The notes under the pieces are model-generated. The model did no database searches. It had not been told where the DNA came from and worked only from the letters and a program-made list of their open reading frames with translations. The position numbers and the translations under genes were made by a program. DNA of 63,472 nt, the filler included, from Trichosphaerium sp. ATCC 40318 (taxonomy: Eukaryota; Protista; Tubulinea), in NCBI GenBank assembly GCA_038496445.1. It is 3 parts of 3 records of this genome, joined end to end, with 100 filler letters (N's around TTAATTAATTAA, not from the genome) between each part and the next. Parts side by side here need not be neighbours in the genome. Positions count along the whole stretch, not along the records: positions 24,926 to 52,697 come from JALMLS010000116.1; 2 more parts are not named here. The stretch is one strand, 5' to 3'. Shown here piece after piece: positions 1 through 63,472 of this stretch; within the stretch, counting starts at the first letter, position 1, and each line of letters starts with the position of its first letter.

Positions 1-641
1 AAACTTGTCAGTAGGGCCTGTCTCAAGCCAGAATCTAAAACTCTGCTTTTAAGTGAGTGCTAGCACCTAAGCTACTCCTGTTTTCATAACATACGCCGTA
101 TCTATAGGGCTCTATGATAAAATTGTCAACAAGTTTTTAGTCAGAAAGCTGTACACAGTGCTCTACAAGAATCTTGGTCGATAATGCTCATGGGTAAATA
201 TGTCGAATGTCCAGAGGTAGAATACAGAACCGCCAATCCATAATTATTCAAGTAACCGTCCTAGGGTGGATTTTGATCCACCCGAAAGGACAACAGTGGG
301 TTTACTCAAAATACCCAACCCAAATAAAAGGCTTGCAAAGCACGCCTTGGAAAGGGTACACGGTGGATAATGCTCAGTTCAGAGTATCTTGGGAATGGGA
401 AGCTAGTTAAAAAACTTCAAATCTTTTGTGAACTCTTACTTTTACCCTAAGCCTAATTAAGAGTGCATGGGCACGTAGCATGTAAAGTATCGTATAGGTG
501 TGCTTAAATTTTGGGATATCACATAGACCCGAATCAGGAACTGCGTTTCGTTAATGTGGAACGGGTTTTAATTTGTGAATGTGCACGTGTTAAGGCTTGA
601 TCTTCATTGATAAATTGTCAAAGGCGTTTAAAGATAACAAC

Positions 642-3600
642 ATGAGCGTCTTGAATTTAACTGTAGTGTCTGGAAGGGATTTAATGGCTATGGACATTGG
701 TGGTACGTTAGAACGCCTCAAAAGTATAAAACATGCACTTTCAAGCGTTTATATACGGTTCCTGCGTTGTAGACCCTTTTGACCCGAAAGAAACCCAAAC
801 GTGCTAAAATCGCTTAGGGACGTCCGACCCATACTGTAAGATCGCTGTAGATGGTAAAAAGGAGAAAACCAGGGTGAAGAAAAAGAGTTTAACCCCAAGT
901 TGGCATCAATCTTTCAAATTCAATGTATCGGATAGCAGTAGCGTAGTAGTAGATTGTTTTGATAAAGATAAGGTACGAAATCGAAAATACGTTGCAAAAG
1001 GATTGTAGGCATTAAAATCTATCCCTAGCTATCTAAAGACTCTCCAATGGGTAGCTTCAGTGTGGATATTAGTAAACTGAAGACCATGAATGCGGCTGGA
1101 GTGAAAAAATACTGGTTTCAACTAGAAGGTTGATTTTCTCGCTTTATTTCGATAGATACACTTTAGAACTCACTGTGTACTTAGGCAAGAAAGTAACAAA
1201 CGGCGAGATACAACTTGGGTTTGAGTTTGATCCTCCAATAGGCGAGTAAAGTTGTTACGAACAAATATCATTTTTGTTCGATCACAACTACTTTTCCAAC
1301 GGTTTTTTTTGTCACTCGCAGAGGCCTCTAGCTAACATCCCTTATAGAAAAAAGTGCTGTCCCTGTTGCCAGTGTACCAAATCCGGATGGTTCCTCTTCT
1401 CCTAGAGCACAAGAAGATTTTACGCAGGTACGTTGATAGAAGATGTTTTTGGCAATTGCTCGATGTCTGCTCGTTTTCTTGTTACTTAATACGCGTAGTT
1501 CGCTGCACAGGCAGCCAAAGGACTTCCTCCTAAAGGTTTACCGCTACTGAGACGCCTTGGAAAGCGTAAAGAGACTAATATGTATATCAGTATACCACCA
1601 GGTAAGCTCCTCCTCTAGTGTTGTTAATTTGATATCTCACGTATATTAGGTCCTAATACGCTTGAAGAAAAGATATACGTTGCTGGTGAACCGCTTGATG
1701 GTGCGATAAATACTTTTTATTTTACTAGTTTTTTTTAAACTAGTTTTTCCCGTTTCATTTCGAAAGAAGTTCACTTCAACTGTTCCAACGTTTTCTTACT
1801 TTAGTATCTAGGTGTTGTATTTCTCAATGTTGAAGAAAACTTCACATATATCAGATCAATGTGGATTGTACTTATCGTACGTTATAGATAACAACACGGA
1901 AACCTGATATTGATTTTTTCAAAAGGGTAAAATGTTCAAGAATAATAAGAAGATAAGCACGATTATAAAGGAGCCTTTGAACCTTGTTGCACTTCAACCT
2001 GGTAATTACATGAAAGTAGAACGTGGTAAAACTGCTTTCCCATTCGAATTCTACCCTCCTAAGGCTTGTCCATCAAGCATAAACCATAAAGGATTCGTGT
2101 AAGACCACTAGTACTATTACAACCTAAATATTTGTAGGATTAAATATCACCTCGAAGTTGATGTTGATGTGGTCAACAGAGAGGATGAATCCTGCTCTAA
2201 AGATATACGTATAGTTAACATGGACCATACACCTCACTCTAAGACAATATGTCCTGTTGATATGCAAGGAAAGAAGTCTGTGATGGGTGGTAAGAAAAAC
2301 CAACAGTTCAAAGAAACACGTTTTTTACTTGACGTATTATGAATTATCACGTGACACTTACTGTGTAGGAAAAATCCATATTCGTGCTCAAATGAAGAAG
2401 AACTTCTTTACTCCTTGGGAAGATATTGAAGTACTTGTCGACCTTCAAAACGATAGTTCAAGAAAAGTTAAAGAATTAGAGTTCAAGCTTATCTCAAAAC
2501 AAAAATCTGCGAACATGAGTTCTAAATTAGTATCAGATTTTGATACAGTATTAGAATGGCATAAAAAACTTTACCCAAAAAAGGTATCTAACCTCGATTT
2601 TTCTTCAACTCTGTTTTTTTTTCAATTTTTTGAATTTCTGAAAAACTTCGAGTCGTTTACCTCCAACTGCTCTCGAGCTTCGCTTAATTAAGTTTTATCA
2701 TCAACTCTAAAGTGATTACTGTGAACTTATATAAAAAATATAGTTGTATCCTGGTGACAAGGCTACCCAACAGTTTATTATGGAACTACCAAAAACTCTT
2801 ACTCATACTTTTGTGAAAAAGAATGTGTTTGGTCTGGACTACTTTCTTCGTATCAGCGTAGATATACCGTACGTCATTATTAAGCTATCATTAAAATAGA
2901 ACACATTCTGTGTGCTCAAAGTTCAAACAAAAAGAATCATGGACAAAGTGCAAGGCGATCTTACTTTTTTTTCTTAGAAAGCTTCCAGATAGACTTGACT
3001 TGTTCATTGATGTACCTGTTGATATTGTAATTCGCGATCCTCACATGTACGTGAAACTTCACCACTTTTAGTACATTTCAATCTACTAACATATGTGTAG
3101 CCCAAAGCCACCACTACCAATGCTCGAATTGGCAGCTTTACCACGTAAGTGAAGAAAAACAAAAAGAGTTTTGGTTTCTTTATCAACAAAGTTGTCGGAA
3201 CCGCATTCTTATTTTCTTTGTAGACAAACTTTGGGAATGGACACCTCGTCATATTCTCGCTTGGTTGTGCTACAAGGTAGACTTTAGTATTTACATTCAA
3301 GTGAAATAAGACTAACATTATACTATTAAGCTTAACATGCCTGAATTCCGACCAAGTTTTATTTTCTGGGACTTGAACGGAGACCAACTGTTCCATTTAT
3401 CTGATTCATGTACGTATTGAGTTCGCAGCAATTTCTATTTTTATTATGCAATGGTTGCTTAGCACGTGTCTTTTTTTTTTGATTGTCCACTTCGTCATCA
3501 TGACTTTCTTGTTTATTTCTAATATATCTTGTTTTAGCCATGGCTACTTTGGTTGAAGGACATCCTGGCGCAACTGAGAAGCTGACTACCATACTGAAGA

Positions 3601-3906
3601 CAAGAATCGAAGAAATTATGTATGTTAGAAGAATGCTTTGGGACCTTCACCTTGGCCACTGTGTCACACCGTTTGAAGCTCATGTACGTCGACTATGTGA
3701 TGATTCAAACTAGTTATCTAACAATATTGTATTAGGGTATAACGAAGAGCACTTTGGTTAACCTGACCAAGACCGACTTGCACAAAGTGGTTAAAGTTGG
3801 AGAATGCTATAAGATTCTCGAATACTTGGACAAGGAGTTCCCAAACAGGAAATCAAACGCTGGTACTGACGTCTCAACAGCATTGCGTACACTTCTCAGT
3901 AACTGA
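642..3906 (+). CDS. Multi-exon C2 domain + arrestin (N and C) + tandem SAM protein (Dictyostelium AdcB/AdcC-like architecture)
   Basis: Spliced reading: C2 (MSVLNLTVVSGRDLMAMDIGGTSDPYCKI...KTRVKKKSLTPSWHQSFKF), arrestin-N (GKTAFPFEF...PSS...IKYHLEV), arrestin-C (GKIHIRAQMKKNFFTPWEDIEVLVDLQNDSSRKVK), SAM-like (LWEWTPRHILAWL...PEFRPSFIFWDLNGDQLFHLS; LHLGHCVTPFEAHGIT...LVNLTKTDL). TGA at 3904-3906. Confidence 0.8.
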
Positions 3907-4520
3907 GAGTTCAACCCATCTACTTTTAATACAGCAACTAACAACGTAAAGCTGAAATTGTTACATCACAAAAATAAACAAAACATCTTTTTAGTTTTTC
4001 CATAAAATGACATAAAATAGAACCATACGTTTCCAAAAACAACAGTTACTTACAACAAAGCTCCATAGACTATGCTTAAACTAATGACGATGTTTCCGAG
4101 CCGTTTTGGGGAAGAAATCTTTTAAAAAAACTGCTGTTTCTTTAAAAGTGCGCTCAGTGCTACGAGACAAATATACACGCGTAGGGCATAGCCGTTTACA
4201 CGTATTCAGGTTAAATACGAGATTACGGAAAAAGTACTTACTAACAAAAACTGAATGGAAATGCATCAAGAACTGGCGGAAAGAAGATACATATGCTTTT
4301 AATCATTTTAAACAACAAATAAGATTGGATTTTGCGGTACAAATTTGGATATCTGCAATAATTCAATTTTTGGCGAATTTCTAACCTTCTCATTCACAAG
4401 AACGTTTCAAGTTTAGAATACGCAATAAGCATACTAAACCTAAGTAGAGCGTTATCTAATCAACGTAGTACTACGGACAAATAGAAAATCATACAGTGAG
4501 ACTCCAACAAGGTTTTACGT

Positions 4521-7500
4521 ATGTGGTACTTGCTGGCTTGTATTTTATGCGCTATTACGCTTTCACAAGCCCAAACATATACTTTACCCTTAGTTTTCGT
4601 CACAACCGACTCAGGTATGTGTAACTGTGCTTAGCGTACCCTTTTTAATAGGAAAATAAAGTTTTATTGGTTTCTGGTAATGTAATATACACAATCCACG
4701 TTGCTAACTTGTTGCACTAGGCGAATTACCTGTAAATAATGGTACAAAACAAGGAGGTAAGACGCTGGTTTTTTTTATTCTTCCGAATACCTTACAATCT
4801 AAATGTAATCGTTCAGCTGACATGATAATTGCATGGCGTGGTGAAGGTAAACGAGAAAGATTCAATAAAAAACTTCTTTTGCAAGAAGTATATTTTGTGT
4901 TTTTGACTTGTTTAAAAAAGGAGAACCGACGCTAGTAACAGATAAAGATAATGACAAATATCACGAATATAGTGGCAGGATTGGTATTGAAATACGCGGT
5001 CAATCGTCCTCGTCACAGTTTTTCCCTAAGAAACAGTATGCTGTAGAAACTAGGGAATCTGATGGTTCAAACAATAACGTGAAAATATTTGGGATGCCTA
5101 AGGTGTGTTTTTTTTCATGTTGTTTGAAAACAGTTTACCCTATTTTTGGATTTCTTCTTTTATTTTTAGAATTAGCGTATTTAGAAACCCGTTATGACCA
5201 AAAAAAACACGAACAAAAGCAATTAACTTTTTCAAAGGAGAACGATTGGATACTGTTTGGTATTTCCGGAGGAGTGTCCCAAAGCTATATGCTCAATAAA
5301 TTCACTTATGATACATCAAATGAGTTAGGTTACTACGCTGCTCGCAGCAAGTACGTCTTGGTTTGTTTTTTGAGAATTGTGAAAAACAAACTGTTGTTTT
5401 TTTCATTTGTACTCATTGTACTGATCCACTGTTAGGTATTGTGAAGTATTTATAAATGAAGAGTATCTTGGTCTGTACTTGTTTATGGAGAAGCCTCATA
5501 AACAGGACAAAAACCGTGTTGATATTGAAGAAATGGATGATGATGATATTTCAGGAGAAGACGTTACTGGTGGATACCTTTTTTCTATAGATAAAGATTA
5601 TGATTCGCGGTATGGTTGGCTTTCGCCGTATAATCCATTATACCCTCAACCTCAAAACGTCAGTTATGGTATAAGGTACATAGCGCTATTATCAGTAACT
5701 ACTCTAGCCAAAAAAAAGCCCACTAATGTTATTCATCCTACTGTAGGTATCAAATTAGGGAGCCCGAAGAACCTGTATCTGCTCAAAAGACTTATCTGAA
5801 AAACTTTATGACTGATTTTGAGGATGTTTGCTCATCTTTCAATGAGACAGTTATTGATGAACCAGCTACTGGTAAGTACATACTTCAAATCAAAGTTGTT
5901 TGTTCTGAGCTTATGTTCGTTTAATAGGTGCTCACACATTTATTGATTTCGATTCATTTGCTGCTATATTCCTCATCAATGAGTTTGCAAGAAACATAGA
6001 TTCTTTTCGTATCAGTACACATATGTATAAAGAAAGAGGATTCGATGAACTTGTTCACTTTGGACCAGCTTGGTATGTGTACTTATGTTGGGTTTTTCGT
6101 TCTCTTAGCTTTTTGACGGTGTTATTTACCTTATAATCTTAGGGATTTCAATTTAGCATACGATATTTATGGAAATCAAAATATCAATGAATTTTATTGG
6201 TCAACACTTATTGACGGCTTTGCATATGCAATACCATTTTGGTACTTCTTGACATATTCGTCAATACGCTTATTGCTCTATGTAAGGTGGAGAGCTCTTA
6301 TTTATAAGAGTATTCGATTCACAAGTGTTATACAATCGTTATGGAACTCATGGCGTAAGGTATGAACTTTGACGTAGCATGTAAAATGCAGCTACTGCTA
6401 AAAATAGCAACTGCCTTGTATACTTCGTTAACATTTTTTGTAGGATGTTCTATCTCAAACTTCCATGGAATCAAGAATAGATGCATACCAGATTGAAATA
6501 AACGCGGCAGCTGAGAGAGATACTGTAAAGTGCGTTCCTTGTTAATGCTTGTTTGTTGGTGTTTTTTAAAAGAAGCAAATCAGTGTCTGATAAAGGTGTA
6601 TTTTAGGTGGCGCAATGGCGTGAGTTACATAGTAAGTGCAACAATTTTAATACCTATCACGTGATTTTTACCTTTATCATTGAATTTGCTTACATTCTTC
6701 CAAAGCCAGCAGTAGCTAGGTTTAAAACGTGGCTCCAAAACCGTGGAGACTGGATATCTTTAAATCTTACTCTCACGAAATCTGGATCGTACGTGGTTCA
6801 CTATACTACAAAAATTATGAGATTAATAGTGATACTATAGGGGTACTATAGTAGCCGCTGAAACGCCCATCTTAGAGTATGGAGTTGCACAAGAGTGGTT
6901 CAGAGAACTGAGGTTAAGAATATGTGCTAAAGGCACACCAACTTCTAGGTTTACTCATTGGACTGGCGCAGATGATGTAAAGGAGAATGGGGCGGTTACT
7001 GCAAATGCATGTATAAACGTATGTTGTACACTTAGCGTACTTTTTTGAAGATGGCTTGTTTTAAGTCACTGCTGCTTAACCAGACCAGTGCTGAGTTTAT
7101 CTAAAATAACGTTTTTTTCCACTTCGTAACTACAATCTAACCGTATTTTTAGCTATCGCTTACGAGCTCAGAAGGTGTCAATATTACTGCAAATTTTAAG
7201 GATGTTGCCCCTGTTGATAAGTTGATAATCAACGAAATCATGTACGATGCTGATGGAAAAGAACACGATTACATTGAACTCAAGAACATTGGAGATACTA
7301 CAATAAATCTAGAGAATGTTGAGTTCATCAGTGGTATTCACTTCAAGTTCTCAAGTGGTACACCAATCTCTCACCATCAACTTTGGTTGTAGTTCTAAGC
7401 TCTCCTGTTTCTTAGGTTCTATTTTGCCAGGTGGATATGTAGTTGTAGCAGCAGATGCTACTGCGTTTAGAGCCAAGTATGGCTTTTCTCCTGTAGGATC

Positions 7501-9517
7501 TTATAAAGGTAAATTGGGAAAAGCAGGTGGATTGATCATGCTTGCAAATGGAGACAGATCACAAGTGTTCGATTATGTTGACTACAAGTCTGAATCTCCA
7601 TGGCCAGAAAACAAGGATGGAAAATCAATAGAACTCATTTCGACTAATCTCGATGGCACCCTTGCTTCATCATGGCAACTAAGTAGTGATGACGGAACTC
7701 CTGAGAGTACAGATCTTATTTTTCAAGTCAAGATAAACGAGATATTAGCTCACACAGACTTACCTCAGGTGAGTTTCCTTCTAACTCAGTGCAACCTTTC
7801 GTTAATATTCTTTGTTAGCGAGATTCTATTGAGTTATATAATCCTACGGATAGTACTGCATTTATCAGTGGTTGGTATCTGACAGATGATGAGAAGTCTC
7901 TAGAAAAATGGTTGATTCCAGAAACCTCTGTATGTTTCAGTTTTGTCCATGAATGTTTAAATTTCTTATGACTATGAAGATTCCGGCTGGCGGTTATGTT
8001 GTTTTTGATGACTCCCAATTTGGCTCAAGCTTTAATTTAACCAAATACGGAGAGACAATTGTTTTGAGTTCTGGAAACAATGGTTTGCTCACTGGGTACT
8101 TTCATAAAGTAACTTTTACTGCTTCTGATAATGGTAAGCTTCATTTTATTGTGTTGGTGAATTATATCTCATGTGGTTTCAATTAGGTGTATCTCTGGGT
8201 CGTATGGTAACGTCAGAAGGTAAAGAATACTTTACACCTCAACATAAAGTGACACTTGGAGAAGAAAACTGCAGGTATGTTATCAAACGAATTGTTCAAA
8301 AAACAAGCTGTTCAGGGCAGAAACCGCTTTAAATTATGCAATGCACAGTTTACTGACATATTGTTTTTCTAGACCAGCTGATGGAACGCTTGTTATCACT
8401 GAGATTGGATACGACTTTGATCCAGAGTATCTAAAAATAGAAAATATCGGATCTTCAAGTGTTCAACTTAAAAACAATCAAGATGTACCTTATCGTATCT
8501 TTGGTATCTCTGAGTATGATTTTCCTTCGAATGCGGTATCTGTAACTCCAGGAGAAACTATTTATGTATCAGAAGACCCAGAGGTTCTTCGAACTACACT
8601 AGGTTTGCCTTCAAATGCAGTGGTACGCTTTTTCTACATCAGCATCAAAACTGTGCTTATGTAAACTAGATTTATGGCCCTTTCTCTGGATCCCTCAAAA
8701 ACGAAGGAGATACCATAACTCTTGCGAGATCAGAGGACGGAACATCCACAGTACGCCACAACATAATTCGAACACAACTAGACCGTTCTGGCTTTATTCC
8801 AGTTTTTCTATTTCCACTTTTATTCTTATTTAACTGTCTTTCAAAGGGTTATGTGACTATTGACCAAGTAGAATATGGTGTTGAGTCACCTTGGCCAAGT
8901 TCTGGAGTTATCAAACGGTAATAGAGGAAAATACTAGTTGAACAAAGTGCACTGACCAAGTTTTTGTAGTATTTCATTCAACAGTTTTGGAAGTGATCCA
9001 AATAATTGGGCTTCATTGCGTCCTACTTGCAATCAATCATCTGAATGTCCAGTTATTGATGCATGCGCTCAGGTATTTATCGCACAAGCTACTGTACACT
9101 AAAATATCTATTTAGCCAACATGCTCAGGTGGTAAGTGCATGTACACTAAAAAGTCTTGCTTAGCTTCCAGCAGCAACTGCCTAGTAACGTGTTGTTTGA
9201 GTTCTGGTTGCTCTGATTTTGATTGTAAACCAACAACATCACCACCAACAATTTTCACAACATCTCCAACCTCTCCAACTCCAGTTGAACCTGTATCCCC
9301 GGTCTCTCCAACATCAGTACCAGCTCAACCAACCACTCCAACACAACCAGTTGCTCCAACAGAAACACCAATCGAACCAACTACTCCGACATTGCCAGTT
9401 GCTCCGACTACACAATCACCAGTTGGTTCAACTGCTATAGCTACAACATCTTCAGCTAAAAAAGTAAATTATGTGAGCTCCGTTCTTTCTTTATTAGCTT
9501 TACTTGTTCTTGTTTAA
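4521..9517 (+). CDS. Multi-exon secreted CotH-kinase-family protein with about three lamin-tail domains, Cys-rich segment, Pro/Thr-rich stalk and hydrophobic (GPI-signal-like) C-terminus
   Basis: Signal peptide MWYLLACILCAITLSQA. CotH motifs IGIEIRGQSS...FPKKQYAVE, MPKENDWIL, YCEVFINEEYLGLYLFME, GGYLFSID, GPAWDFNLAY. LTD starts LIINEIMYD...DYIELKN, VKINEILAH...DSIELYNP, LVITEIGYD. PT-rich tail ending VLSLLALLVLV. Confidence 0.85.
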
Positions 9518-9631
9518 ATTATTCTAAAATAAAATCAGTTTGTATACTTTCACGAAAAAAAGTAATTTTTTTGTAACCACTCCAAATAGTGATAACTAGA
9601 CCGCCATGTCTTCGCTTCATTTTAATTTGTT

Positions 9632-9726
9632 TATAATATAAGAAAAGGTGCAACGTGTGTAAGTAAGTAAAGATGTTTATTCGGTTAAAAGTCAACATCG
9701 GTTCAAGACCAAATGTGACTATTACA
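9632..9726 (-). repeat. 3' LTR (95 bp)
   Basis: Identical to 15026-15120. On the minus strand it reads TGTAATA...AATAAA...TATTATA. Confidence 0.97.
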
Positions 9727-9735
9727 TTCTCCCCC
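9727..9735 (-). promoter_or_regulatory. Polypurine tract
   Basis: GGGGGAGAA on the minus strand, abutting the 3' LTR. Confidence 0.85.
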
Positions 9736-9824
9736 ACAATGTTTGGAGTACATCGAAAAACATAAGAATTAGTTTCCTTAGGACACGTTGCCAGTCTAAC
9801 TAAAATCTTACGCTTTATCTCAGT

Positions 9825-12800
9825 TTAATGTGCTGAGATACGTTGCAACCTTTGGAATTCATAAGAGAAAGAATTCGAGAAATCTGTAGTGAGAGAGTTG
9901 AGTAAAGAAACCAGGGCATCGTTAGATTTGACTGCCTTGAGTTTGGTGAGAAAATGTTTTTGTCTATGGAAGCTGGTGACATAAGGGGAACCATCGCAGA
10001 GTACTGATTTGAGTGCTGTGATAGTGGAAGTGTAACTTTTTGGTTTTGAGAATTTCTTGGCGCGAGAGAGTTGAAGTTCGAGAGTGTTTTTTAGATCAGC
10101 CATCAGATCGGTGGAACGAGAGCGACGGGACGGGCGGACATCTCTGAAAGGAATAGCTGGAGCAATAGGGATCTGTGCTGTGTTTCTAAAAGAGTGAGAG
10201 TGTGAAGTGACAGTGTCGAAAACGGGTGCGCGCCTGATAGAAGGAATCTTGTTTTGCTTAAATCCGTGGTACGGCTTTAGCCGGTTGATGTTGATCACAG
10301 GATGCCAATTGCCAGCAGCAGAATCTTTTTCAATAAGATATGTAAGATCGGACTTACGCTGAGCAATACGATACGGACCATCCCAATGATGAGATAGTTT
10401 AGTAGTATCGTTTCCTTGAGGACGTGGTAAGTAAACCATTACCCAATCGCCAACATCAAAGGAACGCAATTTGACTCGATTGGTTTTGTCATGATAAGTT
10501 TTGTTGTATTCACGTCTTTGTTTCGAAACTTTAACTGCCAAATCATGAGCTTTGATAATCCGGGAACGAGTGCGGTGGACGAAATCGGTAAGGTTTAAAG
10601 GAGCATTGAACGAAGGCATCGCAGCTTGTAAGGGAATAATAGCTTCTCTGCCTGTCATGAGCATGAATGGAGCAACCTTAGTGGATGAATGAGGAGAGAA
10701 ATTGTAAGCTTGAACACATTGAGGTAGAATCAAGTCCCAGGTGTCTGTGTTCTCTTGTGAATACATGGACAACATCTCAATGATGGTACGATTGAATCTT
10801 TCCACCTGACCGTTCGTTTGAGGATGATAAGAGGTAGTGTTAAGTTTCTTAACCGCAAACAAATTGTTAATAGAAGAAATGATCTTTCCTAAAAAATTGG
10901 AACCACGGTCTGAAAGAAAACGTTTCGGATAACCCCATCTGTTAAATACAACATCTACCAGCCAAGCCGCAACACGGTCAGATTCTTCGTCAGGTACGGC
11001 TAGAGCTTCAACGTATTTTGTAAACAAATCAGTGACTACTAATACTTTGCAGTTTCCTCGAAGAGTCCTAGGCAACTTGAGTGTGTCAATTGAAATAGTA
11101 TGCCACGCTTCCCAGGAGGTGGTGCTTCCAAGAGGTGACTTGGAATTAAATCGAGGACCTTTACGTTGAGTACAGGAATGGCAGTTGATGCACCAATTCT
11201 TGCAGTCAACGTTGCAGGTGGGCCACCAATAGCGTCTGCGGATCGTGTTGAGCATCTTCATATACATCTGGTGGCCTGCATCATCGTGGAAGGTGGCCAA
11301 CACGGTATCAACGTGAGACTTTGGAACGCATAATTGTACGTAATTGTTGTCATCAGATGCAATCCAATTACGTAACAATAAGCCAGATGTATCATCCACA
11401 AAATAGTTCTTAGCCATGGAACGGATACGTCTTTGGAGAGCACGACCGTTAGGTAGAACGCCAACCGATAAAAATCGGTGGAGAGGTCCTAGAACATCAT
11501 CCTTAAGCTGATCTTCAACTGTAATAGAAAGTTTAGCAGCATTATCGGAAGAGAGGTTATTGACACAAGCAATGGGAGTACGACTGGGTCCATCTGCATT
11601 TGCATGAAGTTTCCCAGGTCGGTGATGTATGGTGTAATCAAAGTCTTCAAGCTTCATGATCCAGCGTGCAAACTTCGGTTTGAGAGTTTTGTTGTTGAGC
11701 ATCCATTTTAGAGCTTCATGGTCTGTGTAAATATGTACTGGACTGTACAATAAATATGGACGGAATTTATCTAAAGCACGGATCATAGCGAGCATCTCCC
11801 ATTCTGTTGTGTTTTTATAAACGCGTTCGTGTTTACTGTGAGCTTTTGAGAAGTAAGCGATCGCATGACGTTCACCTAGGTCGTTGTCTTGCTCCAAAGC
11901 AGCACCAGAGGCATAGCCAGAACCATCTGTATAAAGATGAAACGGTCTGTCGAATCTTGGAAGCGCTAATACCGGTGAGGACGAAAGTTTTCTCTTAAAA
12001 AGTTCAAAAGACGTCCTTTGTTCTTTATCCCATTGCCAATCAACACCTTTGCGTAGTAGCTTTTGCATGGGTTCGACAATAGTGGCAAAGTCTTTGATGA
12101 ACTTTTTATAGTAGCCCGCCATAGCAATAAAGGTGGTGAGTTCTGAGGGAGATTCGGGAGGTCGACATTGAACAATACATTTAACCTTGTCAGGATTTGG
12201 TCGAACACCTTCAGAAGAGATAAGATGTCCAAGATATTGAATCTCAGTTTTAAAAAAATTGGCATTTACTAGCCCTGAGAGTGAAACCCGCGGAAATAAT
12301 GCGGTCAAAAACGAGAATTAAAGCCAAAAGATGGTCAAAGAAATTTTCAGAATAGACGATAATGTCGTCCATATAAACTAAACAGACGTGCCATGTAAGA
12401 CCAGAGAGAAGAGTGTTCATAGTCCTCTGAAAGGTAGCAGGAGCACCTGTTAACCCAAAAGGCATTCGATTCCACTCATACAAGCCATCTCTAGTCGCAA
12501 AAGCAGTTTTGTGTTTATCTCGCTCTGCAATTGGAACATGCCAGAATCCATTAGGTGCATCCAGTGCTGAGAAGAACTTGGCGGCCTGCAAATGATTTAA
12601 AGTTTCCTCAATAATAGGTAAGGGATAGACGTCCCTTGCTGTGACTCTGTTAAGTGCACGGTAATCGATGCAGAACCGCCTGGACCCATCTGACTTTTTG
12701 ACAAGAAGAACTGGAGCCGACCAAGAGCTCTTGGAATGTCGGATGATACCATCGCGTAACATCTGCTCAACCATATCAGATATTTGTTGAGCTTGGATGG

Positions 12801-13815
12801 GATTGAAGGATCGCAATGGAACGCGAACAGGACGAGCATCACCCGTTTCAATAGAGTGTGGAGGAACATCAGCTTCTGGAGGAGCCTTAGGATTTTTAGC
12901 AAAGGCGTGACGGAATTGCCAAAGAAAAAGAATAAAAACATCATTTTGTTTTCTAGACAAATTTTCATTTTTTTCGATTTCAAAAAGCTTTTTAACGTCG
13001 CGCCTGATTTGAGGAGTGAGGTGTTGCAGATTGAGCAAATGTTTCATCTTCTTGATAGCGCGTTGGATCTCTTGTCGAACATGTGACAGCTTCCGAACCA
13101 CCTTGGAGTCAAATGTAGCAATTGCAGTGCCAGCAGGTAAAATAACAGACTTGCCTGAGTTATTTGCAATTAATACTGGAACTTCAGCGTTGCAGGAGAC
13201 TGCCACGCCACGAGCTACTGATAATGGAGATGGAGAGCCATGAACATTTGAGACGAGACCAGAGCAAGCAGCCATCGGTTTGTCCAAAGCACCCCACACA
13301 ACACGAGGTTTGAGATGATGTGTGGGTGGTATTACCATCTGTTGCCTAATGCGAACAAAACTGCACGAAGAGGCATACAGAGAGATGGATACGGAGGCAG
13401 TCGGTTCCAAAGCGGTTTCTTTGAGCACCAAGAGAGAAGACGGCAAATCAATTACAGCTAAGAATTGTAGTAATGCGTCCATGCCAATGATGACACCGTA
13501 CTGCATGGATTTGACAACAGTGTATGTAACTGGACGGCATCGAGGACCAAACCAAGTGTCGAGAACCACTGTGCCAAGAGAGCCAACCGAAGATCCATCA
13601 AATGCTAACACAGATGAAGGAGATGAAGGAGGGATTAACTTAAAAAAAGGAATTTGTTTTAAATGAGAAAAAGAAATGATAGAGGTAGAGGCACCAGTGT
13701 CAAGTAAACAAGAAAAAGGTTTTGAAGTGATCTTGCACGTGCCCATAAGAGGTTGAACAGAGACAGATTTAGACGGCAAAGCGCCTGTCTCAACGGCGCA
13801 GTTTATTGGTTTTCC
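9825..13815 (-). CDS. pol: Pol (aspartic protease, RT, RNase H, integrase with GPY/F), split by one extra T in a T7 run at ~12252-12258
   Basis: LLDTGAS; RFCIDYR; MPFGL; YMDD; LYTDGSG...YTDHEAL; HHCC (HDDAGH...CHSC); DDE (SIDTL, SDRGSNF, VERFNRT); WDGPYRI. The two ORFs join as KCQFF/KTEIQYLGH. Confidence 0.93.
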
Positions 13816-14999
13816 GGATAGTAGTACTCGTCATAATAAGGATAGTGAGCATCAGGAGCAGGAGCATTGTAACCAGCGAAAGGAGGATAGCCATAACCAG
13901 GAGGAGGAGCAGAATAACCAGAAAAATCAGAAATGCTGTTGACATAACTGCGACTCGGTGCTTGATATGGACGTCTACGCGGTTGAGGATACGGCTGACG
14001 CTGAGCATAGCGAGGAGGCGGAGGACGAGGATAAGGCTGTCGAGCAGGTGGTGCGGTACGAGGCGGCTTACCCTTCTGCTTCCAATGACAGAAATCCGGA
14101 GTATGTCCATTGCCTTTGCAATAAGAACAATTTTTGCTGGGATCGAATCGCATACTCTTGAAGCGTGGGCGTCGTGGTTTCGCAGGAGCTTGCACAGCAT
14201 TGACCACAGGAGCTGGAGGAGGCGTTGGTTGCCCTAGCACAGATGAAACACGAGCAGAAGATTGATTAACAATGCTACGTGCCGTGAATTGCGCTTCGAG
14301 CGACTGTGTGATGTCCAAGGCGTCATTGAGAGTCGAGGGTTGTCGAACGGCCAATAACGAGAAATAATCTGCTCCAATACGCGCCAAAAATTGATCGAGG
14401 ACGTACTTGTCCGCAATGTCATAGCCAGCATCAAATGCGAGACCCTTGAGCCGGTTAAAGAACTCAAGAACAGATTCGCCAGTGTTGTGTTGTATCAAAC
14501 GGAGCTGTTGTTTTGACGCTTCTTGAAGACCTGTGGATATGTACGAGCGTATCAGAAATTTGATAAGCGCCAAACTAGTTGATGTGACGCTGGCTTCTTC
14601 GCCCTCGCTGTCTGTGTACGTATATGTGACTTCTTCGCCAAAAAGAAAGTGTTTACAGCGAGAAAGAGGCTCTACGCCCAGATGAGAACGCAAAAGGTCT
14701 TCGTATATCGCTTCTGTCCACATATACCGTATAGCCAGGCGTTTCATGTTGTTTAGCCACTCGCGAATGTCAGATGGAGCGCCATTGAAGGTAGTCAAGC
14801 CCGACTTTGGTACGTTGGGCACAGATGAACGAGCAGCGTTAAAATCTTCCGAGGAAACTCCTTTAGCTAGCGCACCAGAGAGTTTAAATTCAACCAGAAG
14901 AATTTTGTCGCGTGAGGTTTTGATAGACGCGAAATCAGGCAAATACGCCCACGGTTGATGTTGAACATCAAAATTCGACGAAAGCGTAACATTAGCCAT
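13803..14999 (-). CDS. gag: Gag with CCHC zinc knuckle
   Basis: 398-aa intronless ORF with retrotransposon capsid motif (Q...ESVLEFFNRL) and CSYCKGNGHTPDFC. Confidence 0.93.
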   Translation of the reverse strand: MANVTLSSNFDVQHQPWAYLPDFASIKTSRDKILLVEFKLSGALAKGVSSEDFNAARSSVPNVPKSGLTTFNGAPSDIREWLNNMKRLAIRYMWTEAIYEDLLRSHLGVEPLSRCKHFLFGEEVTYTYTDSEGEEASVTSTSLALIKFLIRSYISTGLQEASKQQLRLIQHNTGESVLEFFNRLKGLAFDAGYDIADKYVLDQFLARIGADYFSLLAVRQPSTLNDALDITQSLEAQFTARSIVNQSSARVSSVLGQPTPPPAPVVNAVQAPAKPRRPRFKSMRFDPSKNCSYCKGNGHTPDFCHWKQKGKPPRTAPPARQPYPRPPPPRYAQRQPYPQPRRRPYQAPSRSYVNSISDFSGYSAPPPGYGYPPFAGYNAPAPDAHYPYYDEYYYPENQ

Positions 15000-15001
15000 G
15001 A

Positions 15002-15023
15002 TTCAAATCGTATCGTGTCGCCA
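15002..15023 (-). promoter_or_regulatory. Primer binding site
   Basis: TGGCGACACGATACGATTTGAA, 2 nt inside the 5' LTR. The complement resembles a tRNA 3' end (...TTCAAATC...GTCGCCA). The priming tRNA cannot be identified from this window. Confidence 0.75.
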
Positions 15024-15025
15024 AA

Positions 15026-15120
15026 TATAATATAAGAAAAGGTGCAACGTGTGTAAGTAAGTAAAGATGTTTATTCGGTTAAAAGTCAACATCGGTTCAA
15101 GACCAAATGTGACTATTACA
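15026..15120 (-). repeat. 5' LTR (95 bp)
   Basis: Identical to 9632-9726. Confidence 0.97.
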
Positions 15121-15244
15121 TGTTGCAACCACGTGGGGGTTAAAAAGCCATCAGACTGTATTAACAATAGAACTTCTTTTTAACAAATGAGTTCAAGCAA
15201 GTCTTTTTATTTCTTATTGTCGGTTCATGTTCTAATACGCGCCA

Positions 15245-18200
15245 ATGAGCGACTCAGACTGCTACGATAACGTTTACGAGTCAAATTCAGTGTCAGAACG
15301 TTCTGCAGCGCTGTATAGCATTTATGATGACTACGATAGTTACATAGACTTCGACACGAAGAGTACTCTGGTTGTTAAAGAAAACCCTGGCACGCAACGT
15401 AAAATTAGACGCTCGTTTTAAACCCTTAGTTTGGTTATTCCACGCGTATTAGCGCCCAAACGCACCGTTCTAACTCAAAACATGTCGTTTTTAATTTATT
15501 CGTTACAGTTAATTTAAGTTGTGTGCTAATACCCTTTTTGACGTTAAATATCGCGTTACAGTCGGTTTTGATGATATTCTGACTTCTTTTCCTTACAGAC
15601 GTCAAAAAACTCAAAAAACTCACCAAAGAAGACCTTAAAACTGTACAAGATATTCTAGAGCGCCTTTCAGAAGATGACCCGATTAGTTATTGGCAAGATT
15701 TAATTTCAGACGTAAAACTTGGCCTTTTATTCATCTGTGCATGTCTGTAACGTACTTTAGGAGATTGAAACCAAAACCAAGGATAGGAGAGCACCTGTTA
15801 AGGAGTGGAATAAAGCTTTTCAGGTAAGAGATAGGCCATGTGATTTGATTGAAATCGTTTTTTTGTGGAGATATTTTTTTTTTAAGTTTTTTTCTTCTAG
15901 CGTATAGAGAGTATGCCAAACTCATTAGAAAAGTATACACAGCTTAGAAACCTTGCTTATGACTTTGCTACGACAGCTGAGGTATGTAATACACGTGTGT
16001 AGATAAGCAATTCTCAGAAATCTTCAAAGACTCCAAAATAAGTCCAAAACATGATAGTAATTGCTAACACGCTTTTTTAGACGTACGCTCGTATCATTAT
16101 AAGCGAAGTTTGTCTACCAAACGAAGAAAAGACGATAAAACCAGCATCAGTAGGTGGTATTGCTGGAGGAGAGAAATTTATCTGTCAAGGTTCGTGTTGT
16201 TGCTTTAACGTTTTGTTCTTCTTTTTTTCTTATTTATGAGGTAGGAATTCTTTTTAAATTTGCTATTGATGCTAAAGTTCCCAATACTAATATTTGGATG
16301 TATGGTACGTTGTAAAACATAGAATAATATGTGATCGTAATAGTTACATAAAAGAATAGGTGATGATAAGCCTTGTACAGAATTTGCAATGAAGGCAGCA
16401 AAGGTACCACTTTTGTTTATGCCGTTTTTAAATTGCTTGTAGAACGAGTTGAGGGGATTGATGGCGTACTATAATTGTAATATACCTGAACTACAGGTAC
16501 ATTACATTTTATTGGAAAATTAATTGCTTATAATTCTCTGCAGGTGCCGCTGATGAGCCTCATTGATTACCGAGGTATTTTTTACAAAACCTTAAATTAA
16601 CTTTTTTTTAACAAAATTTAAGGGTTCCGGCTTATTGCTATCTCTGTGCTTCCAATTAATAAGGAAACTATAAAGTACTCCATCGGACTTGATTTAAATA
16701 TTCCGACATCTTACACTTTCCAGGTATGGATGTGCTGATGCAGTGAATGTATGCAATTCTGATACGGAGATTTCAGATGTATTTCGAAAAGCAGGAATGA
16801 TGTTGAACTTAAAACCACATCTATTCAAGGATGTAGAACTTTACGCTCCTGGAGATATAGAAGGCCATAGAGGACATGTAAGTGATTATATGTGGTAGAA
16901 TTGATCACAAGAAGCTTAGAGTGTGTTGTCTTGAAAAGCGATATTTTACAATAATGAATAGCTCAGTGTGACTTTACTGTAGGATGGAAAAATATATGCC
17001 ATTGATATGGCCCGTCTATTCCCACCTGTGGCCAGAAATCAAGTAGTTTCGACTCCTTCAAAGCGGGCAATATTCTTTGAATTGCTGAGACCTGGTAAGT
17101 ACTTTTTGTGCGCGGAAATTTTTTTTTTTTGCTTGAATGTTTAATTACTTTAGAATTTATCAAAAAGTCTCATGTCCCTCTAAGTTCTGATGCATTCACT
17201 CGATTTGGTATGCATAATAAGGAGATACATAATGAAGAAGTAATAAAAGCTACTGAGCAACTGTTTAACTCGGTAATACCTGAGTTTGCAAAGAAAGTTG
17301 ACTCCGGTGCTGTTATGATTAGTACTGCTTTAGATCTGAAAGAAAGTATGCATAAGGAAGGTATAAATCTGAGGTACATTATTTTCTTCGTAAGAGATAA
17401 CATGCTAAGCTATAAAATAAGATACTTGGGTCTTGTGAGGTCATACTTGAAAGATGATAAATCAAGGAGTATTTTCCTTCTTGATATGGTTTTGAGATGT
17501 CTTAAGAACTCACTTAGAAAACAAATGAGGTAAGTCGATTCTTGTTGTAAATCTGAGTATAATGCTATTTTCAAGGAAAACAATGGAGGCTGTTCGTATA
17601 TCAATTGAGGTGGGTTTGATTTCTTGGTTTTTTTTCATTGTTTTTTTCGTTGTTATAGAACTAAACATTGCTCTAGTCTCCTTTTTCTATGGTAGTACTT
17701 TCTATGTTAAATAAAATACTTGGTAAATCAAGCTCTAAATCAAAGACGTTCTGGTACGTTATACCATTTGAGTTATAGATTAACGTTGTTTTTATGTAGG
17801 CGTTCAAAAGTCAAGATTCTGATAGTGAAGAAGTTTGTTAAAGGATTAAGTGATTCTGAGCTTGATTCTTCCTATGACCTTAGAGAGGTACGTACATAAT
17901 GTTACAAGTAGTATGCACACCTTATCAAACTAAATACTGCAATTATAACGTAACACAGCTAACCGGTTTGTTGAGGGTTTTGATATGAAGTCATTCATTA
18001 CAGAATTTCAAACTATTACTGGTATTCAGATGAAATCAACTCCCTCACAACTTCTTTCAAGGAGATCTGTATTGTACACTGATATTCAATCGATATCAAG
18101 CGTTGCACATCAGATGAATACTATTGATTTCGCTGAAGGAAACATGCTATTGCTTATGTCTAAGAAAAAAAAGGGAGCGTCAAAAATTAAAATGCTAGAC

Positions 18201-21168
18201 ATGGCTCAAGAAAAGCTTGTTCGTGCTCGCTCTGTGTTCCCAAGTGCGCCTACATTTTTCGCACTTGGAGATGTGTTTAGAACAAGAGCGTATACAAAAC
18301 CTTTTATAGAGTCTTTTGATGATGTTGTTGAGGTATGATGACGAAAAGCGTTTTCTTTGCATGTGATTTTTTTCGTTTGTTTTTCAAAGCAAAACATCTT
18401 TACACTTGCTTCACGTTTTTCTTTGTACAAATTGATTTTAATTAATTTAGGCTATAAAATGCTATAAAGTAGTTATTTCTATGAGCCAAGATAGTACTTC
18501 CGTAAATTGGTCTCATCTTTATATTTTTGATTTACTATTCAATTTTCATTCAACAAATGCTTTCATTGGTGCAAAGCTATTTGAGCATGAAGAAGGTGAT
18601 ATACATACTCTAACCTTAAGAGAAGCAGCTTGCCATATTGAAGTAAGTCACTAGTACAATATTTACTTCAACTGACCTTTCTGTAGGCTATAGCGATGGA
18701 CTTTCCTGATAAACTCCCTCACTATCTTGAAATGGCACTTGCTAAGCAAGGAGAGATACTTCAATGGGTTCTGATGATTATTCTTTGTCTACCACCATTT
18801 ATAAGCACTGTACAACATCATTTAGCAATGGTTAAGTCTCTTGACCTATCAATGTGCTCAAAACTCTTAGAATCAAAAGCACGTGCTTCGGTAAGGAATC
18901 GAACGTTGTTTCTCACTTTTTTCCTATTTCAATGAGAAATCGAAGCTTACTTTTTGTAGCTCTTCAAGGCGAACGGGAATGAACTCTTAACCTATAACGC
19001 ACTTACCAAACTTAACTTATCTTCTTGCTATGGTATAACAGATAATATTCTTTCTGAGATTATGCCTAGTTGTCCTAATGTTCAAACACTTGATTTAACT
19101 GGAGCACAATTACTTAAAGGATCTTTCACATTTGCTGCAAAACAAAAGCTTGTTTCGCTTTCTGTATGCGATACAAGTATCTCATTACCTTTCTTGGAAT
19201 CCCTATCACGCTTTTCTACATCCTTGGCATCACTAGATATCTCCAAATGCCTTTTGATCAACGACAAATGTATCCCAGCTTTGGCCGTATTGACTTCCTT
19301 AACTGAACTTAGAATGAACAAAGTCAATGTTGCAAACATAGTTGATATTAAAAAACTTGTCTGCCTCAAGTTAATAGAGGTTGATCGTACAAATATAACT
19401 GATGATGTATTAAAGGCGTTATTGGGTAGCTTAAAAGAACTCATACACCTCAGCATTGAAGGCAAGTTACGACTATCGTTTGTTTCTTGTTTCTTGATTT
19501 TTTCTTACATTTCTTTTGAATAGGTTGTGCGAATGTGACAGACAGTTCGTTTAGTAAATTTCAAAAATACGCTTCTAAGATGCGCCATATTAATATTTCT
19601 AAAACAAGTGTGACCGTAAAGACCGTAGAAATGATAGCAAAGAACGCAACAAAGTTAACTTACATGAGTTTAACAGATCCTCCTTGTTGTGGTCCTGAGG
19701 CAATGGCAGGCATAGGAAAGAACTTGAAGTGTCTAAAATACCTTAAGATTGGGTACATGGGTACATGGGGATCGGAAGCTATCATAGGAGCTAAGGAGAG
19801 AACCCCACTTGAGCATTTAGGTATGTTGTTTGTCTTTTCTTCCAACTTGATAATTCTTTCTGTGAACTAACAAGTTTTTTGTGTTTTAGTGCTTCCCTTT
19901 TGTCCTATTGATGAGAGTCTTCTTATATCGTTTCCTAAAGACTTTGGTCAATTGCAAACGCTAAATCTGGGTGCACATCAGGATATTGAAAATCACATGT
20001 TGACTTATATCGCAAAACTTACAAACCTCACTTCTTTAACACTTTCTTGGTGTGTTCAAGGTGTAGATGCGACACTTAAGCTATTAGCTCAAGCTTTGAC
20101 AAAATTACGTATACTAAGGATAGGACATACACATTTTACAACGCTATCAAGTGTTGCAAAACACCTAACGAAGCTTACAACTCTCTACATTGGGTGAGCT
20201 TATTTTTTACTTTTTTTTCTGTCGAACTTTGTGCTTCTTTTGGTTTTTTCTAACTCTTTTATGTCATTAAGGAGTTGCCCTAGAATGAAAAATATTAGTG
20301 GTATAGGAAAGCGTTGTTTGAATCTAACACATCTTGATATGCCTTATTGTGGTGAAGGTACACTAAAGAAGTGGAACTTCAATTTTAACCTTTTTTTTTT
20401 ATAGGCGCCTTTGGTGCTGATGAGCTCAAGGATATGTTTTCTCATGGTATCAAGTATGATTATGTGAATATTTCTAGACTTCGTAAGGTTAACAGTGATG
20501 TTATAATTGCTCTATCACAATATTCACATAACATAACAACACTTAAAATATCAGACTGCTCTTTAGTTGGTAAGAATTTTTTTTCCTTTTTTTTTCTTCG
20601 CTTTCCTTTGGTGCTTTGTTGATCTTAAAATTCAAGTTTGTGCTATTGATTTAATTCAATTACTTTAATATGTTGTCAATACATACCAATCTTCACGAAA
20701 AGAATTGTCTTTGTTATCGACTCTTGCCCGATAAACAACAACAAGCTTTTTTTCTTACTTTTTTCTCACTAACTTTTTTCTTACCTTCTAGATGACGCTG
20801 GGATAACATCACTATTGAAAAATTGCAAGTTCTTAAGAGTATTATTATTAACTGGTTTGGGGCTATTAACAGATGAACCTTTTATTAAGTACAAAGATAG
20901 CTTGAAACATCTTCTCGAATTCAGTATGTCAGGATGCAGAAAATTATCAAAAGTCATTGATGTTATTGCAAATACAAGTACTCTACTGAATATTTTGAAT
21001 GCTTCTGGGTGTCAAGAGATACAAGAAGACCATATTAAAATCCTTACTGGACAATGTAATCTTCTTAGAGAGCTTAATGTATCATTTTGTGTAAAACTTT
21101 CAAAACCTTTTTTAATTGCTCTTAAAATGGCGAAACCACATCTAAAATTAAAGTCACAAGTTCTTTGA
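15245..21168 (+). CDS. Multi-exon Clu (clustered mitochondria) domain + leucine-rich repeat protein
   Basis: Clu motifs GGIAGGEKF...GILFKFA, KAAKNELRGL, PLMSLIDYRGFRLIA, DIEGHRGHDGKIYAIDMARLFPP, LLRPE, PLSSDAF, MHKEGINLRYLGLVR. C-terminal Cys-containing LRRs. Start codon tentative. Confidence 0.85.
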
Positions 21169-21552
21169 TAATAATAAAATTTAATCTACGCAAAGCTATC
21201 CTGTGTTCCGATCTTGGTTATATACTGAAACGAGCATACCTTTAAGCTAAAGAAATTTGCTACAAACAACACATATTGGAGGAGCAAACCTTGATATTCT
21301 TGTTTTATTCAAAGTAGAGACAGAAAATTAAACTGCAACCGAAAAAACCAAAAAACTTTCTGAACATCATAGTCATTGCGTAAAAATTGCCTCTAGCTGT
21401 TGCCTACAACTCTGAATTGACTTGCACACAAAGTCACCAACCTTCCTAGTCTCAAACGTCTGTAAAACAGGGATTGTACAGCCAAATTGTGTTTACAAAA
21501 TTTCAGTTTACATCTGTAAAGACCAGGCAACTACAACTTTAGAAGATATACG

Positions 21553-22221
21553 TTACAACCATACTCCGTCTTGTTTGCCATGAATGAAATTGCATTTATT
21601 TTGCAGTGTACCATCTTCCAACCAAGTTTTCTTCTCACCATGTAGTACATTATTATCATAATTACACTCAACTTTTAGGTTACCATTCAAATACCACATC
21701 TTGTAAACTCCATGTAAGTTATCATTGTGATAATTACACTGAGCTTTCAATACTTTAAGTTTACGATACCACCTCTTACACTCACCTTCTTTCTTACCAT
21801 TCAAGTACATACACATAGACAATGTATTATTTCTTCCAAACCTCAATTCCAACCCATTTTTCTTGTTATTAACATAATCAATCACTTCATGACGCTTACC
21901 ATTTTTATACCACCTCCTGAACTTGCCATCTAGTTTACCATCTTTATAGTTACAGAGAACATGTAATACACCACTATCATGCCATTCCTTGTATTCTCCA
22001 TCAAGTTTACCATTGATATAGCGACATTTTGTCTTTAATTTCCCTCGTTTGTGGTATCCTACCTTTCTATTGATTTTTATCCATGCACCATGTCTTTCTA
22101 ACTGGTAATTAAACCTTGTTGCTGTTGCTGTACGTTTTGACAGCATAGGCCACTTTAGGTACGCTTCAAGATCTAATTCGATTATATCAAGTTGTAATTC
22201 TACAGGGAGAAGTGAATTCAT
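21553..22221 (-). CDS. Intronless MORN-variant (YwqK/MORN_2-like) repeat protein with F-box-like N-terminus
   Basis: Repeats Y.NGKLDGEYKEWHDSG / Y.DGKLDGKFRRWYKNG / LHGVYKMWYLNG. N-terminus LLPVELQLDII. Confidence 0.85.
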   Translation of the reverse strand: MNSLLPVELQLDIIELDLEAYLKWPMLSKRTATATRFNYQLERHGAWIKINRKVGYHKRGKLKTKCRYINGKLDGEYKEWHDSGVLHVLCNYKDGKLDGKFRRWYKNGKRHEVIDYVNNKKNGLELRFGRNNTLSMCMYLNGKKEGECKRWYRKLKVLKAQCNYHNDNLHGVYKMWYLNGNLKVECNYDNNVLHGEKKTWLEDGTLQNKCNFIHGKQDGVWL

Positions 22222-22617
22222 CTCTTTTCAAGCTATTTATTAAACCACTAACAAGTAACGGTCAGCATATTTATACTCCGAAAGATTTCAACTGTTAAAC
22301 TTATGGCTTCAAAATTTCTCGGAATATCTATCTTGTTTTCGACATTGGGCACTTGTATATCACGTGATAGCCTCAACCAACTACAAATAGTGGTAATATC
22401 GGTTGTTATACACACTATCGTTGTAGGGAAATGGAGAGTTGTTTTCTCTTTAACCTCCCCGTGGAGATTCACCTTTGTATTATCGATATCGACAACGAAC
22501 TTTACGTTAAATGACCAATACTGTCAAAACATACAGCAACGACCAGATTTGATACTGCATTGAATAAACACGGAAAATAGATAAAACACGTGCCACAAAG
22601 TAAAATCAAAGAACAAG

Positions 22618-23361
22618 ATGATTACGAAGGCAAATACTTGGCTGTACAACAACAATTGGAACCACGGTGAGCGTCATGGAAAGTTCGAAGAGTTGTTTGA
22701 GAACGGCAGCCCAAAAATACGGTGTTCTTATTACAAAGACACACTAAAAGGAATATACAAGGAGTGGAACAGCGAAGGAACAATAATGAAGGTTGCTGCT
22801 ATGTGTTCGGTGATTTACACGGAAAGTATTTTGAAAGGAGGAAGAAAACTCCAAGCTGGCTGACGATCTGTAATTATGTTAACGGCAAAAAAGAAGGAAA
22901 ATATGAGGAACGTTACTTTGGAGAAGTATTTAAAGAGTGTTTTTATGCTGGTGATGACTTGCACGGAGAATACAAAGAGTGGCATACCAATTCAAGGCAA
23001 TTGGCTGTGAATTGCTTTTATGTCAATGGATATTTACATAAAGAGTATAAAGAGTGGAGTCGTTCAGGCCAGATACTCAAACACCATGTTTATGTCAACA
23101 ATAAGCTAAATGGTGAATTCAAGGAGTGGTTTCGCCATGGCGAATTAAAAGTACATTGCTTTTATGTCAATGATTTGTATGGAGAGTACAAAGAGTGGGA
23201 TCGTTCCAGTGTATTTAGGGAAACATTGCTGTTATGCCTATGGTAAGTTACATGGAGAATGCAAGGAGTGGTCTGACAGAGGTGTTTTGTATGTACATGA
23301 TGTTTATGATAATGGTACACGAACACACAGATATCGTGTTCTGAAAGGCAAAAAAACATAA
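22618..23361 (+). pseudogene. Frameshifted MORN-variant repeat gene
   Basis: The same LHGEYKEW repeats are spread over three overlapping ORFs (22618, 22722, 23164), with no splice signals at the frame switches. Confidence 0.75.
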
Positions 23362-23582
23362 AATATAGTTCACAAAAACCGAAGAAAACTAAAATCTCAA
23401 GTTCAAGCCATGGTAGTATAAATGTACTTTTGCTGACGATTGATAAGTGGAACAGTGTTACGAAAGTAATAACATGTAGTAATGGTTAAGTAAATAGAAA
23501 ACAAAGGCAGATTCAATTTGGTTTGAAGCTGCGCAGCTTCCTAAAAAAGCTGGTGTGGGACGGAAAATACATTGTATTATTA

Positions 23583-24423
23583 TTAATTACACCATGATGG
23601 CAAAACAAAATCAGAGTCTTTAGGTTCTCCAGGAATGAAAGAATCGTAAATTGTGAATCTTTCGTATCCATTATCTTGTATTTTATGCCAGTAAGGCAGA
23701 GATTCATCATAATTCAAACAAGCAGTCTGGTTAAGAGCATTGCTTACCAACTAGAAAATATATTAGCTATGATTTTAAAAATGCGTTTGAAACACTAGCT
23801 AGTGTATTGAGCTTTATAATTACGTGGTATGGAATCGCTAATTACCTTCCATTCTTCCCCAGTACGACCATCAAATCCGAAAGAAAGGCATGGACGGAAT
23901 TCTTTTGTAGCATCTTTCAAGAAACCATAAGGCTCAAACATTTTGATGTCTATTGTCTTTTTGGTGCATTTTTTACTCTCAACGTCGACCTGCAACAAAA
24001 TTCAGTAAGTACAAATGAAGAAAAGCACAAAAAATAGTTACAGGTTTGAACAGAATCAAGCAGAAACAAAGCGATTTTTGTCACCGAATGAAAGTCAGAA
24101 AAGTTGTCCGAGTTTTTGCTTGACTAAAGTTTTGTGCCTTCAGCAAACAATTTCAGATGCTATCAAAAAGGGATACGTACAAAGTACTCTACTTGTTGAT
24201 CAAAGAAACGGTAAAACTCTACCAAAACGCGATAGTCAAAAGAAACACCCTTAAATGCTTCTCTTTTTGTTGAGTACGAGATGTATGCTCTTCCTCTCGC
24301 GAAAATTTCTGTGCCAGGTCCTGTTTCGTGCAGGTCAACATTAGCAATGAAGTCTGATGGAAGGGAAGGAGCTGCTAAAGCGCAAGCGACGAATACTAAG
24401 AGTAGAGAGAGAAGGTACTTCAT
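23583..24423 (-). CDS. Secreted ependymin-related (EPDR-like) protein
   Basis: Signal peptide MKYLLSLLLVFVACALA, then APSLPSDFIA...GRAYISY...REA, YFVDVESKKCTK, and C-terminal FIPGEPKDSDFVLPSWCN. Three exons. Confidence 0.6.
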
Positions 24424-24825
24424 TGTTGTAACTTTTTGGTTTTTTTTCATCACATGACAAACTTGTTTTCATTGAATTCGTGACAATACACTAAACATTA
24501 TCATTGAATATTTGTAAATATAGGAAAAAGGTTTTTTTAGACAAATCTACTTGTATATTGCTACGGTGAGGTCACTTGTTCAAAGTGCGAAACCTGTTAT
24601 CTGAACAATTCGCAAAAACAGCCTCTACTTGCCAATGCAGCGGTAGTTTAGGTGCACTGTGAACGTTATATTTGAAGGACCAAAGGCGGTAAGGTTATTC
24701 TACAGTGAACTCAGAAATTGTATTACTTTTCACGCCACTTCGTTCATTGCCTTTAGTTCTTTTTTTCCTTAACAATTCCGCTTACAAAACTTGCAGAGCA
24801 GCTTCACTAGTGAATATAGCTTCTG

Positions 24826-24925
24826 NNNNNNNNNNNNNNNNNNNNNNNNNNNNNNNNNNNNNNNNNNNNTTAATTAATTAANNNNNNNNNNNNNNNNNNN
24901 NNNNNNNNNNNNNNNNNNNNNNNNN
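24826..24925. other. Artificial contig linker (N44-TTAATTAATTAA-N44)
   Basis: Exactly 100 bp with a six-frame stop palindrome, identical to 52698-52797. Confidence 0.97.
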
Positions 24926-25663
24926 CGGTTCACACGGCCTTTTGGGCCTTATTTATGGTGCGTACTGTAGGCCAGATACAGTAGTCATATTAGACAAGTA
25001 CCGGCCCAAATCCTATGACAATATGAAGGCCTGTTGGTATGTGAGAGATAATGTGACACTTCATTTAGTTAATATTTTTTTCGGAAGGAATGACTTTGTG
25101 TCTTGCTCTGTGGTATACAATGATGGTGACCTTCATGAAGAGTTAATAATTGTAATAAAGAAATACTTGGAGACATACTCTCACAAGGAGATATGTGTTG
25201 TGGCATGTCATGCTTGTTCGCACTTGTCAGACCGCATAATGGAAATTTGTATTTCAACGTAAACAAAGAAAAAAAAAACCACAGTTACTAATGGATTCTT
25301 AAGGAAAGTTGATTTTGCTCTGATGCCATGCTGTCATAAGGGAACTGGCCAAATCAAAGCTATAGCAAAGTTAGAAGGTCTTTCTGTAGCCGCAACAAAG
25401 AATATACTCACAATGGGACGTATACTCCAAGCAGGTACTGTTTTTCTTTATTGCTGTTTTAACTGAAAATTGGTAAAATAGGATACGATTGTAAATGGAG
25501 AACAATAGACGAAAAAATTACACCACACAACCGTATGCTCATTGCATTGTATCTTGACCCTGAAAAAGCCTCAAAGAGACAAGAAACAAGCGCTAGTACA
25601 CGCGATAAGATGGATAAAGCATATGTACGTGTACATAATCCTAATCCACCGAGAAATAAATAG
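24926..25663 (+). CDS. 3' part of a SAM-dependent methyltransferase (Methyltransf_32-like)
   Basis: GSHGLLG motif-I remnant, VVACHACSHLSD, ALMPCCH, IDEKITPHNRMLIA. The 5' end is cut by the linker. Confidence 0.75.
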
Positions 25664-26091
25664 TGGAAAATGAAATAAACTTTTGTACCAAAGTTGTACC
25701 ACAAAAGTCTATGTTTATTCAGTGGTAATCTGTACCAACCTGTTTCGTATACTATGGCTTAAATTATCTCCCCAAGATATGTTGTAGTCAAGTTCGTGCA
25801 AAGAGCTTTAAGCGAGTGACTTCGTGAAGATCGTGGAGATAGTGGAGTTTTTATCTTAGTACATAGGCAAAGCGGTTTTAACTTCACCGAATAGCTACAC
25901 AAAATGACACAGTGTTACTATTTTGTAAGATACCGCTGTGGCAATATCTTTGCTGACTCTATCTATTCTAGGAAGGACAACAGTGTCACACCTCAGAAAT
26001 TTCAAAGAAACTTACGAGCAAAAATGCGAGCTCCGGGTTTTTAGTCTATTTTAAGTTATAACATAACGTGTCCACTCTTCGTTATCCCTAA

Positions 26092-27617
26092 ATGGTATCA
26101 AGCTTTTTAAAAACGATAGTACTATTAAAAATACTTTCTATTACTCACGGATATAATTTGTTGTTTGTTGTACGTGTTATTCGCGTTTCTTTTTATCTTC
26201 TCTACTGTTAACAGTTTACAGACAGAATGTACCAATGATGGCCTTGTGAAAATTCCAACCGACATTCTATTGGTCGAACAGCTTGAAAATCGAGGGATAA
26301 ATATCACGTGCTTACACGACAGCAGTTTTAAAAACAATCAAAAACACCTGGCTCTAAACTACGATGCAGTGGTACAAAAATACGCAAAACATCTTGCCTA
26401 CAGCGTCTACACTAGTTTACTGACCATAAATGCATAGTTTGTATCGTCTAGGACAGCATCAACCAATTTAGGAAATGTTAAAGACCTAGCAGCGCCCATG
26501 GTGGTATGCGTGCGTAATGCTTTCTCTGCTCTTGGATTTGGACAAGGCATTAATTAGAATAGTGGCTTTCTGTAAACTAACTATAGTTTAGACTTTGACA
26601 TGTATGACTCGGATACTATACGTATTGCTAGTTCGCAAAGTTCGTTGATCGCGGGGTTATCCGGTAATATTACCATTTACAACAGCACAAAACATTACAA
26701 CGTAGCAACAAGTCCAATGCCTCCTGGTGCCAAGGTTGACGCTGTTGCACTAAACGGACAACCAGCGTTATTCCACTTTGATACTGTACGAGGTTACTTA
26801 GTTTTGGCTCTTTTGTGATACCATTGAATAGGGAGATGAGATGGCAGATGGATTCATAGCACCACATTGCAGAGTTGGATTGTTTTTCGTGCATGATCAC
26901 ATTGATGTGTTGACTCCTCAGGGATTTGAAATTATCCTTGCTTCGCTTGAGTACAGCTTTAACTGTACAGGTTGCATCGGTGATATTCCAGTACCTGATG
27001 CAGAGTGTATAGATGGTACATGGACGGTGGTATCTGATTATACTGTTTCAGGAGTACAACTTATTCCGAGTGATGTTACTTTTCAAAAAAATCTTAACGT
27101 CTCGTCACAAGGAGTTCTTGCTCTGGAGCCTGAAGTTCAAGTAAGTCTGCACGTTACTAGGTATGTATCTTATTCTATGTGTTAGGTTACTGTTTATGGA
27201 TGCTTTACTCTAGATGGAACATTAGTTGTAAATGATGACTTGACAGATACTGCAACTGTTCTTGTGTTAAATGATACTTCTTGTGCATATCTGAATACTA
27301 GCAAGATAACAAATAAGCACCTTGATTCATCGTGCGCATTGATAAAACTAGTACTTGGGACAGTAACCATGCTGAATCAATGCAATTCAGAGAAGGCATG
27401 CTATGACACGTGAAGTGTAGTTAACCAATTGTAGGATGATGTAAACATTGGAATGATAGTAGGAATACTTTTTGCTATAGTAATCGTAGTGCTTGCTTTG
27501 GTAATCATTGCTTTCTACACAATAAGACCTTTAAGGAACTCTATACAACCCTTCAGGTTGAGCCGAAGACAAAAAACAGGGACTGGAACTTCTGTACCAC
27601 CACGTGGCAATACATAA
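26092..27617 (+). CDS. Multi-exon type I membrane protein of unknown function
   Basis: Signal-like LYVLFAFLFIFSTVNS, Cys-containing ectodomain, TM segment IGMIVGILFAIVIVVLALVIIAF, short basic tail. Start tentative. Confidence 0.65.
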
Positions 27618-27718
27618 TAAAATATTTTCAAACCGTTTATTGTAAAGGCTTTTTGGTGTTACTCTCAACTTTTTCAGTGAAGGTACTTTAGACAGGAGGC
27701 TTAATATCCGTAGCAGTA

Positions 27719-29165
27719 ATGGAATTCACTATTTTGAAAGCTCCATACGCAATGGCGAGATCAATTACACCGTTAAATATGCCTTTGGAGATTCTTGGAG
27801 AAATATTTATTAGATCGCTTATTTTAGATATAAAAGATCTCCTACAGCTTCGGCGCGTTTGTAAATACTTTAAATCAGCGATTGATGGGACTCCTACGTA
27901 TAAAGTAATATTAGAGCCGTAAAAGCGTACTACACCGCCTGTTTAACTCCTTGATAGGATCTGTCAACTGTCTATACGTTTACTACAGTTGCTGGCTTCG
28001 AAATAACTCCAACAACTCAAAACGACACGTTACAAACTTCAAAACCGACTAAATCCGCATTTGGTAATATAATGGGGTTCGCCCAGGATAGAGATGGTCA
28101 CGTACGGCTTTTTTTGTGTTCTTGAACCGACACGCGTCATAATGTTATCTAATAACCCAACAGCTATTAATTTTGGACGAAACAAGCAGTAGTGTATTAA
28201 AACTAGACACAACTGACGGAACTGTAACAAAAATCGCCGGAGAAGATCGAGGAAATGGTACAATTGCACGCAAAGACTGATTGATTGTTGGTTTTGAATT
28301 TCACTTCGTTCTTTAGTCCAAAAATCAGTACTTCCAAGCCTTCTTATATTATGATACTAGGTCTACATGATGGACCAATACCATTAGCGATGTTTAATGC
28401 ACCTTGTGACATAGAGGTAGACAGTGATTACAACGTTTTTGTCTCGGACTCTGGAAACCATTGCGTTCGAAAGATAGACTTTTCAAAAGGTAACACGTGA
28501 TTCGTTTTTTTTAATTATTCAACTCGGTATTTATCCAAAAAGATATACACTAGTATAGCTAACTTTTGTTCAAATTAGGTGTAGTTGAGACAGTTGCTGG
28601 GAATAGAATTGCAAAATCGATATTTTATTTTCAAGAAGGTATTTGCTTTGATAACGTTGGTGATTTGATTGTAGCGGATACATGGCATTATCAACTGGCA
28701 AAAGTACCTATTAAAACATTACCTCAAGGCCAAACAAAAGCAAAAGTAAAAGTGCTTGCTGGAGTATCCAAAAAAGGTCAACAAGTAGTAGACGGTTGTG
28801 GTCAAAAAGCTACTTTTGCTTATCCAAAAAGAGTTTGTTATGATAAAGTCTTTAAAGTTATATTAGTGGTTGATAGGACAAGAATAAGATCAGTAACAGC
28901 TTCTGGGGTTGTTTCTACAGTATTAAATTTAAGAGACTTTACAGAAGATTGGAGTAAAGAAGACGTTAATGATGTTACAACAGATTCAAGAGGTGACTTA
29001 CTTTTAGGCTGTAGAAGTGGTATTCTTAAGTATTGCCGCACTACAAAACATATGGTTAAGCTAAAGACTGTTCCTTGCTTGAAAAAAATTACAAAACTAA
29101 GATTATTTGGTAATGAGTTGTATGTTTGTGTAAATTCTACAAGTATACTTTACGTCAAAATTTAA
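27719..29165 (+). CDS. F-box + NHL beta-propeller repeat protein
   Basis: F-box MPLEILGEIF...LLQLRRVCKYFK; NHL motifs FNAPCDIEVDSDYNVFVSDSGNHCVRKI, GICFDNVGDLIVADT, ATFAYPKRV. Confidence 0.8.
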
Positions 29166-29464
29166 AATAAACACTTTCTTTTTTTGATCATTATTTGTCA
29201 TATTGTTCTAACAAAAAAAACACCAGCAATTACATTTGAAGAAATAGCCGATAGGTTGCTTAGACAGTATTGCTAGAGGCTACAGTATTCGAATTACATA
29301 TGGATGAAATAACAAGTACAAACCGATATTTAAACTGATGACAGAGTTTCTGTGAAACAAATAAACCAGTTCAATATTCACTTTTTTTTTTTTCGGCTAA
29401 ATTCTTTCTGTTATTTCTTAAAACAGTCATCAATACTCACAGCACGCTACAGTGAGTACTAGAC

Positions 29465-31132
29465 ATGAGTTTCTTAGCTGCAATTAAACAAAGAAGACCT
29501 GACACAGATATTGATCCAAAAGATCTCTGTAAAGGCGAAAAGTATGATATTAATCTTCAGGGGTGCGGTCACGGTAATTACGGACGTTTAGCGCAAGTAC
29601 GTTGTTAAAATAGCCAAAAGTAGTTTCTTCCGATTCGTTTCGCTTTGTTTCGCGTGTCAGGTACAAAGAAGATATTTTAATACATATTTAGGCAAACTTG
29701 ATTCCGCTTGCACGGTTTACACGCTGTAAAGCCTTAAATAAGATAAAATTCTCTACAATAGCGACAGGTGCAGCTCATATACTCGGTTTGGACACAAACG
29801 GATCTCTTTACACTTGGGGAAAGTGTCATTACGGCCAGCTTGGCCATGGACAAAAGGATACAGACAGGCACGTACCGCACACGTATATAATTAACACTCA
29901 AACAGATGGTTGCCAACACTTGTAGACAAGCTTAAAGATGTAAAAATAACTGCTATCGGAGCAGGTGATTCCACGGCATTCGCAGTTAGCGCCGGTAAGA
30001 AAAACCTTTACCCGATCAAAGCTAAGTTCTTTCTTTAGGAAAAATATACGGTTGGGGTTGTGGCTTTTATGGTACTCGTGTTGTGTGGAGAGTAGTGTTT
30101 GTTGATACATTTTATAAGGTGCTCTTGGCCACGGGAATGAAACTAGTTTTTCTACTCCGAAAGTTATCGAGGCACTTAAAGATGATGTAGTGAGTGTTAC
30201 TGGCGGTGGTTTCCATACTGTTGTAGTTTCAAAATCTGCAATTTACTCGTTTGGTATACTACATACACAACAACTTGACGATGATTCATTGTTTCGTTTG
30301 ATCTTCTGATGCTCATCTTTTACTGACAACTATTTACTAATATTGTCCTAGGTAAGAATGAACGAGGTCAGCTAGGATTAGGAGATTGTTTAAATCGCAA
30401 TGTGCCAAACAAGATAAATAGTAAAGAGCTATTTAAGGAACAAGACCTGTCTTCGATACAAGTTGCTTGTGGCTTAGGTCATACAGTGCTAGTAAAAGAT
30501 GGTTGTGCTTACAGTACTGGTACATCCGAGGTTCTTTAATATTCAGAGCTTATTATGATCCAGGAGATAATAGTACTGGTCAACTTGGTATTGATAAAAA
30601 AGTAATGGAAGTAAACTTGTTCTCAAAGGTATATATCTTGCTTTAGATATCACTTATTAAATACCTTAGATGTCTACATCCAATGTTATAGCTGCTGCTG
30701 CGAGTAAGGATTCAACTATAATATTACAAAAAGATGGCACAGTTGTCAGCGTTTATAACCAAGGTGGTAAAGTAAAAACAGCAAAAAAAGTAGTATCTAT
30801 TGCAGCAGGTAAGAGTTGAACCTCATCGTAGAATGAGTTCGAATTTATGAGAATAATTAGGAGAGAAGCACTACCTTGCACTTGATACAGAAGGTTCCGT
30901 ATGGACTTGGGGAGAATCATACAAGGGCAAACTTGGAAGGAATGGTGAATATCATAGTGCGTTTTTTCTTTTGCCATTTAATAGCTTTATTTGTTTACGT
31001 CTTTTTTCAGAACCAGGAATAGCTGCAACAAAAGGAAAAGTAAGAAAGTCACTTGAAATTTGAGTTAATAGCCTTTAGGTTGTTCAAGTTGCTGCAGGAT
31101 CAAATCATTCGTTCGTGTTAACTAAAGAGTAA
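29465..31132 (+). CDS. RCC1-repeat protein
   Basis: IATGAAHILGLDTNGSLYTWGKCHYGQLGHG, GGGFHTVVV, FGKNERGQLGLG, VACGLGHT, VAAGSNHS across exons. Confidence 0.88.
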
Positions 31133-31304
31133 AGTGGAAAGAATTTAATTTAGACGAATTGGTTTGTTAACACGTATGTTTTCCTCTTGTTTTTGATTGT
31201 TGTATCACCTATATATCCTCTTAGCTGCGCAAAAAATGTATTGCAAAGTTTCACATTCGACAAGAAAAGGCGAATACAAAAACATCACATAATACAAACA
31301 TTGA

Positions 31305-31537
31305 CATATATTCGGACAGTAAGCATGGAGTTTGCTATTGCACTCTGTCTTTGTGCTTTAGTATCACCCCTACCAGGGAAGTCAATGAAGATGTTTGTGT
31401 TATCACCAGGACTCCAAGTATCGGCTTGGTCTCATTTACATGAAATAGTTGTACTTGGGGTAAGGTAAAAGGCTATAAAGGCCTTGACTTTCAAATTCCC
31501 TACGTAAGGAGCACGTGTACACTTTCGAACGCTTTTT
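31305..31537 (+). ncRNA. Structured ncRNA family, copy 1 (upstream element degenerate)
   Basis: CTGTCTTTGTGCTTT (31345); AAGTCAATG; AAGGC-TATAAAG-GCCTT (31469-31485); GACTT; GCTTTTT (31531-31537). 5' end inferred. Confidence 0.6.
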
Positions 31538-32122
31538 ATTGTATCTATTGACCTGTTCAGCAGTGTTGACTGTTGTTCATATTTTGGTACGCAACTTTCG
31601 AAAAGAAATTGCTCTTGTCAAAGAAATATGGTTAAACTGAACAAGCACGTTCATGTGTGACAAAACGGATGTGTCTGGGTTTAAATCATCGAAGCGTTGT
31701 ACTTGTCAAAGCCAGCTTTCGTAGTATTAGTAAATATCATTTTTTTGGTTTAAAACTCCTCCAGATTACCTAATACGATTCTTTGCGCGTAGAAAGCGAT
31801 ATAGTAGGTGGTTATACAGTTTGTAACATAACTACGATACGTACTATTTCATGCTGGTTACGCACAAGATTTGTTATAGCGTACGAATTCGAAGTTACGA
31901 CCGTCGCAAAGAGATCGCATCAGCAGAGAACCTCTTCGTTAAAAAAAATTGTGGTTTTGTCTGTTTGACCCACAATTCAACGATAACAAGTGTTTATCAA
32001 TAATGGGTACCGTTTAATATTTACCTGAATACTTTTGTAGAGGCACACTTTACAATAACTAAATAAGGAAGTTCGAATTGTCGAGACTGAGTTCAAAACG
32101 TATCGTCGTTTGAAGTTTGTAC

Positions 32123-32348
32123 TGTATTGTTTGATATCATGTATGTCGCCTTTCGAGGTACTCTGACTTTGTGCTTTGTTATCGGCCAAGTGGGTTAGTC
32201 AATGCAATTGTTCGGCTTTACAGCAGAACTTCCTGTTCTTACAGGCTCCTGCAAGAAATTGTTTCGGAGAGCGGAAATGGCTATAAACGCCTGACTTCAC
32301 CCGTAGTCTTACACAAATGGCACCATGCAAGTGTTGGACTAGCTTTTT
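32123..32348 (+). ncRNA. Structured ncRNA family, copy 2 (close paralog of copy 8)
   Basis: CTGACTTTGTGCTTT (32163); AGTCAATG; GGC-TATAAAC-GCC (32279-32291); GACT; AGCTTTTT (32341-32348). 5' end inferred. Confidence 0.62.
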
Positions 32349-32525
32349 GTAAATGTAATTTTTTACAATTGTACTAGTATGCTAGTCAATATCAATACAA
32401 CCTGACAGGCCTTTAATTTGGTGCAGCTTGATCAAAATGCTGAAGTTGTTCCGAGAACTGACACCTTTACCACTTAAATGTGAGTTTCTTGACTTTACAG
32501 TGTTGTACGATCTGTTCAAAATAAC

Positions 32526-32755
32526 AAAAGATAGACCATTATGTGTATGCACCCCTCTTACGTAAATCCACGAGAAGTCGAGGCATTTATAGCCTGCGTC
32601 AATCCCCTATACAATTTCTTGTGGATGGAGCCCGCTCAGCAGGGTTTTTGACTAAATCAAATAATTTCATGGACTTGCCTACGGGGGCTCAGACCAAAGT
32701 ACAAGGTCAGTTGCACAATGGTGGAACTTACACAGTAATTGATACTTTCAATGTA
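32526..32755 (-). ncRNA. Structured ncRNA family, copy 3 (inverted near-duplicate of copy 4)
   Basis: CTGACCTTGTACTTT (from 32710); AAGTCCATG; AGGC-TATAAAT-GCCT (32595-32581); CGACTT; CTTTT. Upstream CCACACTTTTTTT. Confidence 0.65.
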
Positions 32756-32802
32756 TTAATGTAAGCAGGCAAACTTGTTTTATGCTCATCAACTTTCAGA
32801 AT

Positions 32803-32815
32803 AAAAAAAGTGTGG
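32803..32815 (-). promoter_or_regulatory. DUSE-like upstream element of ncRNA copy 3
   Basis: CCACAC+T7, 105 nt upstream of CTGAC. Confidence 0.55.
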
Positions 32816-33415
32816 TTCTAGAAAATACAGGAATTAGGGTATTCCAGCCTTATACATCACAACAAAGTGAATACGACCGGACCATCTTTACTACATAAAG
32901 AAGCCTGCGCCAAAAATATGTTTGCAAGTTGTGCTTTAAATGGGAACAAAAAGCTCGAATAGTGCAATCGGTTAAACGCGTGGAGGTGTTTAACTGAGCT
33001 CTTGAAGCTACACAAACTCGAAAAAGCAGTAAAAAGGTAGTATGACAAAACAATAGTACGCAACAAGCCCTTCTCTGAACATGTAGATCTCTTTGAATTT
33101 GCCGTTGAATTGCGATTCTGTACCTTTAGAAACTACCCCTTTGTAATGCGGTTTATACAACCATAGAGCCCGAACTGCAATAGTTTAAGTATTGCAATGG
33201 GACGAATTGTACTAAACTGCAAAACTTAAGGGCTGTCAAAGAGATGGCTAATTTCCGGACTTGCTGTTTACAGCAAAGGAGTCATGCTATGCCTAGACTT
33301 TCATATGTTTGCGCGTTTATCTAAAGCCAAAGGTACAATAGATAATACTATGTATGACCTTTTAGGCCTCTGTGATGCAAGGCTGAAATAGACTAATTCG
33401 TGTATTTCCTCAATA

Positions 33416-33430
33416 CCACAATTTTTTTTT
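33416..33430 (+). promoter_or_regulatory. DUSE-like upstream element of ncRNA copy 4
   Basis: CCACAA+T9, 106 nt upstream of CTGAC. Confidence 0.6.
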
Positions 33431-33475
33431 CTTCAAAGTTGATGAGCATAAAACAAGGTTGCTTGCTTACATTAA

Positions 33476-33707
33476 TACATTGAAAGTATCAATTACTGTG
33501 TATGTTGCTGCCATTGTATATCTGACCTTGTACTTTGGTTTAGGCCCTTGTAGGCAAGTCCATGAAGTTGTTTGGTTTAATCAAACATCCCAGCTAAGCG
33601 GGCTCCATCCACAAGAAATTGTATTGGGGATTGACGCAGGCTATAAATGCCTCGACTTCTCGTGGATTTACGTAAGAGGTACCATACACATAATGATGTA
33701 TCTTTTT
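33476..33707 (+). ncRNA. Structured ncRNA family, copy 4
   Basis: CTGACCTTGTACTTT (33522); AAGTCCATG; AGGC-TATAAAT-GCCT (33638-33652); CGACTT; CTTTTT (33702-33707). Upstream CCACAATTTTTTTTT at 33416. Confidence 0.68.
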
Positions 33708-33824
33708 GTACCTGAAGTGATCGTCGCTGCCTCCAAGGAACGCTATACAAGTACAAACATATCTGAAGCATTGTGATGAAAGTGTAAAGTCAAACTATTG
33801 CTTCTTCTCCTCTTATTCAGGTGT

Positions 33825-34933
33825 CAAAAAATATACCGGTTGGAAGTGAAGATTGGGTTATAACAAAACCGACAGGGGTAATACAAGGTAACCTATTCAG
33901 AAAATTGAAATCCATACAACACGAAAAACATGTACTCAGTTTACAAAACAATGCTAAAGACCATGGAAGATCTAGAAAAAATTTAATACTTCCACTATCA
34001 TCCTACACACCCGTCACACACCTTTCAATCCCAATCAAACTTTGGCTCCTAAAAGTACGCACTAATACTTTACCTCTTAATGAGTTCCAACATAAACGCA
34101 GTAAGACTAAAGGTCACATCCAAGCTTATCAACTTTGTAACCAGATCAAATATCCTAATAGTTATTGTACTTTATGTAAACAAAAAAACATTCAATGCAC
34201 AGAAAACTTCAAACATTTTTGCACATGCAATAACGTTGAATCTAAGATAGATATAAAATATCACACAAATAGAATAATACAAGAATTTTTAGGAAAAAAC
34301 AAAGATAAAAACAATCCTATCGCTCTATACAACAAACATGCAGGCGGTAACAACCTTTTCTGCAAATCTAAGTGGCCAACCAAGAATAAAACCTACCCAT
34401 CGCCTGACCAAATAGAACTAGCTAAACTTGGTAGTTCCCTCACAATCAAAACAAAAGATTACAATATTAAACCCTGGTACCTAACCAATAACAACAACGA
34501 CCCTACCAATTTTAGAGGCTCTCAAGGTTACGTTACAGAAGAACTTATCAGTGAACTAAAAAAGAAAACCGGTACTAACAAAACAAACTCAATCAACGCC
34601 CTAGCTAAACGATTAAATCACATGTACATCACCTTTTTATACACTAAGTACCGTAATAGATGCCGTGAAACCCATTCCTTAAAAAAATCAAAGGGCCAAC
34701 ATGTCCCGATGCATTATATTAGATGGCAAGCTAAAGTTACACGCATGCGTCAATTTCTCCCTATTGCAAATGCAATACCCCTCTTTCCCAACACAACTAA
34801 CAATAATAATGTAATCCCATAGCATTCATTACAACAGCCAACCCAAACGCTTCGGCGTAGCCCTTTGGAGGCTAGAGGTGGGTTGGCTGTATAAAGATCG
34901 TTATTGACTTTTTTTTTTTTTTTTTTTTTTTTT
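33825..34933 (+). mobile_element. 5'-truncated non-LTR retrotransposon (L1-like zf-RVT C-terminus) with structured 3' UTR and poly(T) tail
   Basis: Intronless ORF 33821-34822 with LLKVRTNTLPL...YPNSYCTLCKQ...ENFKHFCTC. 12-bp TSD TTATTCAGGTGT at 33813-33824 and 34934-34945. T-run 34909-34935. Confidence 0.85.
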
Positions 34934-35254
34934 TTATTCAGGTGTAAAAATTGTGCAAAGGTGATAAGTACAAAAGCTTGTCCAACACGTGTACGGTGGG
35001 TTTTAAGCGAGATATTGCAACAAATGCAGTATTTATATCGCAAGGGCAGAGATACATTGAGTTGCTCGGTATTGAACATTATAAGATCACAACGGTAACA
35101 TTGTTAGCTACTAACACCATAAATATGTGCTCAGAATAAAACGATTGCTGAAGGACGAACAATAGCAATATTCATTACCTGTTAGGCAACTAAATTATGC
35201 TTGAACCTACATAAAGAGTTCTTTGGTAATTTGTGCATTGTTTCAAAAATCAAC

Positions 35255-35435
35255 AAAAGCCTACTTGATTAAGAGCACATCACCACTGACTGCAGGGGGA
35301 TTAAAGAGTCGAGACATTTATAGTCTGTGTCCGTTGTGTCAAGTACTTACACCTACATTGACTCGCCTAAGGGCAAGATAAAGCACGAAGTCAGTCGTAC
35401 AATGTCAAAACGCTGCTACAAGTTACAAGTATTCA
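35255..35435 (-). ncRNA. Structured ncRNA family, copy 5
   Basis: CTGACTTCGTGCTTT (from 35394); GAGTCAATG pairing with GACTC; AGAC-TATAAAT-GTCT (compensatory change); GCTTTT. Upstream CCCACTTTTTTTT. Confidence 0.68.
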
Positions 35436-35481
35436 AATTATTGGGGTTTTAATTTGTTTTTGTACACGGGTAATTTACCAG

Positions 35482-35496
35482 AAAAAAAAAAGTGGG
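35482..35496 (-). promoter_or_regulatory. DUSE-like upstream element of ncRNA copy 5
   Basis: CCCAC+T10, 101 nt upstream of CTGAC. Confidence 0.55.
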
Positions 35497-36224
35497 CAAA
35501 AGTTGATTGAGTTTTGTTCTTATTGCCTTGTATATTATATGCTGTAGTTGCTTCAAGTAATACCAACAGCCACAGCTGTAGAATCCACATCTAAAAAAGA
35601 AAGTCAAAAAAAATGTCCATCTCTTTGAAATCTCGTTAGATGAACACTTTTTATGAGCAACTGTATGAGTAAGCAAGACTGGTTTGGAGGAAGACTAACG
35701 TCTTGGTGGCTCTAACGCAACAAACGAGCAAGCGTTTATCTTCAAAAGGATTGTGAGGTTAGTCAGCAAAGTTCCTCAAACGCGAATTCGTGAGAATATA
35801 CAAACATCATCTTTTCAACGTGGTTTTTGAGAATTGCTTCGCAGTACATTTCATGCTGTAGACTGTATCTGCTAAACGATTTCTGCTTGATGCCACCTAC
35901 TTAAATACAATCCAAAATAAAATAAGGAGGTATGTATTCAACATGGTTCGAGTTTGCTATCTTTGCAACTTTTTGCTGTTTGTGACTTTTGGTTTTCGTG
36001 TTTAGTCAGATCTGACAGATCTTGCAACTTCTGTTAGTCCTTACAGAACTGAATTTGCTAGCAAGATCACCACAAGATCAGTTAGTTGTTAGTTCTTGTA
36101 AGATCTTACGATGGGACAAGAATTAGTCTCACAAACAACAAACTAGAAGATGATCGATACTAGTACCGTTTCGCTCCCACCCTAGTTTGTGAAAAATAAG
36201 CAATTGCAACAGAACAGTGATAGT

Positions 36225-37551
36225 TTATTGAGTAGGAGCTAGTGTAAGATACTTGGACGACATTGCTGTCTTAGAGTGTAACTCAGCTTTTTGTTTTTCA
36301 ACCAAGGCATAGCGAAATCGTTGTTGTTCGTATGTTCCGTAATTTTCGCGGTACTCAAACGGTGATAAAGTGTAGTCTGCTGGGACGCTAAGGTTGTTGT
36401 AAGAACTACGAGGAAAGAGGTCGTCTTCTTGGTTTAGAGGAAAAGAAGCAACAAGGGCTCCTTGGTTTTGCCCTAGCGAAACGCGGGTGGCATACGGTAA
36501 GAAGTAGGTACTATTGCTAGTTAATGAACCGGCAAGCTGAATCTTTTTGATAGATTTCAGGTGCAGCAAGTCTTTATCACAGATGAATGATGATTCAGGC
36601 AAGTACACAATTTCCGCATTTTCGAGTGCTTCTAGTGCTGCACTTGTAATATGACTAAGGCCTACCATGTTGATTTCGATAATATCATGTCCTATATCAA
36701 TAATGGCCTTGTCTGTTATGTTCGAACAATGTGTCAAATTAATTCTACGTACACCTTTCAATGCCATAATAGAATCATCTGTGAGCTTAGAGCATTTCGT
36801 CAGATCTATGGTATGGACGCCTTTCAGGTTTTTAATAAACTTCAACTTGTGGCAATGCTTCAAGTTTAAAGTATGTACGCCAGCTAAAACATCAACATTG
36901 GTAAGACGACTACATCTTTCCAATGAAATAGTATGAACACCTTTAAAAGCCGAGATGGTATCGTCATTAACCTGTTCACACCCTTTTAGCGAAACAGTAT
37001 GAGGTTTCAAGTTTCCCACAATGCGCAATGCGTCTTCAGAATTCTTGTTGAAATCCAAGTTAATACTTTTGAGGTTGGTGAGAGTCATCAGAAACTTCTT
37101 GGGGCAGTAAGTTATCGTAGATCCTATATCCACATGCCGCGCTTCTGACATAGCCATCCACATTGGGGTGGTCATCAATTCTGTAAACATAAAACGAGTA
37201 TTGAGTATGAAACCTCGCTGTCGGACAAAAGTAAAGTTTGTTCTTCGGTTAATCTTCAGTGTTTTATAACTAGAACGAGTTAATATCAAAGGTTGCTTTG
37301 AAAATAATTACTTACCCAACAGTATTATACATAATGTCACGCCATTTTCGGCATGTACGAGTAATATTTGTTCTGACATTTGGAACGAAATTGAATATGG
37401 TTTCTTCAATCTCTACTGGGACAGAAACAAACGGAGAGCTGGATTGGTGATAGAACTAAGCGAAAGTTAACTAATTAGGCTTCTACGAAAACACCTTGCT
37501 ACGTACAGTTTGTAGTTGGCGCTTAGGTTTACTGGCAGCTGGTGCTTCCAT
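36225..37551 (-). CDS. F-box + LRR protein, paralog 1
   Basis: F-box exon FVSVPVEIEETIFNFV...RTCRKWRDI, and a long exon with LAGVHTLNLKHC-type repeats. Confidence 0.85.
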
Positions 37552-37916
37552 TGGGGTGTGTTGCGTGTTTAAAATTTCTACGTTTGTCATATTACATTGT
37601 TGAGGACGTGTTGCAACTGTTGTATTGTGTAAAAAAATATCTATTCAAATGAAAAAATATGACATTTCTGTGTTGTAACTTATCAATCTGGATTGAGTTG
37701 ACCAAATATCAATCTACAACTTTTTTTGAACCTACTCTCTATCTGTTATTCTTGTGATACTAAACATAACTTACCAAAACTATATCAGATCTTCACAACG
37801 AAAAATTGTGCATTTTGGTAACTTTTCAAACCTTGGTGTGTATGGTATCTACTATACCATTAACGGCCTTTCATGAACTAAAAGGTATTCGGAAAAAATG
37901 CTTTACGAAAGAAACC

Positions 37917-38652
37917 AGTGAATGAAAGCATCACATTCAAGCTGTTTGTGTTGTTGTAAAGCGGGAAAAATGTCTTGAGTTCCTACCAAAAACTTCACAT
38001 AAAAGAAGTAAAACTCAAATCGAGAATTGAAGTTCTTTTTGGTATGGTCACGCGTAGTAGGTGGTTTTAAACCACTTTAAACAACTATTTCTTCTTTTCG
38101 GGTATTAAACGCATTGCATCCTCAACCTCACATGTGTTTCGCTGCTACTATGTAGATGCTTAGTCTAAGCTTCAAGAAGTTCCTCTTCTGCAATGTTTAA
38201 GCATTTATAGAATGTTTGTTTCTAATTTGTGCGTACTCTCAAGCGTTCATAAACCACTTCTATAATACGTTTAAGTGCAAAGGATGTGAAATCCCTGAAA
38301 CGCTGAGAGAGATAGCAAAGAGATGGCGCTCATATTTTGCTAAAACAGTTTCCGATACTTTCCTTAAAAGGTGTGAAGACCATTTGCCCTGCTAGTACTA
38401 CTCCGCGATGCCTAAATACATTATACTAGCATAAACACATGAATTGGCGGATTAACAAAAACAAAAGCTGAAAAAAAGAAATAGTTGTTTAAAGTGGTTT
38501 AAAACCACCTACTACGCGTGACCATACCAAAAAGAACTTCAATTCTCGATTTGAGTTTTACTTCTTTTATGTGAAGTTTTTGGTAGGAACTCAAGACATT
38601 TTTCCCGCTTTACAACAACACAAACAGCTTGAATGTGATGCTTTCATTCACT
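37917..38652. repeat. Perfect 177-bp inverted repeat (37917-38093 / 38476-38652) with 382-bp spacer
   Basis: The arms are exact reverse complements by eye. No TSD. Confidence 0.92.
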
Positions 38653-38816
38653 TTAGAATAGTGTATGGGTTTTTAATGTCGCCTTGTGTAAGCAAATAAG
38701 TAAATAACTCGGCTACTATTCGCGACTTAGTATCCAAAACCAGAACTCAACCACTCCAAACAGCTTTTTTGGTCTAACTGCCACCGTGGTCTGTTAAATG
38801 TATTAAACTTGAAAAC

Positions 38817-39019
38817 AAAAAGCTATCTTAGTATTAGCACATCACCACTTATTCTAGGGGGGCGGGAAGTCTAGACATTTATAGCCTATGTCGGTCGTGT
38901 ACAGCACCAGCACCGTTAAGATCAGTACTGCACGTCTGCATTGACCTGCCTACGGGGAAGACAAAGCACGAAGTCAGTCATGCAATGCCATAACCTGCCT
39001 CTAGCCAAGATTTCACTTG
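38817..39019 (-). ncRNA. Structured ncRNA family, copy 6
   Basis: CTGACTTCGTGCTTT (from 38977); AGGTCAATG pairing with GACTT; AGGC-TATAAAT-GTCT (G-U wobble); AGCTTTTT. Upstream CCACAATTTTTTTTT. Confidence 0.68.
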
Positions 39020-39064
39020 CTGCAATAACAGCCAAAACAGTTTTTGAAACTGAAGAATTTGAAC

Positions 39065-39079
39065 AAAAAAAAATTGTGG
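39065..39079 (-). promoter_or_regulatory. DUSE-like upstream element of ncRNA copy 6
   Basis: CCACAA+T9, 102 nt upstream of CTGAC. Confidence 0.6.
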
Positions 39080-39519
39080 CATAAAAGCAAACAATTTTGC
39101 ACTTGTCTTTTGATTGAGTACACTTGCAATCAAGTTTGTATAAACTTGGCGTGATTGCCATGCAAGCGGTGTGGTGGCGTATACAGCTTCTGAAAATGCA
39201 AAGAAATATTGTTCCCTAGGATTGAAGTTACATTTATGGTATGACCACGCGTAGTACGACTAGTTTGGTAACATTAAACGACTCTTTTTCTTTTTCTGCG
39301 CTTGTCTATTAAAACGCGTGGTAAAGTAACGGCTAGTGCATCGTTAACTGTAGACTGATTGCTATTTGCTTCTGAATAAATGCTTCCGCAGTAGCACCCG
39401 CCGTGATGTTGCATCCGTACGGCGTTAAGGTTAGGTACTAGAAAAGAGTGCAGAACGCAGAGTGTGGTGCAACAGTTTAACAGGCTTTGAACAACAACTT
39501 AATTGACTGTTTAAAATTG

Positions 39520-41032
39520 ATGGGTAACAACACAGCTCCCGAACCAGCTCCAAAGGCACCACAACTCAGTAATAAGGGTTTCTCCGACTGGCCACAAGAG
39601 TTAACAGACAAACAATGGTACGATTCGTATCATGTCATTATATCTGATACCCGTAGCGTGGGTGTTCTTGAGGTGAACCTAGAACAGAACAAAATTTCGG
39701 CTATCCCAGCGGAAGCGTTAATAGCTTTAACAGGTGTTCAAACACTCAATCTACGCAGTAATGCCTTTGTGGAAGGTAATTGGCGCTTTTCACAAAACCT
39801 GGTTACGCTTGACCTGTCATCCAACAATATATCATCTTTAAACCTCCAAGCACCTCAATTAACGAATTTAAATCTAAACAACAACAACCTGAGCAAAATG
39901 CCACCCGCTGTGTACAAATTACGGACGTTATGTGTTTTAAACGTAAGCAATAACTATTTAACAACTTTGGATGAAGATCTATCGACATTAGAACAATTGA
40001 CGGCTCTATTCGCAATGTCCAATAAAATAACTACAATACCATCAGTACGTCAATACAGTTAGCACAGTATTTTTACTACTGTTAACGTCATTTTTCGCGA
40101 TACACCTAGCTTCGCTTCGTAGCACTTTAACCTCAGCGTAGGAAATAGGTCAATTGACAAACTTGCATGTGCTAGCGTTATCAAACAATGAAGTGAACAT
40201 TCTACCACAAGAGCTAGATGACTGTGCTTCCCTTCAACGTATCTACTTGCGAAACAATCCGATCCCAAAATTTGGTACTCGGTTTACTACGCTTCATCAA
40301 CTTCAGCTTCTCGATATCGACGATCCAGAGCTTGTGGAACTACCATTTAAAGGTGAGTAAATGATACTCGCGATAATCACGTGATAGAGTACGTTTAAAC
40401 TAATTTATTTTGCGTAGCTCTAGAAAAAAACTCAAAACTTGTTATTCGTTGTGATATGGCTAGACTGTCGGAAGTATCAGAAGATTTATACCTTAGTTCT
40501 GCTTTAGGTGCACAAAACTTAAACTTATTACAAGAGTATGCTGTTACACATATCCTTATAGTAGGTGAAGAGCTTGAACCTTACTACCCCAATGTACTTT
40601 GTGTTTTCTTTATACGTTTGTTAAACCATTTGTTCAGTTGTTTAATTATAAAAAAATTGAAATCAGCGACACACCCGATGATGATATTCAAGCTTGCTTT
40701 AAGGAATCTATTGAATTTATTCAAGAAGGTCTTGATGTTGGCGCTGTTCTTGTCCACTGGTACACACTTGTTACATATTGCACCACAATTAACTGTTACT
40801 TCTAGTAAAGAAGGTATTTCGCGAAGTACAACAATAATAATGGCTTGTACGTCAAAAAATTTATGTGTTTATGCTTATGTTTAACCTTGGTTTTGTAGTT
40901 CTCATGCACAGGGACAAACGTGATGTGAATAGAGTTTTGGTACAAATAAAAAACCTTCGACAAGAAGCAAGACCAAACAAGGGGTTTATGGACCAGTTAA
41001 TTGCTTGGGAACAGGAATGCAATATTAAATAA
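39520..41032 (+). CDS. LRR + dual-specificity protein phosphatase, possible N-myristoylation (MGNN)
   Basis: LxxLxLxxNxL repeats; LYLSS...THIL; IEISD; spliced active site VLVHCKEGISRS; ARPNKGFMDQL. Confidence 0.88.
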
Positions 41033-41265
41033 TACACATGCAACACTAGAAATCAAAAAGAATCACTGTAAATAACAAGGTAAAAACTAGAAGAACCATC
41101 ACAAATAACCTAAAAAACTTGCCATCGCTCGGCGATTACATTTTCAAGTCTTCAGATTGCTTCCTAAACATGCGTTGAGTTCAATGAAAAAGTAAATACG
41201 TTATTTCAACATCACTTATTGTTAAAAGTCCTCTTTAACGCGCCTAAGAGTAAAAGCAATGAAGC

Positions 41266-41429
41266 AAAAAGCTGACAAATATGAGCCGCACACTCTACTG
41301 ATGGTGGTTTGCAGAATCAGGCATTTATAACCTTGTCTTAGAATGATCTTGATTGATCCCCCGAGGAGGCGACAACGAAACACAAAGTCAAAGTGCCTCG
41401 AGAGACTGGCGCAGCGTTTTCATATTTAC
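41266..41429 (-). ncRNA. Structured ncRNA family, copy 7 (shortest)
   Basis: TTGACTTTGTGTTT (from 41391); GATCAATC pairing with GATT (compensatory); AGGT-TATAAAT-GCCT; AGCTTTTT. Upstream TCCCACAATTTTTTT. Confidence 0.65.
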
Positions 41430-41472
41430 GTCATGAAAACTTTTTCCTTACTTTTGTACCCACCAAATTTTG

Positions 41473-41491
41473 AAAAAAAAAAATTGTGGGA
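41473..41491 (-). promoter_or_regulatory. DUSE-like upstream element of ncRNA copy 7
   Basis: TCCCACAA (matches WCCCAYAA) + T11, 98 nt upstream of TTGAC. Confidence 0.62.
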
Positions 41492-42923
41492 AAACTGATT
41501 CGAGTTTTTTTTTACATTAACGCTGTTAAATATTTGGAATCTTAACGTAGCTGAGCAATGCGCACCTCGTAATTCGGTCACAATTGAAATAGTTTTGCCT
41601 TTTCCTTGAACAAAGCTTCGCGTTTGTCTACGTGCAGGAGATAACTAACGTAGAAAAAGGTGCTAGCGTCTGTGATTCTGTACCAAGTTTTCACGCAAAA
41701 ACAATGAGAGTGCGGTTTTTGTCTTCACGCTGTAGCAACCAACGTACCGTATCCATGTAAGTCATTAAACGACCTCCAGCCGCTCTCTTTGCCTTGCGGA
41801 AGTTTTGTGATGCACGCGAACAACAGGTTATCGTGGGGCTGGAGAGGTACCCTGTAGTTGAAAACCGCGGCTCCTTAGCTGCTTGATATCTTATTTAAGC
41901 AAAAAAGCTTAGACACTAACAAAGAAACTCGCCATTACCTCCAGCCAGTACCCTCAGTTTCTTATACCAGGTTTAGATAGAATCGGCCGCAAAAGGCTTA
42001 TAGGTTGTTCTATTTGCTTTAAATTATGTCGCACCCTTGGTTGTAGTTTCAGCTTAGCATCCAAAGTGCTACTTGCGAACTGAGCAGAAGGAAAGTTCAA
42101 AGAGATAGCTCTCAGAGGTTTTCGTGAGTTCTGTATTTGGTCCAACTAAAACAAGACAAGAACAAAGTATCCACGCAAGACTAATAGGACTTGATAGAGG
42201 CATTCCTATCAAATCGTTCGTTTTGTGTAATTATCGACAAGAACTGAGATGTTTTCACTACATGAATAGTGTCCTATCGGTACTATGCTACACTCCAAGT
42301 ACCAAACCCACAGAGGTACGAAGCATTCCGTTAAGGAAAATAGGGAAAACGCGGTTTCTAGAATAAGAACGTAAGAATATGCGCCAACATACTTTTGCGT
42401 TTATATATGTTGCAGCCTGCTACGGTATTGTAAACCAAACTCCACACTACGCAATTCTGTCAGAATTACGTTACAACAAGGTCATATTTAAGTCCCTATT
42501 TACTCCTTACGCGTAAGAAAAGGGTTTTAAACAAAATTATATTCTGAGAGCTTATTTATTTTCTGGTTAGCTTCTGGCGCGAAGCCCACGCACATTGTGT
42601 GTTCTCATGAGTTACAAGTTCGTTTTAGAACAACACGATCCTAAAAAGGAACTGAGTCGACGTCTCTTAGCGATTTCTCTGTAGTATTTCACTCATATGT
42701 TGCCAGCACGCTACTACAACGTATTTACGCTAACAACTACACTCATTTAGGACAAATGTTGTCCAGGCACCAATTTTGTAATTTATGAAAGAACAGTACA
42801 AACAACTCAAGGCGTTTTTGCTATGCCAACAAAAAGACAAAAACTGTTCGTAAGTAAGCTTGGAAATTTGCTTATTTTTCAAAACATTGATGAAACAGTA
42901 CTACCAAACACTCAACGCAACAC

Positions 42924-44440
42924 ATGAACAACTCTCATAACACGTTTACTCCAAGAAACGCTATTGACCTGTTAAAGCTCTATCACTTCGGTATCGCTTT
43001 CTTCGGACCGCACTATCAACCTGAACCCAAACGTTTACAAACACCAGAGGTACCAATGCTTGTAACTTTTTCGAGGAAACATGCTCTAACCGTAAGTGTT
43101 TAGCGTACTATCGTTGTTGGTGCACCAGATATTCACACACTGCCGTACGAGGCTTTGTCATGTATTTTTTGGAAACTGAAAACACATTGGAGAAAAAGGG
43201 CTGTGCTTACCTGCAAAGAATGGAGAGATGTGATCTATGACAACGTTGGGTACGCCTTTTACAATTTTCAGTTTTTCAACTTTTCGACAACTTTTCTGCC
43301 TTGCTGCTTGAGGTATAATGCTTCTACAACCCATTACAACAATACTGAAATACATTTTTAAGCTATTTGAGGCCAATGTACCATTTTCTACGATTGTAAA
43401 CTTTACTTCAAAATCCGTGTACCTGACTTTGTTTGTAGTTTTCCTAAAGTAACGATTACACAAGAAAGTAAAGAAATGATAGCACGCCGCGGATTTTTGA
43501 ACTATGCCTTCTATAGCGTCCTTGATCGACAATGCGCGTTAGACAATTGCGCGATATTGAAGAAAGCTAAACATGTGAACCTAAGCAACAACCAAGCAAT
43601 AACAGATGAAATTCTTTCACTTGTCTCCAACGCCAAAGTACTTATTTTGGAGAAGCTCGCACCCACCATTTCCGCAGAAGCTATCAAAAACTTGGGGAAT
43701 TTCGAGCGCCACACTGTGACTCTAACTAAATCCAGACAAGTAGACAACTACGCATCAGCGGGTTTAAAAACGTGCATACAATTAATTTAAGAGGCTGTAC
43801 GCTATTGACAAACGTCAATGCCCTAGCGGGGACTTCTCACGTTATCTTGAGGGATTGTGTGCGCATAAGTGACGTTAATGCACTCGCGGGTGTTCATACA
43901 ATCGACTTGTCAGGCTGCAGACGCATTGGAGACAAATCAATATCGAAGCTGGCAGGAGTGCATACAATTAATCTAACAGATTGCATTAATGTTACCGATG
44001 TCGGCATCACTGCTGTTGCGCAAAAAGTGTACGAGATTAATATGACGCGCCTCCCTTTGATTACTCCTAAATCTTTCAAAGCACTTGGTAACGCTCGTAT
44101 TGTTTATATGCCAAGCAGCGATTCCATTCAAGATTCTGATTTAGGATTGTTGGATAACATTGAGAAGATTCGACTTGAAGGGAACAATATAACGGACGAC
44201 TGTATAAAGTACTTACCGTACGGTACTCGCGTGGCACTAGGAATAACAAATATCCAAACCATCTCAACTACCTTGCCAATGAACCAAGAAGAAGAGGACT
44301 TTCCACGTGGTTCTTACTACCTTCCTCCACTTGAAGGTCAGAGCGAGTTCAAATTCGACCCGTTTAGCTTTGATACAAACGAAGTCCAGAGACAAAAATA
44401 CTACGAAGACAACTTCTTCCCTGCCAATCTCTTTGATTAA
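42924..44440 (+). pseudogene. F-box + LRR protein, paralog 2, with a 1-nt frameshift at ~43752
   Basis: F-box LPYEALSCIF...LTCKEWRDVI. The LRR exon is split between ORFs 43476 and 43772 (VDNY.ISGFKNVHTI versus VNDDTISAFKGVHTI in paralog 1). Confidence 0.75.
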
Positions 44441-45159
44441 CAGATTACAGTGATTGTTAGTTATGGTAACCGACTTTCGAAATGGTCCTTGCCGAAAACA
44501 CTTACCAAGTTTATGTAAAACACAATAAAAAACCGCTTTTGAGATACTTGTTTCGTTGCGTATATTGAAGTATTACTACAGACCAATTACTGTTTCCAAA
44601 ATGTGCTGTAAGACTTAATTTCTTGCTTGCCATTATCCAATATCATTACATGAGACAATGGCGAACAGAATTCTCTACACTCAAAGCGAGACAGAGATGG
44701 CAAACAACAGTTTAATGAAAAATGCAAATGCACCCAAGAATTAAAACTAGCTCTCAATCCCCTTTTTTTTTCCATCGCTAGGCTTGTACGAAACGTTTTC
44801 TTGGACTTCCTTTTGATATCTACACCGACTAGGTTACGCAGTATCACAGTAACCTTTTCTGGTTCCATTGGCTTGCAGTTAAAACACAAAGAAACATTTG
44901 TACATACATAAATAAACCTCAACTCTGGTAAAAGAAACTACATCAAAGCTGTGAACGTGCCACTGTAGCTTTCCATGTTGGTAAGTGCTTTTTTTTCCAT
45001 TTTTATTCTTCCGTAATTTGCAATTCAGGAGTTCGACTTTGGAACGAATAGACGCTTGTCTTGCGTGACTATTAATGTGTACAGCCTTGTTGTTGGAACA
45101 CTTAATGTTGGGTCAGTTTGCAAAATACTAGTTTGATGAAGTTTCTGTTTGTCTAAACC

Positions 45160-45391
45160 AAAAAGCTAGTCCAACGTGTGAATGATGCCATTTGTGTAAG
45201 ACTACGGGTGAAGTCAGGCGTTTATAGCCATATCCGCTCTCCGAAACAATTTCTTGCAGGAGCCTGTAAGAACAGGAAGTTCCGCTGAAAGCCGAACAAT
45301 TGCATTGACTAACCTACTTGGCCGATAACGAAGTACTAAGTCAGAGTATTCGAAAGGCGACAAACACTGACGTGGAGCGCTCTGATGTGTA
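45160..45391 (-). ncRNA. Structured ncRNA family, copy 8
   Basis: CTGACTTAGTACTT (from 45344); AGTCAATG; GGC-TATAAAC-GCC; TGACTT; AGCTTTTT. Upstream CCACAATTTTTTTT. Confidence 0.66.
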
Positions 45392-45437
45392 ATATTGAGG
45401 GAAAACAAACAACTTTTATATTGGCAAACTTAGATAT

Positions 45438-45451
45438 AAAAAAAATTGTGG
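45438..45451 (-). promoter_or_regulatory. DUSE-like upstream element of ncRNA copy 8
   Basis: CCACAA+T8, 107 nt upstream of CTGAC, with ATATAAAAG about 30 nt downstream. Confidence 0.6.
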
Positions 45452-46335
45452 TTTGAGCGTTTATAGCCAATTCGTTTACAACACGGCTGGTGAAACACAT
45501 AGTCAACAAAAATGAGAATAAACTTGTGGATTTTCCAAAAGCAAAGCGTTTTCCTTAACGGAAGCACAGAAATCTCGAGCTACTTGGAGAATTTCGGCCA
45601 CTGGGCCCAGCTATGAGATCCTCAGGGCACAGAGGCAACATAGACTACATTAAACGACATCTTAGTTTTAAATACTGTTTCGAGTAAAACAACATCGGGC
45701 GTCCACCAAACTTGTTCCCTACGCTGTAGAAAGTCCGTTCAGGCCATTTCGCGATTCCAAATTAAATACAATCCATTTACATTCGATATCCAACAAGGTG
45801 TAGGAGCATTCAAAATAGCTCAGCAACCGATAAAACTGAAGTTCAGGAACATTTTACCGCCGTGTGCGCGGTTTTTTTGTTCGTTTGGTCGCTACAGTAA
45901 CCAGGAGCATACTTTCGTCACTTTTATAAAGCGGAAACCGGATCAAAGACAACAGTTCACCTACACCAAGAAAAGTACCATCGACGCTGGTGTAGTACCT
46001 GTGAGCTTGTCTAGAGAGATAGTATGAAATTCGCTGTTGAAAAAGCCTCATCTCCTCTTTTACGCATTTTTTAGCATAAATGACAACTCCACGCGCCTAT
46101 TGCGATACTTTATATTTGTAACCAACACCAAACCGAAAAAGGAAGGTAAGGAACTTAGAGCGGCCATCACTTTGCTTTTTCCGTGTTCAAGTCCGACTTA
46201 TCTTCTTTTTTCAACAAGGTCAAGTGTATGTAACACAAACGTAGTTCTACAAACCACATCAATAAGTCAGCCAAATTTGAAATCTATCTTGCCATAAAAA
46301 TTACTAGTTAAACAACAGCAACAACTCCTCCCAAC

Positions 46336-47740
46336 ATGAACAACATTACCAACAATGCACGCTCTTCTGATGACTCTGATGCGAGTGATCTGCAAAGTTC
46401 ACCAAAGCGTACCCTCCAAACAAATGAAGTACGCTAAAAAAAATTCGTCGAAACTGTAACTAACTAGTTTGATACTTAGAGCCAACACCCTACTCTTGGT
46501 TCATTCCCTGTAGAGCTTAAAGTTGCCATTTTCAGATTCATTCCACTTAACCCCAGAGGAAAACTTCCATTCGTTTGTTCAGAATGGTGTGCCATTGTAT
46601 ATAACCACTTTGGGTACGTCAACACCTACGTTACACTATTTTGTAGTTTTCTTCAACTTTTCTTTAAGTCGCCTTCCCTTAATTTGTTACTGTAGCACCA
46701 AAAAGTTTCAAGTAACCAAAGACAACATGGATGTAGTTACTATAGACGCATTCTTACGCAACACTCTTTTGCGTTTCAAGGAGCCTCTTCAGGCTAACGA
46801 CTGGGAACAGCTGCTACAAGCCAAACACATTTGCCTATCCCGAGCTGACGAACGCTTTATTGAAGACTTTCTATTTGCTCTCCCCGATAATAATGTACAC
46901 ACAGTGAAGTTGAATTTCAAACGGACCAGCCTTGATGTGTTATCCACGTTGGGCCACAAACACCCGCACACAGTGTCTTTGATTGGAAATAAGATCCTGG
47001 ACTATGACACTCTGGCCGCTTTTGCAGGAGTCCATACCATTGTTTTGGACCGCTGCAAGCTTCTGCATAGCGTCAATTGCCTAGCTGGCGTACATACTAT
47101 CAGCCTAAGGTATTGTAGCAATCTAGATACCATTGATCAGCTCGCAACAGTCCATACTATTGATCTATCCAACTGTAGGAAAATAACCGACAATGCAATA
47201 ATGGCTTTGAACGGCGTTTCGGTCATTAATTTGACCAATTGCTCGAAGATAACAAACCAAGGAATTGTACATATCGGACCCAAAATACGTGAAATTAATC
47301 TGACAAACTTGTTTAGAGTTACAGGTCGGGTATGTAAGGCACTCTATAATGCTGAAATAGTGTACCTACCTGGAAACTCGAACTTCTACAACAGCCACTT
47401 AAAACACCTGACGTCTATCAAAAAGATTCATCTACGCGGAAAACACATTACGGCCGATAGCGCTAAGTTTCTACCTTACGCTACTCGCGTTTCTTTGGAT
47501 CGTAAACGCAGTAGCCTGATTGATGAAATGAGGGAGGCATTTCATAGCAATGGAGCAGATAATAAATTTCAGTATGGTTCGTACTTGAACCTAGAGCTAC
47601 CAACAAACTACAACCCTCCAGAATTTGTATACGAATCAGGCGTAGAAACATATGAAGCCCAAAGATTGGAGTACGCACGTTATCACCAAAACGTGGTAGC
47701 TCAGATGCGCCTCAGTACAAGCTCTCAAAAATACTTGTAA
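46336..47740 (+). CDS. F-box + LRR protein, paralog 3
   Basis: F-box FPVELKVAIFRFI...VCSEWCAIV; LAGVHTISLRYC repeats; C-terminus shared with paralog 1 (LPYATRVSL...TYE.QR..YA). Confidence 0.85.
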
Positions 47741-47983
47741 TCGAAATCAGATCATCAATAAATCTACTTGTTTTTTCGTGTCTATATTTTGAGTTAAACC
47801 CTTCTTCCAAATGTGAGCGGATATAGCGGAATAGGGAAGTATAACTTCCGGAATTAGAAGCCAAAATAATTGTAACTTGATTGTTCCAAGAGTTAAAAGG
47901 TGTTAGATAACGGTTGCTTTAGTTAGGTCAGTAAAAAAAAAAAGATAATGTCAATCTTGTTTATTTTTTTTATTGTACATTTT

Positions 47984-50900
47984 TTATTTTCCTAAAAGAG
48001 CTTGTCTCATTGCTTCACGCAATGGTCCCTTTTCAAATTTATTACATCTAATCTCTATAGAAGGCAGCCCAGCATTTACATCAATAGGTTTTAGTATATA
48101 GTGCCAACTATCTCGGGAAACTTCTTTGACCTTGAAATGCCTCAAAGGAATACAAAATAGACGTCTTTGCATGTGGCGAAGCTATAAAAAATACAATCAG
48201 TCATTCGTTTGTACAACATTGCCTTTGACTACTTGCTAACCCTTTTTGTTTTCTTGAAGCGAAAAAAGGAGAAACAAAAAAGATCAAGCATCCCAACAAT
48301 AAAAACGTACAGCACTATAAGGATTTGATCCAAAGCAGAAGATATCACGGCCTTGTAACTTGAATATATGAGTCCTCCAACTATGCTTGTGATTGCTTGT
48401 TATAACTTTATAATCTAATAGACCAGTAGCATCATTCTTTGCCCAGTAAAGCCATCGTTTCTTCTACAAATAAAACAATAACTTAGTACAAAAAAATTGA
48501 GATAAACAGATCACTGTTACGAACAGAAGTTTGTTTGGTTGTAACCTAGACGTACCAGGATGGTATTCTGACCTTTAGTAACAACAAAAGTCCATAATTT
48601 TGCAAGGAAGTCACGCTTTATAACAGGTGTATCGAATTTGATCATCCAAGTTTTAGTAGTTCCGTTTTCCATGTATGCTGATAAACACACAGTGTTTATC
48701 ACAATGCCTACAAAGTATTTTTACTCAAAATGCTCAAAACTGTCATTGGCATAATAACAATCTTTTTCGAAGCGTTTCTCGTGACACTGCAGGAAGCAGG
48801 AAGAAATTGTTTTAAATAGTTCGAAATTTCAGGAAAATATGGGTTTTGGTATTGTTGCTTGTATTTAAAAGGCGTACTATCTGCTGGAGTAAAGTTTGGT
48901 ACTTGGAACGCTTCTATTGCTTTAACTTTATAGAATTTGTGAAGTTTTTGTCTCGAATCGCTTAACTAAATCGATCAAGTAAGCAAACAAAGCAAGAACT
49001 TCAACGTACATATTTGTAGAATATAATATGCCGAGAGAATATGTGACAGCATACTTTCATGGATGTATCTTTATCCAATTTAAGCAAGTACATTTCACCA
49101 GAGTACACGTGTACATCTGTCAAGTTCTCAAGTAACTCCTTAATAAAAAAGGAAAATGAGTAATGTGTTTATACAATACATGTGCTTTGTGTTGTAGAAA
49201 TGATTCTTACCTGACGATAGGAAGGCTTCAAGCCAAGATGATTTGCGTAAACCTTTCTCTTAGTTACTAAACAATCTTGTACCATAGTTTCAAGACGAGA
49301 TAATACATAACTAAACTCAATAAATATCATAAAAACTCACATGGAATAACGCACTGGAATTCTTTTGATTCAGACTCACGGAAAGATGCGTCCTCACGTT
49401 CATCGTAACGCACATGATCATAAAAAGCACGTAGAGTTTCTGCACAACGCATAGGATATTCTACACATCTCAACAAAAGAGCTTCGAAAGAAGCGTCCAC
49501 TCTAAAAGAACTATCAGAAAAACCCAAGAAGAAAAAAACAATTCTACCTCTCATTACAAAATATGCTTGGCAGCACCATGCCGAGTGCAGGTGATTCTAC
49601 AGCGGCTATATTCTGGATAATTATAAGTCATAATACTTATAATCATAATGAACAACGTACATCCAAGAGTTCAGTTACTTCAGGTGGCTGATTTGTGAAG
49701 AAATTACTTAACGTAAGTTCGTAATAGTACTTTGAGAAAACAGTTAGTCCATAATTTCAGGTAGTTTAATTCTTTGCTTACCTTCGTCAAAGATCCATAT
49801 AATGTGACAAATTCAGTAGACTTTAGTGGGTTGAAGTAAACAGAAGCGACAGGCTTTGAAAGTCCATAATGAGAAAAGTGCATAGTAAAAGCTTCTTGGA
49901 TTGATGTCTGTAATGCCTGTAATTCTTTAACAATATTAAACATATCTGTGAGCTGCATAGATATCTTTTCCTCAACTTCAAATCTCTTAAGGTATCTCTA
50001 CAAACAAAATTAAGACAAGAAAGATACAAAGGAAGGAGAGGAAAAAGAAAAGAAGTGAACTTACAACAAAGAGAATTGTCAACTCAGCCAAATGTCGTCT
50101 TTGCTCCAATAGGTTCTAAATTTTGATTGTCAGTGATGTAGTACATACCTTACAATACGTACAAGGTGTAGGAACGTCTGACGGGAGTGTTTGTGTAAGC
50201 TCTTGCGATTTGAAATGGCACCCATTGTATGAACAATATCAGCAGAGTCTTGTCTCACGAACACGCGCTTCTCAGGTTCTTCCTTAGGAAGAGGGTTCCG
50301 TACTTTCTCCATGTCTTTAACAATCTTTTTGTAATATTTATCGCCGGTCATATGAGCAAATGACTTTGCTTGCTCGTAAGGACTCTAAAAGAGGTTAAAA
50401 AAAAACATCAATAAAAAAAAGTAACTGCTTTTGAGTTTACCTTCTCAGTCTCTCCTGACTTTCTGAATGGATCACCTTTGTATTCAAGAAGTAATTTTAT
50501 AACCCTTCCTCTCTCGTCAATAGGAATCAGCAAATCTAGTACACTCTTGGCTTGCCTAAAACGAAAACTAAGGTAAACAAAAAATAGCACTACTTTTAAA
50601 ACGCACGAGTCTACAACGCTAGGATCTGCTCCATTTTCAAGCAAGAACTGAATAACAGGAGCTGGATGAAATGCGGCAGCATAATCTAGATTATGACATC
50701 AGAGTGAGTAAAAGAAAACAAAACAAACATACGTAGCGTTGATCGCTTCCCAACAAGATTAACATCTAGTCCAGCACTAAGCAAGGTACACATTGTTTGG
50801 ACCAAGGATAGATAGTCGTTGTCACTGATAGTAGAACTGAACTAAACAAATGGCAAATTTTTAGTGACTTCGTATTACTGGTTTGTAAATAGTTATTTTC

Positions 50901-52697
50901 AAAATAGTTCTTACCTTGGTTACCAGATGGAGTAAAGAGTTTCCTTCTTTGTCTGTTTTAAAAGTAATACCTCCCTTGCTGATGAGGAGTTGTGTTAATG
51001 GTATAAGCTTTTTATGTTCACCAACAAGAAGCACAAGCGGTTTACCACTTGCTATTCTTGTATTGACATTTGCTCCTGTGTCTATCAGTTCGCCTTAAAC
51101 CTTGTTAGCTAACAAAGAGTTATTTCAGTTGAAATACCAATGAGTCCTAGAGGTATGTCTAATGTTTCATCCTTTCCAACTTCTTCAGCCAAACAACTAT
51201 AGATCTGTTGTAACATACGCTATTTTTTCGAAGATTAACAATTAAAACTTTTGTTTTTTATGGAGAAACATGCGTTTCAATGGACGTACTTGTGAGGCAG
51301 ATTCTGGTCGTTGCATATAGTCAGTGATCAATGGTAACATCTCTGGTATACGCGAAGAAAGAGATTCAACACCTTCAAGTGACAGCTTTGGCAAAAGAAC
51401 AAAGAAAAAGTCCTTATCACGAAATATTGCATTCATAGGATCAATATCATGAAGCCTAAAACAAGCTCAGTAAACGTGATAGTACCAATAACTTGGCTAA
51501 TATACCTATGTAAAAGAGTTTCTATTTGTTTTAAATGATTCTCAGGATCGCTTGCTTGAATATCTTGCATCCGTTGAAGATAATAGATTGCCTTAAGTTA
51601 GGGTTAAAATAACATATATTTACTTTTAAAAAAGCTTTTCTCTGCTTACCATTACATAGCCACAAGGATCTAATGGGTTGTTATTCTGTAAACCAAGTGC
51701 ATCACCACCTAATTTACTAAACCTTGGAAAGTGGAACTGCCGTCGGTCTAGCTTCAGGATCTTATCAAGAGACTTAACATGGCTGCAGTCTATTCATTTC
51801 TTGAGTGTTTGGATTCCTTAGGTAAGTGCGTACCAACTGGTTCAGGCTCAGATATGTACAAATGTTGTAATGGTCTATGGAATGCTTTTGATAGAAGCAC
51901 GTCAACCTTCCAAAAGTTAAATAACAAACTTTGTACAGAAATACTACCTCATCTTCAGATTCTACTTCTCGCGCAAGAGTAAGAAGATTGGGACCAGCTT
52001 CTTCTTCGACCTGGATTAATGATTGAAAAGACATACTATTAACAAACTCTCCATAGAATGGATCATCGCATTCATCAAGAGGAATACCATTTACCACACG
52101 CAGCTATGTATAAAGTAAATCACCTTACAAACAAAAAGAACACATCTAAACTTACCAAGAACTTAAAAAATAAGCCTCTCACACGCACTTCAAACTTAGT
52201 TGTATAGAACTAATAAACAAGTTAGGACTTTTGAAATAAAAACTATATATCACGCACATCCGCTTGGCTCTCCATTGAGTTCAAGGTCTATAACACAATA
52301 AGTAAGCAACTAGATCTAAATGACATCAAACAAAGCGTACAGTTTCAAGAGAACGCAGTAAATAAGACTTGCTCTCCCGAGGTAAGTCAGGAACAGTCAT
52401 ATTAGATAGCATATCAACTCCTTTATCAAGATCAATCATTACATCAGCAGTCGTCAATTCATCCATAGGAGGAAGATACTCTCTCAATACTCCACACAAA
52501 AATGGCGTAGGAGCACCAAGGTATTGCAACTGTGATTTTGTCATCAGAGGTACGTATACCTACAAAATCACGCGTTAGATCATGTGATGATAATGAAAAT
52601 AATGTTGCGTACTAATCTACATTCGAACGGCCATACAAGTGCTAGTATTGCTTCGCAAACATATGTCAACTTTGAAGGACTAACGTTAATAAATTAG
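47984..52697 (-). CDS. Multi-exon DENN + ankyrin repeats + RhoGEF(DH)-like + PH-like protein, 5' end cut by linker
   Basis: DENN (KLTYVCEAILALVWPFE...YVPL...LQYLGAPTPFLCGV...IDLD), dDENN (EFVNSMSFQSLI), ankyrin (GADPSVVD, GANVNT, DKEGNSLLHL), DH-like (FSHYG...FEALLLRCVEYPMR), PH-like C-terminus. Confidence 0.75.
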
Positions 52698-52797
52698 NNN
52701 NNNNNNNNNNNNNNNNNNNNNNNNNNNNNNNNNNNNNNNNNTTAATTAATTAANNNNNNNNNNNNNNNNNNNNNNNNNNNNNNNNNNNNNNNNNNNN
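52698..52797. other. Artificial contig linker (N44-TTAATTAATTAA-N44)
   Basis: Identical to 24826-24925. Confidence 0.97.
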
Positions 52798-52798
52798 T

Positions 52799-53780
52799 GC
52801 CTTTAAAAAGTGGTTTAATAGAGCTATTAGGCCATAATATCCTTAAACTACTCCAAATACATATTTTCTGTCGTTTTTGCCTAAAAATGGAGTTGATCCC
52901 CAAACCACCATGAAACCATGCATCGTACCTAAATATACCTAATGCTACATTTTCTGAGCAGTTTGTACAGTTGGACCAAAGTTATTCAATAAAACAACAA
53001 AATTCAGCAAAAAGCTACATTTTGCACTTTATTAAGTTTTCTCCTCTACTTTTTAAGTAAATACCCTAATAACCTTAAAACACCTCATCTATTAATAATA
53101 CATGTTTTTGTACCTTACGATTACAGGCTGCCATTTAATTGCAGTAATTTTTTTTTGGATTTTTTGATCGCCAAATCCAAACAAAATTTGATGGCCAAAT
53201 TTTTTTTTTGATTGCAAGTGTATACTGATGGTTGTGGTTTTGGCACACATGTGATATATGTGTACACATACATTGTATGGAAAAAAGAGGAGTATGTTCT
53301 GTATCCAATAATTACAATTTTTCATATTATTTAATTGTACTCTACCCATACGGATCCCGTATGTAACCCGTACGGGTAGAGTATGGGTCAACAATACGGA
53401 ACCCGTACGGGTTAAGTATGGGTCAAAAGTACGGGTCACGTACGGGTTTTGTATGGGTCAAAAGTACGGGTTCTGTACGGGTTAAGTACGGGTCAAAAGT
53501 ACGGGTTCCGTACGGGTTTAGTATGGGTCAAAATCCCAATTCCAGTACTGATGTAAAATTTATACCGTACCGTGCTGCTGCAACATGAAATATTTTACAT
53601 AGCACGTTAACTATTTCTACAGGAAGCCTTGCACATGCATGGTTGGCGTGCCACATATTGCTTTCCAAGTAGTGTGGTGTGACTAGCTTATAGTGGCCAA
53701 ACCCTCTGTCTAAAATATATTATTAATTTTAAAGAATGATTGGGATCCTACTTTTACTCCCCTTCCTTCCCCTCCTCCTA
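52799..53780. repeat. Left arm of ~980-bp inverted repeat (truncated by contig start)
   Basis: Reverse complement of 56064-57048 with only a few differences. The same 115-aa spurious ORF appears in both arms. Confidence 0.95.
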
Positions 53781-53939
53781 TGCCTGGTACCAAACAGATA
53801 CAGAGCCCCCTGCAACAAATTCCACTACCAAGCCCACCAAAAACAAATCACAGACTTTGTGTCAGAAAGAACTACTACAAAGACAATTCTAGCTCAGATG
53901 AATGTATTTCAGATGATGACTTTTATTTTGACCTGTAAT

Positions 53940-54884
53940 ATTTTTACCATGTAATATCCTAGCACACATGGTTAATGTCGTCCACAGCACAATAAACCCA
54001 CCTACCCACTTAAGGGAAAAAACCACTTCAAGGTACCAGCAAGCCCCAGTATGTCATTGTCTGCTAACTCTTTCCCTAGTTCTACCAAGTTAAAAGTTCC
54101 AGCATCGTTGTTGTGCCCTATTAATTGTAAAAAAGAAATATTGTCTTCGTGGTTTACCTTTAGTAAAAATTACACGCAAAGGTACGCCTGACATGTTTGT
54201 TATAACAAGCGTTAAAATAAAGTGTGCATGCTTATCCCCTTAGTAGTACTCTTGTTGTCCGGGATGTACATGATTCTGATAATGTACTGTTTTGTCCATT
54301 AACACTTGGGCTCCTTCAAAACCTATGGGACAGGTACTCCAATCATGTGGCCATTCTATATAATCCAATGCTGACCTAATAATAGGCAACACATGGTGTA
54401 TCTGTCGTGAAACTGTACTTTTGTTTATTTTGAAGAGAGCAGCAATATCTGAATAAAAATTATAGTGTTTTATAAAATGTAAACCCAACAAAAGCTGAGT
54501 ATGTGGAGTTAATTTGTTGGAAATAATTTTTTTTTTTGTTGGCACCTGGTTTTTTCTTCACAGTGTGCTTAATTTGGTCTTTATTTTTTGGAAAAGAGAC
54601 TCAAATTCATCCTCATACCATCCAGTCATTTCAAATATGTCATAATTTTCGTAAGATATACTATTAGCAATCCATGGCCTTGGAATTTTCCTTTTTTTCC
54701 ATAAATGTTTTGGTTTAAAGCAGATTTTCCTTGTAAAGCGTTTGAACCCTCTTTGTGATCTCTTTAAAAAAGCAGATGCAAATCCTGTAACTTGGATTTG
54801 TTGCTGTTGTCTCATTTTTCTTTTCTTTTTCAGTAGGTGCAAAATTAATGTAACACAACACAATATGAGGGCTTGAAGTTTCAT
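53940..54884 (-). pseudogene. Decayed PIF/Harbinger/ISL2EU-type transposase (HTH_Tnp_4 + DDE_Tnp_4), with an intron
   Basis: FEMTGWYEDEFESL; LTPHTQLLLGLHFIKHY...IAALFKINKSTVSRQIHHVLPII; MDKTVH...VHPGQQEYY*GDKHAHF; GHNND after an intron. Contains a frameshift and an in-frame stop. Confidence 0.82.
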
Positions 54885-54999
54885 TGTTGTTCACGTTAGT
54901 AAATAAATAAATTTGTTCAAAAAAAAAAGGAAGTTCAGCTGAATATGACAACAACATAACGATATACCTCAAACAAACTTCTACACCAAGGATACAATC

Positions 55000-56043
55000 A
55001 TGTCAGATATTCTTCTGCCAGAATTGCCTCTTCCACTTATAGACAATTTTGACTTTACTGAGGATGTTGGAATGGAAGGATCTCAAATGCCACTAGTTGA
55101 AAAATTGTCAACAACCCAACAACCAATACCTCCTTCTCCAAACACTCCTGCCATTCAACCTTCCGTGGCAGCACCACCAACTGTGATTAACCAAAGTCAC
55201 ATTGACCAATTTTTTAGACAGAATCCTGACAGAAAAAGCCTTTTCAGAAGCAGACGATTTTGTTTTTTTAGATATTGCAAGTAAGCACTTGTATAGTGGT
55301 CCAAACTTGGAAATGAGTAATGGATGCTTTGAAGTTATATGCGCACTGTATGTTAAATTATAAGAAGCAAAGTCAGTTCAGCAACCATTTGAAGTACTTG
55401 TGCTCCATTAAATTGTATTGGGGAAAACCTTTTCACCACACCACCTTCCCTGACCCACACTACAAACGGGTTGACTTGCCAAGTGTGTAATTGACTTATA
55501 GACAACAAGTTTGACTTTTTTTTTTAGATGGCGCAACTAGACGCCAAACAAAACAAGAATGGCTTCAAACAGAAAAAAATCATATCAACAAGAGGCAATA
55601 CTACCAGCACCGCCATGAGTTGGGTGCAAAAATGATTGCCATCATAAAGGAGAAAAAGAGAGCATACAAGGTGTTGGGTGATACTGTGAACAAGAATCTG
55701 TCAGAGGAGCAAATCCACAAGCATGTGTGCTGGTTTTTTTTTTAACATTATTAAAATTTGTTTTAGTGTGTTGCAAAGGGAGAAGCTTGTAAGGTGGCTA
55801 AGGCGTCAGAACACAAAAAGTACATAACTTTTGTTTGATGTAACAACGTGATGCTCTGTAGGACCTTTAACCTTGTAGCACAAGAGCAGGCTTGTAACAA
55901 GGAGATTCTATCGATAATGAAAGAAATTATGGTTGAAATGCAGAAAAAGAGCTCATCAGACGAAATTAACATTCTACATGAAATATTGTCTGTGATGAGA
56001 CTCGTCTTAACAGGTAACAGCTTTTTATTTCTAGACTGCTGCT
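55000..56043 (+). pseudogene. Divergent second gene inside the inverted repeats (possible Harbinger-type accessory ORF), intron-containing, probably decayed
   Basis: Pro/Gln-rich first exon MSDILLPELPLP..., followed by GT-AG-bounded coding-like segments. No recognisable domain. Confidence 0.4.
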
Positions 56044-56063
56044 AATGCCAAATACAGCCCAAG

Positions 56064-57048
56064 TAGGAGGTGGGGAAGGCCAAGGGGAGTAAAAGTAGGA
56101 TCCCAATCATTCTTTAAAATTAATAATATATTTTAGACAGAGGGTTTGGCCACTATAAGCTAGTCACACCACACTACTTGGAAAGCAATATGTGGCACGC
56201 CAACCATGCATGTGCAAGGCTTCCTGTAGAAATAGTTAACGTGCTATGTAAAATATTTCATGTTGCAGCAGCACGGTACGGTATAAATTTTACATCAGTA
56301 CTGGAATTGGGATTTTGACCCATACTAAACCCGTACGGAACCCGTACTTTTGACCCGTACTTAACCCGTACAGAACCCGTACTTTTGACCCATACAAAAC
56401 CCGTACGTGACCCGTACTTTTGACCCATACTTAACCCGTACGGGTTCCGTATTGTTGACCCATACTCTACCCGTACGGGTTACATACGGGATCCGTATGG
56501 GTAGAGTACAATTAAATAATATGAAAAATTGTAATTATTGGATACAGAACATACTCCTCTTTTTTCCATACAATGTATGTGTACACATATATCACATGTG
56601 TGCCAAAACCACAACCATCAGTATACACTTGCAATCAAAAAAAAAATTTGGCCATCAAATTTTGTTTGGATTTGGCGATCAAAAAATCCAAAAAAAAATT
56701 ACTGCAATTAAATGGCAGCCTGTAATCGTAAGGTACAAAAACATGTATTATTAATAGATGAGGGTGTTTTAAGGTTATTAGGGCATTTACTTAAAAAGTA
56801 GAGGAGAAAACTTAATAAAGTGCAAAATGTAGCTTTTTGCTGAATTTTGTTGTTTTATTGAATAACTTTGGTCCAACTGTACAAACTGCTCAGAAAATGT
56901 AGCATTAGGTATATTTAGGTACGATGCATGGTTTCATGGTGGTTTGGGGATCAACTCCATTTTTAGGCAAAAACGACAGAAAATATGTATTTGGAGTAGT
57001 TTAAGGATATTATGGCCTAATAGCTCTATTAAACCACTTTTTAAAGGC
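56064..57048. repeat. Right arm of ~980-bp inverted repeat
   Basis: Reverse complement of 52799-53780. Confidence 0.95.
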
Positions 57049-57575
57049 GATTATGGGTTTCAAGCATTTTTCTGAAATAGTTGTTAAGTTGTGGATATTA
57101 AGTTGGGTTTTAGGACAATTAAGGCATGATGTCTAAAATATCTCCTCAAACAGGTCAAAAACATGGTCGTTTAGTGGTAATGGGGTTGTAATGTAATGTA
57201 ATGTATTGTAATGTGTTGTAATGTAAATGTACTTGTAATAGTTAAGAAAACAATAAACCAATCCATCGTTTTTACTATTTTGTGTACACAATTATAACTG
57301 CCGACACATATTTTGACCCGTACCTAACCTGTACAGGTTCTGTACTTTTGACCCATACAAAACCCGTACAGAACCCGTACTTTTGACCCGTACTTTTGAC
57401 CCGTACTCAACCCGTACAGGTTCCGTACTTTTGACCCGGATTAAACCCGTATGTGACCTGTACTTTTGACCTGTACATAACCCGTACTTTCGACCTGTAC
57501 AAAACCTGTATGGGATCCATACTTTTTGACCCGTACTCTACCTGTACATTATCTGTACTTCCGATTTTACTACTG
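56296..57575. mobile_element. Non-autonomous TIR element (hAT-like ends CAGTA...TACTG) with two subterminal ACCCGTAC arrays; partial inverted copy at 52799-53550
   Basis: Imperfect 17-bp TIR (CAGTACTGGAATTGGGA vs CAGTAGTAAAATCGGAA). Arrays at ~56310-56510 and ~57310-57560. No clean TSD (TTACAT/ATACAT). Confidence 0.65.
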
Positions 57576-58519
57576 ATACATAGTTAACATGTAAAGCTTT
57601 GGCGGATTTGTAGCACTTCACAAGTTATGCCTTGAAATTGTGTGGGAGTTCACTACAAAACGCCTGTTAGAGGCCTCATTGGAAGCTTGGTTGTAATTTC
57701 ACAATTTGTTTTTGTTGCCAATAATAAATGTCCAGCTTTACTGAACTAGTTGTTGAAAATTACCTTGCAATGGCCTTTAAGGAAATATTTACACTACAAC
57801 TTAACATGACTTGCGTGTGACCTGGTATCGCAACTACCTTATTTGAGAAAAAAAAAAGAGGTTAAGAGCCAAGCTATTATTAAACAATTGCTACTTCTGA
57901 CACATCAAGCTTTTTAACAACAACTACAAGATCTTTATGAAGGTACTCAATAATCAACTACTAAATCTGCAAAATCAGCATTTTTATTTACAAATTGTCA
58001 ATTTGACTTTATTTAAATAACTTACAGCACAACAGGCACAATAGCAACACCAAAAAAAGAGTTTTTAACTGTTTAAATCCAATGGATATTGGTTTAATAA
58101 AAAACATCACTGCAGGTCATGAACAGCGTATATATTCTTACACACGTGTGTTTTACCCCCCAGCAACGTTAGAGGTCGTCTTAGGACGAAAGTTTTTGTG
58201 TTATTAACGTTTGTCCTTATTACCTTTCAATTACAGATCCAACAGTTCATTACGTACATGAGAGCTATGTTTGCTGTCACTCTGACAAAGTCCCTACTAC
58301 ATTTCGCAGTACCATTCCACTACTTCCTCGAGGAGCTACTCCTTCATTGGCGAATCTAGTTGGGCTCAACTGCGTTGGGCAATTTTTCCTCAAGTTACTT
58401 TCACAGTGCACCTTTTGTGCAAAGTACAGTTTAACGAAGCAGAGAGGCGTTGTTTGATTAAGTAAACCTGCCTTGACTCTTTTACTCAACATTTCGCAAC
58501 TCTGTAGAAAGTACAAAGC

Positions 58520-59037
58520 ATGGGTCGTAAAACTAACACCAAGATGCTGAACCATGTTCGGTACAAGCCGAAATCAGCTGTACGCTATTTTACACAGGCC
58601 AACCACTAACTCTTGTAGTTGAGGGCTAAAAAGGAATACTGGTCAAGCTCCAAGGCGCGCAGGAACGCACAAGTCAGTCAATTCGACTTTAGGTACATTA
58701 CCTAAACAAAATACTTGAGAAATGACTTGAAACAGGCGGTTATGTATTCTAAAGGGTATTTACCCGCGTGAACCACGGAATAGACACAAGAAAGGGTTCA
58801 AACCAGATGCAATTCTATACAGGTACGCCCAAGACCGCTGTTCTTGCTCGTAGTATACGTTATGACATTTTTTAAAGAGCGAAGGATGTACGCCATCTAT
58901 TACACGACCCAATGCTTGAAACGATGCTCAAGCTCAAGACGTGGCACAAGAGAGTAAAGCGAGCAGAGCAAGCTGGCGATTTTGACGCAATTCGCACATT
59001 AGTTACAGAAAAACCGAAGATGAACCTAGACCACGTT
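58520..59037 (+). CDS. Pescadillo (PES1/Nop7)-like N-terminal fragment; continuation not found
   Basis: Spliced reading DFRRLCILKGIYPREPRN...LYRAKDVRHLLHDPML...KLKTWHKRVKRA...KPKMNLDHV, followed by a GTACGT donor. Confidence 0.75.
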
Positions 59038-59145
59038 GTACGTATTTCTTTTTTGGGTTTTTTTTCCTTTTTTTTTTTTGTTTTGAACGGAAGAAGAGGA
59101 GGTGGTTTTCAGAAATTATTTTTGGTGAGGGTTTGTTGGTTGAAA

Positions 59146-62100
59146 TTAATATGTTACACGATTAGAAAAGTCAAAATCCTCGGTCTGCCTACCGTACGTC
59201 CGAGAAGCACTCCTTTTCCTGGGGTTATTACGGCGGTTGGCGCCAAGTTTGGTTGCGCGTATTGAGTTTGGCCAAAAGCAGGATCTGCCAGATCCCATTG
59301 AATCTCGTCGCTCAGACTCTCGTCTATTCAGCGCTATATGATGCATCGCATTGCTCAACATAGCGCCATCGTCTGTGTAATAACCCTTGGCGCGTGCGCG
59401 TTGGGTTGGATAGCCATGTACGTCATAGAAGGCGTTAACACTGGCGCTCTGTGCAGCGCCCTCAAAAGACATGCTCCGTCTGTGCTGAGGTCTATGTATG
59501 TGTTTGTTTGGCACTAATACTGGTGCTACTTCTTGTGATCGCCGCTGTTGTCGCTCTTGCGGTCGCTGTTGTTGTTGAGGCTCTACTATCCGCGACATAC
59601 GCCGACCACCTGTAGACATATTGGGTGACATTTGCACGGCAGAGGGCTGTACGATCTTGGGTTGCTTTGCAAACTTCTTTTTCAAAAATGGATGATTCAC
59701 TGCGTCCAGTGGAGTGATTCGATTTCGTGGTTCATACACCAGCATTTTAGATACTAGATCGTGAAAGGCTTCAAGTTCTGACACATTAATATCCGGCGCC
59801 TTCTTCGACTCAATAATGTCCAGTAGCGATGTCCTCTCGCCATCCTAGTACCCAATGCGTTAGTGTTTACCAAAACAAGAGACAGTGTTATGAGTAGGCA
59901 TTAACCAACCCAAAAATGTGCGTACCTGCCGCGGTAAAGTGTCCCTGCCAACCTTGAATATGTGCCTGGCGTAATAACCGCGCATCATGGTAGAGCTGGG
60001 TGGACCCAGGACGTCTATTATTTTGTACAGTTGGTCCTTTGAGTCGTCTCCTCGGAAGAGAGGCTGTGCTGTGTAGAGCTCCACCAATACGCATCCCAAA
60101 CTCCACATATCGATAGGATAGCTGTATTCAGTACCAAGCAATATCTCAGGTGCCCTGTAGTATCTACTTTGTACGTAGGGATACTTCTATTTTGTTCAAG
60201 AACGCCTTTAGTATTAAAAAAAAATAAAACTTGAAACACAAGCAAGTTGAGGCAGACATACCAGCTCGTCCTTGTTAGACGCCGATACTGAACTCCCAAA
60301 ATCTATCAACTTGACATGAGCGGACGTGGGTGATATCAACACTATGTCTAATACAAAAACGATTAGGGATGGTGAGAATATTCACAAACGTTGCGGTCGG
60401 CTTGTCCTTTTGCTTACTCTCTGGTTTTAAATCCCTGTGTATAATCTTCTTGTTGCGCAAAACAATCAAAGCGTAAAGGAGTTGATAACAAATCTTCTTA
60501 ATGACGCGCAAGGATAGGCCAGGAGACGTCTTTTCAATCGTAAAGTTTAGGAGTTTGAGGAGGTTGTGTGAGAGAAGCTCAAACACTATGCACATGTGCC
60601 CATTATGCTCAAACACTGTCTTGTATTCCACTGTAATATCATTCTTAGCATTGGAACAGGTTATAGCAATAATTTAATGGTACCTATGTGGGATGTGCCG
60701 TGCGGCGATGCATTCAAAAATTTGAGTATTTCAATCTCCTGGCGAGCACCACTTCCAAAAATAAATATTGTATTTCCGTAATAAGGTAATGACTAATACG
60801 CACGTTTTAAACGCTGGACTGTTCCGTACAATTTTTATGGCGAATTTTTCTATGAAAGCAGTAAGAAACCGTGACGTCAACATTATCATGATATCAGACA
60901 ACAAAAAAGCAAAAAAACGAGTATTCACGTCAAATCCAATCGATTTTCTGCAATACGACGATGCTGCAAACCCTTCCAGTTCTCATGAAGCTGTAGGATT
61001 CACCAAACGCACTTTCAAATTGTGCCTCTACTAAGAAAAGAATTCTATTGCTCAACAAGGTGTACCCTCTGTTCGTGTGTCTACCGCAGCGACTGCCTGA
61101 GCGTGTGATCCTGCACCCAAAATCTCTGTGACTTGATAGAAATCTCCTAACATTTCACCCAATTGTACTTTGTAGTAGTTTCGCTCCTTGACTTGCTGCA
61201 CTTGACTCAACTTATGGGCAAAAACCTGCAAAGCAAATAAGGTGAAACGGTTTTATGAAGGTTTTGTTTGCGGCCTTCAAAAACCGGCTCTTGGTTATTG
61301 TAGCGCGTAAAAATCACGAGGTTGGATGAATAAAGTACCTTGGTCAAGTTGCTGTACGTTTTGTCTAGAAAAGGGGTGAGAAGTGCAAGGCTAAATTTTT
61401 TTCAATTCAAAAAAAAAAACGTTACGTACCCAAGTTTATTGTTAGTTTCACGACTGGTGCCTGTGACCTGGGTCGCATTGTGCTCTGCTGTGTTCTGTTC
61501 TGGTGTAGTGCATCCGTCGAATTGCCATGGGCAAATGCATCATACGCGGACCTGCCTGACTCGTGGTTCCACATGCTGGTCGGTTCTGAGGACCTGTTCA
61601 CGGACGGGCTGTTAGGAGTAACAAAGATAAATGAGGCAGGTTAGCGCTTTTTTCGCTTTACGGCAAACAGTGTGTAACAATCACAACGTAGGGCGTACAC
61701 CATGTTCACTTCGCTCTGTGCGTGTGAGGCAACGTTATGTTTGGAAGTGGAATGAAGTGCTGAAGCGGAAGCCTGTGCAGTGATCGTAACATCGTTGCCA
61801 AACCCCTGTTCCGTTGTTGCAAGCCCAGTTTGTTCTATAGTCTCCGGTGTGAAAGGCGTCGGCAATTCTCTACTCTGGATCAATGTCGTGGATAGAGAAA
61901 CGCGCCAAAAGAAAAAACAAGCCAAAAAAACCGAAAATCAAAAAAAAAGCAAAAAAAAAAAATACCCAATCTGCGCTTTACCTACGCACAACAAAACCAA
62001 AAGGTATTGGTTTGTACAACCGAAAAAAATTATCGTTTCACGCACGTGGCGCAACCAGGAAAAAAAATAAACCAAAAAAAAAAGCAAAAAAAAAAAATTA

Positions 62101-62261
62101 GCGTGGCCGTTCTTTTTTACTGGGCATGTGTTAACGCACGTGCTACTATTAACGAATGATTTAAACGATCCATTAGACTCAGATTTTAGGCATCGTCTAG
62201 CTTTGGCTCTCTCGTGTAGTACTTCTGTACTTTCATCGTAGCTGGTGTCTCGTTTGCTCAT
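59146..62261 (-). CDS. Multi-exon DYRK/Yak1-family protein kinase
   Basis: [56 protein letters not shown] (YxY activation motif), IDMWSLGC. Start tentative. Confidence 0.88.
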
Positions 62262-62650
62262 TGGCGCACTCCAAACACAAAAAAAGTGCGCTTTGCCGCC
62301 GTGCCTTGCGTTCTATGATCGAAAATGATGTTAAATCGACCTGAAATATTGTTCTTTGACTTATTTGCGCTCAGGTGATTTTTTTTATGAGGTAGTTCAG
62401 AAAATTATGTTAAGGCGAATGACACCCTTCCTTTTTGTCGTCAATATACGTTACACTGTATAGCGCCACGGTACGCAGTATTACACCTAGGCGATGTACA
62501 GTAAGTTATCCCGTTTGGTATCAACCCTTTTTTTTTGGTACAAACCAGTACTAGTAGGTACCTACAACCGTTTTTCATTTTCGTGTCATGACATAATAAA
62601 ATTTCTTCCGTTGGCTTATTCGGTATTTTAATTGTGTGGTCTATCTAATT

Positions 62651-63402
62651 TTACAATGGGGCTTGGTAGCTTTTTTTTACAACGTGTGGTACTCTTCCCG
62701 AAGAAATAAGCTCGCTATGGTTGTCTTCTGGCGCTTCGGTATGTCCTGTACAAGTTAGTCCCGGATGTGCACTAACGACATTTCTTTTGTTTTCAAAACC
62801 CAAAAAAAAAAAAAGAGAATTGTTTTTCGCATTCATTCACGCACCTTGCTCTGTGTGTGGTCGGTGTTGGTGGCCGTGGTTTCCGTTGTGAGGGTGGTTA
62901 CACGATCCTGATGAATGGCTGTGGTTGTGCCCCTCGCCGTGAGCGTGTTCAGCAGCGTTATGCGCATGTCCAGAACCTGCCACTTTAGGATATTGTCTTC
63001 GTTTGGTTTTACTCCTTTTCCTTGCCGCTGTTGTACCACTTGCTTCGATAGTATTAATAGGTGCGCCAGCAGCCATACGATCAGCTATATTAACTATCAC
63101 CGTCTTTTGCACTTGTAAGTCATATTTCAGTTTTGTCGTCTCCTGCAGCAATCTTCCATTGCGTTCTATTTCAGTTTGCAACTGCTTCATCAACTTGTTC
63201 CTTTGGTTATGGAGTGTAACAATAGAGGCACTTGCTTCCCGCTCGGCGGCCTCATATCTCCCTCTAGCGGCTTGAAGTTTTACCAATTCCGCGTTATACA
63301 CGCTGTCATTGCTGGGCAATCTCTTGGGACTGTCGCTTTGCTGTGGCTTTGCTGCTTCCAGTTTGTCAGCACGTGCTATGGCTTCATCGCGTTGGCGTTC
63401 AG
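62651..63402 (-). CDS. 3' exons of a coiled-coil protein with His-rich tail; gene continues beyond the window
   Basis: ERQRDEAIARADKLE...LHNQRNKLMKQLQTEIERN...HAHGEGHNHSH. Probable last intron with ACTAAC branch site, and a final exon GHTEAPED...QAPL*. Confidence 0.6.
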
Positions 63403-63472
63403 CTAGGGGTATATGTTAGGTTATTGTATCGGTTTATTGGATTATCAGATTTGCTTTAACGTACCAGCGGGA

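Follow-up and report, generated by a model that had tools for sequence, protein, structure and literature searches.

A clustered family of structured RNA genes with type-3-like promoters in the amoeba Trichosphaerium

Eight paralogous loci on one contig

The window analysed here is a stretch of 63,472 nucleotides from Trichosphaerium sp., a marine solitary amoeba (Amoebozoa, Tubulinea). One contig within it carries eight clustered, paralogous loci for non-coding RNAs, which are 53–89% identical in pairwise comparisons and have one fold common to all; the family is known from this one genome. An earlier note on this DNA had claimed eight such loci, and all of them were found at the positions and on the strands it gave. 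The copies, named after their approximate positions in kb, have predicted RNA lengths of 167–237 nt:

31300..31536, + strand, copy 31.3, predicted RNA 237 nt, matched by the covariance model
32117..32347, + strand, copy 32.1, predicted RNA 231 nt, matched by the covariance model
32526..32759, − strand, copy 32.5, predicted RNA 234 nt, used to train the covariance model
33472..33706, + strand, copy 33.5, the reference copy, predicted RNA 235 nt
35255..35439, − strand, copy 35.3, predicted RNA 185 nt
38818..39023, − strand, copy 38.8, predicted RNA 206 nt
41267..41433, − strand, copy 41.3, the minimal form, predicted RNA 167 nt
45161..45395, − strand, copy 45.2, predicted RNA 235 nt, matched by the covariance model

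A covariance model (CM) trained on four copies (32.5, 33.5, 35.3 and 38.8) recovered the remaining four, namely 31.3 (E 9e-11), 32.1 (6e-8), 45.2 (5e-7) and 41.3 (0.037), and returned no ninth member, the next match having an E value of 0.56. The pattern formed by the T-loop-like hairpin and the following GACT occurs eight times and was never met in 200 Markov shuffles (maximum 0).

Two pairs, 32.5/33.5 (89% identity) and 32.1/45.2 (88%), are young duplicates, and the eight copies therefore represent about six independent lineages. Copy 33.5 is an inverted duplicate of copy 32.5, promoter included. The bodies of the paralogues are 69–89% identical, whereas their flanks (57–66%) are at or near the random level of 56%. 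Protein coding was considered and rejected, in agreement with the earlier note: indels break the frame and open reading frames overlap just two copies. The LRR genes neighbouring the family have relatives on giant-virus-like contigs; the RNA is absent from those loci, so there is no sign of a viral origin.

A common fold supported by covariation

In the 5' part of the fold, a long closing helix joins the two ends of the RNA and is followed by hairpin A, which covaries and carries a YUG(A/U)CY loop, and by a small hairpin (hairpin B). In the 3' part a helix, RRGUC/GACUY, encloses one to three variable hairpins together with a T-loop-like hairpin carrying a UAUAAAN loop, and a U-run follows. The elements of copy 33.5, with the evidence for them, are:

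33510..33539, + strand, hairpin A, with outer stem, U-U internal loop and inner stem (covariation, folding)
33522-33527, + strand, CUGACC loop of hairpin A
33544..33555, + strand, hairpin B, the small GC hairpin (covariation, folding)
33556..33564, + strand, 5' strand of the enclosing helix, AAGUC, and conserved MAUG linker (covariation)
33611..33622, + strand, GAAA tetraloop hairpin of the variable domain (folding)
33638..33652, + strand, T-loop-like hairpin, 4 bp and UAUAAAU loop (covariation)
33654..33658, + strand, 3' strand of the enclosing helix, GACUU (covariation)
33703..33707, + strand, T-run, Pol III-type terminator (sequence)

In an alignment fitted to the structure, 90% of cells are paired and 8 of 20 pairs have changed on both sides, in line with the compensatory changes reported by the earlier note; none of 500 shuffles reached the observed pairing, and slid controls gave 30–44%. 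By hand count, the enclosing helix pairs in 38/40 cases, with swaps both from G-C to A-U and from A-U to G-C, and the stem of the T-loop-like hairpin in 30/32. Paired changes occur even between young duplicates. The bias in G-U pairs, 12 on the sense against 1 on the antisense strand, fixes the RNA strand, as the note had argued.

The closing helix (20–30 nt, interrupted) is the part of the RNA least conserved in sequence. Combining the 5' end of each copy with its own 3' end gave the best pairing (1–4 of 720 permutations for the six independent lineages, against 10357 and 19644 of 40320 for the flanks used as controls). This end pairing had been overlooked in the earlier reading, as had the fact that its 'box' motif forms the loop of covarying hairpin A together with the 3' arm. 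Folding z-scores for the whole RNAs are weak, from −2.6 to +0.2. Because unconstrained ensembles rarely form the enclosing helix (pair probability ≤0.02 in six of the eight), the support for it comes from covariation across about six lineages. The variable parts fold into hairpins rather than remaining single-stranded, and a GAAA tetraloop hairpin is present in copies 33.5, 32.1, 32.5 and 45.2.

Three elements described as common to all copies proved somewhat more variable. The box motif occurs in all eight (0.16 expected), with the variants CTGTC in 31.3 and TTGAC in 41.3; the RGTC-AATG element reads GTCCATG in 32.5 and 33.5 and GATCAATC in 41.3; and the T-loop stem of 32.1 and 45.2 consists of three pairs and either a U-U or a bulge. 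The designation 'T-loop-like' is based solely on the loop size and on U and A at loop positions 1 and 5. Pairing of the loop TGACY with RGTCA, an RNAalifold alternative, was rejected as the main fold: it forms in 34/40 cases with three uncompensated changes, and GACTY is preferred as the partner of RGTC since it pairs in 38/40 with compensation. The alternative pairing may represent a switch state. A TATA box inside the DNA was likewise rejected as an explanation of TATAAA, as the flanks of this motif covary and use G-U pairs on one strand.

Promoter, termination and transcripts

Upstream of six copies lies a gap-free bipartite promoter, also missed previously, in which a DUSE-like CCAC and T-run are followed, 34 nt on, by an A-box (TATA-like, AAAA). 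Across these six the columns CCAC (0–3), T (6–12), AA.T (20–23) and AAAA (34–37) are invariant and contain no gaps. The CCAC(AA) and T-run element stands 56–58 nt before the predicted start; in copy 41.3 the closing helix begins at element+56. The upstream elements are:

33416..33453, + strand, promoter of 33.5: CCAC and T-run (USE/DUSE-like), A-box at +34..37
32778..32815, − strand, promoter of 32.5 (USE and A-box)
35458..35495, − strand, promoter of 35.3 (USE and A-box)
39042..39079, − strand, promoter of 38.8 (USE and A-box)
41452..41489, − strand, promoter of 41.3 (USE and A-box)
45414..45451, − strand, promoter of 45.2 (USE and A-box)
31275..31281, + strand, upstream A-box of 31.3, 70 nt before the box motif
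32092..32098, + strand, upstream A-box of 32.1, 71 nt before the box motif
31942..31954, − strand, orphan USE with no A-box, not a family member

The CCAC element is absent upstream of 31.3 and out of register in 32.1, both of which keep the A-box. The type-3 Pol III layout (USE and TATA-like box at fixed spacing, T-run end) is thus complete in six copies and represented by the A-box in two. The DUSE, [AT]CCCA[AT]AA, lies ∼63 bp upstream (PMC3188802), and in humans and green algae it is Pol III that transcribes from type-3 promoters with a TATA box (PMC8287931). Judged from the type-3-like promoter and the T-run ends, the family is probably transcribed by Pol III.

Two cDNA contigs, of low depth, from one sample and given with neither strand nor ends, cover two members: one spans 32124–32281 over copy 32.1 with two differences, and the other has the 5' letters of copy 45.2. 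Together with the covariation, the predicted lengths, the strand bias of G-U pairs, the type-3-like promoter with T-run ends and the lack of both an Rfam match and SINE/MITE hallmarks, they bear out the proposal of a multigene structured family, probably of Pol III, of ∼165–235 nt. An antisense cDNA overlaps most of copy 31.3. An adapter-marked cDNA 5' end lies at 31898, 56 nt downstream of the orphan USE, and the corresponding transcript folds no better than shuffles (z −0.16).

Interpretation and relation to known RNAs

We consider a lineage-specific family of Pol III structured-RNA genes with a type-3 promoter, multiplied by local duplication and likely acting as a protein-binding scaffold or decoy, to be the best explanation, with a probability of roughly 55%. 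The family would have spread by local DNA duplication. The CCAC/T-run element would be recognised by a SNAPc-like factor and the A-box, ∼25 nt upstream of the start, by TBP; transcription would begin ∼56–58 nt after CCAC and stop in the T-run. The ends of the RNA would close in the long helix and present a fixed core, made up of the YUGACY loop, the RRGUC-MAUG junction and the T-loop hairpin stacked on a short helix in a tRNA-elbow-like manner. The RNAs appear most likely to act as an RNP scaffold or decoy for proteins: shared proteins may bind the core, and the members would differ through their one to three variable hairpins, as has been suggested for the Class I RNAs of dictyostelids. It is conceivable, though we hold this more tentatively, that the RNAs form a previously unknown eukaryotic class of Pol III RNA, working in an RNP or as a catalyst, in which a conserved tertiary core of its own (YUGACY loop, RRGUC-MAUG junction, T-loop elbow) is combined with exchangeable modules. 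Such a class, expanded into a gene family and possibly present in other Tubulinea, would have a dedicated cellular function that no catalogued RNA shares.

Searches against Rfam 15 with the whole piece and with single copies gave best E values of 0.63–10, all far below the gathering threshold; these are chance matches alone, consistent with the earlier note, which could place the copies in none of the RNA families it considered. ARAGORN found no tRNA genes, and no cloverleaf with anticodon and D arms was seen. SRP helix 8 (CAGG-GNRA-AGCA), box C of C/D snoRNAs (RUGAUGA) and the 11-nt Class I motif CCUUACAG next to the 5' stem were not found in any copy; U1, U2, U6, U6atac and U12 splice-site or branch motifs and the Sm site gave isolated single-copy chance matches only, and a telomerase template, assuming a TTAGGG repeat, one 6-mer in one copy. 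Pattern scans matched 0, 6 and 80 times in IMG/VR, twice in JGI metagenomes and four times in GTDB, and the CM gave none of these matches an E value below 0.3; of five examined, three fall within open reading frames. No homologue in another organism was thus found, but these patterns, being exact with a limited spacer range, exclude close relatives only.

Among the alternatives, amoebozoan vault- or Y-type RNAs that would bind a TROVE protein (TEP1 or Ro60) are an improbable explanation. The closing helix, U-run, T-arm-like hairpin and clustering would suit them, a trypanosomatid vault RNA reaches ∼190 nt (PMC9326685), and the T stem-loop of YrlA is conserved (PMC4201824). However, no copy contains the Ro motif in the exact form GUCCGA, no predicted transcript has internal A/B boxes and no Rfam model matches; the terminal helix is the least conserved part here, whereas in trypanosome vault RNA it holds conserved stretches (PMC9326685).

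A degenerate, expanded offshoot of RNase P/MRP or another catalytic RNA, retaining T-loop, GNRA loop and multibranch fold, seems unlikely. GAAA tetraloops in four copies agree with it, as do the type-3 promoter, which is typical of MRP (PMC8287931), and the order of elements: the closing helix opens the RNA, a hairpin whose internal loop is U-rich, AAGUC, the T-loop domain and a further hairpin follow, and the closing helix ends it. In RNase P/MRP RNA, CR-I and CR-V form the P4 pseudoknot. Patterns for both are absent from the copies, Rfam P/MRP and ribozyme models gave no match at E up to 10, and the partner with which AAGUC covaries is the 3' GACUY and not a strand preceding the closing helix, so no P4-type pseudoknot is formed.

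Equally unlikely are precursors of guide or small RNAs, whose core would bind an enzyme while variable segments pair with targets such as rRNA or virus-derived mRNAs. The conserved core with divergent modules and the giant-virus-like relatives of the LRR neighbours would be compatible with guides, but the variable segments form hairpins, no C/D box pair is present, the rest of the contig holds no complementary stretch, and fetched loci give just 14–17-nt matches that are at chance level or pattern-selected. A SINE or another non-autonomous mobile element, present as decayed copies whose RNA structure is kept for mobilisation, could account for several diverged copies in both orientations and for homology stopping near the element borders. 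This is very improbable: the fixed-register promoter accompanies six copies, which argues against retroposition, since an upstream promoter would be lost; paired changes separate young duplicates; and SINE/MITE hallmarks (target-site duplication, terminal inverted repeat, A-tail) are lacking at the borders. A spliceosome decoy or spliced RNA, whose 5' part mimics a 44–50-nt intron (GT at −15..−18 in all copies, a CUGAC loop fitting the branch consensus, pyrimidines, AG; local introns are 39 and 54 nt), is the most doubtful, as the cDNA contigs over 32.1 and over the 45.2 type run on without a joint, no AG lies near by in 41.3, GT lies inside the closing helix and the pyrimidines lie inside a covarying stem.

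To our knowledge, new structured RNA gene families in eukaryotes are rare. Class I RNAs, the known precedent in Amoebozoa, have been reported only from social amoebae and linked to multicellularity; the multigene family of Trichosphaerium, a solitary tubulinid, is independent of them, larger and more structured. Together, the DUSE-like element and TATA-like box further offer a promoter signature for Tubulinea, usable to list all snRNA-type genes of the Trichosphaerium genome; the same approach led to the telomerase RNAs of algae and ciliates (PMC8287931).

As in tRNA, the T-loop-like hairpin has a 7-nt loop with U first and A at position 5, and its short stem would stack on a closing helix across a 0–1-nt joint. 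Unlike tRNA, the loop is UAUAAAN rather than UUCRANY, the closing pair is C-G, the helices have 4+5 instead of 5+7 bp, and the hairpin sits inside a larger RNA. Vault and Y/YrlA RNAs share Pol III transcription (predicted here), clustered paralogues, closed ends, a T-arm-like hairpin and a variable middle, but differ in their A/B boxes, GGUCCGA-type Ro60 motif near the 5' end, D-arm-like hairpin (none seen here) and sequence-conserved terminal helix. With type-3 Pol III RNAs (U6, SRP, MRP, plant and ciliate telomerase RNA; PMC8287931) the family has in common the USE and TATA-like box at fixed spacing, the T-run terminator and the size range, but none of their defining motifs, Rfam models or telomere template, and it comprises at least eight strongly diverged genes.

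The closest parallels are with dictyostelid Class I/II RNAs, which are likewise amoebozoan, intergenic and clustered, with rarely identical paralogues (PMC7919456, PMC3188802), and which have a DUSE-type element ∼60 nt upstream, paired 5' and 3' ends, a downstream T-run and a variable interior. The element found here is a DUSE variant, not an exact match to the full TCCCA[AT]AA. Class I RNAs, reported only in dictyostelids, are 42–85 nt long with a short terminal stem and the unpaired CCUUACAG motif (PMC7919456, PMC3188802), whereas those of Trichosphaerium lack this motif, are 167–237 nt long and combine a 20–30-nt interrupted closing helix with a covarying multibranch core.

Structure and reality of the eight RNA loci

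The ordered motifs that an earlier note had proposed to define an RNA family are present at all eight loci (31.3, 32.1, 32.5, 33.5, 35.3, 38.8, 41.3 and 45.2, named by kb position). The T-loop pattern gave eight matches against none in 200 shuffles and the box pattern eight against 0.16 expected, counts which show only that the loci are not background, both patterns having been derived from the copies themselves. A covariance model built on four copies recovered the remaining four, with no further match below E 0.5. Pairwise identity is 53–72%, apart from two young pairs at 88–89%, so that about six lineages supply the evidence. We consider it very likely (probability about 0.93) that the eight loci are real structured RNA genes. 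The family has no earlier description and is so far known from one genome.

The 5' and 3' ends of the RNAs pair in a long interrupted closing helix of unconserved sequence. The best partner of each 5' end was its own 3' end (1–4 of 720 permutations, six lineages); the flanks, used as a control, gave no significance, and the antisense control gave 4903 of 40320 permutations. The box forms the loop and 3' arm of a hairpin (A) with many two-sided changes; the small GC hairpin (B) follows on its 3' side. In the enclosing helix RRGUC pairs with a 3' GACUY (38 of 40 cells), with G-C replaced by A-U in 41.3 and A-U by G-C in 35.3 and 41.3. Its interior holds the conserved linker MAUG, between one and three variable hairpins (with a GAAA tetraloop among them in four long copies) and the UAUAAAN hairpin. 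A partner for RRGUC in loop A was rejected as the main fold, as pairing fails in four copies, uncompensated.

The compensatory changes claimed for the helices were borne out: on an alignment fitted to the model, and thus biased towards the structure, 90% of cells are paired and two-sided changes occur in 8 of the 20 pairs, values that exceed 500 of 500 shuffles and every slid control. G-U pairs (12 sense, 1 antisense) fix the RNA strand as proposed. Whole-molecule folding z-scores are weak (−2.6 to +0.2) and the enclosing helix is thermodynamically unfavoured in six copies, so that tertiary contacts or protein would be needed.

Genomic setting, promoters and transcripts

The piece analysed belongs to the nuclear genome of a tubulinid amoeba. 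Its GC content per kb (34–42%) agrees with the published Trichosphaerium genome, at 37.69% (PMC10521059), and the LRR protein at 46523–47740 matches a protein from a Trichosphaerium transcriptome (MMETSP0405, taxon 498012) with 100% identity over the matched stretch.

Features around the RNA genes
28566–29165 (+), ORF with weak NHL-repeat matches
30500–31217 (+), spliced, expressed gene immediately left of the cluster; RCC1-like repeats by eye; GT-AG introns of 54 and 39 nt (cDNA contigs)
31349–31954 (−), orphan upstream element without A-box and its transcript of at least 550 nt; adapter-marked 5' end at 31898
36225–37289 (−), 43476–44440 (+) and 46523–47740 (+), three LRR paralogues that contain GVHT repeats, interspersed with the RNA genes
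39487–40900 (+), multi-intron gene with N-terminal LRRs

The RCC1-like-repeat gene terminates ~80 nt upstream of copy 31.3, and the C-terminal part of the 39487–40900 product resembles, by eye only, a dual-specificity phosphatase domain. Of the best outside relatives of the LRR genes, several lie on gene-dense, giant-virus-like contigs (L004–L008), in line with reported virus-to-Trichosphaerium transfer, and others in Phytophthora. Copies of the RNA family were found neither on these viral-like contigs nor, in pattern scans sensitive to close relatives, in IMG/VR.

In six copies CCAC and a T-run lie 98–107 nt upstream of the box. Gap-free alignment on CCAC revealed four invariant blocks, among them AAAA at +34 to +37 (the A-box), with a chance of ~7e-8 for five lineages; 31.3 and 32.1 retain the A-box alone, at the expected distance. 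A seventh, orphan CCAC/T-run at 31954(−) has neither A-box nor family RNA behind it. At 31898 the cDNA contig from it terminates in a template-switch adapter; this lies 56 nt beyond the element, the offset at which the closing helix of 41.3 begins. The element and its 56-nt offset resemble the Dictyostelium DUSE, which precedes snRNA and Class I genes by ~63 bp (PMC3188802). In type-3 promoters of humans and green algae, those containing TATA recruit Pol III whereas TATA-less ones recruit Pol II (PMC8287931), a rule matched by the A-box-bearing copies and the A-box-less orphan. All copies end in C and T4–5, several with a second T-run further on. Judging from the DUSE-like position, the TATA rule and these T-run ends, the copies are probably transcribed by Pol III in type-3 fashion.

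The orphan-element transcript, which overlaps 31.3 in antisense from 31349, has no long ORF, folds no better than shuffles and is possibly a Pol II lncRNA. A degenerate form of CCCACAATT stands back to back with the orphan element at 31969(+), and a chimeric contig of low depth places a + strand 5' end near 32039.

The transcript data comprise three runs of one sample, their cDNA nature being shown by spliced joints and adapter ends. A 158-nt contig maps to 32124–32281 (copy 32.1) with differences at 32192 (G>A) and 32220 (A>G), which may reflect allelic variation, a ninth paralogue located elsewhere or faulty assembly. A 161-nt contig, whose own 5' end includes 15 letters that could be adapter, bears the 5' letters of copy 45.2 and starts at 45393 (58 nt from CCAC) or further downstream. 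Both contigs break off where the T-loop region is rich in A, a pattern compatible with, but no proof of, oligo-dT having primed internally on sense RNA. The comparison covered 31.3, 32.1, 32.5, 33.5 and 45.2, of which 32.5 and 33.5 gave no contig in this sample.

Function, spread and relation to known RNAs

By analogy, we lean towards the RNAs being protein-binding RNP scaffolds or decoys: the invariant loops and T-loop elbow would bind proteins shared by all members, with member-specific properties being set by the variable hairpins. A TROVE-binding RNA of vault or Y type is unlikely, and a degenerate P/MRP RNA or ribozyme, or equally a guide or precursor RNA, is quite improbable. Pattern searches of the copies turned up none of the motifs that define Class I, Y, vault, P/MRP, SRP, spliceosomal, C/D and telomerase RNAs.

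That the copies are a mobile element is very unlikely. The promoter was duplicated along with the gene in 32.5 and 33.5 (promoters 91% identical), and the copy borders show no TSD, TIR or A-tail. Flanks of the other paralogue pairs show near random identity. The differences between 32.1 and 45.2 cluster in the closing helix and hairpin A, where both strands have changed but still pair. Because of the co-duplicated promoter, the bare borders and these pairing-preserving changes, the family has spread by DNA-level duplication under selection for structure, not by retroposition. Mimicry of introns is the least probable reading.

An insert at 33812–34945(+), flanked by a 12–13-nt direct repeat TTATTCAGGTGT, looks like a 5'-truncated non-LTR retroelement. 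Its 333-aa ORF shows a CxxC..E..H..C motif and comes closest to zf-RVT among the named Atlas clusters (0.90, weak); the insert also has a three-way hairpin at 34828–34895 and, in the orientation of the ORF, a T27 run. It lies ~105 bp behind the 33.5 terminator, in this single case like Dictyostelium TRE3 elements, found at that distance behind tRNA genes (PMC5006619). An inverted repeat (37917–38106/38463–38652; 190 nt, 98% complementary, 356 nt apart), with a 75% similar partial copy at 39218–39305, is probably a young MITE or non-autonomous DNA transposon.

No Rfam family matched, and such RNAs are undescribed in the literature searched on Trichosphaerium or Tubulinea, a search thin on subscription journals. 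Dictyostelid Class I RNAs are clustered, DUSE-driven and protein-bound, with paired ends and a variable middle (PMC7919456); the present family resembles them in genomic behaviour without being a member.
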